Assembly (NCBI GenBank): GCA_046597065.1 | Contig: JBKJLI010000003.1 | Location: forward strand, 290,841 to 354,840 | Direction: 5' to 3' | Length of the DNA stretch: 64,000 bases | Source: Candidatus Saccharimonadia bacterium | GTDB lineage: Bacteria > Patescibacteriota > Saccharimonadia > UBA4664 > SCTI01 | Shown: one piece after another, positions 1-64,000 of the stretch | Layout of the letters: every line of letters starts with the position of its first letter | How positions within the stretch are numbered: the first letter of the stretch is position 1 | Position numbers and translations under genes: made by a program | Notes under the pieces: model-generated | The model's input: the letters and a program-made list of their open reading frames with translations, nothing else | Database searches by the model: none | What the model was told of the DNA's origin: nothing

Positions 1-514
1 TTCCAGCTGCCAGGCTGGCACGAGCCAGCTCAATATATATGCGAGTTTTGCCAGAACCGGTCACACCCTGTAGTAAATAACTGGTTTCTTTTCCCGACAT
101 GATGCGGCTAAAAGCAGTTGTTTGCTCGGCGGTCAGTTTGTGATCTGGTGCCGGCAGTTCAATGAACTCTACGGCTTTGGTATTGGCCCGCCGCTTTTTT
201 GTGATTCCAGCTGGTAGTATAGTCTGCCAAACTGCCTTGGCGCTGGCGAAATAGTAGTTTTTCATCCATTCTGCCAGCTGCACCAGGTGGGAGGGTAACG
301 GCTTAAGCTCTAGAGAATCGGCCACGGGTTTGGTTTTAAATTCCGGTATCGCTACATTGACCGCCGTTACCACCCCGATAGCCGTCCGACTGCCTAATGG
401 TATCCTTACAATTTGTCCGATATCCAAATTGTTCTCGGTTGAATAAGTGAACCCTGCGCTGTTGGCGCCGGTATAAGTAAGTGGCTCCACCACTACAAAG
501 TGTTGTTTACTCAT
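1..514 (-). CDS. priA: Primosomal protein N' (PriA helicase), N-terminal part. The gene runs off the window start.
   Basis: Hand translation of the minus strand gives MSKQHFVVVEPLTY...GQIVRIPLGSRTAIGVV...LTAEQTTAF...LLQGVTGSGKTRIYIELA, i.e. the PriA N-terminal DNA-binding region followed by the Walker A motif GVTGSGKT. It is open to the window edge. Start could be 514 or 587. Confidence 0.6.
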   Translation of the reverse strand, partial: MSKQHFVVVEPLTYTGANSAGFTYSTENNLDIGQIVRIPLGSRTAIGVVTAVNVAIPEFKTKPVADSLELKPLPSHLVQLAEWMKNYYFASAKAVWQTILPAGITKKRRANTKAVEFIELPAPDHKLTAEQTTAFSRIMSGKETSYLLQGVTGSGKTRIYIELARASLAAG

Positions 515-587
515 ATCTATATTGTAACCGAGCGACGCACTGTGCGATTGTCCCCACCCAGCTGAATGCGTTACACTATCAACCATT

Positions 588-1916
588 GTGAGTTTACGTT
601 GGAAGTTTTGGTTAATCATATTGCTGACGCTGGTGTGCGTCGGCTTGGCCTACCCGCGCGAAGATCAGATTTTTAAAGCTCTCGGCCTAAAAAATACCAA
701 ACTACAAGTTAAGCAAGGGCTGGATTTACAGGGCGGCGCATATCTGTCGTTCCAGGCTGATCTGGCAAAAACTGCTAGCGGTGATCGCGACAAAGCCATG
801 AATGCCCTTATAGAAGTGATTCAAAAACGAGCCAACCCCAGCGGTACCGCCGAAGTGTCGGTTCAACGGCAGGGAAGCGACAGAGTAGTGGTTCAGCTGC
901 CCGGAGTAAAAGACGTTAATGATGCCATCGACCGCATTGGTCGAACCGCCAATCTTACCTTTCTAGAGATTCCTGGTGGTGCTGGAGGTGCAACTGCTGG
1001 CACCAATCCCGCCCAAGATACCGGTATTAGTGGTAAGGATGTCGATCGGGCCGATGTCGATTTTGATACCACCAGAAATCAGCCAATCGTTACTTTAACG
1101 CTTAAAAGTGAGTCCACCCAGAAGTTTGGCGACTTAACCACACGCATAAATAAAGAGGGCGGTCAGTTGGTAACCTTGCTTGATGAGCAGGTGATATTTG
1201 GACCGGCCACAGTATCGTCGCCAATCACCGATGGCCGCGCCCAACTAGAAGGTAACTTTAAGAGTGTCGCCGAAGCCCGTAAAGTGGCTGATCAAATTAC
1301 GGCCGGCGCTCTACCAGTGCCGGTGACTCTAGTTGAAGAGCGCAGCGTAGGGCCAACGCTGGGCCAGGAATCGATCCAGCACAGCCTGGTGGCTGGCATC
1401 ATTGGCCTAGCCGTTGTGGCCCTGTTTATGGTGGCCTATTACCGCATTGCTGGATTACTGGCGGTGGCCGCTCTAGCCATCTACACCTTGGTAACGCTGG
1501 CGATTTATAAGCTTAGTGGCATCACGCCGTATGCGATTGTGCTGACCCTAGCAGGCACAGCTGGTTTTATTCTAAGTATAGGAATGGCCGTTGATGCCAA
1601 CATTCTAATTTTTGAGCGGTTAAAAGAAGAACTGCGAGCTGGAAAATCCTACCAGGCGGCTTTAGAAGCTGGCTTTGACCGCGCCTGGACATCAATCCGC
1701 GACTCTAACGCCTCCACCTTAATCACTTGCTTTATTCTTTACCTATTCGGAGCGCCGATCATCAAAGGTTTTGCCGTTACGCTTGGTTTGGGAGTACTCA
1801 TCAGTTTGTTTAGTTCAATTGTGGTTACTCGCACATTTATGCGCTTAGCGGTACAGCGCGGTTGGGGTCGTAAGCCCGGTACGTACGGCTTGAAAGCAGA
1901 CGAGGTCAGCCCATGA
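588..1916 (+). CDS. secD: Protein translocase subunit SecD
   Basis: 442 aa ORF with an N-terminal TM segment, a periplasmic domain and C-terminal TM helices typical of SecD. It overlaps secF by 4 nt. GTG start. Confidence 0.9.
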   Translation: MSLRWKFWLIILLTLVCVGLAYPREDQIFKALGLKNTKLQVKQGLDLQGGAYLSFQADLAKTASGDRDKAMNALIEVIQKRANPSGTAEVSVQRQGSDRVVVQLPGVKDVNDAIDRIGRTANLTFLEIPGGAGGATAGTNPAQDTGISGKDVDRADVDFDTTRNQPIVTLTLKSESTQKFGDLTTRINKEGGQLVTLLDEQVIFGPATVSSPITDGRAQLEGNFKSVAEARKVADQITAGALPVPVTLVEERSVGPTLGQESIQHSLVAGIIGLAVVALFMVAYYRIAGLLAVAALAIYTLVTLAIYKLSGITPYAIVLTLAGTAGFILSIGMAVDANILIFERLKEELRAGKSYQAALEAGFDRAWTSIRDSNASTLITCFILYLFGAPIIKGFAVTLGLGVLISLFSSIVVTRTFMRLAVQRGWGRKPGTYGLKADEVSP

Positions 1917-2824
1917 ATATAATTGCCCGTCGCCGTTGGTGGTATGCCATCTCGCTTTTGATTATTGTTCCCGGTACCATCGCCCTGTTTACGCATGGCC
2001 TAAAGCTTGGAATCGACTTTAAGGGTGGGCAACTGCTCGAAGTAGAGGGGCGGGTGGTTCAGGCTGATGTTAGCGGAGTGGCCGGTCAACTGAAAATTAA
2101 AGATTTATCGGTTACGCCAGCCGGAGGCAACACTTTGATCCGTTATCGCGATGAGGCCGAGCCAAAAACTCAGCAAAGCAACCGTCAACAGCTTAGTCAA
2201 ACCTTGGGCACATCTGGCCACAAAGAGGTTCGCTTTGAAACCGTGGGCCCATCTGTAAGTCAGGATATTACTCGAAATGCCTTAATTGCGGTCGGGCTGG
2301 CGGCCCTAGCCATTGTGCTCTACATAGCCTTTGCATTCCGAAATGTGCCACCACCAATGAAATCGTGGAATTTTGGCGTAGCCGCTATCATCGCTATGCT
2401 TCATGATGCGGTATTGTTACTGGGAGTTTTCTCGCTGCTCGGAATTTTCTTTAATGTTGAAGTCGACGCGCTGTTTGTAACCGCCATCCTTACTGTTATC
2501 GGTTTCTCTGTTCATGACACGATCGTTGTATTCGACCGTATCCGCGAAAATCTGCGACGCGAAAGAGGAGAGTTTAGCGATATTGTAAATAACAGTATCC
2601 TTGAAACCTTCGCCCGTTCGCTTAACACCTCGTTAACCGTATTATTAACACTTTTGGCGCTGTATTTGTTTGGTGGTGAGTCGATCAAGCTGTTCGTTTT
2701 AGCTTTGTTGATCGGTGTAGCATCGGGCACCTATTCATCAATCTTTAACGCCTCCCCAATTCTAGTTAGTTGGCACAATTGGAGGCTTAATCGCGAAGCC
2801 AAAGCAGCTGCCCGAAAAGCCTAA
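1913..2824 (+). CDS. secF: Protein translocase subunit SecF
   Basis: 303 aa multi-TM ORF directly coupled to secD (ATGA overlap). Confidence 0.9.
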   Translation: MNIIARRRWWYAISLLIIVPGTIALFTHGLKLGIDFKGGQLLEVEGRVVQADVSGVAGQLKIKDLSVTPAGGNTLIRYRDEAEPKTQQSNRQQLSQTLGTSGHKEVRFETVGPSVSQDITRNALIAVGLAALAIVLYIAFAFRNVPPPMKSWNFGVAAIIAMLHDAVLLLGVFSLLGIFFNVEVDALFVTAILTVIGFSVHDTIVVFDRIRENLRRERGEFSDIVNNSILETFARSLNTSLTVLLTLLALYLFGGESIKLFVLALLIGVASGTYSSIFNASPILVSWHNWRLNREAKAAARKA

Positions 2825-2886
2825 ACTAGGTCAAGCTCACTATTGCCGAACAAGTTTTGTATACTCGCAACTTAAGCGGTAGCGGT

Positions 2887-2915
2887 TTGCAATGAACCGG
2901 CGCTTTTAGTAATAT
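2887..2915 (+). promoter_or_regulatory. Sigma70-like promoter: TTGCAA, 17 nt spacer, TAATAT
   Basis: Read directly from sequence upstream of the 2970 ORF. An extended -10 element tTGtATACT also lies at about 2862-2872. Confidence 0.4.
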
Positions 2916-2969
2916 AAGTACAACACCAAGTGGGGTGCCAGTAACTCAAGTGAGGTTGTAGTTGTCACA

Positions 2970-3254
2970 ATGTTAGAGGTTTTTATTACATCTAAGACTC
3001 GCCGCAAGATCATCACGGTCTATACCAAGTATCCCGATCACAAGGCCCATGTGCGAGCTTTAGCCCAGATGATTCGTGAAGATCCCGGTAACGTACAGCG
3101 CGAACTTAAACGCCTGGCCGAAATCGGATTTGTAAAAGCCAGTAAGGAAGGCAACACCAACGTTTACTCGGCCAACCCCAAATTTTCGTTGTACAAAGAG
3201 CTGCAAAGCATGGTGCTAAAGTCACAAGCCTCCAAGCGCCGCCTGGTTCAATAA
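2970..3254 (+). CDS. Small winged helix-turn-helix DNA-binding protein (94 aa)
   Basis: The sequence VRALAQMIREDPGNVQRELKRLAEIGFVKASKEGNTNVYSANP fits a helix-turn-helix followed by a beta-hairpin wing. The gene has its own promoter and a hairpin terminator. Confidence 0.5.
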   Translation: MLEVFITSKTRRKIITVYTKYPDHKAHVRALAQMIREDPGNVQRELKRLAEIGFVKASKEGNTNVYSANPKFSLYKELQSMVLKSQASKRRLVQ

Positions 3255-3283
3255 GCCTAAAATTTGCCCTAATAAGATTGACG

Positions 3284-3309
3284 TACCCGGTATCAGCGGG
3301 TATTCTTTT
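3284..3309 (+). terminator. Intrinsic terminator-like hairpin: tacccg / cgggta stem followed by ttcttttg
   Basis: 6 bp stem, 7 nt loop and a T-rich tail immediately after the wHTH gene. Confidence 0.45.
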
Positions 3310-3355
3310 GGCCAAGCTCCGGGTGGAGGAGAGTACCTTTTAGAGAGGAATTTAG

Positions 3356-3721
3356 ATGCGCACGATTGGGCATTTCTCACGATTTGTGCTCGAGTCGCTC
3401 CGGCGGGGCTGGAATGGCCTGCGCCCCAAGACGATGAATCAAGTCATGATTGCCTTTAGGGGCATGAGAGACGAGATGACAGAGTCGGGCAGTTTGACCC
3501 CATACCTCGAGCGCTGGGGCCTGACCAGCTTTGAATATGAGGCCGCCTTATATTACGTACAAAGCGGGTATCGCCTGGATGCTGCTCTAGAGCTGGCAGA
3601 AGACGACGCTCTGCATGATCCTTATAACACCTGCCGAAAGGTCCAGGAAATCTTGCTGCGCTGGGGGGCGGTTTACAAATTGGAGCCGCAACATGGAAAC
3701 AATACAAAGGTGGTGATGTAA
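3356..3721 (+). CDS. Hypothetical protein (121 aa), paralogous to the next gene
   Basis: SD sequence gagagg lies 8 nt upstream. It shares the motif GLTxxE(F/Y)EAA(L/I)...LxRW(G/A) with the 3724 ORF. Confidence 0.5.
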   Translation: MRTIGHFSRFVLESLRRGWNGLRPKTMNQVMIAFRGMRDEMTESGSLTPYLERWGLTSFEYEAALYYVQSGYRLDAALELAEDDALHDPYNTCRKVQEILLRWGAVYKLEPQHGNNTKVVM

Positions 3722-3723
3722 TC

Positions 3724-4044
3724 ATGGGTATTGCAGCATTGCTTAGGGCGCCATTCGTATTGATCTCAGACCTGTTCGAGATCATTACGAGCGGTGAGGC
3801 CACGCTAGAGGACGCACTTGCCGAGGTCCGTCGAGTTAGATCGGATGGAAACGGTGATTTCTTTAAGTCCAGGGGGCTGACAATCACCGAGTTCGAGGCT
3901 GCAATTCGAGTGCTAGAGGCCGGCGGCCCAAGAAATGCACTCAGTCATTACGGTCGCGAGTCTCGGCTCAAAGATAAGCGCCGCTTTGATGCAACCGAGG
4001 CAGTCCTTTGTCGATGGGCGCTAGATCAACCATCTTGTCATTAA
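3724..4044 (+). CDS. Hypothetical protein (106 aa), paralog of the 3356 ORF
   Basis: Starts 3 nt after the upstream stop. Shares the GLTITEFEAAIRVLEAGG motif with its neighbour. Confidence 0.5.
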   Translation: MGIAALLRAPFVLISDLFEIITSGEATLEDALAEVRRVRSDGNGDFFKSRGLTITEFEAAIRVLEAGGPRNALSHYGRESRLKDKRRFDATEAVLCRWALDQPSCH

Positions 4045-4049
4045 TCAAC

Positions 4050-4076
4050 CCGGCGGGGGCCATAGCGCCCCCGCCG
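4050..4076 (+). terminator. GC-rich hairpin (cggcgggggc / gcccccgccg, 10 bp stem) closing the two-gene cassette
   Basis: Perfect 10 bp inverted repeat read from the sequence. No clear U-tract follows. Confidence 0.4.
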
Positions 4077-4154
4077 TGGTAGTAAATTTCACATCAAACT
4101 TAATAAACTAAAAGCAATAATATCTTAATAATTACTTGTTATACTTAGGGCACT

Positions 4155-5834
4155 ATGAAGGCCCAAGATACGGTTTTAGCAACTGGCGAGGCCGAGCATA
4201 AACTGCCCGGCGTGGTTAAGGCTGTGTTGCGTCAGCGCGGTATCATCGAACCCAACGAAATTGATGAATTTCTTTATCCCGATTATGAACGCGATATCGC
4301 CGACCCATATTTGATGACCGATATGGATAAAGCTATCAAACGTTTGCTCGTTGCAATCGACAAGTGTGAAAAGGTGGCGGTATACGGTGACTACGATATC
4401 GATGGTATTGCCTCTACCGCCCTGATGCTGGAAGTATTAAAGTTGCATGGGCTTGATCCGCTGGCGTATATCCCAGACCGTTACGATGAGGGATACGGCA
4501 TTAATCAGTCGGCCCTTGAATCCTTGCAAAAACAGGGTGTAACGCTAGTTATATCGGTCGATTGCGGTATCACCTCGGCCAATGAGGCTAAGTGGGCGGC
4601 TACGGCCGGCTTGGATCTTATTATCACTGATCATCATGATGTGCCAGATGAACTACCCGCTGCGGCTTTGGCGATAGTTAACCCCCGTCAAGATGGAGAC
4701 AGCTACCCGTTTAAAGATCTGGCTGGCGTTGGTGTAGCTTTTGCGGTGGTGCGAGCGCTGCAGCAGCGCACTAAAATACCCGAGGCCGGCCAAGAAAAAT
4801 GGCTTCTCGATTTAGTGGCGCTAGGCACCGTGTGCGATGTTATGCCACTAATTGGCGAAAACCGCATGCTTGTTCATTATGGGCTGATTGTACTAAGACG
4901 CACACGCCGCGTAGGTCTGGTTGCACTTAGCCAGAGTGCCGGTACCGAGCTAGCCAGTGTCAGCGCTTACCACTTGGGTTACGTGTTTGGTCCGCGGCTA
5001 AACGCCGCTGGGCGTCTAAAGCATGCCAGTCATAGTCTAGACCTTGTTACAACGACCGACCCTATAGCCGCTCAACAAATGGCTTTCGAGCTAGAAGAAA
5101 TGAACCATCAGCGCAGGTTAGAGCAAGATCGGATTACCAAGGAGGCCGAAGAACAGGCCGAAAATTACAGCGCCGACCCAGTATTGGTGCTTGCAGACTC
5201 CAGCTGGCCGCATGGTGTTGTAGGAATAGTCGCCTCAAAAATTGCCGAAAAGTATTTAAAGCCCACGTTGGTATTGCAGATATTGGATGATAAGGCCAAG
5301 GGATCCGGACGTAGTTCAGGGGGCTATAACTTAATTGATGGTTTGCGTAGTCAGGTGGGGTTGTTTGATAAACTGGGCGGCCATCACTTTGCGGCTGGCT
5401 TTACTTTAGATGTCGCTAAACTTGATGACCTGCGCCAAGGCTTAATTGGCCATTACCTAATTGCTGCCGATGACCTGCCAGCAAAGACGGTTCGCGAGGC
5501 TGATGTTGTAATTGATGATTCGGCCGACATTAACTGGGATACCTATGGCTTCTTAGAGCAGCTAGAACCTTTTGGTAATGGCAACCCTCAACCGGCCTTC
5601 GGTTTAAACAACGTTAAGCTGGTTGATATCGATACCGTAGGCAAGGACAAACAACATCTAAAGCTGCGACTGTCTAGTGAGACTGGGACTATTTTTGAGG
5701 CGATAGGCTTTGGAATGATGGAGCGCTACCCAAACTTAAAAGCCGGCCAGACTGCTAACGTGCAGTTTTACCTACAAAAAAATACGTTTAATGATCGCTC
5801 AACATTGCAGTTGGTATTGGTTTCGGTGCAATAA
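4155..5834 (+). CDS. recJ: Single-stranded-DNA-specific exonuclease RecJ
   Basis: 559 aa with DHH/DHHA1 motifs (YGDYDIDGIAS, DHHDVPDE). Confidence 0.9.
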   Translation: MKAQDTVLATGEAEHKLPGVVKAVLRQRGIIEPNEIDEFLYPDYERDIADPYLMTDMDKAIKRLLVAIDKCEKVAVYGDYDIDGIASTALMLEVLKLHGLDPLAYIPDRYDEGYGINQSALESLQKQGVTLVISVDCGITSANEAKWAATAGLDLIITDHHDVPDELPAAALAIVNPRQDGDSYPFKDLAGVGVAFAVVRALQQRTKIPEAGQEKWLLDLVALGTVCDVMPLIGENRMLVHYGLIVLRRTRRVGLVALSQSAGTELASVSAYHLGYVFGPRLNAAGRLKHASHSLDLVTTTDPIAAQQMAFELEEMNHQRRLEQDRITKEAEEQAENYSADPVLVLADSSWPHGVVGIVASKIAEKYLKPTLVLQILDDKAKGSGRSSGGYNLIDGLRSQVGLFDKLGGHHFAAGFTLDVAKLDDLRQGLIGHYLIAADDLPAKTVREADVVIDDSADINWDTYGFLEQLEPFGNGNPQPAFGLNNVKLVDIDTVGKDKQHLKLRLSSETGTIFEAIGFGMMERYPNLKAGQTANVQFYLQKNTFNDRSTLQLVLVSVQ

Positions 5835-5979
5835 TTTGCATTAAGGCAGTGCATCAAAATATCTGAGCACTTAATTTATTCAAAAACCGACAATTGAGAG
5901 CCTTGTCAGCGGGCCATAAACATGGTAATCTTAAGGTCAGTTTTGTGATGGTCTAATCGACGGAAAGCAAGAGGAAGTA

Positions 5980-7275
5980 GTGGCCAAACGGTTTCAGCAT
6001 GTTCGGGGAATGCCCGATATACTACCAGCAGAGGAACAGGGTTATAGATACGCAATAGATAGCTTTTCATCGCTAGCCGATGCGGCTGGCTATGAGCGCT
6101 TACAGATTCCCGTACTAGAAGATAAGGGTGTGTTCGAACGCGGAGTTGGTGACGATACCGATGTGGTGTCTAAAGAGATGTACGTATTAACCGACCGATC
6201 GGGAAATGAGTTGGCTCTACGCCCTGAGCCCACTGCCGGTATTGTGCGGGCTTATTTAGAGCATGGTATGTCTAGTTTGCCTCAGCCGGTGCGTGTGCAG
6301 GTGGCCGGTGCCATGTTTCGCTATGATCGCCCGCAGGCCGGACGCCAGCGTCAGTTTACGCAGGTCGGCGTAGAGGTTATTGGTGAGGGTGCCTCGAGCG
6401 TTGATGCTCAGTTGGTTACCTTGGCCCTACGTTACTATCGTATGCTGGGTTTGCGTAATATTACTCTCCAAATCAACAGCCTTGGTGATACAGCCGATCG
6501 CGCTGCTTACCTTAAGGCCTTGGTGGCATATCTTAAAGAGCACAAATCTAAGTTAGCCGATGTTGATCAGAAGCGGCTTTCTGGTAATCCGTTGAGAGTG
6601 CTTGATTCCAAAGAAAAAGCTAGTCAAAAGATTATTCAAGGGGCACCTCAGATTCTTAATTATCTTTCAGAAACCAGTAAGGCCCACTTTACCGGTGTGT
6701 TGGAATATCTAGACGCTCTGGGAATCGCCTACGAATTGAATCCTCAGCTAGTGCGAGGCTTAGATTATTACACCCACACCGTATTCGAGTTTTATGGCGG
6801 CCGCGATGGCTCACAAAGCAGTCTTGGTGGTGGCGGTCGCTATAATCATCTGGTAGAGCAGCTAGGTGGCCAGCCAACTCCGGCTGCCGGTTTTGGCATT
6901 GGTATAGAGCGTGTACTACTGGAAATGCGCGAAGAGGGTATCGACATTCCGCACTCTAAACCGGTCAGCGTTTACGTTGCCAGTTTGGGTGAGCCAGCTC
7001 GCGTTAGCGCCTTTGCTTTGATCGAAAAGCTGCTGGATGCCGGAGTTGGAACAGTTGGTGCTGTCGACAAAGATGGGATTGGTCCACAACTTGAACGTGC
7101 CAACAAGCTGGGAATGCCATTTGCGGTTATCATCGGCCAAAAAGAGGTACAAGAAGAGACGGTTATTTTGCGCGATATGAAATCGGGTGCTCAGGAGATG
7201 ATGCCGCTTGCCACCATTGTTAAGGAACTGCAGACACGATTTAAACCGGTCAAGCCAGTTAAAGTGGCTAAGTAA
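5980..7275 (+). CDS. hisS: Histidyl-tRNA synthetase
   Basis: 431 aa class II aaRS with HisRS motifs (RYDRPQAGRQRQF, GGGRY). GTG start with the SD sequence agaggaag. Confidence 0.9.
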   Translation: MAKRFQHVRGMPDILPAEEQGYRYAIDSFSSLADAAGYERLQIPVLEDKGVFERGVGDDTDVVSKEMYVLTDRSGNELALRPEPTAGIVRAYLEHGMSSLPQPVRVQVAGAMFRYDRPQAGRQRQFTQVGVEVIGEGASSVDAQLVTLALRYYRMLGLRNITLQINSLGDTADRAAYLKALVAYLKEHKSKLADVDQKRLSGNPLRVLDSKEKASQKIIQGAPQILNYLSETSKAHFTGVLEYLDALGIAYELNPQLVRGLDYYTHTVFEFYGGRDGSQSSLGGGGRYNHLVEQLGGQPTPAAGFGIGIERVLLEMREEGIDIPHSKPVSVYVASLGEPARVSAFALIEKLLDAGVGTVGAVDKDGIGPQLERANKLGMPFAVIIGQKEVQEETVILRDMKSGAQEMMPLATIVKELQTRFKPVKPVKVAK

Positions 7276-7542
7276 GTGAACGCTTACGACTTTCTGGTCA
7301 ACACTTATAACAGTTTCCTGGCAATATTCCCTCCGTCAACCCAGTGGCTGGTAACTTTGTTTGTACTGCTGGGCGTGATTGGCGCGGCCGTTAGTATGGT
7401 GCGCAGCAACTGGCTGGCGCTGATCGTTATCGTGCTTTTACTGCCATTTTTGTTGCCCGTACTGCAGCATTTTATAAGTGATATCTTGCACTTCTTTAGT
7501 TATCTACTGCAAGCTTTGCGGTTACAGGCCCCGCCAAATTAA
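7276..7542 (+). CDS. Small two-TM membrane protein, hypothetical
   Basis: 88 aa hydrophobic ORF that abuts the hisS stop. GTG start. Confidence 0.35.
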   Translation: MNAYDFLVNTYNSFLAIFPPSTQWLVTLFVLLGVIGAAVSMVRSNWLALIVIVLLLPFLLPVLQHFISDILHFFSYLLQALRLQAPPN

Positions 7543-7562
7543 TAAGTTCGGACCCTAAACCC

Positions 7563-7591
7563 AAACAACCGCCCACAAGGGGCGGTTGTTT
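7563..7591. terminator. Bidirectional intrinsic terminator hairpin (12 bp stem aaacaaccgccc / gggcggttgttt)
   Basis: Perfect 12 bp stem with a 5 nt loop between convergent genes. A T-run follows on the plus strand. Confidence 0.6.
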
Positions 7592-7609
7592 GATAGCGGT
7601 CTCTACTGC

Positions 7610-8149
7610 TTAGCTGCCAGAGATCATACGACCACAGGCAGGCCATGGCGACCAGCCGCGAACGGCAAAGTCGGCCTGAGCCTTAGCATCCTGAACCTCG
7701 GCCGGAGCCTGGTCGGGACGGGCAAAACCACCATAGCCATTCCAAGTACCCAATGAGTACTGGTAGGCGCCGTAGTAGCCGTTACCACTGTTGCGAGTGT
7801 AGGTGTTACCCGACTCACATAGACGTAAGCGGTACCAGGTATCGGCGGTGGCTGGAGCGTTGGCAACGGTTACAATCCGGACTCGCGCCTTAGCAGCCTT
7901 TTGGGCAGCCTTAGCGGCTTGAGCCTGACGCAATGGAGTCAAAACATCGGTATCGAAGTTGGGCTCCGTTGGTTTAGTCACCGCCAGTGCGGTAGCCGAG
8001 CTAGTATCTAGAGTTAGCTTGTAAGGTACGGTTTGGGCTACAGCTGCATGAGCTGTATTAGCCTGAAGCATGATCGGCAGAGCCGTCACAATTTGGGCTG
8101 GACTGGCCAACAGTAACAGTAAAGTGGCCAGAGTGTGTAAGCGGTACAT
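7610..8149 (-). CDS. Secreted Rpf-like transglycosylase-domain protein
   Basis: Carries a signal peptide. The C-terminal sequence WYRLRLCESGNTYTRNSGNGYYGAYQYSLGTWNGYGG matches the resuscitation-promoting-factor transglycosylase-like domain. Confidence 0.75.
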   Translation of the reverse strand: MYRLHTLATLLLLLASPAQIVTALPIMLQANTAHAAVAQTVPYKLTLDTSSATALAVTKPTEPNFDTDVLTPLRQAQAAKAAQKAAKARVRIVTVANAPATADTWYRLRLCESGNTYTRNSGNGYYGAYQYSLGTWNGYGGFARPDQAPAEVQDAKAQADFAVRGWSPWPACGRMISGS

Positions 8150-8413
8150 GGGGGATTAGAGGACTCCTTTCTCCCGTGCGAGGCGCTTGCAGCCTCAGAG
8201 CATCATCTCTATCTGTGAAATTCCTCACACAAACGTTTAAAAGGTGCTCTGATAACTAAAAAAGCCTGTCGCAACTGGACAGACTTTCGAGTCATCGGGA
8301 AGTACTATACCAACATAAGCGGTATTTGTCAAGTAGTTTAATGTCTGGTATGATCAAAAATAGCTAAATTAACCCATCTGTACAACAGATGTGAGCAAAA
8401 ACTGCTAAAAAAG

Positions 8414-8448
8414 GTTGACGTTATTAACAATAAGCGGTAAAAATAGGG
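8414..8448 (+). promoter_or_regulatory. Sigma70-like promoter: TTGACG, 17 nt spacer, TAAAAT
   Basis: Near-consensus -35 and -10 elements with a 17 nt spacer. The spacer contains the recurring taagcggta motif. Confidence 0.5.
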
Positions 8449-8528
8449 GGTCTTGAGTCGATATGTGATTCGAGTTTTTTTGAAAGTAGCACCTTTTTAG
8501 ACCCCCAGCACGAGGAGCGTGTTCGAGT

Positions 8529-8780
8529 ATGTGCAGCATCGCCATCCAGAGCATGATCGATGAATTCATCGCCAAGCATGAGCTCAAGTACCAAAAGATC
8601 GTCGGCAGTAAGGGGGGTTTCGATCATGCCATGTCGTTGCTCGCTCGATCGGGCATCAGCGGCACAGATCGGCGTCTGATGAAGAAGGAGCTGCACCAGG
8701 TGCTCGTGTCGAATCTCGAGAGCCAGGCCCGCAAGCGTCGTAGGGATGCAAGCCAACCCTCCGTTGCCGTACCGGCCTGA
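8529..8780 (+). CDS. Hypothetical small protein (83 aa) with high G+C and strong GC3 bias
   Basis: Promoter upstream and an AGGAG SD. Third codon positions are strongly G/C, unlike flanking genes. Confidence 0.4.
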   Translation: MCSIAIQSMIDEFIAKHELKYQKIVGSKGGFDHAMSLLARSGISGTDRRLMKKELHQVLVSNLESQARKRRRDASQPSVAVPA

Positions 8781-9158
8781 GCGGCCAGATGGCTCGCCCT
8801 AAGAGATTAACTACTGGCGCGAAGGGGCAACAAGGTTCTGTGAAACAGATGCCCCGGCCGTCGCCGGTCTGGCCTCCACCTGTTAGGACCGATAGTCGAC
8901 AGCGCTACCTGAATGGACGCCCCGGCCGTCGTCGTCCTCGTGCCCGGACCTGAAGTCCGGATAGCACTTGCCAAACTACGGTACCGGTTTGGCACCCCGA
9001 CCCCCGAGCCACGAATGGCATAGGGGTCGGGTCTTCCGCACTACTTTGTTCAAAATTCTAAATCAGATCTTGCAATACGCTTATGCTTATGATAGGTTAA
9101 AAGCATAAGCCCAGATACGATTCATCCAAGGAGGATGATTCACATGCCGGGAAGCACC

Positions 9159-9473
9159 TCAAATGGACTGCTCGTCTGCGAAGACAGAGCCTTGGATCAT
9201 GTCGGGAAGGCTCTCCCCAAGAGGATGGCTGCGGATACGCACCGCGACCGCCTCATCCCGCACCCGCTGCACCCTCGCGAGCGCGTTCGGGTGAGCGTTG
9301 CCTGCCTCGACCTCGTCACGTGCCTCCATGAGAGGAACATTCGTCATCGACGCGGTCAGGCTCCTCGCTGTGAGGTTGATGCTCTGATCGCCATCGGAGC
9401 AGATCGCCTTCTCATCGAGGCGGTTCTCGAAGTCGCGGCCTAGCACCATCTTCGCGTTTAACGCGGAAACCAC
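9159..9473 (-). CDS. Hypothetical protein (104 aa) in the high-G+C island. It overlaps completely a plus-strand ORF (9135..9443).
   Basis: GTG start preceded by gaggaggaggaa. Its amino-acid composition is protein-like, whereas the opposite-strand ORF is Arg/His-rich. Confidence 0.3.
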   Translation of the reverse strand: MVSALNAKMVLGRDFENRLDEKAICSDGDQSINLTARSLTASMTNVPLMEARDEVEAGNAHPNALARVQRVRDEAVAVRIRSHPLGESLPDMIQGSVFADEQSI

Positions 9474-9529
9474 ACGAGTATTCCTCCTCCTCGTGGCGTC
9501 GGAACCTGACGGGGGCGTCAGGCGGTAAA

Positions 9530-9570
9530 CGGGCCCGGTCCTTCATTGGACCGGGCCCGGAAGTATTTTT
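9530..9570 (+). terminator. Intrinsic terminator: 12 bp stem cgggcccggtcc / ggaccgggcccg followed by tattttt
   Basis: Perfect 12 bp inverted repeat with a 6 nt loop and a T-tract. Confidence 0.6.
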
Positions 9571-9592
9571 AGGCACTTATATCTGCTACATT

Positions 9593-9904
9593 ATGGACAT
9601 GAAGCCAAATTGTTTGTTTTGCAAAATTATCGCCGACAACAGCTCATTGGTTTGGCAAAACGAGGAGTTTGCAGCCTTTAAGGACATCCACCCGAAGGCT
9701 AACCTTCATCTGTTAATAGTGCCCAAACTGCATATAGATAGTCTTGATCATCTGCCACCGGCTGAGTCACCCGGATTAATCGCTGCCATTCACCAAGTGG
9801 CTGAATCGCAGGGGGTTAAGGGAGCTTATTGGGTTCAGGTCAACGTTGGTAGAGCCGGAGGCCAAGAAATCGATCATTTGCACGTCCATTTGCTAGCTAG
9901 TTGA
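9593..9904 (+). CDS. HIT-family (histidine triad) hydrolase
   Basis: 103 aa. The C-terminal sequence EIDHLHVHLL is the histidine triad. Confidence 0.85.
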   Translation: MDMKPNCLFCKIIADNSSLVWQNEEFAAFKDIHPKANLHLLIVPKLHIDSLDHLPPAESPGLIAAIHQVAESQGVKGAYWVQVNVGRAGGQEIDHLHVHLLAS

Positions 9905-9978
9905 TATTGCCCCAAGCGGTATTATCAGGTAAGATGATCTGGTGACTCAACCGAGTCGGAAAGGCAGGTGATTAAACT

Positions 9979-10188
9979 TTGCTTCAAGTAACTCGCAAAG
10001 ACGACAAGGAATCATTAGAAAACCTGATTAGGCGCTTTAACAAGAAAGTGCAGCAATCGGGTGTATTAGGTGTCGCTCGACGCAAACGTACTTTTGAGCG
10101 CCCCTTAACTAAGCGGGCCCAGCGTGAAATCGCCATCCGCAAAACCGCTCGCAAGGCTGCCAAAGCCAAGCAGGCAATGTACCGCTAA
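9979..10188 (+). CDS. rpsU: 30S ribosomal protein S21
   Basis: 69 aa basic protein (LIRRFNKKVQQSGVL...RKTARKAAKAK). TTG start. Confidence 0.8.
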   Translation: MLQVTRKDDKESLENLIRRFNKKVQQSGVLGVARRKRTFERPLTKRAQREIAIRKTARKAAKAKQAMYR

Positions 10189-10213
10189 TATCGGATAGTT
10201 TAGGTATTACCAG

Positions 10214-10657
10214 ATGTCACTGATGCAACAGCTAGATCAAGATCTTACTACCGCTATGAAAGGTGGAGATGCAGCGCGCACAGGCGTCATTCGCTTAATT
10301 AAAAACGGTTTTAAGAATGAGCAGATCAAGCTTGGCCACGATCTAAGTGAAGATGAAGCTCTTAAAGTGGTTGCGAGAGAAGCCAAACAGCGTCGCGATT
10401 CAATCGAACAGTATTTAAAGGCTAATCGTAAAGACTTGGCCGACGCGGAGCAGGCAGAGTTAGAAATTATTAATTCTTATCTGCCTAAACAGATGGACGA
10501 AAAAGAGTTAGGAATAATTGTCGATTCGGTGATTGCCGAAACTGGCGCTAGTGGGCCGGCCCAGATGGGGCAGGTTATTGGCGCCGTAATGCAAAAAGTG
10601 GCTGGTGCGGCCGATGGTGCTGCGGTATCTAATTTGGTACGAGCCCGCCTGAAATGA
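10214..10657 (+). CDS. GatB/YqeY domain protein
   Basis: 147 aa helical protein with the YqeY-like pattern. Confidence 0.75.
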   Translation: MSLMQQLDQDLTTAMKGGDAARTGVIRLIKNGFKNEQIKLGHDLSEDEALKVVAREAKQRRDSIEQYLKANRKDLADAEQAELEIINSYLPKQMDEKELGIIVDSVIAETGASGPAQMGQVIGAVMQKVAGAADGAAVSNLVRARLK

Positions 10658-11106
10658 CCATAAACCTGGTTGGTGACTGGCCGGCCAACCTGGCCAAAGC
10701 CGCTCAATCGGTGAACGCAGTACTAATTAGTCAACCCGATATCAAGGCACCGATCGGCGTAGTTAACCTGAAATTGGTTGACGCGAGCGAAAGCCAGGCG
10801 TTAAATAAACGTTATAGCGGTAACGCTTACGCCACCGATGTACTGACCTTTAATTACCATGAAAGTGAGCCCTTATCCCTTACGGCTGCCGATATTGCTA
10901 TCTGTTTACCGGTTGCCGAAAAGCAGGCAAGGGCGGCCGGCAGCAGGCTAGAAGATGAGTTGGCTCTGCTTACGGCTCACGGCCTATTGCACGTTTGTGG
11001 TCACGACCACGCCGATAGTCGTGGACGAGTCAGTATGGAGTCTAGGCAGCAGCAGATTATTAAGCTGGCCGGGTATGAATACCGGGAGTATAAATGGGAG
11101 CAGTAA
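10654..11106 (+). CDS. ybeY: Endoribonuclease YbeY (rRNA maturation factor)
   Basis: Contains HGLLHVCGHDH, the zinc-binding motif. Confidence 0.85.
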   Translation: MTINLVGDWPANLAKAAQSVNAVLISQPDIKAPIGVVNLKLVDASESQALNKRYSGNAYATDVLTFNYHESEPLSLTAADIAICLPVAEKQARAAGSRLEDELALLTAHGLLHVCGHDHADSRGRVSMESRQQQIIKLAGYEYREYKWEQ

Positions 11107-11468
11107 TGAAGTTTACTAAAAGTCTTAGAGCCGCTTTTGATGGGTTGGTCTACGTTGTAAAAAGCGAGCAAAACGCCCGTATTCATCTGTTAACGGCAAT
11201 TATTGCCCTAGCCGCCGGCGTGCTCTTGGGAGTGTCAAACGCCGAGCTGGCGGCCATCTTTTTTGCCATCATTATTGTTTTTATTGCAGAAATTGTTAAC
11301 ACTGCTGTTGAAGAGATTTTAGATTTAGTAGAGCCGGCCAAAAATGAGCAGGTGAAAATGGTTAAAGATATTGCCGCCGCCGCCGTATTGGTAGCCTCAA
11401 TCGGTGCTGCTGCGATTGGCTTGGCAATCTATGCACCATACGTAACAGAGCTGTTATGGCACCGCTAA
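11094..11468 (+). CDS. dgkA: Diacylglycerol/undecaprenol kinase family membrane protein
   Basis: 124 aa with three TM segments and the AEIVNTAVEE motif. An alternative start lies at 11106. Confidence 0.75.
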   Translation: MGAVMKFTKSLRAAFDGLVYVVKSEQNARIHLLTAIIALAAGVLLGVSNAELAAIFFAIIIVFIAEIVNTAVEEILDLVEPAKNEQVKMVKDIAAAAVLVASIGAAAIGLAIYAPYVTELLWHR

Positions 11469-12007
11469 TTACCATTATGGGGCCAATTGGATCCGGTAAA
11501 ACCGATCAGGCGCAGCGTTTAGCCGCCGATTTAGGGTGGCTAACCTTTTCAACCGGCCAATTAGTGCGCGAGGATGGCGATGTCGCTGCTATGGCAGCCG
11601 CCCAGATAGGCAAGCTTGCCCCCACAGCATACGTCCAAGAGTTGGTACTTGCCAAAATCAAATCGATCCCCAAAACTACCGGCATTATTTTAGATGGTTC
11701 ACCGCGAATGTTGGCCGAGGTTGAGCGAATGGAGCGCGACCTGCCCAAATTAGGGCGCAAACTTAATTTGGCCATTTTTTTGCAGATTAAAGAGTCGGTA
11801 GTCGAGCAACGTCTGGCCAAGCGCGGCCGTAGCGATGATCAACCCGAGATTATTAGAGTGCGCTGGGATGAGTACCAGCGAGATACCGTTCCAGTGGTGG
11901 CTTATTTACGCTCAAAGGAAGCGGTTTGTGAAGTTGAGGCCGATGCCAGCCTGGATGAAGTTGCCATTTCGATCAAAAAATGTTTGGAACAACGTGGTCT
12001 CATCTAG
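11456..12007 (+). CDS. adk: Adenylate kinase (short form)
   Basis: P-loop IMGPIGSGKT and motif GIILDGSPR. Confidence 0.8.
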   Translation: MAPLITIMGPIGSGKTDQAQRLAADLGWLTFSTGQLVREDGDVAAMAAAQIGKLAPTAYVQELVLAKIKSIPKTTGIILDGSPRMLAEVERMERDLPKLGRKLNLAIFLQIKESVVEQRLAKRGRSDDQPEIIRVRWDEYQRDTVPVVAYLRSKEAVCEVEADASLDEVAISIKKCLEQRGLI

Positions 12008-12749
12008 CCAGATTAAAACAGCCGGCGAAATCGCCACAATGCGGCGTGGCGGTAGGATGCTGGCGCAAGTGCTAGAGGTTGTTGGAATGGCGGCCAAACC
12101 TGGCATAACGCCGGCCGAGCTAAGCGCCTTGGCCGGTCGCGAGGTACAGCGACTTGGAGGTGAACCGGCCTTTTTAGGCCATCAGGGCTTTTCGGCACCC
12201 ATCTGCATATCGGTCAACGATGCGGTGGTACATGGTATACCGGGCAAAATCCCACTGCGCGATGGTGATATCGTTGGGCTAGATTTTGGCGTGCGGCTAA
12301 ATGGTATGCTAACCGATGGCGCGGTTACAGTTGCTGTCGGATCAATCGATTCTGAAGCCCAGCGGTTACTAGATGTAACTAAAGCGGCGCTTGCGGCTGG
12401 CATTAAGGCGTCTCGCGGTGGCAATCGGGTGGGCGATATATCGGCGGCCGTCGAGCGGGTGCTAAGGGCCGGCGGCCTCGGTGTGATTGAGGATTTGGTT
12501 GGTCATGGCGTTGGCCACAGCCTGTGGGAGGAGCCTCAGGTTCCCAACTACGGCCCGGCCGGCAAGGGCCCCAAGCTGGTTCCGGGTATGACCATTGCGA
12601 TTGAGCCGATGGCGACCCTGGGCAGCCACCAAATCAAGACCGACAGCGACCACTGGACCATCCGCACTATCGATGGCAGCCTGGCCGCCCAGTTCGAACA
12701 CACAATTGCCATTACCCCCGGTGCTCCCCAAATTCTGACCGCCCTTTAG
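11994..12749 (+). CDS. map: Methionine aminopeptidase type I
   Basis: N-terminal IKTAGEIATMRRGGRML plus metal-binding D, D, H, E, E residues. A GTG start at 11994 is chosen instead of the ORF-track ATG at 11835. Confidence 0.8.
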   Translation: MVSSSQIKTAGEIATMRRGGRMLAQVLEVVGMAAKPGITPAELSALAGREVQRLGGEPAFLGHQGFSAPICISVNDAVVHGIPGKIPLRDGDIVGLDFGVRLNGMLTDGAVTVAVGSIDSEAQRLLDVTKAALAAGIKASRGGNRVGDISAAVERVLRAGGLGVIEDLVGHGVGHSLWEEPQVPNYGPAGKGPKLVPGMTIAIEPMATLGSHQIKTDSDHWTIRTIDGSLAAQFEHTIAITPGAPQILTAL

Positions 12750-12770
12750 ATTGCATCAGCTTGCCTTCGG

Positions 12771-14066
12771 GTGAGCGTAACCACTATAATGGGGGTTAGC
12801 GATAAGGAGCGGACACAGCAAGTGGCAGCCCGCGGGCAAGAAGAAATTTTCATCGGTTTAGATATTGGCAGCACCAAAGTGTGCTGTATTGTTGGTCTGC
12901 ACGAAGAAACCGCCGCCCAGCCTAGTATTATTGGAGTTGGTGTCGCGCCGGTTTCGGGACTACGCAAAGGCGAGGTCATAGATATTGAAGAGACGGTTTC
13001 ATCAATCACCGCGGCGGTTGATGAGGCTGAACGAATTTCTGGCGTCCCGATTGACCGAGCCACTATCAACCTAGACGGTGCTCACGTAGAGAGCCTAAAC
13101 TCTAGCGGCGTGATCGCAGTGGGTCGCGCTGATCAAGAGATCTCTGTAGAGGATGTTCGCCGCGCTGAGGAAGCCGCCGCCGCCGTCCAGCTACCGCCAA
13201 ACCGCGAGATCATCCAAATGTTCCCGCGCTCGTTTAGCGTTGATGGTCAGCATAATATTAAAGACCCAGTAGGAATGAACGGTGTGCGGCTAGAGGTCCA
13301 GACCCATGTTGTCACTGGCTCTATCCCTGTAATAAAGAACTTACATCGCAGCATTTATCAGGCTGGTATTGATATTGAAGGTCAGGTACTGGTACCCTTG
13401 GCCGCCGCCCGTGCGGTTTTAACCAAAAAGCAGATGGAGCTAGGTGTAGCGGTTGTTGATATAGGTGGAGGCACTACCGGCGTTGCGATTTATGAGGAAG
13501 GGGAGATTCTTTATTCAAGCGTGTTGCCCGTTGGGGCTACCCACATTACAAACGATATTGCGATTGGGCTACGTACAGATGTAGAAGTGGCTGAAAAAAT
13601 TAAGCTTGAACATGTCAAAGCTTACGTTGGCCGGCCAATTGCCGCCAGCGAAAAAGTAAGGATAGATGAGTTGGGGAGTGAAGCCGGGCTAGTATCAAAG
13701 CGGGATCTATTTGGGATCGCCGAAGCTCGCTTAGAAGAGATTTTTGGTATGGTACACGATGAGTTCAAAAAGGTGCATAAGGCTGGGATGTTACCCGGCG
13801 GGGTTGTACTAACCGGCGGAGGTGCCAAAATGCCAGGTATTGAACAGCTTGCAAAGCAGTTATTAAAGCTACCGGTAGTGATTGGTAAGCCCGAGGGTTT
13901 AAGCGGTTTAAGTGATAAAGTTAATGATCCGGCCTTTGCAGTACCGGTAGGTCTGATGCTAGAGAATATGAACTACGCCGGTGGCAGCGGCAGTGGTCGA
14001 ACAAGCGATAGATTAGGCGATACCGTAGATAGGATTCGCAAAACACTTCGTAATTTACTGCCTTAA
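12771..14066 (+). CDS. ftsA: Cell division protein FtsA
   Basis: FIGLDIGSTKV actin-fold N-terminus. Start is uncertain within 12771-12822. Confidence 0.85.
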   Translation: MSVTTIMGVSDKERTQQVAARGQEEIFIGLDIGSTKVCCIVGLHEETAAQPSIIGVGVAPVSGLRKGEVIDIEETVSSITAAVDEAERISGVPIDRATINLDGAHVESLNSSGVIAVGRADQEISVEDVRRAEEAAAAVQLPPNREIIQMFPRSFSVDGQHNIKDPVGMNGVRLEVQTHVVTGSIPVIKNLHRSIYQAGIDIEGQVLVPLAAARAVLTKKQMELGVAVVDIGGGTTGVAIYEEGEILYSSVLPVGATHITNDIAIGLRTDVEVAEKIKLEHVKAYVGRPIAASEKVRIDELGSEAGLVSKRDLFGIAEARLEEIFGMVHDEFKKVHKAGMLPGGVVLTGGGAKMPGIEQLAKQLLKLPVVIGKPEGLSGLSDKVNDPAFAVPVGLMLENMNYAGGSGSGRTSDRLGDTVDRIRKTLRNLLP

Positions 14067-14569
14067 TAAATTCTCAAACACCCAAATATTTGTAGCGCAT
14101 TGCTTCATTATGAAACATTTCTATATTTTCATATACTAATATTTAAGTACTTATTACACTCATAAAGCTGTGTAGAAGCTATTAGTTGGTTGTAGTTATA
14201 ACAACTGTATATAAAGCTATTTCAAAATATATTATCGAATCAGTACGACCAAACTCATCTGGATAAGCGCTTATGCTAGGCATAATCAAGATATTACTAA
14301 TCTAACTTGTCCCCAGTAATTTGCCGCCCAATTTAAACCTGTTAACAAGCTATACCTATCAGTGCTGACATCGGGCACTTTTATTACCAGTATGACTGTA
14401 TAAATAATGTGAACAATAATTATACTCAAATAATCTTGAACAATTAATTTGCATTGCGTGAACACATTAACTAAACTCTGTTTATACCGCTTATTTAAGA
14501 AAAACTTAATCTGTCGTCCATCTGGATGAATGGCTAAAAGCGGTCATGTGGTAAGGAGAATTTATAGTT

Positions 14570-15964
14570 ATGGCAGAGGTATTGCCCGATATTCAGACTT
14601 TTGCGCGCATTAAAGTGTGTGGAGTCGGCGGCGGCGGCGCATCCGCGGTCGAGAGAATGATTAAATCTAAGGTTCAGGGTATTGAGTTTGTAACCATCAA
14701 TACTGATGCTCAGTCACTGCATCATTCACATGCTCAAACCAAGATCCATATTGGTCAGAGCTTAACCCGAGGCCTGGGAGCAGGAGCAGATCCGCAAATC
14801 GGACGCAAGGCGGCCGAAGAAAACGAACAAGAAATTCGTGATGCGCTTAAGGGAACCGAGATGGTCTTTATTACGGCCGGCGAAGGTGGCGGCACCGGTA
14901 CTGGTGCCGCTCCATTGATTGCTCAGATTGCTCGCGAATCGGGGGCGCTTGTCGTGGGTATTGTTACTAAGCCCTTCACCTTCGAAGGTGAACGTCGTTC
15001 CGCACAAGCTGACAAGGGGATTGAAGAGCTAAAAGACCACGTTGATACCCTTATCACCATACCAAACGACCGCCTTCTAGATATGATCGACCGCAAAACT
15101 TCACTCCTTGATGCCTTTAAGGTGGTGGACGATGTATTGCAACAGGGTGTCCAGGGCATCTCAGATTTAATCACGGTACATGGTTTAATTAACCTCGACT
15201 TTGCCGATATTAAGTCGATCATGCAAGACGCCGGCTCGGCCCTTATGGGCATTGGCCAGGCCAAGGGCGAAAACCGCGCTCTAGAAGCCGCTAAGCAAGC
15301 TATCGACTCACCTTTACTCGAGGTTAATATTGAGGGTGCAAAGGGTGTGTTGTTTAATATCACCGGTGGGCGGAATATGAGCATGCATGAAATTGATGAA
15401 GCCGCCAAACTGATCACAGAAGCAGTTGATCCTAATGCAAATATTATATTTGGTGCGGTGCTAGATGAGGAGATGGAAGACAATATCAAGATCACCGTGG
15501 TTGCAACCGGTTTTGAAGGTGGTCGCCAGGTTTCGCGCCCTGCTATGGGTCGCACACCCGAAGTTGCGACCGAATCCATTCGTCCAACATTTCTAGACCT
15601 GGAGCCTTTACCAGACCCAGACCCAGAGCCGGTTGCCAGCCGGTTTTCTAAAGGCCCATTTATTGATGAAAAGCTTGATGACAAGCCGGCAAACCTAAGT
15701 GAACACAGTGATCTGTTCTTTGATGAGCCGTCGAAGCCCAGTGTTAACTCAATTGAACCAGAAGTATTAGAGGATGACGTCCGCAAGCCCGAGATGCATC
15801 ATGACTCAAGCCATGAAGATAAAGAGGATGCTAAAGGCGAGCCAGCCAAGAGTAAAAGCGGGGCACGCTCTTTGTTTGACCGCGCCAGCAAGGCCGTTAC
15901 CGGTCGCGGAGGTGATGACGATTTAGACGTCCCCGCCTTCATTCGCCGCCGCAAAAACAAGTAA
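14570..15964 (+). CDS. ftsZ: Cell division protein FtsZ
   Basis: [14 protein letters not shown] and [10 protein letters not shown] tubulin signature motifs, plus an acidic C-terminal tail. Confidence 0.95.
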
Positions 15965-15987
15965 AGCCTTGGCCAGGCATAACCGGC

Positions 15988-16015
15988 TTGACACCACAAC
16001 CATTAGCGTTATGAT
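15988..16015 (+). promoter_or_regulatory. Sigma70-like promoter for nrdR: TTGACA, 16 nt spacer, TATGAT. An imperfect palindrome TGTTATacATAACA follows at 16016-16029.
   Basis: Read from sequence. The palindrome immediately downstream of the -10 is a candidate autoregulatory operator. Confidence 0.4.
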
Positions 16016-16053
16016 TGTTATACATAACACTAAATGTGGGGTTTACCGTTCAA

Positions 16054-16515
16054 ATGCGCTGTCCGGATTGTGCTTATATCGACTCTCGAGTTATCGAATC
16101 ACGTGATCTCGAAGAGGGTGGGTCAATTAGACGGCGCCGTCAGTGCTTAAAGTGTAACTTTCGATTTACTACATATGAACGAGTTGAGGCCTCGCGCTTG
16201 GCTGTCATTAAAAAGGATGGCCGCCGCGAGCCATTTAATCGTGCAAAGCTGGCCAGCGGCCTGCACCGAGCAGTTGAAAAGCGGCCGGTAGCTACCGCCA
16301 AAGTCGAGGAGGTTATCGACCTTATAGAGCGTCAATTACGCAGTAGCGGCGACTCAGAGATTGAGGCTTCAAGAATTGGTGAGTTGGTCATGGCCGCTCT
16401 GTTGGAACTCGACGAAGTAGCTTATGTGCGTTTTGCCAGTGTTTACCGCTCATTTACCGATGTGGCGGCCTTTGAAACCGAACTGGCGCGTATAAAATCA
16501 CGCGGCCGGCCATGA
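16054..16515 (+). CDS. nrdR: Transcriptional repressor NrdR
   Basis: MRCPDCAY...CLKCNFRFTT zinc ribbon plus an ATP-cone. Start is set at the internal ATG 16054 rather than the track start 16015. Confidence 0.85.
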   Translation: MRCPDCAYIDSRVIESRDLEEGGSIRRRRQCLKCNFRFTTYERVEASRLAVIKKDGRREPFNRAKLASGLHRAVEKRPVATAKVEEVIDLIERQLRSSGDSEIEASRIGELVMAALLELDEVAYVRFASVYRSFTDVAAFETELARIKSRGRP

Positions 16516-16754
16516 AGTTCTAATAATTGCGGTTTAACACCGGTTCGGGGGCATTAAAACAAACATCAAAATAATGCTTTCCGAATCGGCGCTCAACCGC
16601 CGAGATGGCCTTTGACAACCAGCAGTTAGACACAAAATGCTGCATCAACCGATGGGCTTTCCGAGACGACTTTAGATAATAAAGTTGTGTCGGAAAGTCG
16701 CTAAAAGGCGATGTGGTAACCAAACACTACCGCCGCTAAAGCGGCAGGAGAACC

Positions 16755-19673
16755 ATGACCGACACTCTGGCTGCCGCATCTGTGGCAGCAACACCTGAAC
16801 CCAAGGGCATGACAGTGAAGCGTCGCTTCACCACGCCTGGGGTGCACCCGTTCGACACCGTCGAGTGGGAGTTGCGTGACGCTCGCATTGGACACGGCGA
16901 CAAGGTCGCGTTCGAGCAGAAGGGCGTCGAGTTCCCGACTACCTGGAGCCAGAACTCAACCAACATCGTGGCCCAGAAGTACTTCCGCGGTCAACTGGAC
17001 TCGCCAGCGCGAGAGCGTTCGGTGAAGCAGATGATCTCGCGAGTGGCCAACACCATTACCGAATGGGGCCATGAGCACGGATACTTCGCCACTCAGGAAG
17101 ACGGCGATGCGTTCCAGGACGAGCTGACCTACTTCCTGTTGCACCAGATGGCGGCCTTTAACAGCCCGGTCTGGTTCAATGTCGGGTTTGAAGATCAGCC
17201 GCAGTGCAGCGCCTGCTTCATCCTCAGCGTCGACGACACCCTGGATTCGATTCTGGACTGGAACACCAAGGAAGGTAAGATCTTCCGTGGTGGCTCTGGA
17301 TCGGGCATCAACCTGTCGAACATCCGCGGCTCGGTAGAGCCGTTGAGCAAGGGCGGCACGGCCTCTGGGCCGGTGTCGTTCATGCGCGGGACCGATTCTT
17401 GGGCTGGCACCATCAAGTCCGGCGGCAAGACGCGTCGGGCGGCTAAGATGGTCATCCTCGACATCGATCACCCGGATGTGGGTGAGTTCATCTGGTGCAA
17501 GGCCAAGGAAGAGGACAAGGCCGAGGCCTTGCGCGACGCCGGCTTCGACATGTCGATTGACGGCGAAGGGTTCAAGAGCATCCAGTATCAGAACGCCAAC
17601 AACTCGGTGCGTGTGAGCGATGAGTTCATGCGTGCCGTTGAGGCAGATGAGACATGGGTGCTGAAGGCGCGGGCCGATGGTTTGCCGGTAGGCGAGCCGA
17701 TTCCGGCTCGTGAGCTGATGCGTGACATCGCCAAAGCCGCCTGGCGCTGCGCTGATCCTGGTGTACAGTATGACACCGTGATCAACCAGTGGCACACCTG
17801 CCCGAAGTCTGGGCGCATCAACGCCTCGAACCCCTGCAGCGAGTACATGCATGTCGATAACTCGGCCTGCAACCTCGCCAGCCTCAACCTGATGAAGTTC
17901 CGTCAGCCGGACGGCACGCTGGACGTGGCAGCTTACGAGCATGCCATCGACATCGTGTTCATGGCTCAGGAAATTCTGGTGGGACCGTCGAGCTACCCGA
18001 CCGATGAGATCGGGATCAATGCTCGGGCGTTTCGTCAGCTTGGTATGGGGTACACCAACCTCGGCGCCTACCTGATGGCAGACGGCACTCCGTACGACTC
18101 GGATGCCGCTCGTGGAACGGCAGCGGCCCTTGCGGCGCTGATGACCGGTCGGGCCTATCGCCAGTCAGCCATGATGGCTGATGCAGTCGGCCCGTACGAG
18201 CGCTACCAGCTCAACCACGAGGGTCACATGGGTGTGATGCAGATGCATCGTGATGCGGCCCACGAGCTGCCGGATTCAGGGGTTGCGGATACGGCGTTGC
18301 ATATGGCCGCCCGTAATGCGTGGGACGATGTGGTCGAACTTGGCAACGAGTACGGCTTCCGTAACGCCCAGGCCACGGTGCTCGCGCCGACGGGGACGAT
18401 TTCGTTCCTGATGGACTGCGACACCACAGGTGTTGAGCCGGACTTCTCCTTGGTGAAGTTCAAGGAGCTGGTGGGCGGCGGTCAGATGACCATCGTTAAC
18501 CAGACGATCCCAAGTGCCCTTGCCAATCTTGGGTACACGCCCGAGCAGGTAGAGGCAATCAAGGACTACATCGAGGAGCCGATTCCGGTTGGCGAACCCG
18601 TAGATGGGGTGCAGCTGATGCAGGCTCGTGGCACCATCGTTGGTGCCCCGGGGATCAGCAAAGAGGATCTGCCGGTGTTCGATGTGGCGGTGGGTGAGCG
18701 GGCGATCGCTCCGATGGGTCACATCAAGATGATGGGCGCTGTTCAGCCCTTCATCAGTGGTGCGATCTCGAAGACGGTCAACATGCCGGCTAGCTCGACG
18801 GTCGAAGACATCTACGATGCCTACATGGATTCGTGGAAGCTCGGCGTGAAGGCACTGGCCATCTACCGCGATGGGTCTAAGACGGCCCAGGCGCTGCGCA
18901 CCGATGCGCAGTTGGGCCAGGATGGTGCGGCAGATGAGCCGTTGTTCACACAGGCTCAGGTGGATGAGTTGATCACCAAGGCCAATGGCTCAATCGGCCC
19001 GTTGCGTCGCAAGATGCCTCGGGAGCGACAGTCATTGACCCACAAGTTCACGATCGGTGGACACGAGGGTTACATCACTGCCGGCAAGTACGAGGACGGC
19101 ACGCTGGGTGAGATCTTCCTGACCGACATCGGGAAGGAAGGTTCAACCATGCGAGGGATGATGAACTCCTTCGCCACGATGGTTTCGATCGCGCTCCAGT
19201 ACGGTGTGCCGCTCGAGACTCTGGCAAGGAAGTTCAGCTACGTTCGCTTTGAGCCGGAGGGGATCACACAGAACATCGAGATCCCGTTCGCAAAGAGCAT
19301 GCCCGACTACATCATGCGTTGGTTGGCTTCGCGCTTCCTCGATCCTAGCATTCAGCTGGAATTGGGGATCAGAACGCCGGCCGCCGAAGCATTGAAGGCG
19401 GATCAAGAGGCTGCCACCAGTGTGCTGGAAACAGCTGCACCGGTGGTGAAAACTCCTGCAAAGCCGCCTGGTGCAGAGCTGGGTCCTCAGGGTTCCATTA
19501 CCCACACCGCCGCAGCTGAGGGCAATGGCAACGGAGTTCATCAGCCGGTCATGACACAACACAACGTGCAGTTGGACGCTGGCCCTCCATGCAAAATCTG
19601 TGGAGGCATGACACAGCGTTCGGGAGTCTGCTACGTTTGCTCCCAGTGCGGTGCAACAACCGGTTGCAGTTGA
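16755..19673 (+). CDS. nrdJ: Adenosylcobalamin-dependent (class II) ribonucleoside-diphosphate reductase NrdJ, with C-terminal zinc ribbon
   Basis: 972 aa with class II RNR motifs and a CxxC...CxxC C-terminus. G+C is markedly higher than in flanking genes. SD sequence aggag lies 4 nt upstream. Confidence 0.9.
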   Translation: MTDTLAAASVAATPEPKGMTVKRRFTTPGVHPFDTVEWELRDARIGHGDKVAFEQKGVEFPTTWSQNSTNIVAQKYFRGQLDSPARERSVKQMISRVANTITEWGHEHGYFATQEDGDAFQDELTYFLLHQMAAFNSPVWFNVGFEDQPQCSACFILSVDDTLDSILDWNTKEGKIFRGGSGSGINLSNIRGSVEPLSKGGTASGPVSFMRGTDSWAGTIKSGGKTRRAAKMVILDIDHPDVGEFIWCKAKEEDKAEALRDAGFDMSIDGEGFKSIQYQNANNSVRVSDEFMRAVEADETWVLKARADGLPVGEPIPARELMRDIAKAAWRCADPGVQYDTVINQWHTCPKSGRINASNPCSEYMHVDNSACNLASLNLMKFRQPDGTLDVAAYEHAIDIVFMAQEILVGPSSYPTDEIGINARAFRQLGMGYTNLGAYLMADGTPYDSDAARGTAAALAALMTGRAYRQSAMMADAVGPYERYQLNHEGHMGVMQMHRDAAHELPDSGVADTALHMAARNAWDDVVELGNEYGFRNAQATVLAPTGTISFLMDCDTTGVEPDFSLVKFKELVGGGQMTIVNQTIPSALANLGYTPEQVEAIKDYIEEPIPVGEPVDGVQLMQARGTIVGAPGISKEDLPVFDVAVGERAIAPMGHIKMMGAVQPFISGAISKTVNMPASSTVEDIYDAYMDSWKLGVKALAIYRDGSKTAQALRTDAQLGQDGAADEPLFTQAQVDELITKANGSIGPLRRKMPRERQSLTHKFTIGGHEGYITAGKYEDGTLGEIFLTDIGKEGSTMRGMMNSFATMVSIALQYGVPLETLARKFSYVRFEPEGITQNIEIPFAKSMPDYIMRWLASRFLDPSIQLELGIRTPAAEALKADQEAATSVLETAAPVVKTPAKPPGAELGPQGSITHTAAAEGNGNGVHQPVMTQHNVQLDAGPPCKICGGMTQRSGVCYVCSQCGATTGCS

Positions 19674-19799
19674 TCAATTAACAATCGTGGCCGCAGCGGG
19701 TCACGGGTATTCGTCCCATGGAACCAGGGCGATCCAAGTAAAGAAGAGGTTCCACATGTTTGGCGAGGGTGTGAAACCTATCACACCTCCGTCTGCTAG

Positions 19800-19830
19800 C
19801 GGGCCGGATGCTAACCATGCATCCGGCCCG
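19800..19830 (+). terminator. GC-rich hairpin after nrdJ (12 bp stem cgggccggatgc / gcatccggcccg)
   Basis: Perfect 12 bp inverted repeat with a 7 nt loop, at the 3' edge of the high-G+C island. Confidence 0.5.
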
Positions 19831-19879
19831 TAAAGCTTTCTAGGGCTAAAAATCTTCCCTTTTGCTATAATTGAATCAG

Positions 19880-20143
19880 ATGAAAGTTCATGTTTTATTT
19901 ACCTCAAACACTCCGCTCGACCGCGAGCTTGATCATCTGGACCAGCGCTTAAGTGAGCTGCAAGTTGATCACACTATGGTTGATGCTGATAGCCGAGAAG
20001 GCTCGGCACTTGTTGAGTTGTATGACGCTATGCAGCGCCCGAGCGTTCTCTTAACCACCGACGACGGACAGTTAGCCGAAATGTGGGCAGGTTCGCTGCC
20101 AACACCCGAAGAGCTTTCAGGCCGCTACCACTCAGGATCATGA
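19880..20143 (+). CDS. Hypothetical small protein; possibly a thioredoxin/glutaredoxin-like fold with no cysteines
   Basis: The -10 element TATAAT at 19866-19871 lies 8 nt before the ATG, so the mRNA is likely leaderless. The pattern KVHVLFT...VDAD..GSALVELYD..PSVLL.DG resembles a Grx fold but has no Cys. Confidence 0.4.
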   Translation: MKVHVLFTSNTPLDRELDHLDQRLSELQVDHTMVDADSREGSALVELYDAMQRPSVLLTTDDGQLAEMWAGSLPTPEELSGRYHSGS

Positions 20144-20403
20144 TTACTGGCGTATTCGTTAGCTTTATAAATCTGTTCGTATTCTTTTTTAATATCGTTT
20201 TGTTGGCGCGGGTTGTTTGGAGTTGGTTTGACCCCGTGCCCAGCGGCGGAATTGGCCGCATTCTTATCGACCTAACCGAGCCGGTTTTACAACCGATCAG
20301 GCGTTTGCTGCCACCAACCCAAATGCTTGATTTTGCACCGTTATTGGCATTCATTATGCTGCAGTTACTCGCTATGCTTGTAAACGCCAACTTTCCCCAG
20401 TAG
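20140..20403 (+). CDS. yggT: YggT-family membrane protein
   Basis: FNIVLLARVVWSWF...TEPVLQPIRR matches the YGGT motif. Start is set at the ATG overlapping the upstream stop. Confidence 0.7.
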   Translation: MITGVFVSFINLFVFFFNIVLLARVVWSWFDPVPSGGIGRILIDLTEPVLQPIRRLLPPTQMLDFAPLLAFIMLQLLAMLVNANFPQ

Positions 20404-20412
20404 GATTATCAG

Positions 20413-23322
20413 ATGAAGAAAGCCCAAGCAGCAAATCTACCACAGTTCGAAATCGAGCTGTTAAAAACGTGGGAAAATGAGCAAACTTTTGCCGCAAGTT
20501 TACGTCAGCGTGAGGGCAAACAGCGCTTTAGTTTTTATGACGGGCCGCCGTTTGCCAATGGCTTGCCTCATTACGGGCACGTGGTTCCGGTTACCTTAAA
20601 GGATTCGGTTACGCGTTATAAAACCATGCGCGGGTATTATGTACCTCGCCGTAATGGCTGGGACACACATGGCTTGCCGGTTGAAACCGAGGTTGAAAAA
20701 CAGTTAGGTATCAAAAACAAGCGCCAGATACTTGAAATGGGCGTTGATAAGTTCATTAAGGCTTCACGCGACTCGGTATTTAAGTACCGCGGTGAGTGGG
20801 AGCAGTTTTTCGACCGCATTGGACGCTGGGCCGATAAAGATAACGCTTACGCAACGCTAGATGATGATTACATCGAAAGCGTTTGGTGGGCCATTTCAGA
20901 GCTCAACAAAAAAGGCCTGTTATATGAAAGCTTTCGCAGTATGCCATACTGCCCGCGTTGCGCCACCCCGTTAAGCAACTTTGAAGTCAACCAGAATTAT
21001 AAAGATGACACACCCGACCCCAGTGTTTATGTAAAGTTTGCTCTGCTCGATGATCCCACTACCGATTTGTTGGCCTGGACAACCACACCATGGACCTTGG
21101 CCGCTAACGCCGCCCTAGCCGTTGATGCCAAAGCCGACTACGTCACTATCGAGCTCAAGGCCGATGGTGATGGCTGGGCAATGGGCGAAAAGTTGGTGTT
21201 GGCCAAAAAGCGCCTTGATCTACTGGATTTAAAATCCGCCGAATACAAAGTGGTTGAAACCCGCAAGGGCAGCGCTCTGGTTGGGATCAAATACACACCG
21301 CTATATAAGGTTGAAACAACTCCCGAAGAGGGTGCTAAAGCTTACCGAGTTTACGCCGACGATTCGGTTAGCCTAGAAGACGGCACCGGTATTTTGCATG
21401 TAGCACCTCGCTATGGAGAAACAGACCTCGACCTTGGCCAGCGCGAGGGTCTTCCATTGATCGAAAGCGTCGATAGTGATGGCATGATCAAGGCCGATGG
21501 TCCCGTAGCGGCCGGCCAGTGGTTTAAAGACGCCGATACCCACATTATTGCCGACCTTACCACCAAGGGTCGAGTGTTTGCTGCCGAAACCTTTACTCAT
21601 ACTTATCCGTTTTGCTGGCGCTGCGACAGCCCGCTGATGTACTTTGCCACGCCATCTTGGAACGTAGCCGTTACTAAAATTGTAAAACAGCTTGTTTTAA
21701 ACAATCAGCAAATCACTTGGGTGCCTGATCACGTTAAGGCCGGCCGCTTTGGCAACTGGCTGGCCGACGCACGTGACTGGGGGATTAGCCGCAATCGTTT
21801 TTGGGGCAATCCGCTACCAATCTGGCGTAATGTAGACGAACCCAGCGATATCATCGTGGTTGGCAGTCTGGATGAGCTTAAGGAGCTGGCCGGTAAGTTG
21901 CCTAAAGATCTACACCGACCCGAAATCGACAAGATCGTTATTAAGCGCGACTCTAAAACCTACCATCGCGTTGAAGAAGTACTTGACTGCTGGTTCGAAT
22001 CTGGAGCCATGCCCTTTGCGAGCAACCATTATCCATTTAATAAGAACAATGATTTTAATCAGACCTTTCCGGCTGATTTTATCGCCGAAGGAATTGATCA
22101 AACCCGCGGCTGGTTTTACACCTTACACGTTTTAGCCACAGCGCTGTTTGGCCAGCCGGCCTTTAAAAACGTAGCCGTTAACGGTCACGTTCTAGCGGCC
22201 GATGGTTTAAAGCTTAGTAAACGCTTACGTAATTATCCGCCGCTTGAGGAGGTTTTTGATACCGTTGGTGTTGATGTTTTACGTTTCTTTATGATGAGTA
22301 GCCCAGTGGTAACCGGTGAAAACGTGCGTTTTTCGCGCGATGCCCTTGCCGACGTTCAACGTAACGTCTTTTTACGTCTGTGGAACGTGCACAGCTTTTT
22401 TACCACCTATGCAGAGGTAGATAATTGGCAGCCTAGTGCTGACGCGCTAACCAAAGCACCAGAATCTTTAAACGTGCTCGACCGCTGGATGCTGGCCCGG
22501 CTCGACCAAGCAACAGGCGAAGTTACCAAGCAGGCCGATAGCTACCAGCTGGCACGAGCTACCAGGCCAATCATCGAACTAATCGACGACCTTTCTAACT
22601 GGTATGTGCGCCGCAGCCGCCGTCGGTTTTGGAAAAGTGATGCCGATGCCGATAAGCAGTCGGCTTACTCCACGCTTCATTTTGTATTAATTCGTACCGC
22701 TCAGCTGCTAGCACCATGGAGCCCATTTATGGCCGATAAATTATGGCGCGAGCTAACGGTTGATATGGGAGATAGCGTGCCAAAGTCGGTCCACTTAAGT
22801 GACTGGCCAGAAGCAGGGGAGGCTGACGATAAAATAATAAAGCAAATGGCCGACGCACGAGAAGTAATCACAAAAAGTTTGTCTGATCGGGCTGAGCACG
22901 GTATTAAAGTTCGTCAACCTTTGGCCGCCAAGCTTAGTGCGCCAACAGAGTTGGTTGAAGTCATAGTTGAAGAGCTTAACATTAAGGTCGAAGACAAAGT
23001 CACCGCATCCGATAAAGTCAGCGTCGAAATCGACTTTAAGCCAACACCCGAATTACTGCGCGAGGGAATGGCCCGGGATATAATTCGTCAGGTTCAGCAG
23101 TTGCGCAAGGCCGCCGACCTCCGGGTAGATCAACGTATTAAGCTATCGGCTAGTGCCGACGACAAGGAGCTATTTGCGACCCTGACCGACCACAAACAGC
23201 TGATTGCCGATGAGACACTGGCGACCAAAATAGAGATCGTAGACGAAATCAAAGCGGAGCATCAGGCAACCGCAAAGATCTCTGGAGTCGAGTTGACCAT
23301 CGGTCTACAGCCGACCGACTAG
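20413..23322 (+). CDS. ileS: Isoleucyl-tRNA synthetase (type 2)
   Basis: 969 aa class I aaRS with PPFANGLPHYGH (HIGH region) and KLSKR (KMSKS). Confidence 0.85.
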   Translation: MKKAQAANLPQFEIELLKTWENEQTFAASLRQREGKQRFSFYDGPPFANGLPHYGHVVPVTLKDSVTRYKTMRGYYVPRRNGWDTHGLPVETEVEKQLGIKNKRQILEMGVDKFIKASRDSVFKYRGEWEQFFDRIGRWADKDNAYATLDDDYIESVWWAISELNKKGLLYESFRSMPYCPRCATPLSNFEVNQNYKDDTPDPSVYVKFALLDDPTTDLLAWTTTPWTLAANAALAVDAKADYVTIELKADGDGWAMGEKLVLAKKRLDLLDLKSAEYKVVETRKGSALVGIKYTPLYKVETTPEEGAKAYRVYADDSVSLEDGTGILHVAPRYGETDLDLGQREGLPLIESVDSDGMIKADGPVAAGQWFKDADTHIIADLTTKGRVFAAETFTHTYPFCWRCDSPLMYFATPSWNVAVTKIVKQLVLNNQQITWVPDHVKAGRFGNWLADARDWGISRNRFWGNPLPIWRNVDEPSDIIVVGSLDELKELAGKLPKDLHRPEIDKIVIKRDSKTYHRVEEVLDCWFESGAMPFASNHYPFNKNNDFNQTFPADFIAEGIDQTRGWFYTLHVLATALFGQPAFKNVAVNGHVLAADGLKLSKRLRNYPPLEEVFDTVGVDVLRFFMMSSPVVTGENVRFSRDALADVQRNVFLRLWNVHSFFTTYAEVDNWQPSADALTKAPESLNVLDRWMLARLDQATGEVTKQADSYQLARATRPIIELIDDLSNWYVRRSRRRFWKSDADADKQSAYSTLHFVLIRTAQLLAPWSPFMADKLWRELTVDMGDSVPKSVHLSDWPEAGEADDKIIKQMADAREVITKSLSDRAEHGIKVRQPLAAKLSAPTELVEVIVEELNIKVEDKVTASDKVSVEIDFKPTPELLREGMARDIIRQVQQLRKAADLRVDQRIKLSASADDKELFATLTDHKQLIADETLATKIEIVDEIKAEHQATAKISGVELTIGLQPTD

Positions 23323-23362
23323 TCTGAAAACTCCAAATCTAGTTAACGTATAATAAGTCTTA

Positions 23363-24472
23363 ATGTTTAAGTCGCGGTTTTGGAAAAACTTTGATTGGGT
23401 GCTTTTTGGTCTGGCGATAATTCTGACGACCATTGGCTTGCTGGTGATTTACTCCACCTCGTTTAAGGCCGCCAACTTAATTTCACCGGTTGATGCTAAG
23501 AACCAGTTAATTTTTGCGGCCATCGGCCTGGTCGGGTTAATTTTGGCCGCCCGGATGGACTACCGTGGCTGGGCCAAACTAACACCAATAGTTTACGTTT
23601 TAATGATCATTAGCCTAATTGCAGTGCTAGTTTTGGGTAAAACCGCCTTGGGAGCCACGCGCTGGATCAACCTAGGCTTTTTTCAGTTTCAGCCGTCAGA
23701 GTTTGCCAAACTAGCCATGATTTTGGTGCTGGCGAAGTACTTTACTAGCAATTACGACTTTATGGAAAACCCCCGCCACTTAGTTGTTTCGCTGATTTAT
23801 GTCTTGGTTCCAACAGGGTTGGTTCTGGCACAGCCCGATTTGGGCACCGCCCTTGTACTACTAGTAATCTGGTTGGTTATGGCCATAGTAGCGCGGGTGC
23901 GGTGGGGCTATTTGGTGGCTCTGGCTGCGGTAGGACTAGCAGCTATCCCAATGCTGGTCCCATTACTTAAACCATACCAACGCTCTCGGCTTGAGGTGTT
24001 TTTAAACCCAACCGCCGATCCACTTCATACCGGCTACAACGTTGTTCAGTCAACAATTGCTGTTGGAAGTGGGCAGGTATATGGTCGCGGCTTAGCCTCG
24101 GGCAGCCAGTCACAACTAAACTTTTTACCATCTCAGCACACCGACTTTATTTTTGCGGTATTGGGGGAAAAGCTAGGCTTCATTGGTGGCATGTTAGTAA
24201 TCGTACTGTTTGTCGCCCTACTACTGCGCGGCCTATCGATCGCTGCCAGCGCCGAGGACCGATTTGGGGTGTTTGTGGCCTCCGGTATAGTTACAATGTT
24301 GCTGTTTCATCTGTTCATTAACATTGGCATGAACGTTGGTTTACTGCCAGTTACCGGCATTCCGCTACCGTTTGTTAGCTATGGTGGTACCAGTCTGTTA
24401 GTTTCGCTGGTTGCAATTGGTCTGCTAGAGTCAATTGCCGTACGTCGCAAAAAACTACAGTTTTCGGCTTGA
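23363..24472 (+). CDS. SEDS-family peptidoglycan glycosyltransferase (FtsW/RodA)
   Basis: 369 aa with ten TM segments and conserved SEDS motifs. Confidence 0.85.
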   Translation: MFKSRFWKNFDWVLFGLAIILTTIGLLVIYSTSFKAANLISPVDAKNQLIFAAIGLVGLILAARMDYRGWAKLTPIVYVLMIISLIAVLVLGKTALGATRWINLGFFQFQPSEFAKLAMILVLAKYFTSNYDFMENPRHLVVSLIYVLVPTGLVLAQPDLGTALVLLVIWLVMAIVARVRWGYLVALAAVGLAAIPMLVPLLKPYQRSRLEVFLNPTADPLHTGYNVVQSTIAVGSGQVYGRGLASGSQSQLNFLPSQHTDFIFAVLGEKLGFIGGMLVIVLFVALLLRGLSIAASAEDRFGVFVASGIVTMLLFHLFINIGMNVGLLPVTGIPLPFVSYGGTSLLVSLVAIGLLESIAVRRKKLQFSA

Positions 24473-24537
24473 GTCTGCCATCTTTACAAACCGAGACATT
24501 TTAGCTATAGTACCTAGGTTAATTAAGCAAGAATTTG

Positions 24538-24900
24538 ATGCAAGCAGTCATTAAAAGTGGTGGAAAGCAGTACCTAGTTGAACTCAACCAAACGATTGAG
24601 GTTGACCTGCTTGACGCCGAAACCAAAAAGATTGAGTTTGAACCATTGATGGTCATCGATGGTGATAAGATCAGCGTCGGCACCCCAGTGGTGAAGGGCG
24701 TGATTGTGGCTGCCGAGGTAGTCGGACAATCTAAAGGTGAAAAGCTCAAAGTGCTCAAATTCAAAGCTAAAAAGCGGGTGACTAAGCTAACCGGCCATCG
24801 CCAGCATTACACCAGCATCAAAATCGCTTCTATTGGAGCCGCTAAAATCGCTAGTAAGCCGACCGCAGCTAAAGCTCCTGTCAAAACCGCAGCCAAATAG
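24538..24900 (+). CDS. rplU: 50S ribosomal protein L21
   Basis: MQAVIKSGGKQYLVE N-terminus. Confidence 0.85.
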   Translation: MQAVIKSGGKQYLVELNQTIEVDLLDAETKKIEFEPLMVIDGDKISVGTPVVKGVIVAAEVVGQSKGEKLKVLKFKAKKRVTKLTGHRQHYTSIKIASIGAAKIASKPTAAKAPVKTAAK

Positions 24901-24967
24901 TCGGAAGCGGTTTTAGTGCCAGTCACCATCTGGCATGCTAAAATACTTATGATAATAACGAGGGTTT

Positions 24968-25741
24968 GTGGCACACGTAATTGCGATTGCCAATCAAAAG
25001 GGCGGGGTTGGTAAAACTACCACCACTATAAACTTGGCTACCTATCTGGCTAAGCGCAAGCAGCGAGTTTTAGTGGTCGATTTAGACCCTCAGGGTAACA
25101 CCACCAGCGGCTTTGGTATTGATAAGAACGCTCTTGAGATTACTCTATATGATGTATTAATGAACGGGCGCCATGCTCATGAGGCGGCCCTAAAAACCAG
25201 CTTTCACGATGTTGTTGTGGTTCCCGCAGCACCGGTATTGGCTGCCGCCGAGGTTGAGCTGGTTGGCGCCGATCGTCGCGAGTTCCGCTTGCGCGAGGTG
25301 CTGGCTGATCTACCTTACGATTTTGTTCTAATCGACTGTCCGCCATCACTGGGGCTATTAACCATTAATGGTCTGACTGCCGCTGACTCGCTGTTAATAC
25401 CGGTCCAGGCCGAGTTCTACGCGCTTGAAGGATTGGGCCAACTGCTTAGTACTGTCGACTTGGTGCGTCAGGCGCTAAACCCCAGCCTCGATTTACTTGG
25501 CGTAGTCTTGACAATGCACAATGGCCGCACGACGTTGAGCCACCAGGTTCATGCCGAAGTACGTAAACATTTTCCAGACAAGGTGTTCGACACTATTATT
25601 CCCCGCAATGTTCGCTTAGCCGAGGCCCCAAGCTATGGACAGCCCATAAGCCATTACGACCGCTGGAGTAAGGGCGCTCGTAGTTATCACAGCTTGGCTA
25701 AAGAGGTGATGCAGCGGGTTAAAGTTAAGGTGGTGACATGA
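24968..25741 (+). CDS. parA: Chromosome partitioning ATPase ParA/Soj
   Basis: Deviant Walker A motif KGGVGKTT. Confidence 0.9.
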   Translation: MAHVIAIANQKGGVGKTTTTINLATYLAKRKQRVLVVDLDPQGNTTSGFGIDKNALEITLYDVLMNGRHAHEAALKTSFHDVVVVPAAPVLAAAEVELVGADRREFRLREVLADLPYDFVLIDCPPSLGLLTINGLTAADSLLIPVQAEFYALEGLGQLLSTVDLVRQALNPSLDLLGVVLTMHNGRTTLSHQVHAEVRKHFPDKVFDTIIPRNVRLAEAPSYGQPISHYDRWSKGARSYHSLAKEVMQRVKVKVVT

Positions 25742-26694
25742 GCGGTCCGCAGCGTGGTTTGGGCCGCGGTTTAGATTCGCTTATTCCCACCCAATTGCCT
25801 GGGTCAAATCCTGCCCAGCCTGGTACAACAAATGACGTAGCCAGGCCGGTTGCAAGACCATCAGACAATCAAAATCTCAATCCTAAAGGAGAGGTCAAGG
25901 TTGATGCTGTCATTCAAGTGGCGCCTAACGACATTCAGCCCAACCCCCACCAACCTCGGACCGAGTTTGAGCCCGAGGCACTTACCGACCTTGCTGATTC
26001 GCTTAAGACCCACGGAATTCTACAGCCGCTTGTCGCGACAAAGAGTGCCGATGGTTACCAGCTGATTGCCGGTGAACGCCGGTTGCGCGCCGCTAAGCAA
26101 GCTGGGCTTAAGACCGTGCCAGTGATTGTCCGCAGTTTTGACAGCCAACAAAAACTAGAGCTGGCTTTGATTGAAAACATTCAACGCTCACAACTAAACG
26201 CCATCGAAACCGCCAAGGCTTATCGCAAACTTATGGACGAGTTCCATTTGGATCTTGATGCCGTTTCAAGGCGCGTAGGTAAAGCTAAATCGACCGTTTC
26301 GAACCAACTGCGCTTGCTCAGTTTGCCCCCGGCGGTACAAGCTGCCATAGCTAACGGCCAAATTGCCGAAGCCCACGGTCGTGCATTATTATCCATTGAT
26401 AGCCCCCAGCGGCAAGACGAACTGCTTAAACAGATTATCGATCAAAGCTTAAGTGTCCGTCAGATTGAAGAACTAGCTCGTGCCCATAAAGCCGCACCAA
26501 CGCCCGCTGCATCCCAACCACCGGCTCGCCCAGACATTCCGTCCGCTTCAAGCCTAGTTGCTGGCGAACTGTCGACTGCACTGCATACCAAGGTCATCAT
26601 CCAAGCTAAGGCCAAGGGCGGGCGTTTGATTATTAGCTACCGTGACACCGCCGAGCTCCAGCGCATAAGCAGTAGCATTACCAAGAAAGTTTAA
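25738..26694 (+). CDS. parB: Chromosome partitioning protein ParB/Spo0J
   Basis: ParB box GERRLRAA plus an HTH. Overlaps parA. Confidence 0.9.
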   Translation: MSGPQRGLGRGLDSLIPTQLPGSNPAQPGTTNDVARPVARPSDNQNLNPKGEVKVDAVIQVAPNDIQPNPHQPRTEFEPEALTDLADSLKTHGILQPLVATKSADGYQLIAGERRLRAAKQAGLKTVPVIVRSFDSQQKLELALIENIQRSQLNAIETAKAYRKLMDEFHLDLDAVSRRVGKAKSTVSNQLRLLSLPPAVQAAIANGQIAEAHGRALLSIDSPQRQDELLKQIIDQSLSVRQIEELARAHKAAPTPAASQPPARPDIPSASSLVAGELSTALHTKVIIQAKAKGGRLIISYRDTAELQRISSSITKKV

Positions 26695-26701
26695 TCTTTT
26701 A

Positions 26702-27340
26702 TTAGAACGAGCGTACTTGGTCAAAGGGGAACAGGCGCAACACTACGTTGCCAACAATATCTTTGGTGGGCAAAAAGCCCCATTCGCGAGAGTCACTTGA
26801 GCCATTAGGTGTACGATTATCACCAAGCACAAACACATTGCCATCTGGCACCACTAAGTCAACTGGGTTGTCGCTGCTGTCACCCTGAGTGTAGCTACCA
26901 TTAGTTTGAATATTGGCATCAGGGTTGTAGCCGCCGGGGTTGCTTGAGCTGTAAACCCGCACCTGGCCGTCCTTAATGGTGATCCGATCTCCAGGCAACC
27001 CAACCACACGTTTTACAAAGTCGATGGTGGGGTTTTTGGGATAATGAAACACAATAATTTGCCCATGCTTTGGATAGTAGTTGCCTCCAGTTACCAAAGC
27101 TTGGCTGCTAGAAACTCGCGAAATAATTAGGTAGTCAGAGTTTTGTAATGTTGATGTCATGCTACTGCCCTCAACGTGATAAGCGCTAAAGATATAAAAG
27201 TGCAAAAAGTAGATCAAAGCTGCCGGGATCAGGATCCAGCTAATCAGCCAGTGAGACAGTATTTTGGTGATAACTCCGGGTCCCGAGGGTGGCTTTTGGC
27301 CAGGCTCAGACGTCGTGGTATAGGGTGTTTGTGATTCCAA
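26702..27340 (-). CDS. lepB: Signal peptidase I
   Basis: S26 family with the GSSM catalytic Ser region and the GDNR box. Confidence 0.85.
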   Translation of the reverse strand: MESQTPYTTTSEPGQKPPSGPGVITKILSHWLISWILIPAALIYFLHFYIFSAYHVEGSSMTSTLQNSDYLIISRVSSSQALVTGGNYYPKHGQIIVFHYPKNPTIDFVKRVVGLPGDRITIKDGQVRVYSSSNPGGYNPDANIQTNGSYTQGDSSDNPVDLVVPDGNVFVLGDNRTPNGSSDSREWGFLPTKDIVGNVVLRLFPFDQVRSF

Positions 27341-27431
27341 GATGGCTCTAAATTACCAGTAGCATTATAGGGGTAGACCGCCTAAGCGACAACCTTTACG
27401 GCCGTGCCTACAAGCCGCTATACTGGGGCTA

Positions 27432-28991
27432 ATGGATAACCCAAAACCGGCAGCGCGCCGGCTAGACGGACCGGCGCGAGGCCGTCGTCATGGCCGTAAA
27501 CCTGCACAACCCTTACCAACCTCAAAGCCCAAAGCCGATGCTTTAACTACCATTGAGCAGGTGGATGCCGATGGCAACTTGGTGGGCACTGATGCACCCA
27601 AGGAAGCCTTGGGTATACTGCTAGCTCAACCATTGGCACCAACTAGCGGCTCAAAGCCAACCGCCCTAAAGCCTAAAGCCGGCTGGCGTCGGCACTTTAG
27701 CCGCAAGCGTGTGGTTATAGCGGTAGCCGTGCTTTTGCTTGCTCTGCTTGGGACACTTGGGGTCAAGGCGGTACTAGCTAGCCAACGCATCATTACCAAA
27801 AACTCCGGCGGCGGTGCACCGGTGCTGGCCGGCGCGGTTGACCCTACTAAATTGAAGGGTGAGGGCGATGGCCGAATTAATATTTTGCTGCTCGGGATTG
27901 GTGGATCGGGCCATGATGGCGGTCAGCTGAGCGATACCATGATGGTAGCAAGCATAGATCCGGTTAATAAAACCGTGGCCATGCTCAGTATCCCTCGTGA
28001 TCTCTATGTAAAGGTTCCAGGTTATGGTGCCACCAAAATTAATGCTGCTAACGCATATGGTGGTCCAGATTTAGCCAAGACGGTTGTCGGCCGTATTCTT
28101 GATTTGCCGATACATTACTATGTGCAGCTCGACTTTAGTGGATTCAAGCAAGCCGTGGATAGTGTTGGCGGTGTCGATATCAAGAATACCGAAAAACTGT
28201 ATGATCCAGATTATCCTTGTGACAATGATCGCGGCTACTGCAGCTTTAATTTGCCAGTTGGCCAGTACCATATGGATGGTAAAATGGCCCTAAAGTTTGC
28301 GCGATGTCGCCACGGCTCGTGTGGTAATGATTTTGGTCGCGCCGCCCGCCAGCAGCAGCTATTAATTGCTTTGCGCCAAAAATCGCTACAGGCCTCAACA
28401 CTATCCAATCCTGTTAAGCTGGCCGGTTTAATCGATAGTATCGGTAACCACGTGCGCACCGATATGCAACTTAATGAAACCGAAAAGATGGCCAGTATTA
28501 TCAAAGACCTAGATGCTACCAAGGCCACTTCCAAGGTGCTCGATAATACTGCCGAGGGTTTACTGGTTGACGGAAGCGGCCAGTTCCCTGGCGCCGGCTC
28601 AATTTTGATTCCCAAAGCTGGCCCGTTTGACTACAGCGATATTCAAGAACTGGCCCATAGCATTTTTGCCGATGCCTATTTAAAACAAGAAAATGCCGGC
28701 GTAGCAATTCAGAATGGTACATTACGCGGGGGTCTGGGTGCGGCGGTAGCAAAGCAGCTCAAAGCTTACGGCTATAATATTTCGAGTGTTGGCACAGCCG
28801 ATACCCAAAATCATGCCACAAGCACCATCATCGACTACAGTGGCGGCAAAAAGCCTTATACCGTTAAGTATTTGCAGAACCGTTTTAAGGCTAACGTGCT
28901 GGTAGAAACACGGCCATCCAATTCTTCAGCCACACCTCAGCCAGATATTGTTATAATAGTGGGTAATAATTACAAACCAACCACCCAGTAG
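27432..28991 (+). CDS. LytR-CpsA-Psr (LCP) family cell-envelope protein
   Basis: TM anchor followed by the LCP domain (ILLLGIGGSGHDGGQLSDTMMVASI). The -10 element TATACT lies 10 nt before the ATG, so the mRNA is likely leaderless. Confidence 0.85.
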   Translation: MDNPKPAARRLDGPARGRRHGRKPAQPLPTSKPKADALTTIEQVDADGNLVGTDAPKEALGILLAQPLAPTSGSKPTALKPKAGWRRHFSRKRVVIAVAVLLLALLGTLGVKAVLASQRIITKNSGGGAPVLAGAVDPTKLKGEGDGRINILLLGIGGSGHDGGQLSDTMMVASIDPVNKTVAMLSIPRDLYVKVPGYGATKINAANAYGGPDLAKTVVGRILDLPIHYYVQLDFSGFKQAVDSVGGVDIKNTEKLYDPDYPCDNDRGYCSFNLPVGQYHMDGKMALKFARCRHGSCGNDFGRAARQQQLLIALRQKSLQASTLSNPVKLAGLIDSIGNHVRTDMQLNETEKMASIIKDLDATKATSKVLDNTAEGLLVDGSGQFPGAGSILIPKAGPFDYSDIQELAHSIFADAYLKQENAGVAIQNGTLRGGLGAAVAKQLKAYGYNISSVGTADTQNHATSTIIDYSGGKKPYTVKYLQNRFKANVLVETRPSNSSATPQPDIVIIVGNNYKPTTQ

Positions 28992-28995
28992 GTAA

Positions 28996-29757
28996 ATGAA
29001 TCCACAGCTTTTAATTTTTGCCTTTGTCCAGATTGCGCTCGCCAGCGCGGTGCTATTTTTGGGGCACTATGGTTACGGGTGGATTGCCGCCGTGCTTACG
29101 CTGCTGCCAATTGTGGCCTGGTGGCTTAATGGAGGCAGAGGTGCGGCCGGTTTGCGCGAGCAAATACCCAGTGCCATCATCGGCCTATCGGTGGCCGGAC
29201 TAATCAGCTTAAATCAACCACCAGTTGGATCGCCGGTTCTGCCACCAGCTGCTCAAGTTGGGCTGGCGATATTATACGCTGCATGGTTAATGTTGATGCC
29301 TCGTTATGGTGACAAGCAGAGCTGGCAGCTTGGCTTGGCCGCTGTTGCTCAGTTTTTGGGGGTAGCCACCGTTTTTCTGGCCACCGCATTTTGGCACTGG
29401 CCCGAAATTGTGGTTGTGGCTGCAACATGGGCGATTAGCTTTGGATTGGCCTGGTGGTTCTTAGAGCTTAAAGGAGAACGCTCCAGCCAGATCTTAGCTG
29501 CAACCTGGGGATTAATAACGGCTGAAATTAGTTGGGTACTTTTTAACTGGCAGGTTAACTACACTCTGTTCGGTGGATATATTATTATTCCACAAGCCGC
29601 CATTATCATGGCCGGCCTAGGTTACTGTATTGGCAGCATTTACGTTATCCACGCAAGTAAACGCCTGAGTCGCCGTCGGCTAATCGAGTATGTCACCATC
29701 GCCGGAGTGTTACTTGCAATCGTTATTGCCGGAACCCGCTGGAACGGCATCGTTTAA
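28996..29757 (+). CDS. Polytopic membrane protein, hypothetical
   Basis: 253 aa, Trp-rich and multi-TM. Confidence 0.5.
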   Translation: MNPQLLIFAFVQIALASAVLFLGHYGYGWIAAVLTLLPIVAWWLNGGRGAAGLREQIPSAIIGLSVAGLISLNQPPVGSPVLPPAAQVGLAILYAAWLMLMPRYGDKQSWQLGLAAVAQFLGVATVFLATAFWHWPEIVVVAATWAISFGLAWWFLELKGERSSQILAATWGLITAEISWVLFNWQVNYTLFGGYIIIPQAAIIMAGLGYCIGSIYVIHASKRLSRRRLIEYVTIAGVLLAIVIAGTRWNGIV

Positions 29758-29776
29758 TTAATAAGTAGAGGTAACT

Positions 29777-30898
29777 ATGTCAGAAACCACCACAACTAAA
29801 CTCGATCAACGCACATTAATTACCATCGCTTTAATCGGTTTATTTATGGGTTTTCTGGGCGGATTTTTATATATTCGATTTGCCCCTAGTTTGATTCCAA
29901 CCTCTAAGCAGTCGATTTTACTGCAACAAACTTCGGCTACTATCGATGTTGCCAAAAAGGTTTCGCCCAGTGTGGTATCGATCACTTCGCAGTCAACCGG
30001 TTTCAGCTTTTTTGGCACCTCACAGACAAGCCAAGGGGCAGGTACCGGCATCATTGTCGAGAGCGACGGTCTAATACTAACCAACAGCCATGTAGTACCC
30101 TCTACCGCTTCTACGTTTAGTGTCTTTACGTCTGATGGAAAAGAGTACAAGAATGCCAAGGTAATTGCTCGCGACGCCTCGAACGATATTGCGTTCTTGC
30201 GTATTGATGCCAAAGGGTTAAAGGCTGCCGAGTTAGGAGATTCGTCGGGCGTGCCAGTTGGTAGCGCAGTACTGGCAATTGGCAACGCTTTAGGACAGTA
30301 CCAGAACACGGTTACTCAGGGGATTATTTCGGGTATTGGTCGCCCAGTATCGGCCGGCGATCAGCAGGGGCAAGACGTTGAGCAATTGCAAAATCTGTTC
30401 CAAACCGACGCTGCCATTAACCCCGGTAACTCTGGCGGTCCGCTTGTAGATCTTACCGGCAAGGTTATTGGCATCAACACTGCCGTAGCCGGTAACGCCC
30501 AAAACATTGGCTTTGCCATTCCGATTAACCAGGCCAAGAACGAACTTGCGACGGTTAAGACTCAGGGTAAGATCATTAAGCCATACTTGGGAGTTCGGTA
30601 TATTCCCGTCACCAAAGAGTTCGCTAGTAGCAACAATCTAGCAGTGACTAAAGGCGCCTATATTAGTGGCAATCAGGGCGCACCGGGAATTGTAGCGGGT
30701 AGTCCGGCCGATCGCGCTGGTTTAAAAGAGGGCGACATCATCACCAAAATTGGCAACAAAGAGATTAATGAAACATCAAGTTTAAGCTCAATTATCGGCG
30801 AGTACAAAGTAGGGGATAAGGTTAAACTGACGTTAGTGCGCGATGGAAAGGAACAAACGACCGAGATTGAGCTAGCCGAGGCGCCGGCACAACAGTAG
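29777..30898 (+). CDS. htrA: HtrA/DegP-family serine protease with PDZ domain
   Basis: Catalytic triad context (TNSHVV, D, GNSGGPL) plus a PDZ domain. Confidence 0.9.
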   Translation: MSETTTTKLDQRTLITIALIGLFMGFLGGFLYIRFAPSLIPTSKQSILLQQTSATIDVAKKVSPSVVSITSQSTGFSFFGTSQTSQGAGTGIIVESDGLILTNSHVVPSTASTFSVFTSDGKEYKNAKVIARDASNDIAFLRIDAKGLKAAELGDSSGVPVGSAVLAIGNALGQYQNTVTQGIISGIGRPVSAGDQQGQDVEQLQNLFQTDAAINPGNSGGPLVDLTGKVIGINTAVAGNAQNIGFAIPINQAKNELATVKTQGKIIKPYLGVRYIPVTKEFASSNNLAVTKGAYISGNQGAPGIVAGSPADRAGLKEGDIITKIGNKEINETSSLSSIIGEYKVGDKVKLTLVRDGKEQTTEIELAEAPAQQ

Positions 30899-31705
30899 TT
30901 AGGCTGAGTGACGAAACTCTAAAATGAAATAATCGCTGCGTTTTAGCACCAGTCCATACTTAGAAGCTTCTACGATCAGGCCGTCGTGCTGCCAGGGATC
31001 ACACTCGGTTAAAAGCAGCCCGCCGTCTGATAAATGCTTTGGTAGCTGTGTCAGAAACTGACGATATAAATTCAGTCCATCCGGTCCGCCAAACAAGGCT
31101 ACGGCGGGCTCTTTTTTAACTTCGGGCATGAGCTCAGCATCGTCGTTTAGGTAGGGTAGATTGGTCACGATAGTCTCAAATTTACCACCGATCGACTTCC
31201 ATAAATCCGATTCCACAAACTCAATTTCAACGTTATGAGTTTTGGCGTTGCGCTTGGCCACGGCTAAGGCCTCGACCGATACATCGGTCGCGGTAACATT
31301 CAAATCTGGCCGGTGTTTCGCGATCGCCACAGCCAATGCACCGCTACCGGTGCCAATATCGATCAAACGTGAGCCCTGGGGTGCATCCGCCACTGCCCAC
31401 TCAACCATTTTTTCGGTTTCGACGCGCGGTGTCAGCACGTGTTTATCGATGTAAAAATCTAACCCATAAAACTCGCGTTTATTGGTTAAATGAACCAGAG
31501 GGGTATGGTCTCGACGTTCTTTTATTAGATCAAAATATTTGCTGGCCATACCTAGGCTTAATTCATACTCTGGATGGGCCATCAGCCATGATTTAGGCTT
31601 ACCGCTAACGTGTTCTAGTAAAAGGGTAGAATCGATACCGCTAGATGTAATTTTTGACGAAAGCAGCATCGACTTTGCGAGTCTAAGAGCTTCTTCAACT
31701 TTCAT
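30899..31705 (-). CDS. prmC: Release factor glutamine methyltransferase PrmC/HemK
   Basis: DIGTGSGALA SAM-binding motif and the NLPY motif. Confidence 0.85.
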   Translation of the reverse strand: MKVEEALRLAKSMLLSSKITSSGIDSTLLLEHVSGKPKSWLMAHPEYELSLGMASKYFDLIKERRDHTPLVHLTNKREFYGLDFYIDKHVLTPRVETEKMVEWAVADAPQGSRLIDIGTGSGALAVAIAKHRPDLNVTATDVSVEALAVAKRNAKTHNVEIEFVESDLWKSIGGKFETIVTNLPYLNDDAELMPEVKKEPAVALFGGPDGLNLYRQFLTQLPKHLSDGGLLLTECDPWQHDGLIVEASKYGLVLKRSDYFILEFRHSA

Positions 31706-31722
31706 ATCCGTAAATTCACTAG

Positions 31723-32784
<1,062 letters not shown>

Positions 32785-32833
32785 AACAAAACGACGCCCC
32801 TAATCTGGTGCATCGCTTGGTTAGTCTCTGTAT

Positions 32834-33223
32834 TTAAGAGTCGCTAGAATCAGTATCAGTAGCCGTTTTGGTTGCAGTTTCAGCTTTGTCGGGCAGATCA
32901 ACGGTTTCGGCTTTAATCTCTTTGGCAATTTCTTTTAACTCTGGATCACCCTTTTGAGCCTCCTTTGCCTCATCGGCATCGGCTTTAGCCACTTTTTTGG
33001 CACCAGCGGCCTTGGCGGCAGCAGCAGCCTTGCGGCGAGCCTCAAACTTCTCAACACGACCGGCCGTATCTACCAGCTTTTGCTTGCCGGTGTAGAAGGG
33101 GTGACAGTTAGAGCATATTTCGACGGTGATCGATGGAACGGTTGAGCGCGTCACAAAATCGATGCCACAGCCGTTGCAGTGCACCTTAGTTTCCATAATT
33201 TCGGGATGAATTTGGGCTTTCAT
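32834..33223 (-). CDS. rpmE: 50S ribosomal protein L31 (zinc-ribbon type) with a Lys/Ala-rich C-terminal extension
   Basis: [20 protein letters not shown]...[11 protein letters not shown] followed by a ~60 aa [13 protein letters not shown]... tail. Start is trimmed to the conserved MKAQ. Confidence 0.8.
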
Positions 33224-33319
33224 AACCACACGATTGTATCTGAAAAGGCCCAACGGGTCAACCCTCGAAGCGCTTACATTGATCATTAAACACACAGATG
33301 CCCCCAAGGGAACATCTGT

Positions 33320-33835
33320 TCACCCTGAGGGCTTGGGTTTATAGCCGGTACAAATTTGACGATTAGCCACCCGTTGACCTGATTCGGTTGCATGCTGAAG
33401 GCGAACGTGCCCAAGGGCCGGCATATTCGCTGAGCAAAAGCGGTCACTGAAGCAGACAAGAGTTGTAAATATTCGAGTTGGGATAGTTGGTTCAAAGCGA
33501 CGGTTGTCCCAACGCACCATTACCTCGTTGGCCATTACCTTCGACCATTCCTCGAACAGTTCCGGATCGATGCAACATTTATGAGCTGTGATGGCAATGG
33601 CAACAAGATAGCGGTTACCGCCGTCTGCCAAGCATTCAATTGGGCTTTTGCCAAGGTACTCACACTCGCTTAGAAACCACTTAACGGCCTCGCCAATTGA
33701 GGTTTCAAAAGTTGTCATGATTTTCATCATGTCGACTAGATCAGCGGGTCTACAGATGACATCTACGGCGTCGAAGCCATAAGTAACCAGCCTTGCCATT
33801 TCTTTATCGTAACTGCCGTCTGCGTACACATTCAC
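33320..33835 (-). CDS. Hypothetical protein (171 aa), paralog of the 33836 ORF. Shares a W-x5-L-x3-P-(L/I)-x-CLADG motif reminiscent of the MbcA/ParS (DUF2384) antitoxin domain.
   Basis: Motif KWFLSECEYLGKSPIECLADGG. Its start abuts the stop of the upstream paralog. Confidence 0.45.
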   Translation of the reverse strand: MNVYADGSYDKEMARLVTYGFDAVDVICRPADLVDMMKIMTTFETSIGEAVKWFLSECEYLGKSPIECLADGGNRYLVAIAITAHKCCIDPELFEEWSKVMANEVMVRWDNRRFEPTIPTRIFTTLVCFSDRFCSANMPALGHVRLQHATESGQRVANRQICTGYKPKPSG

Positions 33836-34249
33836 CTACTTTCGACGTGCTCGGCGTTGTCGGCGCTCAAACTCGCTTGATGGGAAGGGGATCACAGTGC
33901 CAGTCGGTTGGCGCGATGCCCGAATGGCTTTAATCGCCTTGCCGCCGATTTCAGTTTGGCTTGCAATGAGCTTCTTAAATGCAGATGCCGGCTCTGCTTC
34001 ACAGTAAGCATCGGCTGCCATCATCACCTCTTCGAACATGCCATCAGCCAAGCAGCCGAGCGGTATATCTTCGAGGTGATTCGAGAAGCTGCGAAACCAA
34101 GACACAATCATTGCATCATCTAGCCCGTAGTCGGACATGAACTTGGCTACACGTGCAAATTCCGATGGTTTACAAGTAATTTCATCATCGCGGAATCCTA
34201 AGACGTTCAACCAAAGAACGGCAAGATCCTCTTCTTCGTACGTACTCAT
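33836..34249 (-). CDS. Hypothetical protein (137 aa), first gene of the tandem paralog pair, with a DUF2384-like motif
   Basis: Motif SWFRSFSNHLEDIPLGCLADGMFEEV. Confidence 0.45.
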   Translation of the reverse strand: MSTYEEEDLAVLWLNVLGFRDDEITCKPSEFARVAKFMSDYGLDDAMIVSWFRSFSNHLEDIPLGCLADGMFEEVMMAADAYCEAEPASAFKKLIASQTEIGGKAIKAIRASRQPTGTVIPFPSSEFERRQRRARRK

Positions 34250-34424
34250 TTTGTCAAACTCCCTGAACTCGATGGTTCAAATCTGGTGTGACTTTAACAC
34301 AGTCTAACCCTTGCGCCAACAGGTTAAATTTGATACATTGGCTTGGTCCGAACTAATTAATGAAGCAGCTCGTTACTAAAATCCTCCGTATTCAACGGCC
34401 GGCGAGCGAAGCACAAGGAGTCAT

Positions 34425-35177
34425 ATGGCAGAGACAAACGTAAAAGAACTATTAGAAGCTGGTGCCCATTTCGGCCACCAAACTCACCGCTGGAACCCCC
34501 GTATGGGCCAGTATATTTTTGGTGTTCGTGGCGGCGTCCACATCATCGACTTAACTAAGACGGCCGAGCTACTAGACGAGGCGTTGAGCTTTGTTGAAAC
34601 TACTGCTGAAAACGGTGGCAAGGTGCTGTTAGTTGGCACAAAGCGACAGGCTCGCCAAATTATTCGTGAAGAGGCCGAGGCTGCTCACCAGCCTTTTGTT
34701 ACCGAGCGATGGTTGGGGGGAATGTTAACCAACTTTCGCACTATCCAAACGCGAATAAAGCGACTTAAATCTATTGATGCAGGCTTAGAGTCGGGTGAAT
34801 ATACCAGCAAATACAACAAAAAAGAGGTACTGGATCTAACCAATGAGGGCATTGCCTTGCAGCGCATTTTTGGAGGCATTAAGGATATGGGTGAGTTGCC
34901 AAAGGCCATTTTTGTTGTTGACATGGTTCGAGACTCGATTGCAATCGCCGAGGCACGTAACTTAAATATTCCCGTTATCGCCATTGTTGATACCAATGCC
35001 AACCCAGAGTTAGCAGATTACCCGGTGCCAGCCAATGATGACGCTATAAAGTCGCTACGGATGATAACCCACGCCGTGGCTGATGCCGCCAACCGCGGTG
35101 CTCAGGCGCATGCCAAAAAAGCCGCCGATCAGCCAACTGAAGCCATTGCCGACAGCGACCAGCCAAAAGCTAAGTAG
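34425..35177 (+). CDS. rpsB: 30S ribosomal protein S2
   Basis: AGAHFGHQTHRWNPRM. SD sequence aaggag lies 6 nt upstream. Confidence 0.95.
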   Translation: MAETNVKELLEAGAHFGHQTHRWNPRMGQYIFGVRGGVHIIDLTKTAELLDEALSFVETTAENGGKVLLVGTKRQARQIIREEAEAAHQPFVTERWLGGMLTNFRTIQTRIKRLKSIDAGLESGEYTSKYNKKEVLDLTNEGIALQRIFGGIKDMGELPKAIFVVDMVRDSIAIAEARNLNIPVIAIVDTNANPELADYPVPANDDAIKSLRMITHAVADAANRGAQAHAKKAADQPTEAIADSDQPKAK

Positions 35178-35188
35178 AGGAGACAAAA

Positions 35189-35779
35189 GTGAGCGTATCA
35201 ATCGAAGCAATTAAAAAACTCCGAGCCAGTACCGGTGCCGGCATGATGGACGCTAAAGCTGCCTTGGTTGAAGCCAACGGCGATGTTGAAAAAGCCTCTG
35301 ATATTTTGCGAAAGAAAGGGGCCGCCAGCGCCGCTAAGCGTTCCGACCGTGAAACCAAAGCCGGTGTTATTGATAGCTATGTTCATAGTGGCAAGATAGG
35401 TGTAGTGGTTGAGGTAAACTGTGAGACAGATTTTGTTGCCCGAACCGATGACTTTAAAGCTTTTGCCCACGACATCGCCCTGCACATTGCGGCTGCCGAC
35501 CCGGAATACTTAAGCCCCGAAAATATTCCAGAAAAGATAGTGGCAAAGGAGCGCGAATTTTACATGGGCGAAGTAGAGGGAAAGCCAGCCGATATCGTTG
35601 CCAAAATTGTCGAGGGCAAGTTGGCAAAATTCTATGAAACCGTTTGCTTAACCAAGCAGCCATTTATTAAAGATCCCGAGCAGTCAATCGAACAATTAAG
35701 CACCGCGATAAGCGCCAAAACCGGTGAAAAGATTGTTATTCGCCAGTTCAGTCGGATTGAACTTGGAGGACAACTTTAG
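35189..35779 (+). CDS. tsf: Elongation factor Ts
   Basis: LRASTGAGMMDAKAAL UBA-like N-terminus. GTG start with a strong SD. Confidence 0.9.
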   Translation: MSVSIEAIKKLRASTGAGMMDAKAALVEANGDVEKASDILRKKGAASAAKRSDRETKAGVIDSYVHSGKIGVVVEVNCETDFVARTDDFKAFAHDIALHIAAADPEYLSPENIPEKIVAKEREFYMGEVEGKPADIVAKIVEGKLAKFYETVCLTKQPFIKDPEQSIEQLSTAISAKTGEKIVIRQFSRIELGGQL

Positions 35780-35781
35780 CC

Positions 35782-36342
35782 ATGGTTACGGGTATTGTTA
35801 AAACCGCCGACCCCCGCATGGTTAAAGCCATTGAGCATTTTGAGGCCGACTTGCAAAGTTTGCGAACCGGTCGAGCCCAAACCAGCTTGGTTGAAAACCT
35901 CACGGTTGAACAGTTCGGCAGTCAGCAGCCGCTTAAGGCGGTGGCGAGCATTAACACGCCGGATGCTCAAACTATTGCGATTAGCCCGTGGGATAAAACC
36001 TTGGTAGCACCAATCGAAAAAATGATCCGTGAACAGCAGTCGCTAGGCTTAAATCCCTCAAGTGACGGTAACATCATCCGTCTAAACGTTCCCCAGATGA
36101 CCGAAGAACGCCGCCGCGATATTGTAAAAGATCTTGGGTCCAAAAGCGAACAGTGTAATATTGCTCTTCGAAACATTCGCCACGACATATTGGGCGAGGT
36201 GAAGCGGCTAGAAAAGGATGGCCAGGCCACTAAAGACGACGTCCATTTTGCCGAACAGGAGCTAAATAAAAAGATTGATCACTATAAGCAAAAACTCGAA
36301 GCGCTAGCCAAGGCCAAAGAGGTTGAGGTGATGACGGTTTAG
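35782..36342 (+). CDS. frr: Ribosome recycling factor
   Basis: 186 aa RRF family. Confidence 0.9.
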   Translation: MVTGIVKTADPRMVKAIEHFEADLQSLRTGRAQTSLVENLTVEQFGSQQPLKAVASINTPDAQTIAISPWDKTLVAPIEKMIREQQSLGLNPSSDGNIIRLNVPQMTEERRRDIVKDLGSKSEQCNIALRNIRHDILGEVKRLEKDGQATKDDVHFAEQELNKKIDHYKQKLEALAKAKEVEVMTV

Positions 36343-36381
36343 CCCTTGGGGCCATCGCCAACCTCGCCTATAATGACTGTC

Positions 36382-37077
36382 ATGACTGCCGACCAGCCGA
36401 ACCTACTGCCCAAACATATCGCGATTATCCCCGACGGTAACCGCCGTTGGGCCAAAGCTCGCGGGCTGACTACCAAAGAGGGCCATCAAGCTGGTTACGA
36501 GAACTTTAAAACTATCGGCCGAGCCGCTTTTGACCGGGGGGTTGAAGTCGTAACCTACTTTGCATTTTCAACTGAAAACTGGAATCGAACTAAGGACGAA
36601 GTTGGCTACTTAATGAAGTTGGCCACCTGGGTGATGGAAGAGGAAGCCGAAGAGTATAACAACCAGGGCATACGCTTAAAAATTGCCGGCTCTGCCGATG
36701 GGCTCGATCTTAAACTGGCTAAAAGCTTGCGCGCGGTAGAAGAGCTAACCAAAGACAACACTAAAGGTACTATCTGCCTGTGTTTCAATTATGGTGGTCG
36801 TGGCGATATTGTGCAGGCGGTGAATCGAGCCATTGCGGCTGGGGAAAATGAAATTACCGAGGATAGTTTAGCTACTAATTTAACGACGGCTGATTTGCCC
36901 GATCCAGAATTAGTTATTCGTACTTCTGGTGAGCAGCGTTTAAGCAATTTTATGTTATGGGAAACCGCTTACAGTGAGCTATATTTTAGCCCCAAGCTGT
37001 GGCCGGCCTTCGAGGAATCAGACCTCGATACCGCTCTAGAAGACTTCGCCCACCGACAACGCAACTTTGGCGCCTGA
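36382..37077 (+). CDS. uppS: Undecaprenyl pyrophosphate synthase
   Basis: HIAIIPDGNRRWAK. An internal -10 element TATAAT (36369-36374) lies 7 nt before the ATG, so the start is likely leaderless. The track ORF starts at 36346. Confidence 0.85.
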   Translation: MTADQPNLLPKHIAIIPDGNRRWAKARGLTTKEGHQAGYENFKTIGRAAFDRGVEVVTYFAFSTENWNRTKDEVGYLMKLATWVMEEEAEEYNNQGIRLKIAGSADGLDLKLAKSLRAVEELTKDNTKGTICLCFNYGGRGDIVQAVNRAIAAGENEITEDSLATNLTTADLPDPELVIRTSGEQRLSNFMLWETAYSELYFSPKLWPAFEESDLDTALEDFAHRQRNFGA

Positions 37078-37098
37078 TATTCGTAGTAATATATAGTC

Positions 37099-38178
37099 AT
37101 GTCGATCGCCATAATCTTAATTGTCATCTTGATTTTTGGTCTGTTAGTGTTCGTTCACGAGCTGGGCCACTTTGTAGCCGCACGCCGCAGTGGAGTAGAG
37201 GTAGAGGAGTTTGGTTTTGGTTTTCCACCCAAAGCCTACGGCCGAAAAGTTGGCCGCACCCTTTATAGCTTAAACTGGCTACCGTTGGGCGGTTTCGTCA
37301 AACTAAAAGGCGAGGATCATGCTGACACCAGCCCGGGTAGTTTTGGTGGGGCCGGTTTTTGGGCCAAAACCCGCATACTATTTGCAGGCGTGTTAATGAA
37401 CTGGCTGCTAGCCTTTGCAATACTGTTCTATCTTTGCTTAACCGGTTTACCGCCATTGGTTTCGGGCCAGTACAGTTACGGTAGCCCGGTTCAGGCCCAG
37501 TCCAGTCATTTATTAGTGGTTGAGATTGGCAAAAACTCTCCGGCCGCCGCCGCCGGGATCAAGCGTGGCGATACAATTGCCACTGCCGGTGGCCGCACCC
37601 TGCAAACCGAACAGGAGCTGCTTGATTACACCAAGGCTAACGCCGGCCAGAGCGTGGAGTTAACGGTTAAGAGTGGGGGCCAAATTTCCTCCAAAACCGT
37701 TACATTACGACCGCCAGATAGCAAAGAGGGGTATTTGGGCGTAACGCCGTTTGCTACTTCTCAGCAGCGCTACGGTTTTTTTGAAGCATTAATCACCGCT
37801 GTTGGCTTAACCTTGCAAATTTCATGGTTAACTTTGGCTGCATTCGGCAACATGATCATTGGTTTGTTTGCTCATGGGCAGGTTAGCAACCAGGTAGCCG
37901 GACCAATTGGCATCGTGGTTCTACTTTCGAATATCGTCCACTTGGGAATTGCTTACGTGCTGATATTCGTCGCCTCAATCTCTATTTCGTTGGCAGTCAT
38001 TAATGCTCTGCCGTTGCCGGCACTGGATGGTGGTCGATGGTTACTGATTGCAGCCCAAAAAGTGACCAAACGTCAGCTTTCGCCAACCTTTGAGGCAAGA
38101 GTTCACGCCGCTGGATTCGTGGCATTATTGCTACTTATGGTGGTGGTGACATTCTTCGATATTAAGCGATTGGGCTAG
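37099..38178 (+). CDS. rseP: RIP metalloprotease RseP (site-2 protease)
   Basis: HELGHF zinc motif, a PDZ domain and multiple TM segments. Confidence 0.85.
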   Translation: MSIAIILIVILIFGLLVFVHELGHFVAARRSGVEVEEFGFGFPPKAYGRKVGRTLYSLNWLPLGGFVKLKGEDHADTSPGSFGGAGFWAKTRILFAGVLMNWLLAFAILFYLCLTGLPPLVSGQYSYGSPVQAQSSHLLVVEIGKNSPAAAAGIKRGDTIATAGGRTLQTEQELLDYTKANAGQSVELTVKSGGQISSKTVTLRPPDSKEGYLGVTPFATSQQRYGFFEALITAVGLTLQISWLTLAAFGNMIIGLFAHGQVSNQVAGPIGIVVLLSNIVHLGIAYVLIFVASISISLAVINALPLPALDGGRWLLIAAQKVTKRQLSPTFEARVHAAGFVALLLLMVVVTFFDIKRLG

Positions 38179-38179
38179 G

Positions 38180-38899
38180 GTGAGCTCCGCCCAAATCAAG
38201 GCCGTAGCCTGGAAGCCGCTCGATGCCATGGCGGTTTTTTTATTGCCTTGGGTGATATTGCCGTTAATAATTTGGTTTAGTTTAGAGTTTGCGGCTGGTT
38301 TTGCGCCGGCTCTTAAGTCGCTTCTAACAGATCAATCTATTTCTTCGCCACAAGGCGGGCTAATTTTTTCACTGGTAGATGCCCTGTTGTCCTTTACTGT
38401 TATTGGTTTTTATTTACGCCGCCGTGGTGCTAAATGGGTCGATCTAGGTTACCGCCGCTTTAACGTCATTAAGGCAATCCTGCTTGTAACTACATTATTT
38501 ATCAGCTTTTTTGTGATGATTGGGTTAGTTTATTGGCTCATACAAGTTCTGCTGCCCGGTTTTGACCCTAACCAGGCCCAAGCCAATGAGTTTACTAATA
38601 CTCCTAACAATTTGCGCTTTATCAGTCTGATCGGGTTAGTGATTTTGCCACCGTTGGTGGAGGAGCCAATTTTCCGGGGGTTTATTTTTCCGGCTTTTGC
38701 AAAGCGCTGGGGATTGCCGATTGGGGCTGTGCTTTCTAGCCTACTGTTTGGTTTAGCTCATTTGCAGGGCAACATCAGCGTGTACACCTTTGTGATTGGT
38801 CTGCTACTATGTTTTATGTACACGCGACTTGGCTCGATTGTGCCCGGCATTTTGCTGCACATGGTTAATAACTACTTGGCCTATACCGCGCTACAATAA
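38180..38899 (+). CDS. CPBP/CAAX-family intramembrane protease
   Basis: EEPIFRG...FGLAHL motifs. Confidence 0.8.
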   Translation: MSSAQIKAVAWKPLDAMAVFLLPWVILPLIIWFSLEFAAGFAPALKSLLTDQSISSPQGGLIFSLVDALLSFTVIGFYLRRRGAKWVDLGYRRFNVIKAILLVTTLFISFFVMIGLVYWLIQVLLPGFDPNQAQANEFTNTPNNLRFISLIGLVILPPLVEEPIFRGFIFPAFAKRWGLPIGAVLSSLLFGLAHLQGNISVYTFVIGLLLCFMYTRLGSIVPGILLHMVNNYLAYTALQ

Positions 38900-38909
38900 A
38901 CAATATTTT

Positions 38910-40157
38910 ATGCGCTTATCTAAAAACTTCGGCACAACTCTTAAAACTAACAGCGGCGATGGTGACTCATTCAACTACCGCTTGCTTGTTCGTGGTGGAT
39001 TTATTCAGCAAGTTTCGGCTGGAGTATATTCCTATTTGCCACTTGGGCTCAAAGTTATCAATCGCATCTCGCAAGTCGTCCGCGAAGAAATGAACGCTCT
39101 TGGTGCTAGCGAGCTTTCATTGCCATCATTACAACCTAAGGCTCCTTGGCAGCAGACTGGTCGTTGGACCAGCTTTGATGTGCTTTATCGATTACAAGAT
39201 AGCGCCAAACGTGAGCATGCTTTGGGACCGTCTCACGAAGAGGTGATAACTCCATTGGCCCAGAGCTTTATAAATTCTTATAAAGATCTACCAGCCGCTG
39301 CCTACCAAATACAAACCAAGTTTCGCGATGAACTGCGGCCAAAGAGTGGGCTAATGCGGGGCCGTGAGTTTTTAATGAAAGATCTTTACAGCTTTCATGC
39401 CGATGCCGGCGATCTTGATAAGTATTACGAAACGGTAAAAACCGCCTACGCCAAGGTTTATCACCGCTTGGGCCTGGCCGCCAAGCTGACCGAGGCCTCC
39501 GGCGGGGCCTTTACCAAGTACTCGCATGAGTACCAGGTGTTTACCGAGGCCGGCGAGGATACCGTTTATTACTGCGACCATTGTGACTTCGCTCAAAACG
39601 ATGAGATTGCCACAGTTAAAGCTGGCGACGCTTGCCCAAGCTGTAAAAAGGGAGAGATAAAATCGGCAAAAGCTGCCGAAGTCGGCAACATTTTTAAGCT
39701 CGGGGATCGCTTTTCTAAGGCTTTTGAATTTAACTACACCGCTGCCGATGGCAAATCCCACCACCCAGTAATGGGCTGCTACGGCATTGGCATCAGCCGC
39801 ATTATGGGTGTGCTGGTTGAGGTGCATCATGATGAAAATGGGATTGTTTGGCCGGCCGAGGCCGCACCGGCAGACGTTCACATTGTTAGCATTGGCGCAG
39901 ATCGGGACGACTCTGTCGCCAATGCCGCCGACAAGCTTTACGACGACTTAATTAAAAACGGCTACGAGGTCATTTATGACGACCGCGATGCCACCGCCGG
40001 CGCCAAGTTTGCCGATGCCGACTTAATTGGATGCCCGATCCGTCTAACCGTTAGTCCCAAAACTCTGTCCGAGGGTTCGGCCGAGTTGAAGTACCGCCAT
40101 TCCGAAAAAGCTGAGCTGATCACCTTGGCCAAAGCCGCCGACCCCGATAAGCTGTAA
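38910..40157 (+). CDS. proS: Prolyl-tRNA synthetase
   Basis: Class II aaRS motifs. Start is set at ATG 38910, after the upstream stop. Confidence 0.85.
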   Translation: MRLSKNFGTTLKTNSGDGDSFNYRLLVRGGFIQQVSAGVYSYLPLGLKVINRISQVVREEMNALGASELSLPSLQPKAPWQQTGRWTSFDVLYRLQDSAKREHALGPSHEEVITPLAQSFINSYKDLPAAAYQIQTKFRDELRPKSGLMRGREFLMKDLYSFHADAGDLDKYYETVKTAYAKVYHRLGLAAKLTEASGGAFTKYSHEYQVFTEAGEDTVYYCDHCDFAQNDEIATVKAGDACPSCKKGEIKSAKAAEVGNIFKLGDRFSKAFEFNYTAADGKSHHPVMGCYGIGISRIMGVLVEVHHDENGIVWPAEAAPADVHIVSIGADRDDSVANAADKLYDDLIKNGYEVIYDDRDATAGAKFADADLIGCPIRLTVSPKTLSEGSAELKYRHSEKAELITLAKAADPDKL

Positions 40158-40169
40158 GTTTAGTGAATA

Positions 40170-40424
40170 TTGAAGTTGTCCAAGATACCGACCCATTACG
40201 TTGCGGTTGAACGCAAGTTCACTGGGCAAGGGCTAGTAAAGGTATTGATCGACTATGCAGCAAAACTTGCGAAGCAAACGGGTACGCCGGTTCTGCGTCT
40301 GGACACCAATGCAGATGAACCGAGGCTGATGCAGGCCTACGAAAAGACTGGGTTCAAATTATTAAAAATTGTCGAAGAGGATGGCGGCCATCGGGCTGCT
40401 TTATATCAGAAGTCAGTCAGCTAA
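40170..40424 (+). pseudogene. Truncated GNAT N-acetyltransferase remnant (C-terminal half only, 84 aa)
   Basis: Carries GNAT motif A (RKFTGQGLVKVLI). An in-frame stop immediately upstream of the TTG start rules out an N-terminal half. Confidence 0.4.
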
Positions 40425-40497
40425 GTTTGATGTAGCCAATACTTACCTAGCAGGGCATATGAATAGATTTATCAACAATTAGTTACTTTAATCGCGC

Positions 40498-40522
40498 CTT
40501 ATCGTAACTTTTTTACGATAAG
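40498..40522. promoter_or_regulatory. Operator-like inverted repeat CTTATCGTAA-N5-TTACGATAAG (perfect 10 bp arms)
   Basis: Read from sequence. A near-identical copy lies at 60222-60246 upstream of the Fur-family gene. Confidence 0.45.
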
Positions 40523-40665
40523 CGGATTTATCACATTTGGAAGCATGGGTATCGGGGCTTAACTACGCGCTATAAATAAATAGCGACCAAATCTCGGACT
40601 TAACCACTTCATTATCTGTAAATGCCCTGGTAAACTAGGGTATATATTAACGCCAGCGAGTAATT

Positions 40666-41715
40666 TTGTTCGATCGAATTTTGGGGCAATTTTCCCACGA
40701 CATCGGGATAGATTTAGGTACGGCTAACACCCTGGTATACGTTCGCGGACAAGGGATCGTAATTAACGAGCCTAGCGTGGTGGCTATAAACACTAAGACC
40801 AACCAGGTTCTGGCTATTGGAGACGAGGCCAAGCGCATGGTTGGCCGCACACCGGCCAGTATTGTGGCCACTCGACCGTTGGTTGATGGTGTGGTTAGTG
40901 ATTTCGAAGTTACTGAGCAGATGTTACGTTACTTTATCGATAAAGTGCACAAACAGCGATTTAGTCTGCTGGCTCGACCAAGAGTGGTAATCGGAATACC
41001 ATCAGGCGTTACCGAAGTTGAAAAGAGAGCCGTTGAGGATGCTGCTACAAATGCCGGCGCACGACGCACATTCTTAATTGAAGAGCCAATGGCCGCCGCG
41101 ATAGGAAGCCGACTGCCCATACATGAAGCGGCTGGTTCGATGATTGTTGATATAGGCGGCGGTACCACCGAAGTAGCTGTTATAAGTCTGGGTGGAATTG
41201 TGGCGGCTCGAAGTATAAGAATCGCTGGTGATGAGCTAAGCGATGACATCATCCAGTTTGCTCGCGACGAGTTTAATATGACCATCGGTGAGCGTACCGC
41301 CGAGACAATCAAGATAAAAATCGGTTCTGCCTACCCGTTAGAGCAGCTAAAAACTACACCAATGCGCGGACGTGATTTGGTAACCGGCTTGCCTAAGGAG
41401 GTCGAGGTCAACAGCGAACAAATCAGAAAAGCTTTGCAAAAAAGTGTACGTCAAATCGTTGATGCGGTTAAAATCACGATTGAGGAAACTCCACCCGAAC
41501 TGGTGGCCGACATTTTAGAAACCGGAATCGTAATGGCTGGCGGAGGTGCGCTTTTAAAAGGACTAGACTTACTCCTGCATCAACAAACCAAAATGCCGGT
41601 TCACTTGGCTGACGATCCGCTAACGGCGGTGGCTAGAGGTACGGGGTTGGTGCTTGAAGACCTAGACACCCTTAAAGATATTTTGGTGCCAACTCAGTAC
41701 GGCTCACGGGGCTAG
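40666..41715 (+). CDS. mreB: Rod-shape determining protein MreB
   Basis: Actin-fold DIGIDLGTANT. Confidence 0.9.
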   Translation: MFDRILGQFSHDIGIDLGTANTLVYVRGQGIVINEPSVVAINTKTNQVLAIGDEAKRMVGRTPASIVATRPLVDGVVSDFEVTEQMLRYFIDKVHKQRFSLLARPRVVIGIPSGVTEVEKRAVEDAATNAGARRTFLIEEPMAAAIGSRLPIHEAAGSMIVDIGGGTTEVAVISLGGIVAARSIRIAGDELSDDIIQFARDEFNMTIGERTAETIKIKIGSAYPLEQLKTTPMRGRDLVTGLPKEVEVNSEQIRKALQKSVRQIVDAVKITIEETPPELVADILETGIVMAGGGALLKGLDLLLHQQTKMPVHLADDPLTAVARGTGLVLEDLDTLKDILVPTQYGSRG

Positions 41716-41721
41716 GGCACG

Positions 41722-42525
41722 ATGAAAAGACGCAGTATTAACCGGCGCCTGATAGGCTTGCTATCGGCCGCCGCTCTAATTGGAGTTATTGGCGCTGCTG
41801 GCTGGCTGCGACCGTTACAAGGTGCAGCCAGCTGGTTAACGCGTCCACTAACCGGTGTGGTTAGTTCGGCTTCATCTGCCATCGGCAGCTGGTGGACGGT
41901 GGCAAACTCTGTCGGCAGTTTAGCTAGTGATAATCAGCGCTTGCAAGGTAAGGTGGCCTCGCTTCAAGCTCAGCTCAGCCAACAAACCGAACTACGAGCT
42001 CAAAACGACGAGCTACGCAAACAATTAGGTGTTGGAGCGGTTCGACCAGAAAAGCTTATCGCCGCCGAAGTGATTGGGTATCAACCCGATAACTTTCGTC
42101 AGTTCTTAACAATTGGGCGGGGCAGTAATGATGGTCTTAGCGCCGGCATGGCGGTAGTGTCGCAGGGAACCCTGGTGGGCACTTTGCAAGAAGTCACCGC
42201 TACAAGCTCAAAGGTTTTTCTGCTGATCGATCCAACTTTTAGGGTTACGGCGTTAGATCAAGATTCGCCCAATCGGCCTACCGGTACAATTCACGGGCAG
42301 ATCGGTAGTGGCTTGATAATGGACAAAATCGCCCAAAATGAAAGTCTTAAGCCGGGGGATACCATTGTAACTACAGGTACCGGTGCCGAAATTCCAAAGG
42401 GGTTGATTATCGGCCGTATCCAAACCGTTGATAAAAAGGATAACGGCGTGTTTCAGATCGCCCAAGTTACTAGCGACATTGTCTTTAACCGCCTCGAAAT
42501 TGTTTACGTTGTGGCAAGGCAGTAG
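41722..42525 (+). CDS. mreC: MreC
   Basis: TM anchor, a coiled-coil and a beta-rich domain, in the mreBCD position. Confidence 0.8.
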   Translation: MKRRSINRRLIGLLSAAALIGVIGAAGWLRPLQGAASWLTRPLTGVVSSASSAIGSWWTVANSVGSLASDNQRLQGKVASLQAQLSQQTELRAQNDELRKQLGVGAVRPEKLIAAEVIGYQPDNFRQFLTIGRGSNDGLSAGMAVVSQGTLVGTLQEVTATSSKVFLLIDPTFRVTALDQDSPNRPTGTIHGQIGSGLIMDKIAQNESLKPGDTIVTTGTGAEIPKGLIIGRIQTVDKKDNGVFQIAQVTSDIVFNRLEIVYVVARQ

Positions 42526-42533
42526 GTGCCGCA

Positions 42534-43037
42534 ATGTTGATTCCTATTATCGCCAGCCTGTTCGCCGTGCTACTAGAAGTAGCGTGGTTTGGCCATATCC
42601 GGCCGTTTGGTATCATTCCTAATTTAGCCGTCATCATCGTGGCGCTTACTGCACTGTGGTCGCAAGCCACACCTACTCTGGTGGCAGCTATCACCGCCGG
42701 CTTACTTCTAGATAGCGCTAGCGGCACCGATTTTGGTTTGCGCACAGCCTTTTTGGCGGCTTTAGCAGTTTGTACCATCGCTGCTCGTCAATTAGGCTTA
42801 CACGCCGACTCGCTGGTGGCAGCACTGGGTATTGTAGCCATAGCTACGATTTTGTTTGATCTAGCGGTAGTAACCAGCGTGCACAGTGCGGCCATCGACT
42901 GGCATCTGGTAGCCAGCCGCATCGGTATCGAGCTACTACTAAATTTGCCTATAACCGCAACAGCTTGGGTTTTTGGTAGCGCCTGGCGCAATCGTCAGCC
43001 GGTGCTTCCAGACGCGGATCGCGGAAGCTGGTTGTGA
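42534..43037 (+). CDS. mreD: MreD
   Basis: Small polytopic membrane protein in operon position. Confidence 0.6.
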   Translation: MLIPIIASLFAVLLEVAWFGHIRPFGIIPNLAVIIVALTALWSQATPTLVAAITAGLLLDSASGTDFGLRTAFLAALAVCTIAARQLGLHADSLVAALGIVAIATILFDLAVVTSVHSAAIDWHLVASRIGIELLLNLPITATAWVFGSAWRNRQPVLPDADRGSWL

Positions 43038-45076
43038 CCAAAAAAACTACCGGCCAGTTTGGCTACGGCGGTGAAGAGCGGCCGCAAAAGAATCGTGCCA
43101 CCATTAAGCGCGACCAGGGAGGCCACGAGCGTTGGGCCGAGGCCATATTGCCGGCAGACGCCGAGGCCGGTACCATCGAGACTCCTACCAGCCGCCGCCC
43201 TTTGGTAATTTTGGCTTCGTTAGTGATTGTAGCCGCAACAGTATTGGCCGCACAGTTATTCCATTTACAGGTGGTCGATGGCCAACGCAATTTGGGTCTG
43301 GCTGATGGCAATCGATTACGCCAAAAAATTACTCGAGCACCGAGGGGAGTAATTTATGATCGTCATAAACAGGTTCTAGCCGAAAATCTGGCCAGTTTTG
43401 ATTTAACGGTTACAGCTAGCTTGCTGCCCAAAGCCGCTGACCAGCGGGATGCCTTATATAGCCGTGTTGCAACCCTAACCGGTCTTAGCCCGACTGAAAT
43501 TAAATCTAAAGTAGAAGGCGACTGCGCAGCTGCTCAAATTGCCTCAAAGGCAAATGGAAATAAATCGACGTCCATCTGCCTTGATCAACCCCAAGCCAAG
43601 CTAGTCGCCAGTAATCTGCCGAGGCAGCAGGCTCTCGACTTTGACCAACAGTCTGCCAGCGTTCCTGGATTTAGTCTTGATGTTAACCCTATCCGTCAGT
43701 ATGACGACGCCGGCTTGCTGTCCTCTATCTTGGGTTATACCGGGCGGGTTAGCGAAGACGACCTGCTGCGGAATCCAACTTATGGCTCCACCGATTTTAT
43801 TGGTAAACTCGGTATCGAAAAGCAGTACGAGGCACAGTTAAAAGGGCAGAATGGTAGCGAGCAGACCGAGGTTGATGCCAGCGGCCGGCCAATTAAACTG
43901 CTTAGTGCTCGGCCGTCGGTGGCCGGCCAAAATTTGGTTTTGTCACTGGATATGGATTTGCAGCGCAAGCTAGCAGAGGCTCTCCAGAATCAGCTTATAG
44001 CCAGCGGCTCTACCAAGGCCTCTGGGGTCGCCCTTAATCCTAAAACCGGAGAAGTTCTGGCCACTGTTAGCCTGCCCGGTTACGATAACAACCTGTTTGC
44101 CAAGGGCATATCGCAAAATGATTACAATAAGCTGCTTAAAAACCCGGCTCAGCCCCTATTTAATAAAGCTATCGCCGGCGCCTACCCAACTGGATCAATT
44201 ATAAAGCCGTTGATTGGTTCGGCCGCGCTGCAAGAAAAAACTATCAATACCGGCACAACTGTAAACGACACCGGACAGCTAGAGGTGCCCAACCGTTATG
44301 ATCCCAAGGTTAAGTATACTTTTCGTTCATATGAGCCAGGCGGGTTGGGGGTAGTAAATATCACCAAGGCAATCGCGGTTAGTTCAAACGTCTTCTTCTT
44401 TAGCATTGGGGGTGGTTTTGGAGATGTATCTGGCCTAGGGGTTGATCGGTTGGTCAGCTACTACCAAAAGTTTGGTCTAGGTAAAAAAACCGGGATCGAT
44501 ATTGGCGAAGAGACAGCCGGATCGGTACCAACGCCTGCAAGTAAAAAAAAGGCAACCGGCGAGGGCTGGTTTTTGGGTGACACCTTTAATATATCCGTAG
44601 GCCAGGGTGATCTTAGAGCCTCTCCGCTACAGATGGCGGTGGCGATTGCGGCGGTTGCAAATGGTGGCAACGTTATTAAGCCGCATTTTTTGAAAGAAGT
44701 CCAGGATGCTAGTGGGCGCACCGTTGATACCACCAAAACTCAAATTACCCAATCGGCATTTATTTCACCAGAGAATCAACAGATTATCAAAAACGCGATG
44801 CGGCTGGTTGTATCTGCGCCCTATGGAACCGCTTGCTGCAAAATAGAGCAAACCGTTCCAGTAGCGGTGGCGGCCAAAACCGGAACCGCTGAAACTGATC
44901 CCGACGGCAAACGTAAACCCCACGCTTGGTTTGAGGCTTATGCTCCCTATGAAGATCCCCAAATTGTGATCGTGGCTTTAGTCGAAAATTCTGGAGAGGG
45001 CGCCCAGTTTGCGGCACCAGCGGTGCGAGAAACTTTGCAATGGTGTTTTTCTAGGCCGGGTGGTTGTGTGCAGTAG
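43034..45076 (+). CDS. mrdA: Penicillin-binding protein 2 (transpeptidase)
   Basis: TGSIIKP (SxxK) and KTGTA motifs, downstream of mreD. Confidence 0.85.
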   Translation: MTKKTTGQFGYGGEERPQKNRATIKRDQGGHERWAEAILPADAEAGTIETPTSRRPLVILASLVIVAATVLAAQLFHLQVVDGQRNLGLADGNRLRQKITRAPRGVIYDRHKQVLAENLASFDLTVTASLLPKAADQRDALYSRVATLTGLSPTEIKSKVEGDCAAAQIASKANGNKSTSICLDQPQAKLVASNLPRQQALDFDQQSASVPGFSLDVNPIRQYDDAGLLSSILGYTGRVSEDDLLRNPTYGSTDFIGKLGIEKQYEAQLKGQNGSEQTEVDASGRPIKLLSARPSVAGQNLVLSLDMDLQRKLAEALQNQLIASGSTKASGVALNPKTGEVLATVSLPGYDNNLFAKGISQNDYNKLLKNPAQPLFNKAIAGAYPTGSIIKPLIGSAALQEKTINTGTTVNDTGQLEVPNRYDPKVKYTFRSYEPGGLGVVNITKAIAVSSNVFFFSIGGGFGDVSGLGVDRLVSYYQKFGLGKKTGIDIGEETAGSVPTPASKKKATGEGWFLGDTFNISVGQGDLRASPLQMAVAIAAVANGGNVIKPHFLKEVQDASGRTVDTTKTQITQSAFISPENQQIIKNAMRLVVSAPYGTACCKIEQTVPVAVAAKTGTAETDPDGKRKPHAWFEAYAPYEDPQIVIVALVENSGEGAQFAAPAVRETLQWCFSRPGGCVQ

Positions 45077-45281
45077 CCAAAGTCATATCAAGTCACAAAA
45101 TTATATTTGGAATTAACAAAAGTAACTCTTGACCAGATTAGCAGACTAAGACAAAATGGTGACATCACAAACGAACCATAAGCGTGATTCACCATAGCTC
45201 GTTCGCACTCGAGGTCAATCCCTCGGGCATTTTTTTCGCCCAAGTCTATGCGCTCCTTCGAACAGCAGAAAGGTAATAACT

Positions 45282-45758
45282 ATGACCAACACAACCGCTA
45301 AACGCGAATTTTATGTAACAAAAGACGGCCTAGCTAAACTGCAGGCCGAGCTTGAAGACCTAACTAAAAACCAACGACCACAAGTTGCTAAAGAACTTAA
45401 AGAGGCCAAAGAGTATGGCGACCTCAGTGAAAATGCTTCGTGGGACTCCGCTAAAGATCATCAAGCGTTTGTAGAGGGCCGGATAGCCGAGGTAGAGCAA
45501 ATTATCCGCCATGCTGTGATCATCAAGGCACCACGTTCAAGCGAAAAGGTCGCTATTGGTTCTAAGGTTCATCTTGAGCTCGAAGAAGGCAAGCAAATCT
45601 ACACTATTGTCGGCTCGCAAGAGGCTAACCCGGTAGAGGGTAGAATTTCAAACGAATCACCTATTGGCCAAGCCTTAATGGGCCGTTCCAAGGGAGAAGA
45701 GATCGAAATCAATGTCCCTTCGGGCACAATGACCTACAAAATTACTCACATCGAATAA
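45282..45758 (+). CDS. greA: Transcription elongation factor GreA
   Basis: N-terminal coiled-coil plus an FKBP-like C-terminus. Confidence 0.9.
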   Translation: MTNTTAKREFYVTKDGLAKLQAELEDLTKNQRPQVAKELKEAKEYGDLSENASWDSAKDHQAFVEGRIAEVEQIIRHAVIIKAPRSSEKVAIGSKVHLELEEGKQIYTIVGSQEANPVEGRISNESPIGQALMGRSKGEEIEINVPSGTMTYKITHIE

Positions 45759-45786
45759 TTTAAGTATTCAAGCTTTACAGCAGAAG

Positions 45787-45811
45787 GCGCCCTCCTGGGC
45801 GCACTTTTGTT
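45787..45811 (+). terminator. Intrinsic terminator (gcgccc / gggcgc stem followed by acttttgtt)
   Basis: Read from sequence after greA. Confidence 0.55.
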
Positions 45812-45824
45812 ACAATAGAGGATA

Positions 45825-47405
45825 ATGAACGACAAAATACCATCCAAATACTGGCTCGATCAAGTGGCCGAGACTATCATTCAACAGTTTCCTGAAGGCG
45901 AGATTGTGGTCTCAAGCGGGCATTCACCATCCGGTACCTACCACGTTGGCACTATGCGCGAGATTATTACGGCTTCGGCCATAACTTGGGCCCTCCAGCA
46001 GCGCCAACGTCAGGCTCAGCATTTAGATTTTGTCGATGATTTCGATATCCTGCGAAAACTGCCTGCCGACATGCCCGCAAAACTACGAGCCGAACTGGGC
46101 AAGCCGCTATATTTGGCCAACGGTCCAGATAAAGGCGTTACCTACGCCGACAATCGCTTGGCCGACCTATTTGCGGCCGAGAAGCAGATTGGTTTTGAGC
46201 CCGATCAGACGCTGCGGGCATCTACAACCTATGTGAAAGAACATCGTTATACCGACGCAATCACTAAGGCCTTAGATAAACTAACTGATGTCCGCGAGAT
46301 TATTGAGCGGGTTAGCCAACGTCAACTCCCAGTCGACTGGGCGCCGGTGCAAATTTTAAGCGATGACGGACTGCTTAACCAGTGGTCTTATAGTGGCCAT
46401 GATACCGCCAATCAATCGATTAGCTATCGCGACAAAGCCGGCAAAACCGGCGAGATTAGCTACGCCGAAGGTCGAGTAAAGTTGGATTGGCGGCTAGACT
46501 GGCCGGCGCGCTGGTGGATGTGGCAGGTTCGTGTAGAGCCATTTGGGCGAGATCATGCAAGCAAGGGGGGCTCCTACGATACCGGCAAAGCGCTGGTAGA
46601 AGAGATTTTTGGCGGCCAGGCTCCTTTCCCGGTGCCGTATGAGTTCATTAATAGCCCCGGCGCCACCAAGAAGATGAGTAAGTCATCTGGAGGGGTGTTA
46701 ACTCCGTTAGATGCAATCGAGGTGATGCCGGCCGAGGTACTGCGCTATTTTATGGTGCGATCGCGACCAACTAAACAGCTGATTTTTGATCCCGGTATTG
46801 GTCTATATAATTTGGTAGACGAGTTTGCGGCGGCTGAATCGGCCGTGACTTCTGACCAGTTGCACGAGTTTGCCGATGCCTACCGCTTTGCCATTGCTGC
46901 TGGGGGGAATGCCAAACAGTCCATGCGGACAATCTCTAGTGTGCCCTTTAAGCACCTAGTCTCGGTTTATCAGGCGGCCCAAAATGATGTTGCAGAAACT
47001 CTTGCGATTCTAAGTCGCACTGGGTATGAAGGGGCTGTAAACGGCCAGCGAGAAGTTATCTTGTCTGAGCTGAAGTTTGTTAAGACTTGGCTGGCCAATT
47101 ACGCACCAGATGAGGTCAAATTTGAGGTTCAAGCTAAGCTGCCGAAGGTGGAGCTAAGTCAGAATCAGCAGCATTTTTTAGGCGATTTAGCAGCAACCAT
47201 AACCAAGCAATCCGGCGAAATTGATGGCCAAGCCATGCATGTGTTGATTTACGCCGCCAAGGATGCGACTGAATTAACACCCATCCAGGCATTTCAAGCA
47301 ATTTATCGGGTTATTTTGGGCCAAGATAGCGGCCCCAAGGCCGGCTGGTTTCTTGCCAACTTGGATCGCGACTGGTTGGTAGCTCGCTTGCTGCGCACCG
47401 CCTAA
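45825..47405 (+). CDS. lysK: Class I (archaeal-type) lysyl-tRNA synthetase
   Basis: HSPSGTYHVGTMRE (HIGH-like region) and KMSKSSGGV. No class II motifs are present. Confidence 0.8.
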   Translation: MNDKIPSKYWLDQVAETIIQQFPEGEIVVSSGHSPSGTYHVGTMREIITASAITWALQQRQRQAQHLDFVDDFDILRKLPADMPAKLRAELGKPLYLANGPDKGVTYADNRLADLFAAEKQIGFEPDQTLRASTTYVKEHRYTDAITKALDKLTDVREIIERVSQRQLPVDWAPVQILSDDGLLNQWSYSGHDTANQSISYRDKAGKTGEISYAEGRVKLDWRLDWPARWWMWQVRVEPFGRDHASKGGSYDTGKALVEEIFGGQAPFPVPYEFINSPGATKKMSKSSGGVLTPLDAIEVMPAEVLRYFMVRSRPTKQLIFDPGIGLYNLVDEFAAAESAVTSDQLHEFADAYRFAIAAGGNAKQSMRTISSVPFKHLVSVYQAAQNDVAETLAILSRTGYEGAVNGQREVILSELKFVKTWLANYAPDEVKFEVQAKLPKVELSQNQQHFLGDLAATITKQSGEIDGQAMHVLIYAAKDATELTPIQAFQAIYRVILGQDSGPKAGWFLANLDRDWLVARLLRTA

Positions 47406-47430
47406 CAAAGTTCGCTATAATGAAATCATA

Positions 47431-48657
47431 ATGATTGATCTAAGGCAGCTACGAGCTAACCCCGAACCATACCAGACCTCAGCCAAACTACGAGGCATAA
47501 AGGTTGATATCGAAAAACTACTCAAACTTGATGCCGAGCGCCCAAACCTGCTTGCAACTGTTGAGGCTCTGCGGGCTAAATTAAACGTTAAGGGTAAGCC
47601 GTCTGTCGCCGAACTTAAGGATCTACAGGCAGCCAAGGCCGAGTTAGCGCCTCTTGAAGTTAAGTTGCAAAAACTTGAAGCTGAATTGGCCGACTTGGCT
47701 AGCCAGTTGCCGAATTTGATGGCCGATGGTACTCCCGAAGGTGGCGAGGAGCATAATCACCAAGAGCGCCGCTGGGGTAAGGCCGAAATTAACCCACAGG
47801 CCAAAGATCACTTAACACTGGCCGAAACCAACGACTGGGTCGATTTTGAGCGTGGCGCCAAGGTGGCCGGTTCTAAGTTTTACTTCACCAAAGGTGCGGC
47901 TGTCCGATTAGAAATGAGCGTGGTTAGGATGGGGATGGATTTGCTCGAAAAGTCTGGGTTTACCTTAATGGGGGTGCCTCACCTGGCAAATGCCGTCACC
48001 ATGAACGGCACAGGGTTTAACCCACGTGGAGAGGAAAAGCAGATTTATGAGATTAAGGATCAAGATCTTAATTTGATAGCTACAGCCGAAATCCCACTGA
48101 CCGGCTATCATGCCGGCGAAATAATCGATCCAGCTAAATTGCCCTTACTATACGTTGGCTATAGCCCCAGCTACCGACTAGAGGCCGGTGCCTATGGCAA
48201 ATACAGTAAGGGTCTATACCGGGTGCATCAGTTTAACAAGTTAGAAATGTACGTTTACTGCCAGCCGGCAGACAGCGAAAAGTGGCATCAAAAGTTGGTC
48301 GAGATCGAAGAAGATATCTGTAAACAGCTTGAGATCCCATATCGGGTGGTTAGGATCGCATCAGGAGACCTGGGCGGCCCCGCTTACAAAAAGTACGATA
48401 TCGAGTACTGGAGTCCAGTTGAGGGCGAGTATCGTGAGCTGATGAGCTGCTCTAATGTTACCGACTACCAAGCCCGCCGTCTTAGCATTCGTACTCGTGC
48501 AAAAGATGGCTCCACCGAGTTTTTACATACCCTAAATGGAACCGCTATGGCCACCAGTAGGATATTTATCGCCTTACTCGAAAATCACCAAACTGTAGAC
48601 GGAAAAGTTAAGCTACCTAAGGCTTTGCAAACTTATTATGGAGGAGAGCATCTATGA
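47431..48657 (+). CDS. serS: Seryl-tRNA synthetase
   Basis: N-terminal coiled-coil arm plus a class II core. The -10 element TATAAT lies 9 nt before the ATG, so the mRNA is likely leaderless. Confidence 0.9.
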   Translation: MIDLRQLRANPEPYQTSAKLRGIKVDIEKLLKLDAERPNLLATVEALRAKLNVKGKPSVAELKDLQAAKAELAPLEVKLQKLEAELADLASQLPNLMADGTPEGGEEHNHQERRWGKAEINPQAKDHLTLAETNDWVDFERGAKVAGSKFYFTKGAAVRLEMSVVRMGMDLLEKSGFTLMGVPHLANAVTMNGTGFNPRGEEKQIYEIKDQDLNLIATAEIPLTGYHAGEIIDPAKLPLLYVGYSPSYRLEAGAYGKYSKGLYRVHQFNKLEMYVYCQPADSEKWHQKLVEIEEDICKQLEIPYRVVRIASGDLGGPAYKKYDIEYWSPVEGEYRELMSCSNVTDYQARRLSIRTRAKDGSTEFLHTLNGTAMATSRIFIALLENHQTVDGKVKLPKALQTYYGGEHL

Positions 48658-49022
48658 TTTCACTACAAGTCACCGGTCGACATTTTGAGGTTGATGACAA
48701 AATTGCTGAGTATCTTGATAAGAAGATCGGTAATTTAGATAAGTATTTGCCAAAAAAAGTTTTACCGACGTATTGCGGAGTGATGCTGGCTGTTGATGGA
48801 TCAAACAAAGAAGGTAACGCTAACACTTGCGAAGTAATAATTGATATTCCCGGTGAGCGCTTTCAAGCTACCGAGGCTACTGGCAACATGTACGCAGCCA
48901 TTGATATCTGCGAAGAAAAGTTGAAACATCAGATAAGCCGGTACAAAGATAAGCATGACCCAGCGCGTAATCGTGGACGACGCATAATTGGGAAGCTGTT
49001 CCAGCCCTCCGAAGAAGAATAG
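48654..49022 (+). CDS. hpf: Ribosome hibernation promoting factor (short HPF/RaiA)
   Basis: 122 aa sigma-54-modulation-protein fold. Confidence 0.8.
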   Translation: MISLQVTGRHFEVDDKIAEYLDKKIGNLDKYLPKKVLPTYCGVMLAVDGSNKEGNANTCEVIIDIPGERFQATEATGNMYAAIDICEEKLKHQISRYKDKHDPARNRGRRIIGKLFQPSEEE

Positions 49023-49067
49023 GCCTGTCGTTATCTCGATCTGTAAATATGCTAAAATAATCAGGTT

Positions 49068-51647
49068 ATGAATCTGAAAAAAAGCCTAGATAAACTGTTT
49101 GGCGACATCAGCAAGCGCGAGGTCACTAAGGCTCGCCGACTGGTAGAGCAGGCTAACGCGCTCGAAGCCAGCATTAAAAAGCTAACCGATGCCAAGCTAA
49201 AGGCGCGTACGGTTGAGCTAAAGCAGCGGGTAGAGCAGGGAGAAGAGCTCGACAACCTGTTGCCCGAGGCATTCGCAACTGTGCGCGAAGCGGCTCAGCG
49301 AGTAATTGGCCAACGTCACTACGACGTCCAGTTGGTTGGTGGGATAGTTTTACACGATGGCAACATCGCTGAAATGCGCACCGGAGAGGGTAAAACCCTA
49401 GTGGCTACCGCCCCAACTTACCTAAACGCATTGACTGGTAAAGGCGTTCACGTGGTAACAGTAAACGATTATTTAGCGCGGCGTGATGCCGGCTGGATGG
49501 CACAGATTTACCACGCCCTGGGATTAACCACTGGAGTGATCGTGCCCGAAGCCACTTTTGGTGTATCTGCCTATCTGTTCGATCCCGAATTTAATGACGA
49601 GTCGGCCGATGACGATCGTCTGCGTCATCTTCGCCCTGTGCCTCGAGCCGAGGCATATGCTGCCGATATCACTTATGGCACCAACAACGAGTTTGGTTTT
49701 GATTATCTACGCGACAACATGGTTTCGGATGCCGGCCAGATGGTGCAGCGTCCGTTGAATTATGCGATTGTTGATGAGGTTGACTCGATTTTGATTGATG
49801 AGGCCCGCACTCCCTTAATTATTAGTGCACCAGCCGAGGAAAGTACCGATAAGTACAACCAGTTTGCCAAGCTTGCCCACGCTCTTACGCCGGAGGCCGA
49901 TTATACGGTAGATGAAAAAGACCGAGCCGTAAGTTTAACCGAGGAAGGTATCGCTAAGCTCGAAAAAGCCTTAGGCGTCGAAAACATCTACGAATCGGGA
50001 GGCATAGAGGATATTCACCATGTCGAGCAGAGCTTAAAGGCCGAGGCGGTTTACAAACGCGACCGCGACTACGTGGTTCGTGATGGTGAGGTCTTGATTG
50101 TTGATGAGTTCACTGGCCGGTTGCTGCAGGGTAGACGCTATAGCGATGGGCTGCATCAGGCTATCGAAGCCAAAGAAGGTGTACACATTCGCCAGGAATC
50201 ACTAACCCTTGCTACCATCACCTTTCAGAACTACTTTCGGTTATACGCAAAGCTGGCTGGTATGACCGGTACAGCCGAAACCGAAAAAGAAGAGTTCTTT
50301 AAGATTTACCAGCTAGAAGTCGTAATTGTACCAACCCATATGCCGATGATCAGAGAAGACCATGCCGATCGTATTTATCGCAGCGAGATGGGGAAGTTTC
50401 AGGCAGTCGCAAACGAGATTGCCAACCGGAATAAAACCGGCCAACCGGTACTGGTAGGGAGTGCTTCGATCGAAAAAAACGAGCTGCTTAGCCAGATATT
50501 GGGCCAAATGCGCGTAAAGCATGAGATTTTAAACGCTAAGAACAACCAGCAGGAGGCGGCAATTGTGGCTCGGGCTGGTCAAAAAAGCGCCATTACGCTG
50601 GCCACCAACATTGCCGGCCGCGGCACCGATATTGTTTTGGGCGAAGGCGTTACTAATTTGGGGGGCCTGCACGTGATTGGTACTGAGCGTAACGAATCGC
50701 GCCGCATTGATAACCAGTTGCGCGGCCGTGCCGGACGTCAGGGCGACCCCGGCTCCAGCCAGTTTTTTGTTTCACTCGAAGACGATCTGATGCGTATCTT
50801 TGGAGGGGACCGCGTTACTGGTTTGCTGGCCGCTTTGGGGCTTAACGACGACGCACCCCTAGAAAACCCTACTGTTAGCCGCTCACTCGAAAATGCCCAG
50901 AAAAAGGTGGAGGGCCACAACTTTGATATCCGCAAACAGGTGGTGGATTTCGATGACGTCATGAACCGGCACCGTGAGGCAGTTTACGGTCGACGTCGCC
51001 GAGCCATGGAAAATGCCAATTTGCGTTCAGATGTGGAAAAGATGCTCGATACGGAGTTCGATAACCTGGTAGTAACCCATACCGATACCCGAACAGGGGT
51101 TACCGAGATCGATCAGATCATTGAATCTGCCAGTGCCATTATGCCTGTAGAGCCGGCTTTAGTAGATAAACTTAAGCAAACTGACCCCCGCGATCTGTCA
51201 GACACACTCAAAGAGTATGCGCGCGATCTATATAGCGCACGGGAACAGCAGTTTAGCCCAGATGCAACCAGGGTAATGGAGCGATTGGTTTATTTACAGA
51301 TTCTTGATCGACTATGGATTGAGCACCTAGAGGCTATGGAGCGGTTGCGCGAGGGGATTGGTTTGCGCTCAATTGGTCAGCGCGATCCGTTGGTTGAGTA
51401 CAAGAGTGAGGGTTTCAAGCTATTTAAACGCTTACTACAACTACTAGATGCCGAGATTGCCGGCACCATCTTTAGAGTTTCAATAACTCAAGAGCCTACA
51501 CCTGCACCGGTAGAGACGGCCGTTACCAAAGCTGCCGCCCATGCCAATGTGTTAGCAGATACCAGTCAGGCAGGGAGTGATGGAGCTGTAGGTGTAAACC
51601 GAGCTGATCGTAGAGCCTCCAAAAAGGCCCGTAAGCGACGGCGCTGA
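49068..51647 (+). CDS. secA: Preprotein translocase ATPase SecA
   Basis: 859 aa with DEAD-like motor motifs. Confidence 0.95.
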   Translation: MNLKKSLDKLFGDISKREVTKARRLVEQANALEASIKKLTDAKLKARTVELKQRVEQGEELDNLLPEAFATVREAAQRVIGQRHYDVQLVGGIVLHDGNIAEMRTGEGKTLVATAPTYLNALTGKGVHVVTVNDYLARRDAGWMAQIYHALGLTTGVIVPEATFGVSAYLFDPEFNDESADDDRLRHLRPVPRAEAYAADITYGTNNEFGFDYLRDNMVSDAGQMVQRPLNYAIVDEVDSILIDEARTPLIISAPAEESTDKYNQFAKLAHALTPEADYTVDEKDRAVSLTEEGIAKLEKALGVENIYESGGIEDIHHVEQSLKAEAVYKRDRDYVVRDGEVLIVDEFTGRLLQGRRYSDGLHQAIEAKEGVHIRQESLTLATITFQNYFRLYAKLAGMTGTAETEKEEFFKIYQLEVVIVPTHMPMIREDHADRIYRSEMGKFQAVANEIANRNKTGQPVLVGSASIEKNELLSQILGQMRVKHEILNAKNNQQEAAIVARAGQKSAITLATNIAGRGTDIVLGEGVTNLGGLHVIGTERNESRRIDNQLRGRAGRQGDPGSSQFFVSLEDDLMRIFGGDRVTGLLAALGLNDDAPLENPTVSRSLENAQKKVEGHNFDIRKQVVDFDDVMNRHREAVYGRRRRAMENANLRSDVEKMLDTEFDNLVVTHTDTRTGVTEIDQIIESASAIMPVEPALVDKLKQTDPRDLSDTLKEYARDLYSAREQQFSPDATRVMERLVYLQILDRLWIEHLEAMERLREGIGLRSIGQRDPLVEYKSEGFKLFKRLLQLLDAEIAGTIFRVSITQEPTPAPVETAVTKAAAHANVLADTSQAGSDGAVGVNRADRRASKKARKRRR

Positions 51648-51742
51648 TCCAATTATTCTATAATCATTAGAACTTTATACAATTATCAACTGTCAGATTA
51701 ACCAATCTGAGTGTAAACGTTAGAATTATCACCTATAAACTA

Positions 51743-51771
51743 TTGACAAATAACACAATTAATGCTATATT
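51743..51771 (+). promoter_or_regulatory. Strong sigma70-like promoter: TTGACA, 17 nt spacer, TATATT
   Basis: Consensus -35 element, 17 nt spacer and a good -10 element in an AT-rich intergenic region. Confidence 0.5.
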
Positions 51772-51777
51772 AGCTCA

Positions 51778-51990
51778 TTCACTCTGAATGGGTGTTGAGG
51801 CGGATTCAGAAAGTCTGCTTGGACACACTTCACCGAGAGGATCGTTGACAAGCTGGATAGTCATGGGTCGCTTAAGATCCATGCGACTACTTTAAATATT
51901 GAGAGTTACAGCTTAGGGTTTTGACCTTATGGGCAACACTCTGCAAATGTACCCGTGCCGCCCACGGTACATTTGCAGGTTGTTGTTTGT
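51778..51990 (+). ncRNA. Candidate ~210 nt non-coding RNA or attenuator leader, running from the predicted TSS to a strong intrinsic terminator
   Basis: The promoter above is followed ~165 nt later by a 16 bp stem (ctgcaaatgtacc-c-gtg / cacggtacatttgcag, one bulge) and ttgttgtttgt. It contains internal hairpins and only a 34-codon ORF with no SD. Confidence 0.35.
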
Positions 51991-52125
51991 AAGCGTTGAA
52001 ACACAAAGGCCACGTGCTTTCAACTTAACCCCGTTCATCCAGAAAGGATGATGCCTCGTGGCAACTGACAGCAGGATGGTCGGGGGAAACTTCCTGGCCA
52101 CAACGACCACCAAGGAGAAGTGACG

Positions 52126-53355
52126 ATGCGCTCCATGCTCATCAAGCTGTTCCTGGTCGCGCTCGTCGCGGCCATCTTCACCATCCCGGCAGTGGCCTCG
52201 GCCGCTTCCACGGCACCGGTCGCTCACGCGGCTTCGTCGTACTGCGGCCCCCCGGCCATGAACAAGACCCAGTGGGTTTCGTTCTGGAGAGACCATCCGA
52301 ACTCGTCGCTCACCAAGAGCTTCGAACGGCTGGTCCGAGCGGACGCCAAGCACACCCACATCAAGAAGGATCAGACCTTCTTGTCGTGGGCTCAGTCCCC
52401 GAACATCAAGATCGTCAGGACACCGCCTGGCTACAGGCTGGATTCCAACACCTATTGCCCTGGTGGGCAGTACCAGCCGTATCCAGATCTCCTGGGCTAC
52501 GGCAACCAACTCACGCCTTCATGGTGTGAGGGTGGCGCGAAGCCGTCCACGACGGTGACGAAGGTGCAAAAGCGTGGCAAGTGGTACTACAAGTACACCA
52601 CCACTGTCACTGAGTCCTGCGCGCCTCTCGCCAAGGGATACTGCCGCAACCGGGCGACTGGGAAGTCGTTCAAGGTCGTCAAGCGCAAGGTGACGTATAA
52701 GCGCATCAAGCACAAGACGCCCAAGTGCGGCTGCAAGCCCAAGCCCAAGCCGCCGCCTGCACAGGTCAACTACTGCCCCAACGGTTCGCCGGTGGTCAGC
52801 GGTGTTGCCTGTGTCAATCAGTCTCAAGCCCAGGAGGTCAAGCAGGACTGCAAGGGTCCGAACGTTGACAGCACTCAGTGCATCAGCATTCAGATCCAGC
52901 AGCAGATCGTGTGCGGCAACGGCACGATCATCATCGGGAGCAGTACCACGACGTCGACCACTGGTGACCAGTGCAACACGGTCATCGTGGTGCCACCCCC
53001 GCCGCCGCCGGTCTGCATCCCGCCGACCACCGGTACGTACCCGAACTGTCAGGTTCCCACCTGTCCGGCGGGCACAACCGGTACCTACCCGGTCTGCAAT
53101 GCTCCGGCGGTTTGCCCCGCTGGTGACCTGCAGGCAACCGACACCACCTTGAGTGGCTTCGGTTACCGTACTGGTGACTTTCTCGGCATTGCCGGGGGGT
53201 ATTTCCAGTACTACGTTCGGGCTGATGGTTCGGGCAAGCTGTTCTTTGCGAAGGATTACACCTCGGTGCAGTCCAGTTACACGAACGGCAGCCCGATCTG
53301 TGGCAAGGCCAACCCGGCCGGCCCCGGAGGCACACCGCCTCCGCCGTCGCCGTAG
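52126..53355 (+). CDS. Secreted Cys-rich, Pro-rich protein encoded in a high-G+C island
   Basis: SD sequence aaggag lies 8 nt before the ATG. It has a signal peptide, many Cys residues, a PPPPPPP linker and strong GC3 bias. Antisense ORFs here are artefacts of the G+C content. Confidence 0.55.
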   Translation: MRSMLIKLFLVALVAAIFTIPAVASAASTAPVAHAASSYCGPPAMNKTQWVSFWRDHPNSSLTKSFERLVRADAKHTHIKKDQTFLSWAQSPNIKIVRTPPGYRLDSNTYCPGGQYQPYPDLLGYGNQLTPSWCEGGAKPSTTVTKVQKRGKWYYKYTTTVTESCAPLAKGYCRNRATGKSFKVVKRKVTYKRIKHKTPKCGCKPKPKPPPAQVNYCPNGSPVVSGVACVNQSQAQEVKQDCKGPNVDSTQCISIQIQQQIVCGNGTIIIGSSTTTSTTGDQCNTVIVVPPPPPPVCIPPTTGTYPNCQVPTCPAGTTGTYPVCNAPAVCPAGDLQATDTTLSGFGYRTGDFLGIAGGYFQYYVRADGSGKLFFAKDYTSVQSSYTNGSPICGKANPAGPGGTPPPPSP

Positions 53356-53397
53356 GGCAGAAGCAGAAGTAGTCGCGCTCCGAAAGGAGTAACGGTT

Positions 53398-53424
53398 GGG
53401 GGTCGAGCTTTTAGCTCGACCCCC
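53398..53424 (+). terminator. GC-rich hairpin (gggggtcgagc / gctcgaccccc) after the Cys-rich gene
   Basis: Perfect 11 bp inverted repeat with no strong T-tract. Confidence 0.4.
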
Positions 53425-53591
53425 GCCGTACCACTTGTTACTCATGACTATCCAGTTTGCTGATCCCTCACATGAGGTGGTTCTTTAACAATTTAAGCTA
53501 CTGATTAACAAATTTACGAACCCAACCTGTGAATTAAATTAACAAACTCATACTTGTCGGCGCTAATGTCGACTTGAGAGGAGAGTAAACC

Positions 53592-54422
53592 ATGAAACTT
53601 ACCAAGACTCGAATAGCTGCTGCTGTTGCCACTAGTGCAATTGCAGTTGCGCTTCCAATCGCTGCTTTAGCGGCTTTTGGTCCCGATCGTCAAACCTATG
53701 TCTGTGGCCAGGCTGGCATCTGCCAGGGTGCTGACCACGTTCAGTTTGACTCTTTTACCAATAACCCAAGCTACGATCAGCATGATGAGCGTAACTTCTT
53801 AACCATTCGTCCGGCTGCCGGAGGTGCTTACACCGATGTGCAGACCCTAACGGTTGGTCAAGAGTATGTCGTTCGTGCTTACGTACACAACAATGCCGAT
53901 CCAGCGTTAACCAACACACCCAGCGATTACACCGCCGAAAACACCGCCTTTAAGGTGGCAATTCCTAGCGAAGTAAACGGTGACGCGTTGGTTACCGGTA
54001 CCATTTCAGCTTCAAACGCTCAGCCAGGTAGTGTTTATGACACTGTTAGCCTAAAGAGTGGTGAAAAGCTAAAGCTAAACTACGTGGCCGGTTCGGCCAA
54101 GTGGACCAGCAATGGTGCTTCTAACGGTGCTGCTTTAAGCGACAACGTTTTAACTAGTGGCGCTTTACTTGGTTACGATAGCCTAAACGGTGAACTACCA
54201 GGATGCTTCGGCTTTTCCGGTTATGTCAGCCTAAAGGTTAAGGCCGAGAAAATCGAAACTCCAGTAACCCCACCCGTTACTACCACCCCAACTGCCTTAC
54301 CGCAGACAGGTGCTGAAGCCGCCGGCCTAGCCGGTGTCGCCGGAACCGGTGTTGTTGGTTACGCTGCTATGGCTTATCGCCGCAGCAAGCGTGCCCTCGC
54401 TACCGCCATCCGCAACAAGTAA
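53592..54422 (+). CDS. LPXTG-anchored cell-wall surface protein (sortase substrate)
   Basis: Signal peptide, then an LPQTG motif followed by a hydrophobic stretch and an RRSKR tail. Confidence 0.8.
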   Translation: MKLTKTRIAAAVATSAIAVALPIAALAAFGPDRQTYVCGQAGICQGADHVQFDSFTNNPSYDQHDERNFLTIRPAAGGAYTDVQTLTVGQEYVVRAYVHNNADPALTNTPSDYTAENTAFKVAIPSEVNGDALVTGTISASNAQPGSVYDTVSLKSGEKLKLNYVAGSAKWTSNGASNGAALSDNVLTSGALLGYDSLNGELPGCFGFSGYVSLKVKAEKIETPVTPPVTTTPTALPQTGAEAAGLAGVAGTGVVGYAAMAYRRSKRALATAIRNK

Positions 54423-54604
54423 GTTTGATTTCAGTAGCTTTTAGTTAACCGACTAGAGTCGCGGGCCATTGCGGCCCGTAACTCTTAGTTGGCGCCTGTC
54501 GCTAAAACTTCAGGCCGCAAGCAGCCCCGCCTCTATGCATTCGTGCGCAGAAGCCAGGGGCTTTTTGCGTTTAAAAATGGTATTTTCAGGTATAATTGAG
54601 CCCA

Positions 54605-55693
54605 ATGCAAACGCTACAAAAACAGTTAAATGAACTAAAAACACGGGTCGAAGACGCAATGTCACGGCTTAAATTGAGCGATACTCAAGCCGAGCTCGAA
54701 CAGCTTGATGTCAAAATGGCTCAACCCGATTTTTGGGATGACCCAAATAAGGCCGCTGCCGAAAGTAAGCAAGCTTCTGCGTTGCGCAACCACATTGATA
54801 GTTGGGTGCAGTTGCACAAAGACGTAGCGGTGGCTGGTGAGCTGGCCGATTTGGGAGATGAGTCGATGCAAGCCGACATCGAGGTTAACTTTCAGCGCTT
54901 AAAAACCCAGTACGAATCCAAAGAGTTTGAGCTAAAACTTTCGGGTGAGTACGACCGTGGCAGTGCTATTTTGTCGATTTATGCCGGTACCGGCGGTACT
55001 GACGCTCAAGACTGGGCCGAAATGCTCTTGCGAATGTACTTACGTTTTACAGAGGCTAATGGCTGGCAAGCTGAGGTTGTCGACCGCTCAGATGGCGAAG
55101 AGGCCGGAATTAAAAGCGTAACGGTCGAAATTGTTGGTGCTTACGTCTATGGCAAACTAAAAAGTGAAAAGGGGGTGCACCGGCTGGTACGCCTGAGCCC
55201 GTTTAACTCCGACAACTTACGCCAAACTAGCTTTGCGATGGTCGACATTATGCCGCAACTGGATCATCCCGAGGAGTTTGAGATAGATGAAAGCGATTTG
55301 CGCATAGATGTATACCGCGCCGGCGGCCATGGTGGACAGAGCGTTAATACCACCGACAGCGCAGTACGCATTACTCACATCCCAACCAATACCGTGGTGG
55401 CAATTCAGAATGAGCGTTCGCAACTACAAAACAAAGAAAAGGCACTAGCAATCTTAAAAGCTAGACTTAACGTTTTAATGATTGAACAACAAAAGGCTGA
55501 GCTCAGCGAGTTACGCGGCGCACCGCAGTCGGCCGATTGGGGCAGTCAAATCCGCAGTTATGTTCTGCACCCTTACGCAAAAGTAAAAGATCATCGCACC
55601 GGGCATGAAACCAACGCCGCCCAAGCTGTACTTGATGGCGAAATTGAGCCTTTTATAGATGCCTATCTACAGGATCAAATCGGTAAATCCTAG
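54605..55693 (+). CDS. prfB: Peptide chain release factor 2 (contiguous ORF, no programmed frameshift)
   Basis: SPF and GGQ motifs. The -10 element TATAAT at 54583-54588 places the ATG at 54605 as a near-leaderless start. The track ORF starts at TTG 54596. Confidence 0.85.
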   Translation: MQTLQKQLNELKTRVEDAMSRLKLSDTQAELEQLDVKMAQPDFWDDPNKAAAESKQASALRNHIDSWVQLHKDVAVAGELADLGDESMQADIEVNFQRLKTQYESKEFELKLSGEYDRGSAILSIYAGTGGTDAQDWAEMLLRMYLRFTEANGWQAEVVDRSDGEEAGIKSVTVEIVGAYVYGKLKSEKGVHRLVRLSPFNSDNLRQTSFAMVDIMPQLDHPEEFEIDESDLRIDVYRAGGHGGQSVNTTDSAVRITHIPTNTVVAIQNERSQLQNKEKALAILKARLNVLMIEQQKAELSELRGAPQSADWGSQIRSYVLHPYAKVKDHRTGHETNAAQAVLDGEIEPFIDAYLQDQIGKS

Positions 55694-55751
55694 ATTGATC
55701 AAACTTATGCTTAGGCTTTCGGGTCGTTGCGATGGATGCTAAAATAGCCAG

Positions 55752-56432
55752 GTGATTTTATTCGATCGCGTAACTAAGATGTACCCCAATAAGTCGATAG
55801 CGCTTAGCGGGTTAAATCTGCATATTCAGCCCAAAGAGTTTGTAACGATTGTTGGTGCCAGTGGCGCCGGTAAGTCAACCTTAATCAAACTGCTAACTCG
55901 TGAAGAGGTACAGTCTTCGGGCAAGATCATTGTGGGCGGCTTAGATTACGACACCATTATTTATAAGAACATCCCACATTTGCGTCGGCGCATTGGGGTG
56001 GTCTTTCAAGATTTTAAATTGCTGCAAAACCGCAACGTATATGAAAACGTATCATTTGCCTTAGAAGTGGCCGGCGCTCCAAACCGCGAAATTAAACGGG
56101 CCGTACCTAGGGTACTTCAGATGGTTGGATTGACCGGCAAAGAAAAGAATTTCCCCGCCGAGCTTTCGGGTGGTGAGCGCCAGCGCGTTGCCATCGCCCG
56201 GGCATTGGTGCGTCAGCCCAAAATATTAATTGCCGATGAGCCTACTGGCAACCTGGATCCTAAAAATGCCTGGGAGATCATTGACCTGCTTCTTAAGATT
56301 AATCGCTTTGGGACGACTGTTCTCTTAACTACTCACAATAAAGAAATCGTTAACGCCTTAAAGCGTCGCGTAGTAACGATTCAACGCGGACGGATTATTA
56401 AGGATGAAGAGCAGGGGAGGTACGCCCTGTAA
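55752..56432 (+). CDS. ftsE: Cell-division ABC ATPase FtsE
   Basis: Walker A GASGAGKST and the signature LSGGERQR. Confidence 0.9.
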   Translation: MILFDRVTKMYPNKSIALSGLNLHIQPKEFVTIVGASGAGKSTLIKLLTREEVQSSGKIIVGGLDYDTIIYKNIPHLRRRIGVVFQDFKLLQNRNVYENVSFALEVAGAPNREIKRAVPRVLQMVGLTGKEKNFPAELSGGERQRVAIARALVRQPKILIADEPTGNLDPKNAWEIIDLLLKINRFGTTVLLTTHNKEIVNALKRRVVTIQRGRIIKDEEQGRYAL

Positions 56433-57349
56433 TGTTGGTAACAACTGCCCGGATAACTAAAACCGGCCTGCGTAACTTTGTACGAAACGCCTGGCTGAGC
56501 ACCGCTGCAACGGCAGTGATGACGGTTACCCTGTCGCTCGTTGCAATCTCATATATCGCCAATGTGGCACTGACGTCGACAATTAAAAGTGTGGTTCAAA
56601 AGATTGATGTATCGATTTATCTAAAAGACGCCGATACCCCAGATCAGATCAACGCCCTTAAGGCAAAGCTGGAACAGCTGCCGAACGTACAAGAGGTCAA
56701 GCTGGTAAGCAAAACCGACGCCTTAGCCGAGTTTCGCCGTCAAAATGCTGATAATCCTAAATTACTATCTGGTATCTCTGAAACCGACAACCCTTTGCCA
56801 GCCAGCTTGCAAGTAAAAGCTAAAGACCCCAATAAGCTAACACCGATAACCGACCTAGCAGCGCAATCAGACGTAAAGCCGCTGCTAACCGAACGTGATG
56901 CAGTCAGCTATACCGGTGATCGTAAGGCAACAATTGATAAGATCATCCAGACATCCAACTTTTTTAAAGCTACCGGTGTCGTGGCTTCACTGATATTTGT
57001 AGTCATCTCCACCTTAATTATTTTCAACACCATTCGGATGGCCATTTTTACCCGCCGCGAAGAAATTGAAATTATGAAGCTGGTAGGGGCAACCAGCTGG
57101 TATATCCGAGGACCTTTCATTTTTGAAGCCAGCCTCTACGGCTTCATTGCGGCGATTGTAGCCATGGTTTTCATCTATACAATAGTGCTTAGTGGTGCAC
57201 CAAAGCTGAATAACTATATTGATACCAACACCATAGTAAACCTGTTGCGAGATCACATATGGCTGGTCGGGTTTGCGATGTTCTTAGTTGGAATCTCGAT
57301 CGGAGCCATTAGCAGTCTGGTGGCGCTAAAGCGGTATTTAAAGTTATAA
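56432..57349 (+). CDS. ftsX: Cell-division ABC permease-like FtsX
   Basis: Large extracellular loop followed by four TM helices, coupled to ftsE. Confidence 0.85.
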   Translation: MLVTTARITKTGLRNFVRNAWLSTAATAVMTVTLSLVAISYIANVALTSTIKSVVQKIDVSIYLKDADTPDQINALKAKLEQLPNVQEVKLVSKTDALAEFRRQNADNPKLLSGISETDNPLPASLQVKAKDPNKLTPITDLAAQSDVKPLLTERDAVSYTGDRKATIDKIIQTSNFFKATGVVASLIFVVISTLIIFNTIRMAIFTRREEIEIMKLVGATSWYIRGPFIFEASLYGFIAAIVAMVFIYTIVLSGAPKLNNYIDTNTIVNLLRDHIWLVGFAMFLVGISIGAISSLVALKRYLKL

Positions 57350-57405
57350 GATCTTGATAGTCGGCCATTGACTTACAGGTGACGTAAGCGGTATAGTTAG
57401 AACAA

Positions 57406-58533
57406 ATGAAAGGGCGAACCATTAGTAGGTTTTCATTCAAAAACAAAAACAGCGCAGTCGCTAAAACGGTATTATCGTTTATAGCAGTTGCGCTGTTTTT
57501 AATTGCGACTCCACAGATTGCTAAGGCAAACACGATTGATGATCAGATCCGTATTTTGACCCAGCAGGCAAGCAGCCAGCAGGCTCAAGCCGATGCCTTG
57601 CGCGCAAAGGGCGACACCCTATCTAATAAACTGGCGTCAATAAATAATCAGGTAAGCGCCTTGGCTACCCAGATTAGCTTGAACCGGGCTAAGCAGGAGC
57701 GTTTAACCGCTCAGATCGAACAAGCCAAGAAGGATTTAGTCCAAAAAAAGCAGATTCTAGACGAAAACGTACGTCAAATTTACCAGCAATCGCAGATCTC
57801 TCCCCTCGAAATGCTAGCATCGAGCCACAGTTTTAGTGAGTATGTCGATCGCCAGCAGTATCTGGATCGAATTAAAGATCACGTTCAAGAAGCCGCCGCC
57901 GCAATTACCACTCTTAAGGCTGAGCTAGAGAAGCAACAGGTTGATGTTGCTAACTTGATTAAGCAGCAAGGCGATTTACAGCAGTCGCTGGCTATTCAAC
58001 AAAATGAGGCCGCCAGTATTTTAAACCAAACCCGTGGCGAAGAGTCTCGCTACGCATCGCTGGCCGCTGCCAATAATGCTCAAGCAAACGCTCTGCGGGC
58101 TCAGCAGGCTGCCGCTCTGGCCGCAATCTATGGCAATGCATCCGGTGGTGTCGCATGTGGTGGTGGATACCCTAGCCGTTGGTGTAATGCCGGGCAGGAT
58201 ACCCTTATCGATACCTGGGGCATGTTTAACCGGGAGTGTGTCAGCTACACCGCATTTAAGGTAGCCGCATCCGGCCGCTACATGCCTTACTGGGGTGGTC
58301 ACGGCAATGCCAAGCAATGGCCCGGAAATGCCTCCGCAGCAGGAATACCAGTTGATGGTTCGCCGCGTGCTGGTGATATAGCTATCTCGCTGGCCGGTCC
58401 CTACGGACACGCCATGTATGTTGAATCTGTCAGCGGCAGCAATATCAGTGTTAGCCAGTATAATTACGCAAATAACGGTGAGTACAGCACCATGACGATT
58501 CCTTCGTCGGGCTTGTCCTTCATCCACTTTTAA
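57406..58533 (+). CDS. PcsB-like secreted coiled-coil protein with C-terminal CHAP peptidoglycan hydrolase domain
   Basis: Signal peptide, a long Q/A-rich coiled-coil, then Cys (WCNAGQ...CVSYTAFK) and His (GHAMYVESV) in a CHAP arrangement. Confidence 0.8.
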   Translation: MKGRTISRFSFKNKNSAVAKTVLSFIAVALFLIATPQIAKANTIDDQIRILTQQASSQQAQADALRAKGDTLSNKLASINNQVSALATQISLNRAKQERLTAQIEQAKKDLVQKKQILDENVRQIYQQSQISPLEMLASSHSFSEYVDRQQYLDRIKDHVQEAAAAITTLKAELEKQQVDVANLIKQQGDLQQSLAIQQNEAASILNQTRGEESRYASLAAANNAQANALRAQQAAALAAIYGNASGGVACGGGYPSRWCNAGQDTLIDTWGMFNRECVSYTAFKVAASGRYMPYWGGHGNAKQWPGNASAAGIPVDGSPRAGDIAISLAGPYGHAMYVESVSGSNISVSQYNYANNGEYSTMTIPSSGLSFIHF

Positions 58534-58538
58534 GCCCT

Positions 58539-59726
58539 ATGCAAGAGCCAACATCAGAGCGGTCGAACCGCCGATCGCCCAAACTACTATTATCTGTAGC
58601 AGCATTACTGCTATTTGGTTTTTTGGTTGGGCAGATGGCTCCTACACTGGTACCAGCCAACTGGAAGGCGGCTAACAATCGCCTAGAATCATCGGATCTT
58701 AATGATCTTTACAGCTTACTGCAGCGTAAGTTTGATGGTGGTGTCGACCATCAGAAAGCTGTCGATGGCGCAAAATCTGGTTTGGTTTCGGGCGCTGGAG
58801 ATCCATACACCGTCTTTTTGGATGCCAAATCAGCCAAAGCCCTTACCGACCAGTTGAGTGGAACTTTATCTGGCATCGGTGCTGAAGTGGGGATAAAGAA
58901 TAACCACTTAACCGTGATTTCGCCAATAAGTGGTTCACCAGCAGAGCGAGCGGGCTTAAAGGCGGGGGATATTATCGCCAAAATTGACGGTAACGATACT
59001 AGCAATTTGCTGTTGGATGAGGCGGTTAGTAAAATTCGTGGCCAAAAGGGCACCGAAGTGACACTAAAAGTTGTGCGTGGAAACACCGACGCCATCGACA
59101 TTAAGGTAACTCGCGACGTCATTACAGTACCGAGCGTTAAATCGAGCCTTAAGACCGGCAATATTGGCTATATCCAGATATCTCAGTTTGGAAACGATAC
59201 TTCAGAAAAGGTGGCTGCTGCTGCCGCTGGGCTTAAAAATCAGGGCGCTGAAAAGATTATTTTAGACCTGCGCAACAACCCGGGAGGGTTCTTAGATAGC
59301 GCCGTTATGGTTTCTAGCCAGTTTATGCGCGAAGGCAAAGTAGTGGTAGAAGAGCGTCGTAATGGTAAAACAACCGAGAAGCTACAAACTCGATCCGGGG
59401 GTAGCTTGATTGGACTGCCGATGGTCGTGTTGATAAACAGCGGCAGTGCTTCGGCCAGCGAGATTGTAGCCGGTGCACTAAAAGATAACGGCGCAGCCAA
59501 ACTGATTGGCGAAAAAAGTTTTGGAAAGGGTAGCGTTCAAGAAGTTATTAACTTAGGCGGTGGCGCACAGCTTAAGGTTACAGTGGCCCACTGGTTTACG
59601 CCTAGCGGTAGGGGAATCGATAAGATTGGTATAACACCGGATATTGAAGTTAAGCAGGATCAGGCCGATTATAACGCCGACCGTGATCCACAGCTGGATC
59701 GTGCGATCCAAGAACTTTCTAAGTAA
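58539..59726 (+). CDS. ctpA: C-terminal processing (S41, tail-specific) protease with PDZ domain
   Basis: PDZ domain plus S41 motifs LDLRNNPGG and the catalytic Ser/Lys region. Confidence 0.85.
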   Translation: MQEPTSERSNRRSPKLLLSVAALLLFGFLVGQMAPTLVPANWKAANNRLESSDLNDLYSLLQRKFDGGVDHQKAVDGAKSGLVSGAGDPYTVFLDAKSAKALTDQLSGTLSGIGAEVGIKNNHLTVISPISGSPAERAGLKAGDIIAKIDGNDTSNLLLDEAVSKIRGQKGTEVTLKVVRGNTDAIDIKVTRDVITVPSVKSSLKTGNIGYIQISQFGNDTSEKVAAAAAGLKNQGAEKIILDLRNNPGGFLDSAVMVSSQFMREGKVVVEERRNGKTTEKLQTRSGGSLIGLPMVVLINSGSASASEIVAGALKDNGAAKLIGEKSFGKGSVQEVINLGGGAQLKVTVAHWFTPSGRGIDKIGITPDIEVKQDQADYNADRDPQLDRAIQELSK

Positions 59727-60183
59727 CGCTCACTAGCTGTGAGCATTTCTGGCAAACTCCGGTGACTAAAATTTGTGAGGATGTGTGTCGGTAACCTCGC
59801 CGGACCGTCAATCTATTAACTGCTGAAATAATAGACTTATCTTGGAAATTACGGACCGACCCGCAATTTTTACAACCGATCACTTGTTCATTTATCTTAA
59901 AAACTTGATTAAGCGATGTATGGACTCTGTCGTTAACTACCATCGATGAAGTGATCCCGGCTTTTTCTAGCGCCTTCAGGTTGGAGTATGTGGTTTTTTG
60001 AGGTATCCCATGGGACAGATGCAACTCCTTGGCTAACTTGGCGCGGTTTTTTTGAACATGTTGGCTCAGCAGCTTAAGAAGCCTTGCTTTAGCGACAGTT
60101 AATCTTAAGCCCCTTGAGTTCAGTACTAGACGTAGAATATCATCCGTTTCATTATGGGCTAGTTGGTTGATGTCTTTTAGCAT
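59719..60183 (-). CDS. Fur-family metalloregulator (Fur/Zur/PerR)
   Basis: Winged-HTH N-terminus, plus CKNCGSV and CQKC metal sites. Confidence 0.8.
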   Translation of the reverse strand: MLKDINQLAHNETDDILRLVLNSRGLRLTVAKARLLKLLSQHVQKNRAKLAKELHLSHGIPQKTTYSNLKALEKAGITSSMVVNDRVHTSLNQVFKINEQVIGCKNCGSVRNFQDKSIISAVNRLTVRRGYRHTSSQILVTGVCQKCSQLVSVT

Positions 60184-60221
60184 ACTATTTGTTTATTAAC
60201 AGAAACTTACGTTAATTGGTC

Positions 60222-60246
60222 CTTACCGTAATAAACTTACGATAAG
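60222..60246. promoter_or_regulatory. Operator-like inverted repeat CTTACCGTAA-N5-TTACGATAAG, 39-63 bp upstream of the Fur-family gene start
   Basis: 10-5-10 palindrome with one mismatch. Its half-sites resemble Zur-box TCGTAA/TTACGA cores. Confidence 0.45.
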
Positions 60247-60341
60247 CGATAACATCAAGATTTAGCACGTACCAATATAGGCGATATAAAAAATGCGCCT
60301 GTATTTTGGGAGAAATTAATTCAGAGCGGGAGGGAAAATTT

Positions 60342-60614
60342 CTACTTAACGTTTACGTGGGTTCGTTTAACCTTGGAACCTGTAAACTTGGTGATTTTTT
60401 TTTCGGTGAACTCTACCACCCCAGAAACTACCGAGTAGATTGTGTGATCTTTGCCCACGCGAGTGCCAATACCTGGCTCCATGCGCGTACCACGCTGGCG
60501 CACGATAATTGCACCTGGCTGCACTAACTCGCCGCCAAACAGCTTAACACCAAGCCGCTGACCTGCTGAATCGTGAACGTTTTTAGTTGTACCGCCGGCT
60601 TTTGTCTTCGACAT
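60342..60614 (-). CDS. rpmA: 50S ribosomal protein L27
   Basis: GGTTKNVHDSAGQRLGVK motif. Confidence 0.9.
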   Translation of the reverse strand: MSKTKAGGTTKNVHDSAGQRLGVKLFGGELVQPGAIIVRQRGTRMEPGIGTRVGKDHTIYSVVSGVVEFTEKKITKFTGSKVKRTHVNVK

Positions 60615-60620
60615 TTATGA

Positions 60621-61757
60621 TTACTTCTTCTTAAGCACTAGGATTTGGCGACCCACAAACTGGTTGGGCCTTCTGTATACTAACGCACGACTTTCGACGT
60701 GCGTAAACCGTTTTAAACTATACCCCAGATCTGATAATTGGTCAATAAGACCTAGCTCAGCCCAACCCTTAGGAGTCCTCCAAACCGGGGCGGTAATGGT
60801 AACCTCAGAGTTGGTTTTAAGCTGCCAGGCAAAATTAACTAAACAGTCCGAATAAAGCTTAAGTAACACAGGTTGGAACTTAGAAATATCTGCTGGTGTG
60901 GCCAGCCGGCTAAAATTTTGCCCCAAGTAGCCTTCACTGACGACCGCTAACTCATCTGTTGGAAGTTTAACGTTGCGAGCATCGGCCCGGTTAACGCTCC
61001 ACGGCTTTAGGCCCGGCCGTTTTGCCGCTAACCACGCCATGTTTTCTTTACTGGCCGCCACCATTTCGGGAGATAAATCACTTCCGCAAGAGCTGCGATG
61101 TAACAGTAAGGCTTCTTGCAATAACACTCCGGTGCCGCAAAATGGGTCAAATATCACTGGGGAGGATGTAGTGTTAATCATGATTTGAGCCAATTTGGGT
61201 GGTAGCATCCCAACTTTTGGGTTACGGGCAGGTCGTTGGTAGTCACGAATGGCGTACCAGTCTATATCTTGTACCTGTTCGGTAATGCCAACTACCATTT
61301 CAGTATTATTTTGAGCTAACACAAGCTCGAATCCGCGGTTTCCAACCAACCCATTAAACTTTACTTGGGCAGCGCCCAAATTTGTGCCGGTTTGAGGTGA
61401 AACTAAGCGAATTCCACCACGAACCTTTAAGCGCTTCTTTAATGTTAAGCCAACTGATTGCACAAAGCGGTTGGTAGCCCGCACGCCATAAAAACTCAGG
61501 CCAATATTAGTTTTACCGGATTCCCGCAACGGTAGTTCAGCAAGATCGATTGGGGCATGATTTAGATCCTGCGCCGGGCCTCGATAAATAACTCGTGCTA
61601 GTTTTTGCGCGCCACCCAGCGATCCAAGGTCAATCAATTCTGAACTCACCAAAGCAGTATCGCGTCCCCAAGGCATAACAGCCTCAGCGCCAAAACGCGA
61701 TTCTAGCTCTAGCAGCCCCAGTTCGGGTTGCCGCCCCAATATTAATATATAATTCAT
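60621..61757 (-). CDS. THUMP-domain class I SAM-dependent RNA methyltransferase
   Basis: N-terminal THUMP-like region plus DPFCGTGVLLQEA motif I. Confidence 0.7.
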   Translation of the reverse strand: MNYILILGRQPELGLLELESRFGAEAVMPWGRDTALVSSELIDLGSLGGAQKLARVIYRGPAQDLNHAPIDLAELPLRESGKTNIGLSFYGVRATNRFVQSVGLTLKKRLKVRGGIRLVSPQTGTNLGAAQVKFNGLVGNRGFELVLAQNNTEMVVGITEQVQDIDWYAIRDYQRPARNPKVGMLPPKLAQIMINTTSSPVIFDPFCGTGVLLQEALLLHRSSCGSDLSPEMVAASKENMAWLAAKRPGLKPWSVNRADARNVKLPTDELAVVSEGYLGQNFSRLATPADISKFQPVLLKLYSDCLVNFAWQLKTNSEVTITAPVWRTPKGWAELGLIDQLSDLGYSLKRFTHVESRALVYRRPNQFVGRQILVLKKK

Positions 61758-61862
61758 GGCATAATTGTAGCTTAAACAGTTGATCGATATTTAATCATCA
61801 AAATAGTAATAAGTCAATGATATTACTTCGAGTAGCTTTGATCATCAGCTATACTAATACTC

Positions 61863-63041
61863 ATGGAACCAATCCCCGAAATCGCAATTGGTGTTAAGGC
61901 CTTTTTAAACATCCTCAATGAAACAATGGGGTTTGCTTTCCCGTCGGTGACGATCGAAGGCGAGGTATCGAGCTACAAAGTTAATCAAGGCAAGTGGGTA
62001 TTTTTTGATCTAAAAGATGAAGACGCAACTCTACCATGCTTCATGCCGATTTTTCATCTAAAAGTGCCTTTAGAAGATGGTATGAAAGTTAAGGTTACCG
62101 GTGTCCCCAAAGTTACCAACTGGGGCAAGTTTAGTCTAACTGTTAAAACTGTACAGCTAGCCGGGGAGGGTGAGCTGCGACGAGCTTTTGAGTTGCTTAA
62201 AGCCAAGCTTGAGGCCGAAGGACTGTTTGCCGAAGAGCGTAAACGCCAACTGCCACGCTTTCCGCGCACGATTGGGCTGATAACTTCTGGCGCCTCTGAC
62301 GCCTATGCCGATTTCATTAAAATTCTTGCTACCCGCTGGGGAGGTTTGACGGTACGGCTCGCCGACATCCAGGTACAAGGTGCACCTGCGCCGGGGCAAG
62401 TAGTAAATGCCATCAACTACTTTAACCAACTAGCAACGCCACCGGATGTGCTAGTGATTACGAGAGGTGGGGGAAGCCTAGAAGATCTACAAGCATTTAG
62501 TACCGAGGATGTGGCCCGGGCGGTGGCATCGAGCCGAACCCCCACGATAGTGGGGGTTGGCCACGAACGCGACATCAGTTTGGCCGACTTAGCTGCCGAT
62601 CGACGTGCCGCCACCCCAACCGATGCCGCCCGCTTAGTAGTCCCAGAGCGCCTCGAGGTACTGCAGCAAGTTGACGTCCTAGCTCGTCGTAGTGAGCAGT
62701 TGCTACGTGGCCGGCTGCAGTCCGCCGATATCCGTATTGATCGCCAAGTGGCATTGCTGGAACGCTTTGTACGCCTGCCCGCCACTCAGCTACAACAGTT
62801 AAACGCGCGACTGCTAACTGCCCAAAAACGCAGCGCTGAACGGGCAGGTGAGCGGCTGCGTTCCCTTGAGCGCTTACTGGCCAGCTTTAACCCGCAGGCC
62901 ACCTTAAAGCGCGGCTATGCTATCGTGCGAAGTGGTGATCGGGTGGTGACAAGGCCCGAACAGGTTTCGAGCGGAGACGGCCTCGTGATACAATTGGCGG
63001 CAGGAAAACTAAGCGCAAAGGTGGAAAATGGCAGAGATTAA
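61863..63041 (+). CDS. xseA: Exodeoxyribonuclease VII large subunit
   Basis: OB-fold N-terminus and catalytic core. The -10 element TATACT lies 7 nt before the ATG, so the mRNA is likely leaderless. Confidence 0.85.
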   Translation: MEPIPEIAIGVKAFLNILNETMGFAFPSVTIEGEVSSYKVNQGKWVFFDLKDEDATLPCFMPIFHLKVPLEDGMKVKVTGVPKVTNWGKFSLTVKTVQLAGEGELRRAFELLKAKLEAEGLFAEERKRQLPRFPRTIGLITSGASDAYADFIKILATRWGGLTVRLADIQVQGAPAPGQVVNAINYFNQLATPPDVLVITRGGGSLEDLQAFSTEDVARAVASSRTPTIVGVGHERDISLADLAADRRAATPTDAARLVVPERLEVLQQVDVLARRSEQLLRGRLQSADIRIDRQVALLERFVRLPATQLQQLNARLLTAQKRSAERAGERLRSLERLLASFNPQATLKRGYAIVRSGDRVVTRPEQVSSGDGLVIQLAAGKLSAKVENGRD

Positions 63042-63303
63042 TGATTTTGGAGCGAAGTTAGCCGAGCTCGAGGCCATCACCGAATGGTTTGAATCAGAAG
63101 ATGTCGATTTAAATCAGGCTCTAACTAAGTTCGAGCGGGGAATGAAGCTAGCCGGTGAGCTAAAGGGGGAATTAGGTCAACTTGAAAACCGAGTAGAAAA
63201 GATCAAACAAAAGTTTGACGCTCCTTCGGCCGCCAACGCACCAACTCTGGCAGAACCCAATCCAACTGACGCCGACCCCGAAGATGGTCCAACCCTGTTT
63301 TGA
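63028..63303 (+). CDS. xseB: Exodeoxyribonuclease VII small subunit
   Basis: FEEAL-like helical hairpin. Overlaps xseA. Confidence 0.85.
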   Translation: MAEINDFGAKLAELEAITEWFESEDVDLNQALTKFERGMKLAGELKGELGQLENRVEKIKQKFDAPSAANAPTLAEPNPTDADPEDGPTLF

Positions 63304-63779
63304 TCCTATTCTTGCTAGCGGTCTTGTTTCTGGCGGTCGCAGTAGGTGCGTTAGTAGGTGCTCCTTATTTGCCGGCCCGCTACCCCGACATTGAGGCCGC
63401 TTTGGATTTGGCCGAACTTAAAGCCGGCGAAACTTTAATTGATCTGGGCTCGGGCGATGGGCGCGTACTACTTGCGGCTGCAAAGCGTGGCGCTACTGCC
63501 ATTGGCTACGAAGTTAGCCCCGTGCTATTTGTATGGTCATGGTTACGCTGCCTACGCCATGGCCCAAAAATTAAGATCTATTTGCGTGATTATTGGTTAG
63601 TAAAGCTGCCCCAAGCCGATGTTGTTTACACCTTTTTGGCACGTCAGTATGTTAAGCGGCTCAACAAAAAACTAACGGCAGAGATTAAAACTCCAACTAA
63701 ATTGGTTAGCTATGTGTTTGAGCTGCCGCGCGAGATTATCTCTAAAAATCGCAACTGCTTTTTATATCGCTATCCCTGA
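63300..63779 (+). CDS. Small class I SAM-dependent methyltransferase with N-terminal TM segment
   Basis: LIDLGSGDGRVLLAAA motif I. Confidence 0.6.
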   Translation: MILFLLAVLFLAVAVGALVGAPYLPARYPDIEAALDLAELKAGETLIDLGSGDGRVLLAAAKRGATAIGYEVSPVLFVWSWLRCLRHGPKIKIYLRDYWLVKLPQADVVYTFLARQYVKRLNKKLTAEIKTPTKLVSYVFELPREIISKNRNCFLYRYP

Positions 63780-63892
63780 TGCTCATCTGATCGTAGCGCT
63801 TGCTGCCAGCCATTAAAACTGCTATAAACATAAGCATAATGCCGCCAACAAACCCCCAGCCATCAAATTTGCCACCCTTGCCTACGCCTAAC

Positions 63893-64000
63893 ATGCAATC
63901 GCAAGTCCCTTCAACGCCGCCTCGCCGCCCCAGGGCCAACTTTCATCTAATTTTAACCGTATTCCTTGCAATCGGCATGATACTGTTTGGCGTTATGGCG
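63893..64000 (+). CDS. Possible membrane protein, 5' fragment running off the window end
   Basis: An ATG-initiated ORF open to the window end, with a hydrophobic stretch. Weak evidence. Confidence 0.2.
   Translation, partial: MQSQVPSTPPRRPRANFHLILTVFLAIGMILFGVMA

Follow-up and report, generated by a model that had tools for sequence, protein, structure and literature searches.

The window, i.e., the whole 64-kb stretch of DNA that was analysed, originates from a member of the Saccharimonadia (Patescibacteria/CPR). Within it, three open reading frames (ORFs) of 94, 121, and 106 amino acids (aa), all on the + strand, lie between secF and recJ, at the coordinates given in the initial annotation. 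The left conserved neighbour, secF (1913-2824, + strand), is readily recognised by Pfam (SecD_SecF_C, E 8e-59) and is syntenic in relatives. The right conserved neighbour, recJ (4155-5834, + strand), whose product matches Pfam DHH, DHHA1, and RecJ_OB, has hisS beyond it (5980-7275). This arrangement had been framed as a feature of Gram-positive genomes. While the secDF-recJ-(relA)-hisS block is indeed present, the organism is a CPR bacterium and not a classical Gram-positive.

The first ORF (2970-3254, + strand) encodes a 94-aa winged-HTH (wHTH) protein. It is followed by orfA (3356-3721, + strand), which has an AGGA Shine-Dalgarno sequence and encodes a 121-aa protein predicted to be soluble and to fold into six helices. 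The third ORF, orfB (3724-4044, + strand), which encodes a 106-aa paralog of OrfA, has AAGGTGGTGA as Shine-Dalgarno sequence and starts 2 nt past the orfA stop codon. The pair is closed by a strong GC hairpin (4048-4080, + strand), with a folding energy of -29.3 kcal/mol and a z score of -5.7, without a U-tract. As described earlier, the core of this hairpin is a perfect 10-bp GC stem (4051-4060 paired with 4067-4076), which encloses a 6-nt loop.

The wHTH gene and its upstream elements

In this Saccharimonadia lineage, the wHTH gene is core rather than accessory, with a fixed place between secF and recJ. It is found upstream of recJ in 5/5 RecJ-seeded Saccharimonadia relatives, and the 45 wHTH-seeded metagenome loci show it flanked by secF upstream and recJ downstream as far as the contigs extend. 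The wHTH protein displays 72-91% identity in relatives, versus 50-66% for RecJ, and the dN/dS of its gene is ~0. In some lineages (L018/L019 and L053-L056), the wHTH gene sits directly against recJ, with nothing in between. When the secF-recJ junction is compared across relatives, the wHTH gene occupies this position in all those sampled, the orfA/orfB-type pair is present in some, and empty sites retain the wHTH gene. This contradicts the earlier view that the 1.3 kb between secF and recJ correspond to a single three-gene insert. Since the wHTH gene is kept in all sampled relatives, including empty-slot loci, it is not a dedicated regulator of orfA/orfB.

As for the protein itself, it resembles ArsR/SmtB regulators in its size and wHTH signature, with matches to the ArsR-like NF033788 profile (E 1.5e-6, 27.9 bits for a curated cut-off of 55) and to Pfam HVO_A0114 (E 6e-6). 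However, both scores are below the curated cut-offs, and the sequence contains 0 cysteines; His- or carboxylate-based metal sites are possible. A sequence search against the PDB returned no match for it.

The initial annotation had proposed a sigma70-like promoter, TTGCAA-N17-TAATAT, upstream of the wHTH gene. This element is present (2888-2916, + strand), but it matches the consensus at only 8/12 positions and was not called by a promoter scan. In an alignment of 10 lineages, the hexamers are nevertheless kept as TTGCAw and TAnnAT and, because both are conserved in relatives, the site is probably a genuine promoter that drives the conserved wHTH gene. A second element, the palindrome-like GTTGTAG-N5-CACAA (2955-2970, + strand), abuts the wHTH start codon and is kept in the window and in L012, L017, L018, L020, L064, and L065. 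Elsewhere in the window, an exact copy is found just once, at 14189-14204 in the ftsA-ftsZ intergenic region, upstream of ftsZ. This element is possibly an operator or a translation-initiation element.

The variable slot between the wHTH gene and recJ

The gap between the wHTH gene and recJ ranges across loci from -37 bp, where the two genes overlap, to 1747 bp. Variation is confined to this interval, the contents of which are unrelated between lineages. Elsewhere, the slot harbours unrelated small membrane proteins, minus-strand gene families, or PRTase and OMP-decarboxylase genes. The hotspot initially placed between secDF and recJ therefore exists, but is narrower than stated, since only the wHTH-recJ interval varies and the wHTH gene itself is fixed.

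Both edges of the slot are marked by conserved elements, which are kept in the empty slots of L018 and L019. On the left, directly 3' of the wHTH stop codon, a TTGACG-N17-TATTCT site (3278-3306, + strand) is the sole promoter-like site matching the consensus at 9/12 or more positions within 2700-4300. Its TTGAy and TATTnT hexamers are kept in 7-8 lineages despite different downstream content, suggesting that this site is a probable promoter of whatever fills the slot. It overlaps a weak hairpin with a T-run (3283-3303) after the wHTH gene, which had been read as terminator-like. That reading does not hold up: the fold is weak (-10.5 kcal/mol, z -1.0, with 35/200 shuffles as good), and it is the overlapping promoter-like hexamers that are conserved, while the hairpin is not. 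On the right, a G-TATACT-A element (4138-4147, + strand), just 5' of recJ, is invariant among loci with full and with empty slots alike (the window, L017, L065, L018, L019, and L022).

The dS values form a mosaic with breakpoints at the slot. We lean towards a recombination-prone slot with the 3278-3306 and 4138-4147 elements as its edges, as one half of the two-part explanation set out below. The slot is reminiscent of genomic islets (i.e., hypervariable intergenic slots with ORFans), with which it shares conserved flanks, varied content, and empty sites, as well as a mosaic dS that points to homologous recombination across the flanks. In contrast to these islets, it is tiny (0-1.75 kb) and has kept one occupant family throughout a whole clade, and we found neither an integrase nor a tRNA at the slot, nor flanking direct repeats. 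There is no composition shift (GC of 0.52-0.54 versus ~0.50 in the flanks), and blastn of the region against phage genomes gave no match.

The orfA-orfB pair and its counterparts in relatives

The GLTxxE(F/Y)EAA(L/I)...RW(G/A) motif on which the paralogy of orfA and orfB was originally based can be seen in both proteins, as GLTSFEYEAAL...LRWG in OrfA and GLTITEFEAAI...CRWA in OrfB. Their relationship is weak but above chance, as evidenced by BLASTP (E 7e-4, 25% identity over 55 aa) and by Smith-Waterman alignment (z 5.6, with 1/3000 shuffles as good). Two other ORFs in the window considered as further paralogs, XseB (63028-63303) and an 83-aa ORF (8529-8780), were dismissed as chance matches. 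The codon scores of orfA (0.105) and orfB (0.022) are each the best of six frames and lie near the bottom of the range seen for this genome's genes, core genes scoring ~0.3. AlphaFold2 (AF2) models of the two proteins (pLDDT of 66.6 for OrfA and 60.6 for OrfB) show the same six-helix order, but their confidence is low to moderate and they derive from one shared five-sequence alignment, so that this likeness is not independent evidence. Neither protein has a signal peptide or a transmembrane segment.

That the paralogs, which the initial annotation could not assign to a family, fall outside described ones is borne out by searches without a match in Pfam, NCBIfam, PHROGs (best match E 0.15), PADLOC, the PDB, and viral folds (BFVD Foldseek, best match E 1.3). 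The best PDB sequence match, the Med26 TFIIS-N-terminal "LW" domain (E 0.5), was attributed to chance, and a likeness of LTxxExEAA...G to the first helix of LuxR/GerE or sigma region 4 was dropped for want of profile support. Word-indexed searches recovered nothing but self matches among 5.8 billion protein clusters, and a five-sequence profile retrieved no proteins beyond those used to build it and near-identical variants. The collections contain the window pair itself and one identical contig, from SRR31159421, and no diverged close relative. Tandem paralogous small helical proteins are known from WXG100 (EsxA/EsxB) pairs and from small helical immunity arrays. OrfA and OrfB are similar to these in being adjacent, coupled, fast-evolving paralogs of ~100-130 aa, predicted to be all-α. 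However, they match neither group in Pfam, are predicted to have six short helices instead of a two-helix hairpin, and have no secretion system or toxin gene nearby.

Comparable pairs occupy the slot in relatives. In L017, L062, L064, and L065, the wHTH gene is followed by a 123/124-aa gene, a 131-134-aa gene, a hairpin, and then recJ where the contig reaches; this layout, with a coupled pair, is found in at least three related lineages. A private recent insertion is at odds with this same two-gene arrangement in the same place. Gene spacing inside pairs is 2, 10, 11, 5, and -7 nt, and the relatives' pairs also end at strong hairpins, of other sequence (z -4.0 to -5.0). A single related gene is found at the slot in L020, L021, L022, and L063. 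Among 1.84 billion representatives, an exhaustive HMM search yielded just two further members, P0010 and P0012, both genuine and at the same locus. P0009, P0011, and P0013 were rejected because they are repeat proteins whose scores were summed over 5-7 near-identical repeats; P0009 likewise "matches" 16 unrelated Pfam families.

The pairs in relatives are real coding genes under purifying selection. Between L017 and L062, 25/40 differences in the pair are synonymous (P 1e-7), and the coding test for L064/L065 gave P values of 4e-10 for the first gene (p1) and 3e-3 for the second (p2). Omega is 0.15-0.47 for the relatives' pairs, with the second-position genes at about 0.45, versus 0.00-0.02 for secD, secF, and the wHTH gene. 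The pairs diverge at 10-40x the rate of secF and the wHTH gene next to them. Identity between L017 and L065 is 87% for SecF, 96% for the wHTH protein, and 80% for RecJ, but 21% for p1 and 38% for p2. In a phylogeny, the pair-bearing lineages fall in one clade, with the window inside it. Since the nearest relative of the window (L012-L016, ~90% aa identity in SecD/SecF/wHTH) has other content after the wHTH gene, the history of the pair may involve replacement instead of simple vertical descent.

Is the window pair homologous to these pairs? Its position and motifs, together with weak profile scores (P ~0.002), make this probable, not proven. The window pair has in common with the other slot pairs its position, its two coupled + strand genes, and its closing GC hairpin. 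Across 11 members, L100 and W103 are invariant, while R36, T57, E60, and A63 are nearly so. An hhalign comparison of the window pair with a profile of the second-position proteins gave P 0.002 over 73 colinear columns. When the corresponding HMM was run over 654 six-frame segments of the window, orfB ranked 2 and orfA ranked 3 (3/2000 and 10/2000 in shuffle tests). Cross-lineage Smith-Waterman shuffles were as good in 3/3000 cases for orfB-L064_2 and in 7/3000 for orfA-L017_2, the overall range being 3-14/3000.

Alternative explanations and biological meaning

The explanation that we cautiously favour is that the locus comprises two independent things, a core wHTH gene with its own promoter and, downstream, a variable slot with orfA/orfB. 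The most serious alternative concerns the second part. The window genes might be unrelated to the relatives' pairs, having been acquired independently as ORFans or being young or spurious ORFs in a slot that takes up unrelated genes. The self-only matches among 5.8 billion clusters and the low codon scores are in line with this, as are the marginal cross-lineage pairwise scores. Moreover, BLASTP of OrfA against L017_2 found nothing, and with a mixed profile of all members other than those of the window, neither orfA nor orfB came in the top 8 window segments. However, each gene has a Shine-Dalgarno sequence, reads in the best of six frames, and is coupled to the other over 2 nt, and the two are mutual paralogs. 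Both are also in the top 3/654 segments with the second-position profile, and gene number, sizes, motif order, hairpin, and position are as in the same-clade pairs. We therefore consider an unrelated origin fairly unlikely.

The pair could instead be a lineage-specific accessory factor of its neighbours, modulating RecJ/recombination or serving the wHTH protein as co-factor or anti-repressor. Its wHTH-recJ location is constant wherever the family occurs, and it is on the same strand as recJ and possibly on the same transcript. Yet the pair is missing from many relatives that have both the wHTH gene and recJ, it is set apart from recJ by a strong hairpin, and proteins that work with conserved partners do not usually evolve at 10-40x the rate of secF and the wHTH gene. 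Such a role appears quite improbable.

The initial annotation had interpreted the three genes as one accessory cassette inserted between secDF and recJ, with the wHTH protein as the regulator of two paralogs that serve in immunity, as antitoxins, or in anti-defence. In favour of this, the three genes are neighbours on the same strand, and the pair is without a known family, fast-evolving, and patchily spread. In addition, the wHTH protein matches the N-terminal region of the PADLOC candidate defence protein PDC-M05A (E 2e-19, profile positions 10-96 of 201). PDC-M05 is a candidate defence/toxin-antitoxin system defined by an MNT-type nucleotidyltransferase (NTase) and a HEPN component (PMC12988326). 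While the 94-aa protein resembles the N-terminal wHTH of PDC-M05A, it has no NTase domain in Pfam, and orfA/orfB have no HEPN domain in Pfam or PADLOC; the locus is hence not PDC-M05. Furthermore, every relative sampled has the wHTH gene, even where the slot is empty or carries other cargo; the gene is also much better conserved than the pair, and a separate conserved promoter-like element lies between them. Searches for toxin, defence, and phage genes were without match. The three-gene unit is thus largely refuted, and we regard it as very improbable.

Type II toxin-antitoxin pairs are not built from mutual paralogs, which orfA and orfB are. Although two small coupled or overlapping genes, patchily distributed in a variable region and fast-evolving, would suit such a module, neither a toxin domain nor a DNA-binding antitoxin domain was found in them with Pfam, NCBIfam, and PADLOC, making it extremely unlikely.

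Within the explanation of a core wHTH gene beside an independent variable slot, orfA and orfB would belong to a clade-restricted family of soluble all-α proteins, about 110-120 aa long here, which appear to evolve fast yet to stay under purifying selection. Transcription of the pair would start at the conserved promoter downstream of the wHTH gene and end at the GC hairpin, yielding OrfA and OrfB in equal amounts. The two proteins might then act jointly as a non-enzymatic heteromeric binding module, with an accessory, fast-diversifying role (conflict- or interaction-type) rather than a housekeeping one. The fast evolution and patchy presence of the pair are compatible with a conflict-type role. 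A bolder version, which we put forward as a rather unlikely speculation, is that orfA/orfB and their relatives form an undescribed family of heterodimeric Trp-rich helical proteins, restricted to one Saccharimonadia clade and diversified by an arms race (e.g., as toxin immunity or by interfering with host-bacterium or phage defences). The conserved promoter would then represent a fixed expression site for exchangeable cargo beside a core regulator.

The main value of these findings is that they correct a regulator-plus-immunity cassette to a core regulator beside a small recombination-prone slot. The wHTH protein is more conserved than RecJ across this Saccharimonadia lineage, and its gene is fixed within the secDF-recJ-(relA)-hisS block. 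It is a candidate key regulator, which is of relevance in CPR bacteria, organisms with very few transcription factors. The fast-evolving orphan pair next to it may mediate episymbiont-host or phage interactions.

Gene order at the secF-recJ junction

Reading window positions 2400-4600 and listing ORFs, we found the anatomy described by the initial annotation to be largely right. The order on the plus strand is secD (588-1916), secF (1913-2824; SecF confirmed by Pfam), a 94-aa ORF with winged-HTH (wHTH) profile matches (2970-3254), the small genes orfA (3356-3721, 121 aa) and orfB (3724-4044, 106 aa), recJ (4155-5834; RecJ confirmed by Pfam), and hisS (5980-7275). The premise that secDF and recJ-hisS are neighbors in many Gram-positive genomes was right in spirit, as the secDF-recJ-relA-hisS neighborhood is similar to the arrangement of Bacillus, but the organism is, judging by its RecJ, a CPR bacterium, since a RecJ search of the genome collection retrieves loci of Saccharimonadia/Patescibacteria MAGs (50-54% identity). 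A RelA/SpoT gene of ~730 aa lies between recJ and hisS in most relatives (e.g., loci L062, 7556-9757, and L065, 7179-9371), and recJ is directly followed by hisS in the window (junction 5835-5979) and in L022. No RelA homolog, tRNA gene, or Rfam family at gathering threshold was found anywhere in the 64-kb window (1-64000).

As for the 94-aa protein, it is a winged-HTH protein by its matches to ArsR-like NF033788 (E 1.5e-6) and Pfam HVO_A0114 (E 6e-6), both under curated cut-offs. It had been placed in an accessory three-gene cassette of 1.3 kb. However, an ortholog of 94-97 aa lies between secF and recJ in all five RecJ-seeded Saccharimonadia relatives, with an identity (72-75%) above RecJ's. 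Searching metagenomes with the wHTH protein as seed gave 45 loci; as far as each contig extends, the gene is preceded by secF and followed by recJ. Its dN/dS is ~0-0.02 in three pairwise comparisons. By these comparisons the gene is core, not accessory. The reading as a three-gene cassette is incorrect, and the idea of a variable hotspot stands only for the 0.8 kb with the two orphan paralogs. The locus is not a PDC-M05 system, although PADLOC PDC-M05A matches the wHTH protein (E 2e-19, confined to the N-terminal wHTH of the 201-residue profile), because both components that define PDC-M05, a nucleotidyltransferase and a HEPN protein (PMC12988326), are absent.

The promoter proposed for the wHTH gene (TTGCAA-N17-TAATAT, 2888-2916) is not called by a consensus scan, but ten lineages conserve both its hexamers and also a GTTGTAG-N5-CACAATG element located at the start codon (GTTGTAGTTGTCACAA, 2955-2970). 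The only other exact match to this pattern in the window, GTTGTAGTTATAACAA (14189-14204), lies within the 500-bp ftsA-ftsZ intergenic region. The element may be an operator for the wHTH protein; matches with one mismatch or fewer are not enriched over chance in the window (5 found vs. 3.7 expected).

A variable slot between the wHTH gene and recJ

Among relatives, the distance between the wHTH gene and recJ ranges from -37 bp (genes overlapping) to 1747 bp. This slot holds small membrane proteins (L002, L003, L006, L033, L041), a minus-strand family (L005, L032, L033), other tandem paralogs (L024), or a PRTase with an OMP decarboxylase (L059), and is empty in several loci (e.g., L018, L019, L053-L056). 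The L024 pair (813-1336, minus strand), of 80 and 93 aa with a mutual tblastn E of 1e-10, differs from that of the window. The minus-strand genes (L005 580-972, L032 1960-2580, L033 4946-5560) form a second unannotated family in a more distant clade (31-35% identity, E ~1e-5), for which Pfam gave no assignment, one marginal HA2_N match (E 0.003) being under cut-off. The secF-wHTH distance is also variable (41 to 1561 bp), with lineage-specific ORFs of 150-320 aa (L022 3268-3810, minus; L046 2851-3813; L033 2508-3616).

Whatever the slot contains, two boundary elements are kept: a promoter-like TTGAy-N17-TATTnT directly 3' of the wHTH stop (3278-3306) and an invariant G-TATACT-A just 5' of recJ (4138-4147). 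The "terminator hairpin" reported after the wHTH gene (3283-3303) sits within the left element and has little statistical support (z -1.0). Because this hairpin is also unconserved across lineages while the hexamers are conserved, we read the element mainly as a putative promoter for slot cargo. A dual role is possible, since the window and its nearest relatives also have a stem with a T-run here.

Between L017 and L062, dS is 0.25-0.33 from secD through the first slot gene and falls to 0.04-0.07 in the second and recJ; between L022 (wHTH 4001-4273) and L063 (1065-1346), it is 0.46 in the wHTH gene alone, with flanks at 0-0.05. This mosaic resembles what breakpoints of recombination or gene conversion at the slot would leave, and it suggests that homologous recombination acts through the conserved flanks. 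The window segment itself has no direct repeats, no shift in composition, and no similarity to phages. In the window's closest relative, three independent assemblies break off at the wHTH gene or just past it, contigs L012 and L013 ending 5 bp after its stop, which fits strain-level heterogeneity in the slot.

The orphan pair and its counterparts in relatives

The motifs noted initially, GLTxxE(F/Y)EAA(L/I) and (L/C)RW(G/A), are indeed common to orfA and orfB. Their paralogy is weak but real, as BLASTP aligns 55 aa of them at 25% identity (E 7e-4) and the Smith-Waterman score (z 5.6) is reached by only 1 of 3000 shuffles. Evidence that the window genes themselves are coding is indirect: both have a Shine-Dalgarno sequence, and the annotated frame is the best of six by codon score, with low values (0.105 for orfA and 0.022 for orfB vs. 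~0.3 for core genes). The collections searched yielded no close but diverged relative of the two genes. The closing 10-bp GC hairpin is confirmed, with a perfect stem (4051-4060/4067-4076; -29.3 kcal/mol, z -5.7). As in the initial annotation, the paralogs could be assigned to no known family: family, structure, and viral searches gave no match at any level, and word-indexed searches returned self hits only. From a single shallow alignment used for both, AF2 models each protein with six helices, whose order agrees between the two, at modest confidence (pLDDT 66.6 and 60.6).

The architecture is not unique to the window genome. Inspection of relatives' slots revealed in L017 a wHTH gene, genes of 123 and 131 aa, a GC hairpin, and recJ; L062 is its 95%-identical relative. 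An exhaustive HMM search added proteins P0010 and P0012, whose contigs (L064 and L065-L067) read secD-secF-wHTH-[123/124 aa]-[132/134 aa]-recJ, and a single related gene occurs in L020, L021, L022, and L063. Spacing within pairs (2, 10, 11, 5, and -7 nt), with a Shine-Dalgarno sequence in each case, suggests translational coupling, and every pair is followed by a strong hairpin of differing sequence (z -4.0 to -5.7). Pair-family proteins are hydrophilic and mostly of near-neutral pI (6.1-9.8); some are rich in Trp, with as many as 7 W in 124 aa. None of the sequences shows a signal peptide or a TM segment.

The window pair is probably homologous to these pairs. When hhalign compares the window pair with a profile of second genes, 73 colinear columns align (P 0.002); the corresponding HMM ranks orfB second and orfA third among 654 six-frame window segments, with shuffle tests of 3/2000 and 10/2000; and Smith-Waterman shuffles give 3/3000 (orfB vs. 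L064_2) and 7/3000 (orfA vs. L017_2). Three motif blocks can be aligned in 11 of 11 members, with L100 and W103 invariant and R36, T57, E60, and A63 nearly so. Position and architecture are the same, and all carriers, window included, fall within one clade. However, BLASTP finds no match between orfA and L017_2, and neither orfA nor orfB is recovered by a mixed profile that pools every member outside the window.

Evolution and possible role of the pair

The relatives' pair genes are real and fast-evolving. Between L017 and L062, 25 of 40 differences in the combined pair are synonymous (P 1e-7), with omega of 0.15 and 0.23 for the first and second gene and 0.00-0.01 for secD, secF, and wHTH. 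Between L064 and L065, omega is 0.15 (P 4e-10) and 0.47 (P 3e-3) for the pair and 0.02 and 0.00 for secF and wHTH. L017 and L065 share 87% identity in SecF, 96% in wHTH, and 80% in RecJ; their pairs share only 21% and 38%. The phylogenetic pattern fits a family ancestrally present in the clade; L018/L019 would then have lost it, and in L014, the nearest relative of the window, something else would have taken its place. We infer that both paralogs would be made together and might assemble into a heteromeric, non-enzymatic binding module. Since its diversification is rapid and its retention patchy, the pair may have an accessory role, of an interaction or conflict type.

Follow-up and report, generated by a model that had tools for sequence, protein, structure and literature searches.

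The 1.2-kb G+C-rich stretch at about 8396-9592 of the analysed window (64,000 nt of contiguous Candidatus Saccharimonadia DNA) is a fairly ordinary accessory islet in soil Saccharimonadales, a group of the candidate phyla radiation. In the explanation that we favour, and consider reasonably likely, it is an accessory cassette restricted to certain lineages, with two small plus-strand protein genes that are transcribed separately, and it occupies a variable slot in front of the HIT gene in a soil Saccharimonadales clade. The cassette would be old, or would have been repeatedly exchanged in the slot.

The G+C content was quantified in 200-nt windows. It was 0.34-0.43 at 8300-8599 and 0.56-0.65 over 8500-9499, with a dip to 0.475 at 9000-9199, and it was 0.46-0.50 after 9600. 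The sharp rise at about 8500 and the compositional outlier that had been described in the first-pass annotation were thus reproduced. Overall, 8500-9575 has a G+C content of 58.7%, compared with 50.2% for the window, and this value is attained by 4.1% of equal-sized windows, all of which lie within the island, nrdJ (16.6-19.7 kb) or 51.9-53.6 kb. The GC3 values of the island ORFs are 0.68-0.74, versus about 0.51-0.52 for host genes (window mean 0.52, sd 0.07). The main source of the high G+C content would be the G/C-ending codons of real coding sequence, and not RNA structure in the ORF bodies. The latter are not unusually structured (fold z of about -0.8 to +1.5 for ORF A and -0.8 to -2.4 for gene 2), in contrast to the spacer and the terminators (z of -2 to -5). 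Other GC3-rich genes in the window are nrdJ and 52120-53355, which exemplify genes of foreign-looking composition elsewhere in this genome.

The first predicted transcription unit and the spacer that follows it contain these features:

8415-8444, plus strand: promoter-like P1 of the first unit, of the sigma-70 type (TTGACG, 18 nt, AAAAAT; 9 of 12 matches in a pattern scan)
8452-8481, plus strand: stem-loop of 9 pairs at the predicted transcript 5' end, a terminator-like match; only the window has T7 after it
8529-8780, plus strand: ORF A, 83 aa, a singleton orphan, with the SD motif GAGGAG at 8512-8517
8781-9031, plus strand: non-coding G+C-rich spacer, the 3' region of unit 1, with a 13-mer repeat and hairpins at 8939-8966, 8968-8994 and 8996-9031

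Unit 1 would thus comprise P1, the 5' stem-loop, ORF A, the hairpin-rich 250-nt 3' region and a terminator-like hairpin. The exact left boundary of the island is ambiguous: P1 could belong to it or could be the former HIT promoter. Between the window and the related locus L082, the block 8403-8465 shares 81% identity, although the ORF downstream is unalignable, and L082 retains the hairpin at 8452-8481, with two compensatory pairs. We infer a role of this stem-loop as a stabiliser or an attenuator. ORF A was called by both the NCBI and the Logan gene callers, and the strong third-position bias reported earlier for this 83 aa frame is genuine (GC1/2/3 of 0.57/0.42/0.74, against the window mean GC3 of 0.52). 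No similar protein was found, the same-position ORFs of L082, L002 and L003 included (a word-indexed search returned only ORF A itself). A single-sequence AlphaFold model has a pLDDT of 74 and four helices; the protein is predicted to be all-helical with an Arg-rich C-terminal tail, and it might bind nucleic acids. The coding status of ORF A rests on the SD motif, the codon periodicity and this moderately confident single-sequence model, and chance ORFs of 80-100 codons are not uncommon in DNA of about 60% G+C (4-7% per frame start by our own estimate).

The repeat that had been placed at about 8852 and 8919 consists of two exact copies of the 13-mer GCCCCGGCCGTCG, at 8851-8863 and 8919-8931, which are the only copies in the window (17 of 19 matches in the extended 19-mer). 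The previously listed GC hairpins are also present, e.g. CCGGACctgaaGTCCGG at 8944-8960. The hairpin at 8996-9031 is terminator-like, and L082 retains it with a different outer stem; at the matching place L002 has a canonical terminator, plus an extra ORF between the units. Comparison of the spacer with L082 did not reveal a conserved reading frame, the best scores being tied at 39. Two candidate interpretations of the spacer were rejected: a conserved small ORF54 (8789-8953), as none of the frames is distinguished in the comparison with L082 and its GC3 is below both GC1 and GC2, and dispersed repeats (REP or MITE), as the hairpins have no further copies in the window or in the compared loci.

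The 354-nt spacer (8781-9134) outfolds 100 of 100 shuffled sequences (z = -4.1 on the plus and -3.4 on the minus strand), and the region 9441-9575 also folds better than its shuffles (z = -3.7). Structured RNAs classically show up as G+C-rich intergenic islands, and some of the hairpins are kept in L082 with changed stems. The island might therefore be mainly a structured non-coding RNA locus with incidental ORFs. We regard this as highly improbable, because the fold z of the ORF bodies is near 0, the ORFs have a coding-type GC1/2/3 periodicity, gene 2 has homology at the protein level, the spacer is nearly unalignable with the closest relative, and no Rfam family matched, even at E <= 10. A scan of the window with Rfam 15 yielded 0 matches at the gathering score, and the best permissive match reached 18 bits versus a gathering score of 181.

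The second predicted unit contains the following features:

9070-9110, plus strand: putative sigma-70-type promoter P2 (TTGCAA, 17 nt, TAGGTT), read from the sequence and below the scan threshold (7 of 12 matches in the window)
9144-9443, plus strand: gene 2, 99 aa, within the ORF 9135-9443, with the SD-like AAGGAGGA at 9128-9135
9451-9467, 9473-9495 and 9505-9522, plus strand: 3' UTR hairpins of gene 2, within the region 9441-9575
9530-9570, plus strand: intrinsic terminator closing unit 2, with a 12-bp stem (11 G-C) at 9530-9559, a 6-nt loop and the T-run GAAGTATTTTT

Unit 2 would accordingly be composed of P2 in a 10-bp inverted repeat, a strong SD motif, gene 2, three 3' hairpins and a strong terminator that insulates HIT. 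The inverted repeat, GCTTATGCTT/AAGCATAAGC, flanks both sides of the P2 -10 element; it had been described as a 10-bp palindrome, which is real, but it is located at 9079-9088 and 9101-9110 and not at 9071-9101. P2 has kept its position, its architecture and the 11-mer spacer motif ACGCTTATGCT in L082 and L002, and this motif is also found in the host rpf and ftsZ-upstream promoters. Similarly, the left arm of the palindrome equals a motif that is found in host promoters too. An interpretation of CGCTTATG as an island-specific operator was discarded, as the motif occurs in host promoters as well, including that of the island-free locus L090. A metagenome scan with the conserved DNA pattern from P2 to the start codon gave 0 matches.

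The start codon of gene 2 is most likely the ATG at 9144, 8 nt past the SD motif AAGGAGGA, and the surrounding ORF, 9135-9443 on the plus strand, was called by Prodigal/Logan. The AlphaFold pLDDT of gene 2 is 63. An exhaustive phmmer search of 1.8 billion proteins retrieved P0005 over the full length (33% identity, E = 6e-4). Two further phmmer matches of the plus ORF turned out to be repeat-protein artefacts, which leaves P0005 as the sole real relative. A profile search retrieved only the proteins of the window, L082 and L002, which form a small family of three members. Downstream of the gene, the middle 3' hairpin has a CU-rich loop, UCCUCC, that is complementary to the SD motif of gene 2 (9129-9138 with 9482-9491), and L082 contains a hairpin with a CCUCCU loop at the same distance past the stop codon, with a different stem. 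A regulatory role of this complementarity would be speculative. The strong plus-strand terminator that had been proposed at 9530-9570 was confirmed as a predicted stem with a T-run; its local fold z is -4.3 to -5.3, it ends 23 nt before the HIT start (9593), and equivalent terminators are located just upstream of HIT in L002 and L003.

Both ORFs are accompanied by long open frames on the opposite strand:

9159-9473, minus strand: antisense ORF, 104 aa, GTG start, with the SD motif GAGGAGGAGGAA (complement of 9480-9491)
8424-8756, minus strand: antisense shadow ORF of ORF A, 110 aa, GC3 of 0.50, overlapping ORF A fully

The complete overlap of 9135-9443 (plus) and 9159-9473 (minus), each preceded by an SD-like sequence, had been reported and is present. 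The NCBI record lists the minus ORF as a gene, whereas the Logan gene caller picks the plus ORF. Codon for codon, the minus ORF runs exactly antisense to gene 2, and its stop codon corresponds to the TCA Ser codon of the N-terminal MPGSTS. The plus frame contains one TCA, no TTA and no CTA in 103 codons, versus 4.7 such codons expected from host usage, and the minus frame is open because the plus gene lacks TTA, CTA and TCA beyond codon 9. ORF A is also devoid of these three codons, and therefore its codon-for-codon antisense frame is stop-free; the resulting overlap at 8424-8756 was missing from the first-pass annotation. Full-length antisense ORFs would thus be a mechanical by-product of G+C-rich codon usage. 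The arrangement resembles the shadow ORFs of G+C-rich coding sequences, in which avoidance of TTA/CTA/TCA opens the frame codon-for-codon antisense to a GC3-rich gene and automatic annotation pipelines differ over the strand. It differs from them in that the genome has only about 50% G+C, so that the effect is locally conspicuous, and in that the minus ORF happens to own a good SD motif and a GTG.

Sequence comparisons between the relatives yielded a consistent preference for the plus strand. The Smith-Waterman translation score was 120 for the plus and 74 for the minus frame. On the same codon columns, the BLOSUM sums were 101/55/81 for plus versus 48/21/22 for minus, and on columns optimised for the minus frame the plus frame was equal or better in two of three pairs. 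The nucleotide identity by plus-frame codon position followed the order position 2 > position 1 > position 3 in all three pairs; for gene 2 this signal is modest (identities of about 0.49 versus 0.40), and the three pairs do not represent independent comparisons. The promoter, the SD motif, the ATG and the N-terminus M(P/S)GST are kept on the plus strand in three genomes, and NCBI places the L002 homologue on the plus strand. In contrast, independent conservation of both frames, as expected for an antiparallel gene pair, was not found, as the start, SD motif and N-terminus are preserved for the plus frame only. The start of the minus ORF is conserved neither in L082 nor in L002.

Both small genes are therefore most likely located on the plus strand, as far as sequence comparison can tell, and the NCBI-annotated gene at 9159-9473 is probably not a real one. 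The genes had been described as convergent, but they are arranged in tandem; and the minus-strand product had been regarded as the more protein-like one, while it is the plus frame that is better conserved and the plus strand that carries the start signals and the terminator T-runs. A true convergent or antiparallel pair, with 9159-9473 as a real gene or with translation of both strands, would be in line with the strong SD motif GAGGAGGAGGAA and the GTG start, the NCBI annotation, a GC3 of 0.76 in the pattern GC3 > GC1 > GC2, and an ordinary amino-acid composition. It is nevertheless very unlikely, because the minus translation is the less conserved one on identical codon columns, the minus ORF does not include the conserved MPGSTS codons, and a pattern scan revealed no evident promoter on the minus strand. 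Furthermore, L082 has a GGAGGA-GTG at the corresponding position, but it opens a different frame with a stop after 14 codons, and the first in-frame start of the long antisense frame of L082 yields just 77 aa. In L002 the antisense frame extends across HIT, which is the behaviour expected of a shadow.

The tandem plus-strand cassette is embedded in the conserved gene order recJ-hisS-tm88-[slot]-HIT-rpsU-yqeY-ybeY, and the island is found between rpf and HIT. L090/L091, the closest lineage in which these flanks recur, has the order recJ-hisS-tm88-rpf(-)-HIT and lacks the islet. As only about 260 nt separate the rpf start from the HIT ATG in L090/L091, the island represents an indel relative to this lineage. 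Synteny with lower-G+C relatives, which the first-pass annotation had taken to speak against a foreign island, was observed in part: L082 and L002 have a homologous gene 2 with conserved P2, SD motif and ATG in the same slot, whereas the cassette is absent from L090/L091. The slot thus shows a presence/absence polymorphism with conserved flanks. The recJ, hisS and yqeY products of L002 and the window are together only 65% identical. The alignment with L082 is a mosaic in which only 8403-8465 and 9004-9194 align. Gene 2 and its regulatory block are common to L082 and L002, while ORF A would have been replaced or would have diverged past recognition. The same arrangement was found in the independent samples L082, L002, L163 and L164 (L163 and L164 match L002 at 99.97-100% identity, and L001 does not differ from the window), and an assembly chimera was ruled out because the architecture recurs in independent samples.

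The outlier composition, the indel and the orphan ORFs fit accessory, possibly horizontally derived DNA. To this extent the proposal of foreign DNA from a high-G+C donor was supported; a recent actinobacterial import was not, as no donor homologue was found and gene 2 is shared with the L002 slot. Such an import, from an actinobacterial host or its mobilome and not yet ameliorated, would explain the 58.7% G+C, the GC3 of 0.68-0.74 versus about 0.51 in the host, and the lack of the island in the sister lineage L090/L091. Saccharibacteria are episymbionts of Actinobacteria, the adjacent rpf carries the Transglycosylase-like domain PF06737, which is typical of actinobacterial Rpf proteins, and nrdJ and 52120-53355 are foreign-looking GC3-rich genes as well. 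However, we consider a recent import unlikely. Homologues were confined to three Saccharimonadales loci in collections of 5.8 billion and 1.8 billion proteins, and BLAST searches against phages and plasmids and a viral contig scan returned nothing for the island. An identifiable donor lineage did not emerge, as all matches were self or Saccharimonadales matches; word-indexed searches with ORF A, the minus ORF and a gene 2 profile gave just the queries themselves and two relatives. In addition, the L002 slot shares gene 2, P2 and the architecture of the terminators despite the divergence of the flanks, and the P2 spacer motif matches host promoters. Typical signs of mobility were not found: the 64 kb contain no tRNA, the island neither contains nor adjoins a recombinase ORF, and flanking direct repeats do not exceed chance 8-10-mers.

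The islet shares with known genomic islets the compositional deviation, the presence/absence in close lineages, the orphan content and the fixed position between tm88/rpf and HIT. It differs from them in that an integrase, a transposase, a tRNA, flanking repeats and an identifiable donor are lacking, in that gene 2 and its promoter are common to such divergent lineages, and in that a high GC3 characterises every slot occupant seen in relatives and not one import (the occupants of L002, L003 and L005 are also G+C-rich). Simple vertical descent is no explanation for a high GC3 that persists over lineages so divergent. One conceivable reading, to which we assign a low probability, is that the slot before HIT is a recombination hot spot that swaps small, GC3-rich, fast-evolving cassettes from a G+C-rich mobile pool between conserved regulatory blocks, in the service of symbiont-host or symbiont-phage conflict. 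The conserved blocks would be P1 with the 5' hairpin on one side, and the terminator, P2 and the N-terminus on the other. The pool might be linked to the actinobacterial hosts of the symbionts or to phages, and the lasting high GC3 would be a mark of pool membership or of GC-biased gene conversion at this site.

Searches with Pfam, PHROGs, PADLOC and NCBIfam gave no match for any island ORF of the window and its relatives, and a PDB sequence profile search yielded only a weak match to eS25 (E = 0.044). Our guess is that the products are fast-evolving cytoplasmic accessory proteins of a conflict or regulatory type. Two small genes in a variable slot that evolve far faster than their flanks, with an operator-like inverted repeat around the -10 element of P2, are reminiscent of type II toxin-antitoxin and small defence modules, and the predicted helical fold and basic tail of ORF A would suit a DNA-binding antitoxin or regulator, with gene 2 as the effector. 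A two-gene module of this kind is quite unlikely, however, as the genes do not share an operon: they belong to separate predicted units that a gap of about 360 nt (363-nt spacer) keeps apart, this gap contains a terminator-like hairpin and a second putative promoter, and L002 has even a canonical terminator and an extra ORF at this place. Neither product belongs to a known toxin or antitoxin family or fold according to the searches described above, ORF A is not conserved alongside gene 2, so that presence and sequence do not co-vary, and the left arm of the palindrome recurs in host promoters.

As it stands, the finding of a lineage-restricted cassette opens no long-standing question. It offers a clean worked example of how a G+C island in a mid-G+C genome of the candidate phyla radiation can be GC3-rich orphan coding sequence that creates full-length antisense ORFs, on the strand of which public pipelines are split (minus in the NCBI record, plus for the Logan gene caller). 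The host attachment and conflict biology of Saccharibacteria is largely borne by unannotated small genes. If the slot before HIT were indeed a recombination hot spot, this locus would give access to the fast-evolving small proteins of Saccharibacteria.

HisS and its neighbours assign the window to the Saccharimonadales (Saccharibacteria, candidate phyla radiation), and the best genome match was the soil MAG L002, with 73% HisS identity. The gene order recJ-hisS-tm88-[slot]-HIT-rpsU-yqeY-ybeY-dgk-adk, in which the slot denotes the variable position before HIT, is kept in L002, L003, L006, L090 and L091, and is inverted in L005. In the window, the following features were considered:

7610-8149, minus strand: rpf-like transglycosylase gene (PF06737), in the slot, ahead of the island
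8415-8444, plus strand: promoter-like site P1 of unit 1
8529-8780, plus strand: ORF A, 83 aa
9070-9110, plus strand: putative promoter P2 of unit 2
9144-9443, plus strand: gene 2, 99 aa
9159-9473, minus strand: ORF of 104 aa
9593: start of HIT

The Logan assembly L001 was identical to the window across the whole region. The metagenome contigs L090 and L091, with HisS proteins 71-72% identical to that of the window, formed its sister group in a rough neighbour-joining tree of RecJ, HisS and YqeY. They share the tm88-rpf(-)-HIT arrangement, with only about 260 nt from the rpf start codon to the HIT ATG. The island is an indel, though not one unique to the window genome. Alignment placed the left break at about 8395 and the right break immediately upstream of HIT; since P1 would be the old HIT promoter in another register, the left edge is defined only to within a few tens of bases. 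Another indel of the same neighbourhood was an SPFH/Band-7 (stomatin-like) gene between hisS and tm88, an 88-aa membrane protein gene, in L002 (11319-12089), L003 (11275-12036), L005 and L095. It is missing from the window (corresponding point 7275-7276), L090 and L091, where tm88 directly follows hisS.

The first-pass annotation had reported a sharp rise in G+C and a strong third-position bias of ORF A, and both were reproduced. In 200-nt windows the G+C content rose from 0.34-0.43 (8300-8599) to 0.56-0.65 (8500-9499), with a dip to 0.475 at 9000-9199, and returned to 0.46-0.50 past 9600. The region 8500-9575 has 58.7% G+C, compared to 50.2% for the window, and only 4.1% of equal-sized windows were as G+C-rich, all confined to the island, the nrdJ gene (16.6-19.7 kb) and a Cys/Pro-rich secreted-protein gene (51.9-53.6 kb). 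The GC3 of ORF A is 0.74, compared to a mean of 0.52 (sd 0.07) for the 70 ORFs of the window. Only two other strong GC3 outliers were found in the window:

16755-19673: class II ribonucleotide reductase-like gene, 972 aa, GC3 0.74
52120-53355: Cys/Pro-rich protein, 411 aa, apparent N-terminal signal peptide, GC3 0.80

Both contain long antisense shadow ORFs, and both may be further compositionally foreign genes.

The slots of the relatives were also G+C-rich: 63-66% in L002 (12450-13550) versus 53% for its locus, 55-61% versus 46% in L003, and 65-67% versus 52% in L005. In all three, the slot ORFs have a GC3 of 0.63-0.84 and the lowest G+C at the second position, which is the pattern of real G+C-rich coding sequence. 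The occupants in L005 were:

L005 6230-7336, minus strand: four small ORFs (94, 98, 87 and 106 aa), 65-67% G+C, in the equivalent slot, adjoining HIT

Three of them have 4-nt start/stop overlaps, and the last overlaps by about 50 nt. They matched no Pfam family and showed no similarity to the window ORFs, so that different lineages carry different G+C-rich orphan cassettes in the slot. G+C-rich orphan ORFs upstream of HIT were also seen in L086 and L093.

Homologues of the island proteins were scarce. ORF A and the minus ORF yielded only self-matches among 5.8 billion proteins. For the plus ORF, exhaustive phmmer searching of 1.8 billion proteins retrieved one genuine relative, P0005 (96 aa, 33% identity over the full length, E = 6e-4), which is encoded on the 2.1-kb contig L082. 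This contig has the architecture of the window: rpf (-) with a near-identical leader and promoter, a window-type P1 (TTGAC-N-TTAACAATAAGCGGTAAAAATA), a 5' hairpin with compensatory changes, a 79-aa ORF, a G+C-rich spacer, a window-type P2 block, an SD, and an ATG opening MPGSTS. The layout of L002 is that of the window plus one extra ORF, namely A (78 aa), B (117 aa), a canonical terminator, P2 with the spacer motif ACGCTTATGCT common to both genomes, and an 82-aa gene whose product begins MSGSTN. Searching with a profile built from the three gene 2 proteins retrieved these three and no others; the organism of L002 is also represented by the assemblies L163 and L164.

Two overlapping ORFs with SD-like sequences were confirmed at 9135-9473, and the available gene calls differ by strand: the NCBI record contains the minus ORF (P0002), the Logan gene call the 99-aa plus ORF (P0003), and the L002 homologue is annotated on the plus strand at NCBI (P0007). 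The codon boundaries of the two ORFs coincide exactly, with plus and minus codons pairing as reverse complements; therefore, minus-strand stops arise solely from plus-strand TTA, CTA and TCA codons. One TCA is present in the plus ORF, encoding the last Ser of MPGSTS and forming the stop of the minus ORF; past it none of the three codons occurs, while their usage of 4.6% in host genes predicts 4.7 in 103 codons. Freedom from these codons thus accounts for the full overlap with no need to invoke biology. The argument applies equally to ORF A and its antisense ORF (8424-8756, 110 aa) and, because it is symmetric, the choice of strand had to come from conservation.

In Smith-Waterman comparison of the window with L082, the plus frame scored 120 and the antisense frame 74. 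In protein-guided codon alignments of the three pairs, nucleotide identity always decreased from position 2 to 1 to 3 of the plus frame (0.57/0.49/0.42, 0.53/0.51/0.39 and 0.56/0.48/0.39). Summed BLOSUM62 scores on codons shared by both ORFs were 101, 55 and 81 for plus versus 48, 21 and 22 for minus, and even on minus-optimised columns plus was equal or better in two of the three pairs. Promoter, SD, ATG and the N-terminal M(P/S)GST are conserved on the plus strand, outside the minus ORF. In L082, the GGAGGA-GTG matching the minus start is out of frame and meets a stop after 14 codons, and the first in-frame antisense start yields 77 aa; in L002, the antisense frame continues straight through HIT. 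The ATG at 9135 overlaps the SD, and the ATG at 9144, 8 nt past it, is the conserved start. From these comparisons, a consistent but modest signal from three sequences, we conclude that gene 2 is encoded at 9144-9443 on the plus strand. The island genes would thus be tandem, not convergent as previously annotated, and the antiparallel ORF a shadow.

The DNA of the window and L082 could be aligned in two blocks only: 8403-8465 (P1 and 5' hairpin, 81% identity) and 9004-9194 (terminator hairpin, P2, SD and the first ~17 codons, 73%). The rpf leaders are 90-94% identical, and the ORF bodies fall to 36-46%. ORF A of the window had no detectable similarity to the same-position ORFs of L082, L002 and L003, and a pairwise E of 3e-6 relates those of L082 and L002. 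The cassette is thus a mosaic, with conserved putative regulatory blocks flanking hyper-divergent or replaced coding bodies. Around 590-700, L082 also has an extra ~150 nt between the rpf promoter and P1, absent from the window, with a near-perfect 17-bp inverted repeat (TTCTCGAAATTGAGAAA ... TTTCTCAATTTCGAGAA), a possible miniature inverted-repeat element or operator.

The 10-bp palindrome described earlier is real, although its arms lie slightly further downstream, at 9079-9088 and 9101-9110. They bracket the -10 element of P2 and look operator-like. The left arm, CGCTTATG, is also present after the -35 element of the rpf promoter, including that of the island-free L090, and in the ftsA-ftsZ spacer, and is therefore probably a host promoter feature. 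CGCTTAT(G) directly follows -35-like hexamers of promoter-like sites at 8315, 9078, 14268, 14488 and 60242, and is inverted at 8430; these sites include rpf, P2 and the ftsA-ftsZ spacer, where it forms the palindrome ATAAGCGCTTAT, and the motif also occurs in the L090 rpf promoter. It was not enriched overall (15 copies versus 10.1 expected), so its link to promoters lies in position alone; the motif may represent a clade-specific promoter element or the binding site of a regulator.

The 354-nt spacer between ORF A and gene 2 folded better than all shuffles (z = -4.1 plus, -3.4 minus). It contains the reported 13-mer GCCCCGGCCGTCG exactly twice, at 8851 and 8919, and had no copies elsewhere in the window or the compared loci and no reading frame conserved with L082. 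Sliding 150-nt folds gave z values of about -0.8 to +1.5 across ORF A and -0.8 to -2.4 across gene 2; strong excess structure was limited to 8925-9224 (last spacer hairpins and P2 palindrome) and 9450-9674 (3' hairpins and terminator). Rfam gave no match for the island. L082 retains the last spacer hairpin (8996-9031), its outer stems altered, and the L002 terminator lies at the corresponding place; most likely, this hairpin ends unit 1. The terminator at 9530-9570 was confirmed. The gene 2 3' UTR has four hairpins, one with a UCCUCC loop complementary to the gene's own SD. The same loop occurs in L082 at equal distance past the stop on a different stem, and a regulatory role is a matter of speculation.

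The rpf leader (8150-8305, minus strand) is better conserved in L082 than the coding sequence that it precedes, which is 60-80% identical. Its RNAalifold consensus (window, L082, L090 and L091) has 40 pairs, seven with compensatory changes; among its elements are a 5' hairpin that, with its U-run, resembles a terminator, and a 3' hairpin sequestering the SD (GGGAGAAAGGAG). It had no Rfam match and is a candidate for a new cis-regulatory leader or riboswitch. In Actinobacteria, the ydaO c-di-AMP riboswitch precedes rpf genes.

The proposal that the island is foreign DNA from a high-G+C donor was weakened. The island is accessory DNA, and its foreign-looking base composition and its absence from L090 and L091 support the proposal; however, the searches turned up no donor of any kind, the slot also houses gene 2 with its regulatory block in a lineage that shares just 65% identity with the window over the recJ, hisS and yqeY products, and all slot occupants seen in relatives are GC3-rich. 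A simple ancient acquisition should be ameliorated by now, which would leave either repeated cassette exchange from a G+C-rich pool or a local GC3-maintaining process, e.g. GC-biased gene conversion at a recombination hot spot.

The ORF A model has four helices (4-17, 21-26, 30-40 and 45-74) and an Arg-rich tail (pLDDT 74), which is compatible with, though not diagnostic of, a small nucleic-acid-binding protein; that of gene 2 is a low-confidence alpha/beta fold (pLDDT 63). The island would consist of two monocistronic units under host promoters, encoding small cytoplasmic proteins that seem to evolve far faster than the flanks, with the strong terminator insulating both units from HIT. A toxin-antitoxin operon is unlikely, as the predicted transcription units are separate and ORF A is not conserved. 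The fast evolution and the variable slot suggest that the role is accessory, either of conflict type or dispensable in some other way; the locus is an orphan islet at a variable position, a new example but an ordinary one.

Follow-up and report, generated by a model that had tools for sequence, protein, structure and literature searches.

The ribonucleotide reductase locus described here lies in a window of 64 kb (the whole stretch of DNA that was analysed) and comprises nrdR, followed directly by nrdJ and then by s87, yggT and ileS (Table 1). By its domains, its equivalog score and its catalytic motifs NrdJ is a class II reductase, for which adenosylcobalamin-dependent activity is predicted from the sequence. 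Pfam finds the domains Ribonuc_red_2_N, Ribonuc_red_lgC and TSCPD (PF02867, the barrel, at 1e-132 and PF08471, the class II-specific N-terminal domain, at 8e-23). The score is 1378.5 bits against a cut-off of 859 for NCBIfam NF005122 ‘vitamin B12-dependent ribonucleotide reductase’, and 560 against 400 for TIGR02504. Residues 358-364 form the radical-loop motif SNPCSEY, which 7b9q has in the aligned position, and CSACF and ACNLAS are also present, so that radical-loop and redox cysteines are both in place. The zinc-ribbon C-terminus that an initial sequence-only reading had ascribed to this 972-aa protein is indeed there, as the Cys-rich ribbon CKICGG...CYVCSQCGATTGCS. A 60-aa ORF at 19651-19833, overlapping the end of nrdJ, has no family match and is probably spurious. 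NrdB/NrdF or NrdG domains are not found among the scanned ORFs of the window, and no gene for B12 uptake or adenosylation was seen within its 64 kb. NrdR has the domains expected of the repressor, Zn_ribbon_NrdR (PF22811) and ATP-cone (PF03477), and reaches 197 bits with TIGR00244, whose cut-off is 125.

Table 1. Features of the nrdR-nrdJ-s87 region (positions are those of the window)
Feature	Position	Strand	Description
Promoter-like site of nrdR	15988-16015	+	TTGACA, 16 nt, TATGAT (11/12 matches)
NrdR-box-like site ACACTAAATGTGGGGT	16027-16042	+	downstream of the -10 element, upstream of the nrdR start codon
nrdR	16054-16515	+	153 aa, native composition
nrdR-nrdJ spacer and nrdJ leader	16516-16754	+	G+C 0.469, folds strongly
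First exact GCTTTCCGA copy	16576-16584	+	in the minimum-energy fold, UUUCC of this copy is paired to the Shine-Dalgarno GGAGA
TTGACAA element	16612-16618	+	kept as TTGA[AC]AA in the leaders of 6/6 filled loci
Hairpin of second GCTTTCCGA copy and inverted copy	16657-16697	+	18-nt arms, 89% complementary, 5-nt loop
Small G+C hairpin CCGCCGC..GCGGCAGG	16730-16750	+	3′ arm enters the Shine-Dalgarno GGAG at 16747-16750
nrdJ	16755-19673	+	class II adenosylcobalamin-dependent ribonucleotide reductase (activity predicted), 972 aa; foreign gene
3′ untranslated stretch of insert	19674-19799	+	G+C 0.53, 2 further hairpins
Perfect 12-bp G+C stem, 7-nt loop	19800-19830	+	arms 19800-19811 / 19819-19830 (repeat I22)
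TTTTGCTATAAT	19860-19871	+	extended -10 promoter for s87-yggT-ileS; native DNA, right slot junction
s87	19880-20143	+	conserved 87-aa ORF, first native gene past the slot

The relatives of the flanking IleRS are those of Saccharimonadia (58-75% identity), which places the host genome in the Saccharimonadia (TM7). The organism is a tiny, probably host-dependent bacterium (Saccharibacteria).

The composition of nrdJ sets it apart from its surroundings, as had been noticed from the letters alone. Its G+C is 0.600 and its GC3 0.744, the corresponding values for the native nrdR being 0.519 and 0.474; the other ORFs of the window (n=51) have a G+C of about 0.50 and a mean GC3 of 0.496 (sd 0.035), which puts nrdJ at z = +7.1, an atypical composition of the kind that marks horizontal acquisition. 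GC1 and GC2 of nrdJ are ordinary, so that the excess is located at silent positions, where it is even along the length of the gene (GC3 of 0.70-0.80 per 300-nt block). G+C climbs from about 16700 and drops at about 19700-19850; the nrdR-nrdJ spacer, by its G+C, is outside the rich stretch. Ribosomal and translation genes of the window have GC3 of 0.47-0.54, and rpsB, tsf, frr, rplU, secA and ileS are ordinary in this respect; thus GC3 is not raised by high expression in this genome.

Relatives keep the gene order ftsA-ftsZ-nrdR-[slot]-s87-yggT-ileS, and the slot was compared in the window and 8 syntenic relatives (6 filled loci including the window, 3 empty). All 8 relatives carry nrdR orthologues in identical synteny (58-87% identity), and s87, which has no Pfam or NCBIfam match, has orthologues of 84-87 aa in 7/8, the exception being L168, whose contig ends just past nrdJ. 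NrdJ occupies the slot in four relatives (L084, L167, L168 and L170) and is always G+C-rich: the saccharibacterial nrdJ copies have intermediate GC3 (0.74-0.87), that of L168, for instance, being 0.835 vs ~0.59 for its genome. In L169 the slot holds an RTPR-type reductase (GC3 0.77 vs ~0.60 for the genome), and since this is a different B12-dependent reductase, dependence on B12 looks older than the nrdJ copy of the window. In L083, L085 and L166 the slot is empty and the junction intact. Such patchy presence at a conserved site is in keeping with horizontal acquisition.

The right junction is marked by the extended -10 promoter TTTTGCTATAAT, which is kept in the filled window, L084, L167 and L169 as well as in the empty L083, L085 and L166, where it is 20-35 nt past the nrdR stop codon. 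Just before it in the window is the 12-bp stem, probably the terminator of nrdJ and the right-hand limit of the insert. The terminator scan made no call at this stem, the T-run behind it being weak; in L084 and L167 comparable G+C hairpins directly precede the TTTGCTATAAT box, and a comparable one is found after nrdJ in L170. A 12 bp GC palindrome had been said to end nrdJ: the stem is real, though it is an inverted repeat with a loop and is 127 nt past the stop codon. No tRNA is present in the window, and neither a flanking direct repeat or attachment site nor an adjoining mobility gene was found; nrdJ is a single-gene insert rather than a classical island.

Upstream of nrdR, the promoter-like site is followed by one NrdR-box-like site, which has 13/16 matches to acaCwAtATaTwGtgt, the 16-bp palindromic box. 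It is the sole match to ACRCTANATGTGGGGT in the window and, with ≤3 mismatches allowed, nothing else in this region fits the published consensus; there is a single box and no tandem pair. One box is at the equivalent position in each of the 6 filled loci (0-1 mismatch) and in 0/3 empty loci, a distribution shared by the TTGAC..TAGCGKTATRRT layout before nrdR (6/6 filled, 0/3 empty). A search for NrdR boxes had been suggested. At ≤3 mismatches there is none in the spacer or the nrdJ leader, the box being upstream of nrdR instead, and NrdR control of nrdJ, as predicted from this placing, would require read-through from nrdR.

The spacer and leader have a minimum free energy of -71.9 kcal/mol (z = -6.3 vs shuffles). 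Rfam reports nothing at gathering score, neither a cobalamin riboswitch nor another leader RNA, in the window or 7 related loci, and at E ≤ 10 nothing credible in 15950-16850 or the L001 leader. The TTGACA-like element that had been pointed out in the spacer is at 16612-16617 and proves to be conserved across filled loci, TTGA[AC]AA being invariant columns in alignment A1 of the leaders. TTGACAA probably serves as the -35 box of a promoter that drives only nrdJ, a putative assignment, as no good -10 box is found at 16-18 nt. Three copies of GCTTTCCGA, one inverted, had also been proposed as regulatory sites. Two exact copies exist, at 16576 and 16656, and the inverted one (16690-16698) matches at 8/9 bases and is an arm of a hairpin (16657-16674 / 16680-16697). 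At the point of the first copy there is a gap in L168 (alignment A1), and the copies, being without counterpart in this sister genome, are lineage-specific and not conserved sites. Long hairpins with unrelated sequences occupy the corresponding position in L084, L167, L169 and L170. Next to the ribosome-binding site the leader shows homology with that of L168 (z = 5.4). The layout of a small hairpin and GGCAGGAG found there recurs in L168, L169 and L170 among the relatives, and in L081 and L082, which are donor-type loci (z = 4.4 for the hairpin/leader comparison of L168 vs L082).

The affinity of NrdJ is with another phylum. The window protein shares 70-78% identity with NrdJ of Solirubrobacterales-type Actinomycetota, which have 65-77% G+C, and only 62-75% with NrdJ of related Saccharibacteria. 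Among 185,579 species genomes the best matches are nearly all Solirubrobacterales (69-73% identity), and the named top matches are all Solirubrobacteraceae or Solirubrobacterales. The closest proteins overall, P0002 and P0003 (77-78%), are encoded on contigs of 68-70% G+C whose gene content is ordinary for free-living bacteria; together with P0010 they come from contigs of 68-71% G+C in which nrdJ has a GC3 of 0.96 and the neighbours look native. Donor-type nrdJ in general has GC3 of 0.81-0.99. Acquisition from a high-G+C, plausibly actinobacterial donor by an organism of epibiont type, as proposed in the sequence-only reading, is thereby supported, as it is by the placing of the genome in Saccharimonadia and by the three relatives without nrdJ. 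Since the best donor match is just 78% identical, the true donor is unsampled; amino-acid change has also been faster in the window NrdJ than in the donors. No nrdR is found within 10 kb of nrdJ in donor loci, so that recombination anchored in nrdR cannot explain the fixed position.

Trees of NrdJ were made by neighbour-joining from simple distances and are unrooted (no outgroup). The 5 saccharibacterial proteins are monophyletic in 0/100 bootstraps. The window NrdJ forms a clade with those of L168, P0002 and P0003 in 80/100, and L167 groups with 4 Solirubrobacteraceae-type sequences (2 of them named Solirubrobacteraceae) in 93/100; overall, the slot NrdJ of relatives match at least 3 different Solirubrobacterales subclades. 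Quartet site counts of 31:11:3, 37:5:5 and 44:6:5 go against grouping the saccharibacterial proteins together, and rare residues tie the window and L167 proteins to different donor subclades. The gene tree and the organism tree thus disagree, as horizontal acquisition would have it, in distance trees with which the silent sites conflict. The window NrdJ does pair with its L168 orthologue, which is G+C-rich for its genome, and the two together fall among sequences that come from high-G+C contigs. Clustering with orthologues of close relatives that have similar G+C had been named in advance as what would speak against acquisition, and when this was checked acquisition was not refuted.

It is likely that nrdJ was taken from a high-G+C soil actinobacterium of the Solirubrobacterales type into the slot between nrdR and s87, and that this slot has been repeatedly refilled and emptied; the identity, composition and donor affinity of the gene and its presence or absence among relatives are firm. 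A Saccharimonadia lineage would have acquired an nrdJ of predicted function from a high-G+C donor of this type, probably by uptake of host DNA, and the gene would since have adjusted only in part to a genome of 50% G+C. Its place would be fixed between the native nrdR and the native s87-yggT-ileS promoter. The window copy would have a common origin with that of the sister genome L168 and probably also with that of L084. With another NrdJ in L167 and L170, the RTPR-type enzyme in L169 and nothing in L083, L085 and L166, the slot appears to have been refilled and emptied several times, and several separate captures are suggested. Transcription of nrdJ would proceed by read-through from the nrdR promoter, the two genes forming a putative operon, and at high deoxynucleotide levels NrdR would bind its single box and shut that promoter. 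A second start at TTGACAA may add to nrdJ transcription, and in the folded leader the pairing of CUUUCC segments with the ribosome-binding site may modulate translation.

The main alternative is one ancient capture in the common ancestor followed by vertical descent, with the links to donor subclades as tree artefacts and the empty genomes as losses. One and the same slot is used in 6 genomes, parts of the leader are homologous and host-tree parsimony prefers a filled ancestor. At four-fold degenerate sites the saccharibacterial copies are closer to each other than to any sampled donor: silent G/C site similarity to the window is 0.85 for L168, 0.78 for L084, 0.75 for L167 and 0.70 for L170, an order that mirrors host relatedness, and 0.54-0.66 for donors. 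After stratified control for shared shifts in codon preference, however, the silent-site link is strong only for the window and its two closest relatives, L168 and L084 (z = 3.5-5.0); for L167 and L170 it is weak (1.1-2.8), and one control pair also reaches 2.8. L084 itself gives conflicting signals, its amino acids pointing to P0010/P0053 and its silent sites to the window, and as silent sites and amino acids disagree, the number of separate captures is uncertain. Against a single capture are also the lack of monophyly and the quartet asymmetry and rare residues, which random homoplasy would not yield. Between these genomes the four-fold sites of native genes are close to saturation, so that so old a gene should have lost its GC3 excess, and the slot of L169 holds an unrelated type of reductase. 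A single ancient capture is accordingly improbable.

That nrdJ is a native, heavily used gene in which selection, acting on codons or on the structure of the mRNA, keeps GC3 high is very unlikely and already disfavoured. Indeed, all filled relatives have a G+C-rich reductase in the slot, the RTPR-type of L169 among them. The ordinary GC3 of the translation genes, secA and ileS, the closeness of proteins from another phylum and the lack of the gene in 3 relatives all speak against it, and the GC3 excess differs between genomes, as predicted by partial adjustment after transfer. There is equally little to commend arrival on a phage or plasmid instead of directly from host chromosomal DNA: though phages often carry class II reductases (1157 phage records match), the closest phage copy has 46% identity and the best of the plasmid collection, the Streptomyces and Nonomuraea copies on megareplicons, 51-52%; no integrase, repeat or phage genes surround the slot, and the nearest relatives of this NrdJ are in chromosomal contexts, beside tmk. 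Misjoining of an actinobacterial fragment into a saccharibacterial contig by assembly or binning has a negligible chance, for while the window is from a metagenome-style assembly (a 414,741-bp NCBI contig) and mislabelled bins such as L078 occur in such collections, the junctions are repeated in 5 independent assemblies (NCBI, JGI, ENA, Logan), GC3 is intermediate and not donor-like, no sampled actinobacterial sequence is above 78% identity and the TTGA[AC]AA leader element is common to 6/6 saccharibacterial filled loci.

Acquisition from a Solirubrobacterales-type actinobacterium, the preferred reading, has a bolder extension that is offered tentatively and is perhaps doubtful: that nrdR-s87 is a recurrent capture site, at which soil and freshwater Saccharimonadia repeatedly swap in the B12-dependent reductase of their current hosts. 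Uptake of host DNA would be the likely route, possibly then with spread among Saccharibacteria by recombination in the conserved flanks. As every captured NrdJ is Solirubrobacterales-type, the hosts of the group would, on this reading, be Solirubrobacterales (class Thermoleophilia); to our knowledge, no such association has been shown by culture. The hosts of environmental Saccharibacteria are mostly unknown, and repeated capture from one actinobacterial order gives a testable host hypothesis. Host guesses from gene transfer in Saccharibacteria have been called unvalidated speculation (PMC11659515), and a lack of evidence for transfer between cultured pairs has been noted (PMC8406219). The reduced genomes appear to retain deoxynucleotide synthesis, which would rely on B12, probably obtained from outside.

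Ribonucleotide reductase genes move between lineages. The transfer of nrdJ is a clear example of this known process; what makes it interesting is that one slot has been used repeatedly. The case is unusually clean: there are empty-site relatives, the composition is at an intermediate stage of adjustment, the donor order can be named and the native regulator has been retained. Transfer and replacement of reductase genes have reportedly been described in general, and the present case is alike in that an essential reductase has a phylogeny discordant with the organism and an atypical composition; it differs in that the recipient is one of the Patescibacteria with a reduced genome, the donors are in one actinobacterial order and one intergenic slot is reused.

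The closest known enzymes, NrdJ of Solirubrobacterales (NF005122 / PRK06556; dimeric-type class II with TSCPD and Cys-rich tail), are alike in full-length architecture at the identity given above and have SNPCSEY, the TSCPD domain and the CxxC...CxxC tail in common with the window NrdJ. In contrast to them, the window copy is in a 50% G+C genome with GC3 down from ~0.95 to 0.74, its C-terminal linker and tail have diverged, and it directly follows nrdR, which their loci lack nearby. Among solved structures, the catalytic barrel aligns with 7b9q/7b9p (925 aa) and Thermotoga maritima NrdJ 1xje (E = 1.5e-159 and 7e-53), with the NPCSE loop conserved, whereas the TSCPD/Cys-rich C-terminal region is lacking or different in those chains; none of them matched the tail of this NrdJ subfamily. 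Streptomyces reportedly has an nrdR-nrdJ operon, and the likeness is that nrdR is immediately 5′ of nrdJ with an NrdR box at the promoter before nrdR, an arrangement in which NrdR would control both genes. The window departs from it in having one NrdR box and not a tandem pair, in a co-transcription that is predicted from the layout, and in the pairing of a native nrdR with a foreign nrdJ, to whose product the Streptomyces NrdJ is ~52% identical.

The class II ribonucleotide reductase gene of the window, nrdJ, is clearly a horizontally acquired gene and not a classical mobile island. It lies in the order ftsA, ftsZ, nrdR, nrdJ, s87 (an 87-aa ORF), yggT, ileS. Its product is a full NrdJ family member: it scores 1378 bits against NCBIfam NF005122 (cut-off 859) and 560 against TIGR02504 (cut-off 400), can be aligned to the solved class II reductases 7b9q and 1xje, SNPCSEY radical loop included, and ends in a Cys-rich ribbon. 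The sequence-only reading had described nrdJ as richer in G+C than nrdR and the neighbouring genes, and this stands. Mean G+C of the window is 50.2%, with 0.60–0.61 at 17001–19000 in a 1-kb profile, and at 300-nt resolution G+C rises at about 16700 and drops again at about 19700–19850. The G+C and GC3 of nrdJ are 0.600 and 0.744, those of nrdR 0.519 and 0.474 and those of ileS 0.500 and 0.524; nrdJ GC3 is 7.1 sd from the 51 other ORFs of the window (0.496 ± 0.035). With unremarkable GC1 and GC2, the excess falls at silent positions, and it is even over the whole gene (GC3 0.70–0.80 per 300 nt). High expression is no explanation, since the translation-related genes of the window have a GC3 of 0.47–0.54.

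At 0.469, the G+C of the spacer that precedes nrdJ is not high, and G+C-rich sequence continues on the 3′ side of the gene (downstream stretch 0.53, hairpin 0.71). The simplest reading of the perfect stem there is as the nrdJ terminator, although it has a weak T-run and a terminator scan made no call at that site; comparable G+C-rich hairpins are found directly before the TTTGCTATAAT boxes of two relatives, L084 and L167, and after nrdJ in a third, L170. Three other stretches of the window are compositionally unusual. An ORF at 52120–53355 (+) of 411 aa, with a signal-peptide-like start and rich in Cys, Pro and Thr, is the second outlier (G+C 0.619, GC3 0.80, z = +8.8); it has no family in Pfam or NCBIfam and may be another foreign gene. 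The ftsA–ftsZ spacer (14067–14569, about 500 nt) has a G+C of 0.31–0.35, far under the genome average. A patch of G+C 0.62 at 9135–9473, between transglycosylase and HIT genes, has ORFs overlapping on both strands, and these have no family match.

The IleRS of the window is closest to proteins labelled Saccharimonadales, Saccharimonadia or Patescibacteria (58–75% identity; two further matches, labelled Dormibacteraeota and Nanoarchaeia, look misassigned). Only three of 5.8 billion proteins match the NrdJ of the window at >74% identity, and all named matches in that search are from Solirubrobacteraceae. Among 599 confirmed NrdJ matches in contigs of one genome per species, the best 80 are almost all from Solirubrobacterales, Conexibacter or Paraconexibacter, at 69–73%. 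The closest NrdJ proteins from high-G+C genomes, P0002 (78%) and P0003 (77%), are encoded on contigs of 70% and 68% G+C, in which the composition of nrdJ is native (the P0002 contig also encodes acetyl-CoA synthetase, PHA synthase and response regulators). Donor-type nrdJ genes have a GC3 of 0.81–0.99. The NrdJ of Streptomyces and Nonomuraea is 51–52% identical to the window copy, whose affinity is therefore with Solirubrobacterales in particular and not with Actinomycetota as a whole; the high-G+C, plausibly actinobacterial, donor that had been suspected is in this form borne out. A phage or plasmid vector is disfavoured by best identities of just 46% for phage NrdJ and 52% for plasmid. Three donor-type proteins of 1361–1369 aa (P0004, P0011 and P0322) carry the intein domains PF14528 and PF14890; the saccharibacterial copies are without intein domains. 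One contig with a Solirubrobacterales-type nrdJ (L078, CAMDBT010000014.1) bears the label of a Bifidobacterium breve MAG, yet has 64% G+C and is probably mis-binned.

With no donor match above 78%, either none of the transfers happened recently or the donors have not been sampled. Native four-fold sites are near saturation even between the window and its sister genome, L168 (identity 0.35–0.40, expected 0.26–0.29), and the four-fold identity of nrdJ between these genomes is 0.47–0.61, with a large GC3 excess kept. Either nrdJ has been resident for a shorter time than these genomes have diverged, or its silent sites evolve at a lower rate; by a crude relaxation estimate, a shared acquisition near the window–L168 split is compatible.

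Eight syntenic loci were recovered from the contigs that encode relatives of IleRS and NrdJ. The site between nrdR and s87, here termed the slot, is empty in some, and in others holds NrdJ or an RTPR-type reductase. The latter, in L169, scores 338.6 against TIGR02505, just under the cut-off of 340, and its gene is G+C-rich for its genome. Host order by FtsA, FtsZ and NrdR identities is (window, L168), next L084, next the empty clade and L167, next L170 and last L169. Both outer host lineages are filled, so the simplest history is one in which the ancestor was filled and a single loss occurred in the empty clade. A metagenome scan with NrdR was uninformative: of the 80 loci it yielded, which come from a variety of phyla and are ≤59% identical, none has the saccharibacterial ftsZ–nrdR–[slot]–s87–yggT–ileS layout, and ftsZ adjoins nrdR in 3. 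s87 has no family assignment and is present wherever the locus sequence runs past the slot (all except L168). Upstream of it in the window lies an extended −10 box of the TTTGCTATAAT type, as is also the case in L084, L167, L169, L083, L085 and L166, six of the seven s87-bearing relatives; L170 has no clear box of this type there.

Features of the reductase locus in the window and its relatives, and of donor-type nrdJ leaders
Feature	Locus	Position	Description
nrdR promoter	window	15988–16015	TTGACA, 16 nt, TATGAT
NrdR-box-like site ACACTAAATGTGGGGT	window	16027–16042	after nrdR promoter; 13/16 match to NrdR-box consensus
nrdR	window	16054–16515	zinc ribbon and ATP-cone; TIGR00244 over cut-off
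nrdJ	window	16755–19673 (+)	972 aa; Pfam Ribonuc_red_2_N, Ribonuc_red_lgC, TSCPD
Perfect 12-bp stem	window	19800–19830	ends 29 nt before native TTTTGCTATAAT box
Native TTTTGCTATAAT box	window	19860–19871	
s87	window	19880–20143	with orthologues, 84–87 aa and cysteine-free
Slot empty	L083, L085, L166		TTTGCTATAAT box of s87 comes 20–35 nt after nrdR
Slot with NrdJ	window, L168, L084, L167, L170		NrdJ G+C-rich for own genome in all cases
Slot with RTPR-type reductase	L169	5208–7361	717 aa, monomeric class II type
nrdJ GC3 vs flanks	window		0.744 vs about 0.50
nrdJ GC3 vs flanks	L084		0.772 vs about 0.51
nrdJ GC3 vs flanks	L167		0.842 vs about 0.48
nrdJ GC3 vs flanks	L168		0.835 vs about 0.59
nrdJ GC3 vs flanks	L170		0.867 vs about 0.55
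Long leader hairpin	L084	6112–6397	
Long leader hairpin	L167	2318–2580	
Long leader hairpin	L169	4942–5207	
Long leader hairpin	L170	4117–4328	
Donor leader blocks	Solirubrobacterales nrdJ leaders		cTAAAAT; TTCCGTCCG; GAyGATGCTCGGCCC; AGTCGAGTGGGCGTC; GGCGCAGAGGAGG

The phylogeny that the sequence-only reading had proposed, here a neighbour-joining tree of 223–224 NrdJ sequences, does not unite the saccharibacterial copies (0/100 bootstraps, full alignment and catalytic core alike). The window copy (WIN) pairs with that of L168 in 69/100 bootstraps, and the pair is joined by P0002 and P0003 in 80/100. L167 groups with four Solirubrobacteraceae-type sequences, two of them named Solirubrobacteraceae, in 93/100, and the L170 copy is placed elsewhere in the tree. 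Quartet sites agree with the tree, dividing 37:5:5 for (WIN,P0002 / L167,P0273), 31:11:3 for (WIN,P0002 / L084,P0010), 38:8:3 for (WIN,L168 / P0002,P0003) and, ambiguously, 18:14:0 for (L168,P0003 / L084,P0010). Rare residues add to this, being common to WIN and P0002 (242V, 304K, 308D, 591N, 679A and 687Y, most also in L168 and P0003) and to L167 and its tree partners (630D, 849L and 940I). The amino-acid result is conservative, since compositional convergence would group the saccharibacterial copies, not separate them.

In a codon alignment of the window, L168, L084, L167 and L170 genes against loci L081, L082, L171 and L079, amino-acid sites tie every saccharibacterial copy to a different donor subclade, and silent sites tie these copies to one another. 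At four-fold G-or-C sites the saccharibacterial nrdJ genes are 0.66–0.85 identical mutually and 0.54–0.66 identical to any sampled donor, and their mutual silent-site excess is greater than that of native genes between the same genomes. Preferred codons in the transferred copies have shifted (GCG, ACG and CCG to C-ending codons, GGC to GGG or GGT, GTC to GTG), and part of the silent-site likeness is this shared change after transfer. When sites are stratified by donor base and amino-acid family, only window/L168/L084 keep a strong excess among themselves (z = 3.5–5.0); for pairs with L167 or L170 z is 1.1–2.8, and one control pair also gives 2.8. A single saccharibacterial origin, as raw silent-site quartets and association tests would have it, is not retained, much of the signal being the shared codon shift and shrinking after stratification. 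That shift accounts for only part of the disagreement between the amino-acid and silent-site signals. Nor can a patchwork gene reconcile them, since the two kinds of informative site are mixed along the gene in random order (runs tests, P = 0.60 and 0.16); with the nearest relative unchanged along the gene in sliding-window identity, segmental mosaicism or gene conversion is rejected at any resolvable scale. With moderate confidence, the window, L168 and probably L084 copies have one origin, or have spread within Saccharibacteria, and those of L167 and L170 have separate origins. The reductase in the L169 slot is an unrelated replacement. At least three NrdJ entries and one of RTPR are, at the same moderate level of confidence, the count for the slot; the amino-acid affinity of L084 to P0010 and P0053 does not fit this scheme.

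Why the same position is used is addressed by the leaders. TTGA[AC]AA is invariant in those of all six filled saccharibacterial loci, the leaders of L084 and L167 have a 49-nt stretch in common (z = 6.3), and those of L170 and L169 are homologous over 37 nt beside the ribosome-binding site (z = 9.1), even with unrelated reductase genes. These shared parts suggest an ancestrally occupied slot within which coding regions have been swapped. Two processes might hold the position constant: a resident copy could recombine with incoming homologous DNA, or copies could spread among Saccharibacteria via the conserved nrdR and s87–yggT–ileS flanks. At the slot there are no repeats, no tRNA and no mobility genes. 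Recombination anchored in a donor nrdR–nrdJ pair, as in Streptomyces, is ruled out, none of the 82 donor-type loci having nrdR within 10 kb of nrdJ.

The nrdJ leader of the window folds strongly (z = −6.3). In the minimum-energy fold the first GCTTTCCGA copy pairs with the Shine Dalgarno sequence and start codon, and the second, with its 8-of-9 inverted copy, is predicted to form an 18-bp hairpin. The copies are absent from the L168 leader; they characterise the window's lineage and are not a conserved site. Very long near-perfect hairpins lie between TTGA[AC]AA and the reductase ribosome-binding site in L084, L167, L169 and L170 (fold z = −3.9 to −9.5), their sequences unrelated between loci. 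A riboswitch or other known leader RNA is rejected for lack of an Rfam match. Solirubrobacterales nrdJ leaders (L001–L082, about 60–200 nt upstream of nrdJ) have conserved blocks, of which TTCCGTCCG occurs in 66/80 loci versus a background of 0.05 per 400 nt; they may be an undescribed leader element. The donor leaders have no Rfam match, and conserved structure in them is not favoured, as the blocks are kept in sequence yet RNAalifold finds no covariation. Alignment of the window leader to those of the donor-type loci L081 and L082 is not significant (z = 0.5 and 2.6), and descent of gctttccga from donor TTCCGTCCG is not supported, L168 being without copies.

Enzymes of the NrdJ family require adenosylcobalamin. 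No B12 uptake or adenosylation genes are among the scanned ORFs of the 64-kb window. With another B12-dependent reductase in the slot of L169, B12 dependence seems to belong to the group and not to result from this acquisition. Reductase gene transfer is well known, as Lundin et al. in 2010 reportedly set out, and no description of nrdJ transfer into Saccharibacteria was found in the literature searched. Repeated use of one slot, with donors from a single order, provides a lead, one that can be tested, as to which organisms host environmental Saccharibacteria.

The sequence-only reading had taken the gctttccga copies and a TTGACA-like element of the nrdR–nrdJ spacer as possible regulatory sites. 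For the copies this is not upheld: they lack conservation, L168 being without them. A search for NrdR boxes in the spacer gives none at ≤3 mismatches, the box being instead upstream of nrdR. The unit of promoter and box there is present in 6/6 filled loci and absent from 3/3 empty loci, in which nrdR has lost it. In the empty loci nrdR (start codons at 8882 in L083, 8914 in L085 and 8965 in L166) overlaps ftsZ or starts ≤13 nt past its end. There is no convincing terminator after nrdR. A second transcription start near the conserved TTGACAA is possible. From the promoter and box before nrdR, the box-free spacer and the missing nrdR terminator, we infer that nrdR and nrdJ form an operon under NrdR repression. 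In Streptomyces an nrdR–nrdJ operon is repressed by NrdR, and the predicted saccharibacterial operon would resemble it in both arrangement and control.

Follow-up and report, generated by a model that had tools for sequence, protein, structure and literature searches.

Two small genes, here called A and B, lie side by side between rpmE and rpsB in the genome of a Saccharimonadia bacterium, and the products of both carry the motif W-F-x-S-x4-L-x3-P-[LI]-x-C-L-A-D-G (A residues 51-70, B residues 53-72). The first-pass annotation likened this motif to the DUF2384 domain (PF09722) of Xre/MbcA/ParS antitoxins, suggested that the pair might be an orphan antitoxin/immunity duo or a fused mini-toxin system, and named a search with the PF09722 model as a check. 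The question raised by the locus is whether the two proteins belong to that antitoxin family, to another family or to none, and what such a pair might do among housekeeping genes.

The A-B cassette and its setting

The window, a stretch of 64,000 nucleotides, represents a housekeeping core region of a genome from Saccharimonadia (Saccharibacteria/TM7), a lineage of the candidate phyla radiation; its nearest GTDB representatives are Saccharimonadia MAGs with an RpsB identity of 69-74%. At the locus, prmC, prfA, rpmE, B and A follow one another on the minus strand and diverge from rpsB, tsf, frr and uppS on the plus strand, with rpmE (32834-33226, minus strand) forming one flank of the pair and rpsB (34425-35177, plus strand) the other. 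Gene A (33836..34249, minus strand), taken from the ORF list and the gene call on the public contig, encodes 137 aa from an ATG at 34249 to a TAG stop at 33838-33836. Gene B (33320..33835, minus strand), taken from the ORF list and recognized as a paralog of A, encodes 171 aa from a GTG at 33835 to a TGA stop at 33322-33320, and the TAG of A directly abuts this GTG. An independent gene call on the identical public contig likewise gives 137 aa for A and places the start of B at a GTG at 33829, yielding a 169-aa form. The original description of two abutting minus-strand genes of 137 and 171 aa flanked by rpmE and rpsB is borne out by the ORF list and the independent gene call. The ORF list contains no further ORF in the rpmE-rpsB gap, every gene within ±10 kb of the pair has housekeeping Pfam domains or none, and the 20.4-kb stretch around the locus recurs identically in one other public assembly.

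A and B form a self-contained two-gene cassette, equipped with an SD, an abutting stop and start, and a terminator-like hairpin. An SD-like AGGGAG, read from the sequence at 34259..34264 (minus strand), lies 9 nt 5' of the ATG of A. Upstream of it, a putative weak promoter-like site for the pair (34291..34319, minus strand; TTGGCG, 17 nt spacer, TAAAGT) matches 8 of 12 consensus positions and falls under the promoter-scan threshold. A good SD is missing in front of B, whose translation probably depends on coupling to the stop of A. The terminator-like hairpin, with an 11 bp stem, is located directly 3' of the B stop (33294..33319, minus strand). Beyond it, the promoter-like site of rpmE (33233..33261, minus strand; TTGACC, 17 nt spacer, TACAAT) is shared by relatives and delimits the cassette on its downstream side, while a sequence block 5' of rpsB is also kept in relatives; the cassette is therefore placed between two conserved regulatory regions. 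Neither flanking repeats of the kind that would mark a mobile element nor a GC or compositional anomaly were found for the cassette. An RNA gene was considered as an explanation for the ORFs and rejected, as Rfam scans of the window and of the region returned none that could account for them.

Several further features were observed at and around the locus. The conserved sequence 5' of rpsB comprises two blocks, AACTAATTAATGA and TAAAATCCTCCG (window 34351-34363 and 34377-34388, plus strand), which are common to the related loci L003, L005 and L007; the second contains an anti-SD-like CCUCC. These blocks may represent an S2 leader or operator; they have no Rfam match, and their MFE is no better than that of shuffles. 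The RpmE (L31) protein encoded in the window (32834-33226, minus strand) is 130 aa long and carries a C-terminal extension of ~60 aa rich in Lys, Ala, Glu and Asp, and the 120-aa RpmE of L003 has a similar C-terminal extension. Elsewhere in the window, two neighbouring genes (52120-53355 and 53592-54422, both plus strand) encode proteins of 411 and 276 aa whose N-termini resemble signal peptides and which have no Pfam match.

Paralogy, protein architecture and distribution

A and B are paralogs derived from an ancient tandem duplication and have stayed alike at the level of the protein. BLASTP aligns 57 aa without gaps at 32% identity (E=3e-9), and their Smith-Waterman comparison reaches a z-score of 14.5 relative to shuffles; together with the presence of the motif in both, these values confirm the tandem paralogy first noticed from the sequence alone. 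The likeness extends without gaps to about residue 85 and delimits a common core of ~70 aa. According to BLASTP and an ungapped alignment, this shared helical core occupies aa 14-85 of A (33995..34210, minus strand), with the WF...CLADG motif at 34040-34099, and aa 16-87 of B in 171-aa numbering (33575..33790, minus strand), with the motif at 33620-33679. Nucleotide identity between the two genes is 0.58, 0.53 and 0.28 at the first, second and third codon positions, and 9 of the 20 residues identical in A and B are specified by different codons; hence the synonymous sites are saturated, the duplication is old and the protein level is conserved. Tests for an internal repeat inside the core and for similarity between the tails of A and B were not significant.

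Both proteins combine an acidic core (net charge -14 in A and -7 in B) with a basic tail. The post-core tail of A comprises ~47-52 aa and is Arg-rich and very basic; for aa 91-137 (33839..33979, minus strand), which end in ...EFERRQRRARRK, a charge calculation gives a pI of 12 and a net charge of +10. The corresponding part of B comprises ~79-86 aa, and its C-terminal tail (33323..33559, minus strand, aa 93-171), the status of which is uncertain, has a pI of 9.4, a net charge of +4 and three Cys. The C-terminal region of ~80 aa that had been described as extra in B does exist, but it is the whole post-core tail; A is tailed as well, and the length difference between B and A is only 34 aa. Structure prediction by AF2 returned a low-confidence all-helical model for A (pLDDT 57.9 overall, 70-84 over residues 1-50 and <50 over residues 97-128), with helices at residues 3-17, 28-40, 45-59 and 64-81. 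The model of B (pLDDT 42.8) is too low in confidence for a fold search, and the helix pattern of its core is as in A; its tail has no predicted fold (AF2, pLDDT <45) and no family match in Pfam, NCBIfam, PADLOC or PHROGs. Foldseek searches against PDB and BFVD gave no match under E=0.5, and no membrane segment was detected in A or B. The two products are small cytoplasmic all-alpha proteins with an acidic helical core of ~70-85 aa and a basic, probably disordered tail.

A and B are lineage-restricted. Neither has a significant match in Pfam, NCBIfam, PADLOC or PHROGs, and word-indexed queries of A and of the A+B profile against 5.8 G clustered proteins recovered self matches only. B was run exhaustively with phmmer against 1.84 G representatives and found no genuine homologue, and this search also missed the paralog A at E<=0.001, so that it is blind to relatives with a core identity of ~32% or below. 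Scans of JGI metagenome and viral contigs with back-translated patterns, one of them a custom pattern for WF..S....L...P[LI].CLADG, uncovered no relative, nor did tblastn of A against phages and plasmids. Two candidate matches were rejected. The first, P0003, is a 2,540-aa eukaryote-like repeat protein matched by B in phmmer (E=4.7e-7, 8 stretches), an artefact in which a short stretch of low similarity is summed over repeats. The second, an acyl carrier protein (ACP)-like reading, arose from a phmmer match to the mupirocin didomain ACP (PDB 2L22, E=0.049). Membership in that family is defined by the phosphopantetheine-attachment Ser in a (D/G)-L-D-S motif; the reading was discarded because this Ser is absent (A has GLDD and B has Ile there) and because PF00550/PP-binding is not matched.

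Across Saccharimonadia, lineage-specific genes repeatedly occupy the divergent rpmE-rpsB gap (window 33227-34424). The divergent arrangement is kept in 31 related loci, in which the gap measures 159 to 3042 bp and serves as a slot for unrelated cargo; of 10 cargo proteins tested, 9 lack a Pfam match. In the close relatives L005 and L007 the slot contains no gene, in L003 it contains a gene for 5-formyltetrahydrofolate cyclo-ligase, and comparison of A and B, by tblastn and phmmer, with the ORFs that 80 related loci carry in this gap detected no relative. The slot is thereby a handy site for studying gene gain in reduced genomes, and the A-B pair is one among many lineage-specific unknowns in candidate phyla radiation genomes.

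Some cargo families recur between loci (L015/L033, L017/L032/L058, L008/L014/L048 and L013/L035). Another tandem paralog pair occupies the slot of L006 (1944-2804 and 2925-3821, both minus strand); its products of 286 and 298 aa are 31% identical (E=7e-27) and contain a Walker-A-like GxxGxGKT motif without a Pfam match. In L003, ~530 nt between rpmE and the 5-formyltetrahydrofolate cyclo-ligase gene (2760-3290, minus strand) have a GC content of 58%, compared with 50% for the locus, and contain only short Arg/Pro/Gly-rich ORFs of <=132 aa. None of 100 shuffles reaches the stability of the RNA fold predicted for this segment (z=-3.1); the segment has no Rfam, tRNA or tmRNA match and may be an undescribed structured RNA.

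Family relationships of the shared core

The sole Pfam match of both A and B among 24,736 models is a sub-threshold match, in the register of the motif, to PF18367 (Rv2175c_C), the C-terminal domain of Rv2175c, which is a DNA-binding protein of Mycobacterium tuberculosis and a substrate of PknL. The scores are 12.9/12.7 bits for A (E 0.12-0.14) and 11.9 bits for B (E 0.25; residues 47-73 of the 169-aa form), and both proteins lie below the gathering score of 26.4 bits that defines membership in the family. PGAP names such as 'Rv2175c family DNA-binding protein' derive from NCBIfam models, none of which matched A or B. A profile-profile comparison was made with a 4-sequence alignment, composed of the Rv2175c sequence, verified against PDB 2KFS, and three homologues. 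With profiles of only two and four sequences, hhalign aligned A+B to the Rv2175c family over 43 columns with a probability of 47.5% and P=1.9e-4, placing A residues 36-78 on Rv2175c residues 86-140; no other profile-profile match of the pair was better. In a local re-run the real score was 25.4, which none of 200 column shuffles reached (10.2±2.0, maximum 18.7; z ~7.6), although column shuffles break helical periodicity and the significance is thereby overstated; the reversed profile scored 11.3. When six-frame translation of the window and the 80 related loci supplied 6,484 decoy ORFs for a search with the 4-sequence Rv2175c_C HMM, A and B ranked 1 and 2 (E ~0.5), the two not being independent witnesses, as they have the motif in common.

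Among the aligned columns are W, L, P and (E)V, all of them conserved in the Rv2175c family; the DUF2384 alignment likewise keeps W, P and V without variation. A direct hhalign comparison of the Rv2175c family with the DUF2384 profile (probability 65%, P=6e-5) matches the same W, L and P positions. This likeness suggests a remote kinship of the PF18367 and PF09722 families and accounts for the impression of DUF2384 gained in the first reading. The PF18367 match, the hhalign result, the shuffles, the decoy ranks and the Rv2175c-DUF2384 alignment together make a remote superfamily link plausible, and the core of A and B is probably related to the Rv2175c_C/DUF2384 helical module as a stand-alone and highly diverged form. 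If so, a helical partner-binding module would gain a stand-alone, duplicated form with basic tails, and there would be further evidence for placing PF18367 and PF09722 in one superfamily.

The strongest alternative is that A and B are unrelated, lineage-specific proteins, either fast-evolving or de novo, whose likeness to Rv2175c_C/DUF2384 is due to chance or convergence. Every family score is under threshold, the helix-loop-helix pattern 'W-[LF] ... L ... P-x-x-x-L' is a common one, and BLASTP places A on MbcA in another register (KPSEF/KPADL), which indicates that the pattern is degenerate. The protein, metagenome/viral and phage/plasmid searches, all devoid of homologues, and the slot of neighbouring genomes, filled with other proteins that lack a Pfam match, fit such an origin as well. 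Against it, the only one of 24,736 Pfam models to match aligns to the very family named beforehand in the first-pass annotation, the hhalign P value of 1.9e-4 is accompanied by shuffles that never attain the real score, A and B come first and second among the 6,484 decoys, and the conserved W, L, P and (E)V positions fall in the aligned columns. A fortuitous resemblance is rather unlikely but deserves serious consideration.

Descent from the Rv2175c_C/DUF2384 superfamily differs from membership in DUF2384 itself, to which the resemblance of the motif does not extend. The PF09722 (Xre_MbcA_ParS_C/DUF2384) model, with a gathering score of 24.5 bits, matched neither A, B nor their isolated N-domains even at E<=10, although the same scan detected the positive controls MbcA (32 bits; sequence verified against PDB 6FKG), P0004 (57.8), P0018 (65.7) and P0022 (42.9). 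A home-made DUF2384 profile, a 21-sequence alignment of PDB-verified fragments and 18 database members, aligned to A+B in the register proposed in the first-pass annotation with a probability of 1.9% (hhalign, P=0.026), and in the local re-run its score was not above column-shuffled controls. With hmmsearch --max, this profile gave 0.6 and -0.4 bits for A and B, values to be read against its narrowness, since MbcA itself obtained only 16.6 bits, and A and B were outside the top 12 of the 6,484 decoy ORFs. Of the DUF2384-like motif, the register and a remote resemblance through Rv2175c_C are plausible but fall short of family membership, and an 'orphan antitoxin' call that looks plausible from the motif fails the family test.

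An orphan antitoxin/immunity duo would consist of HTH-less DUF2384-type proteins that neutralize a RES/ART-type NAD+-targeting toxin encoded elsewhere or delivered by another cell. The helical module of antitoxins binds the toxin, and in A and B the matched stretch is preceded by ~35 residues and followed by 50-90, so that the domain is internal, whereas it is C-terminal in the examined chains of MbcA, Xre (6GW6), 8GUG and ParS. No HTH family match was obtained for A or B in Pfam, and no PADLOC model matched either protein. The statement that the pair lacks an adjoining RES-like or other toxin ORF holds true, and on a wider scale: no RES or other toxin gene was found within ±10 kb, where the neighbours are housekeeping genes, and no toxin domain was seen in the less obvious ORFs checked elsewhere in the window. 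With PF09722 missing both proteins while detecting its four controls, the DUF2384 HMM scoring them at about 0 bits, and the HTH, toxin gene and PADLOC match all lacking, the earlier proposal of an antitoxin/immunity duo or fused mini-toxin receives no support, an orphan antitoxin is improbable, and a canonical toxin-antitoxin function for A-B is unlikely.

Coding signal, proposed role and comparison with known systems

A and B are genuine protein-coding genes under protein-level selection. Codon log-likelihoods were calculated with 38 long ORFs of the window as the training set; genes score 0.31±0.08, A scores 0.19 per codon and B 0.14. The score is positive in the annotated frame only, with -0.28 to -0.91 per codon in the other five frames. 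The cores of A and B reach 0.23-0.24 (0.24 for the N-domain of B), while the last 79 codons of B are near zero (0.035). The idea that the pair is the decaying remnant of an old insertion that has lost expression or selection, at least for B and its tail, could draw on coding scores 1.4-2 sd under those of the window genes, the near-zero tail of B, the want of a convincing SD of B's own, the poor AF2 models and the pair's absence from all relatives, but it is very improbable given frames unbroken across 137 and 171 codons, a codon-position pattern that implies long-term protein-level constraint on both cores, an annotated frame clearly favoured over the other five, and a cassette complete with SD, stop-start coupling and terminator.

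The reading preferred here, to which we assign a probability of about 0.5, is that A-B is a lineage-restricted, anciently duplicated cassette whose core is a divergent Rv2175c_C/DUF2384-like module serving as an accessory adaptor or regulator. The core would act as a protein-protein interaction module through which A and B would probably pair with each other, possibly as a heterodimer, or with another partner. For their Arg-rich tails, nucleic acid or the acidic core are conceivable contacts. The cassette as a whole would then function as a small accessory adaptor/regulator and not as a canonical toxin-antitoxin pair. A far bolder proposal, and a long shot, is that A and B constitute a new class of HTH-less, tandem orphan partner-binding proteins that descend from the Rv2175c_C/DUF2384 superfamily and with which an epibiont neutralizes RES/ART NAD+ toxins or disturbs a signalling partner of its host or its own; the duo would then serve in immunity or anti-defence, with no cognate toxin gene alongside.

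Among characterized systems, the Xre/MbcA/ParS antitoxins (PDB 6FKG, 6D0H, 6GW6, 8GUG, 8QNL) were the first to be invoked. They differ from A and B, in addition to the PF09722 match and the C-terminal position of the domain, in carrying an N-terminal Xre-like HTH (except the ParS-type, which has none) and in being encoded next to a RES/ART toxin gene, neither of which is seen for A and B. The organization of the cassette resembles a type II toxin-antitoxin bicistron in its small abutting genes, coupled translation, own terminator and location in a variable slot. Unlike the partners in such a bicistron, the A and B products are paralogous to one another, match no toxin or antitoxin model of Pfam, NCBIfam or PADLOC, and show no detectable DNA-binding fold.

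The closest comparison is with Rv2175c. The Rv2175c family is known mainly from actinobacteria, and Saccharibacteria are typically epibionts on Actinomycetota; A and B occur in Saccharimonadia and Rv2175c in Actinomycetota. The Rv2175c homologue of Tsukamurella adjoins a gene for an Stk1-family Ser/Thr kinase, whereas A and B adjoin no such kinase and no kinase domain was found within ±10 kb of them. Residues 18-77 of Rv2175c form an N-terminal winged HTH, which A and B lack, their N-terminal segment being too short. The C-terminal 'effector domain' of Rv2175c has been described as a small all-helical module whose partner is unknown (PMC6151718). In this domain (PF18367; 2KFS residues 78-146), the W-[LF]...L...P...(E)V positions match the invariants of A and B, to which the latter add basic tails, two conserved Cys (C26 and C66 in A, C28 and C68 in B) and a tandem arrangement.
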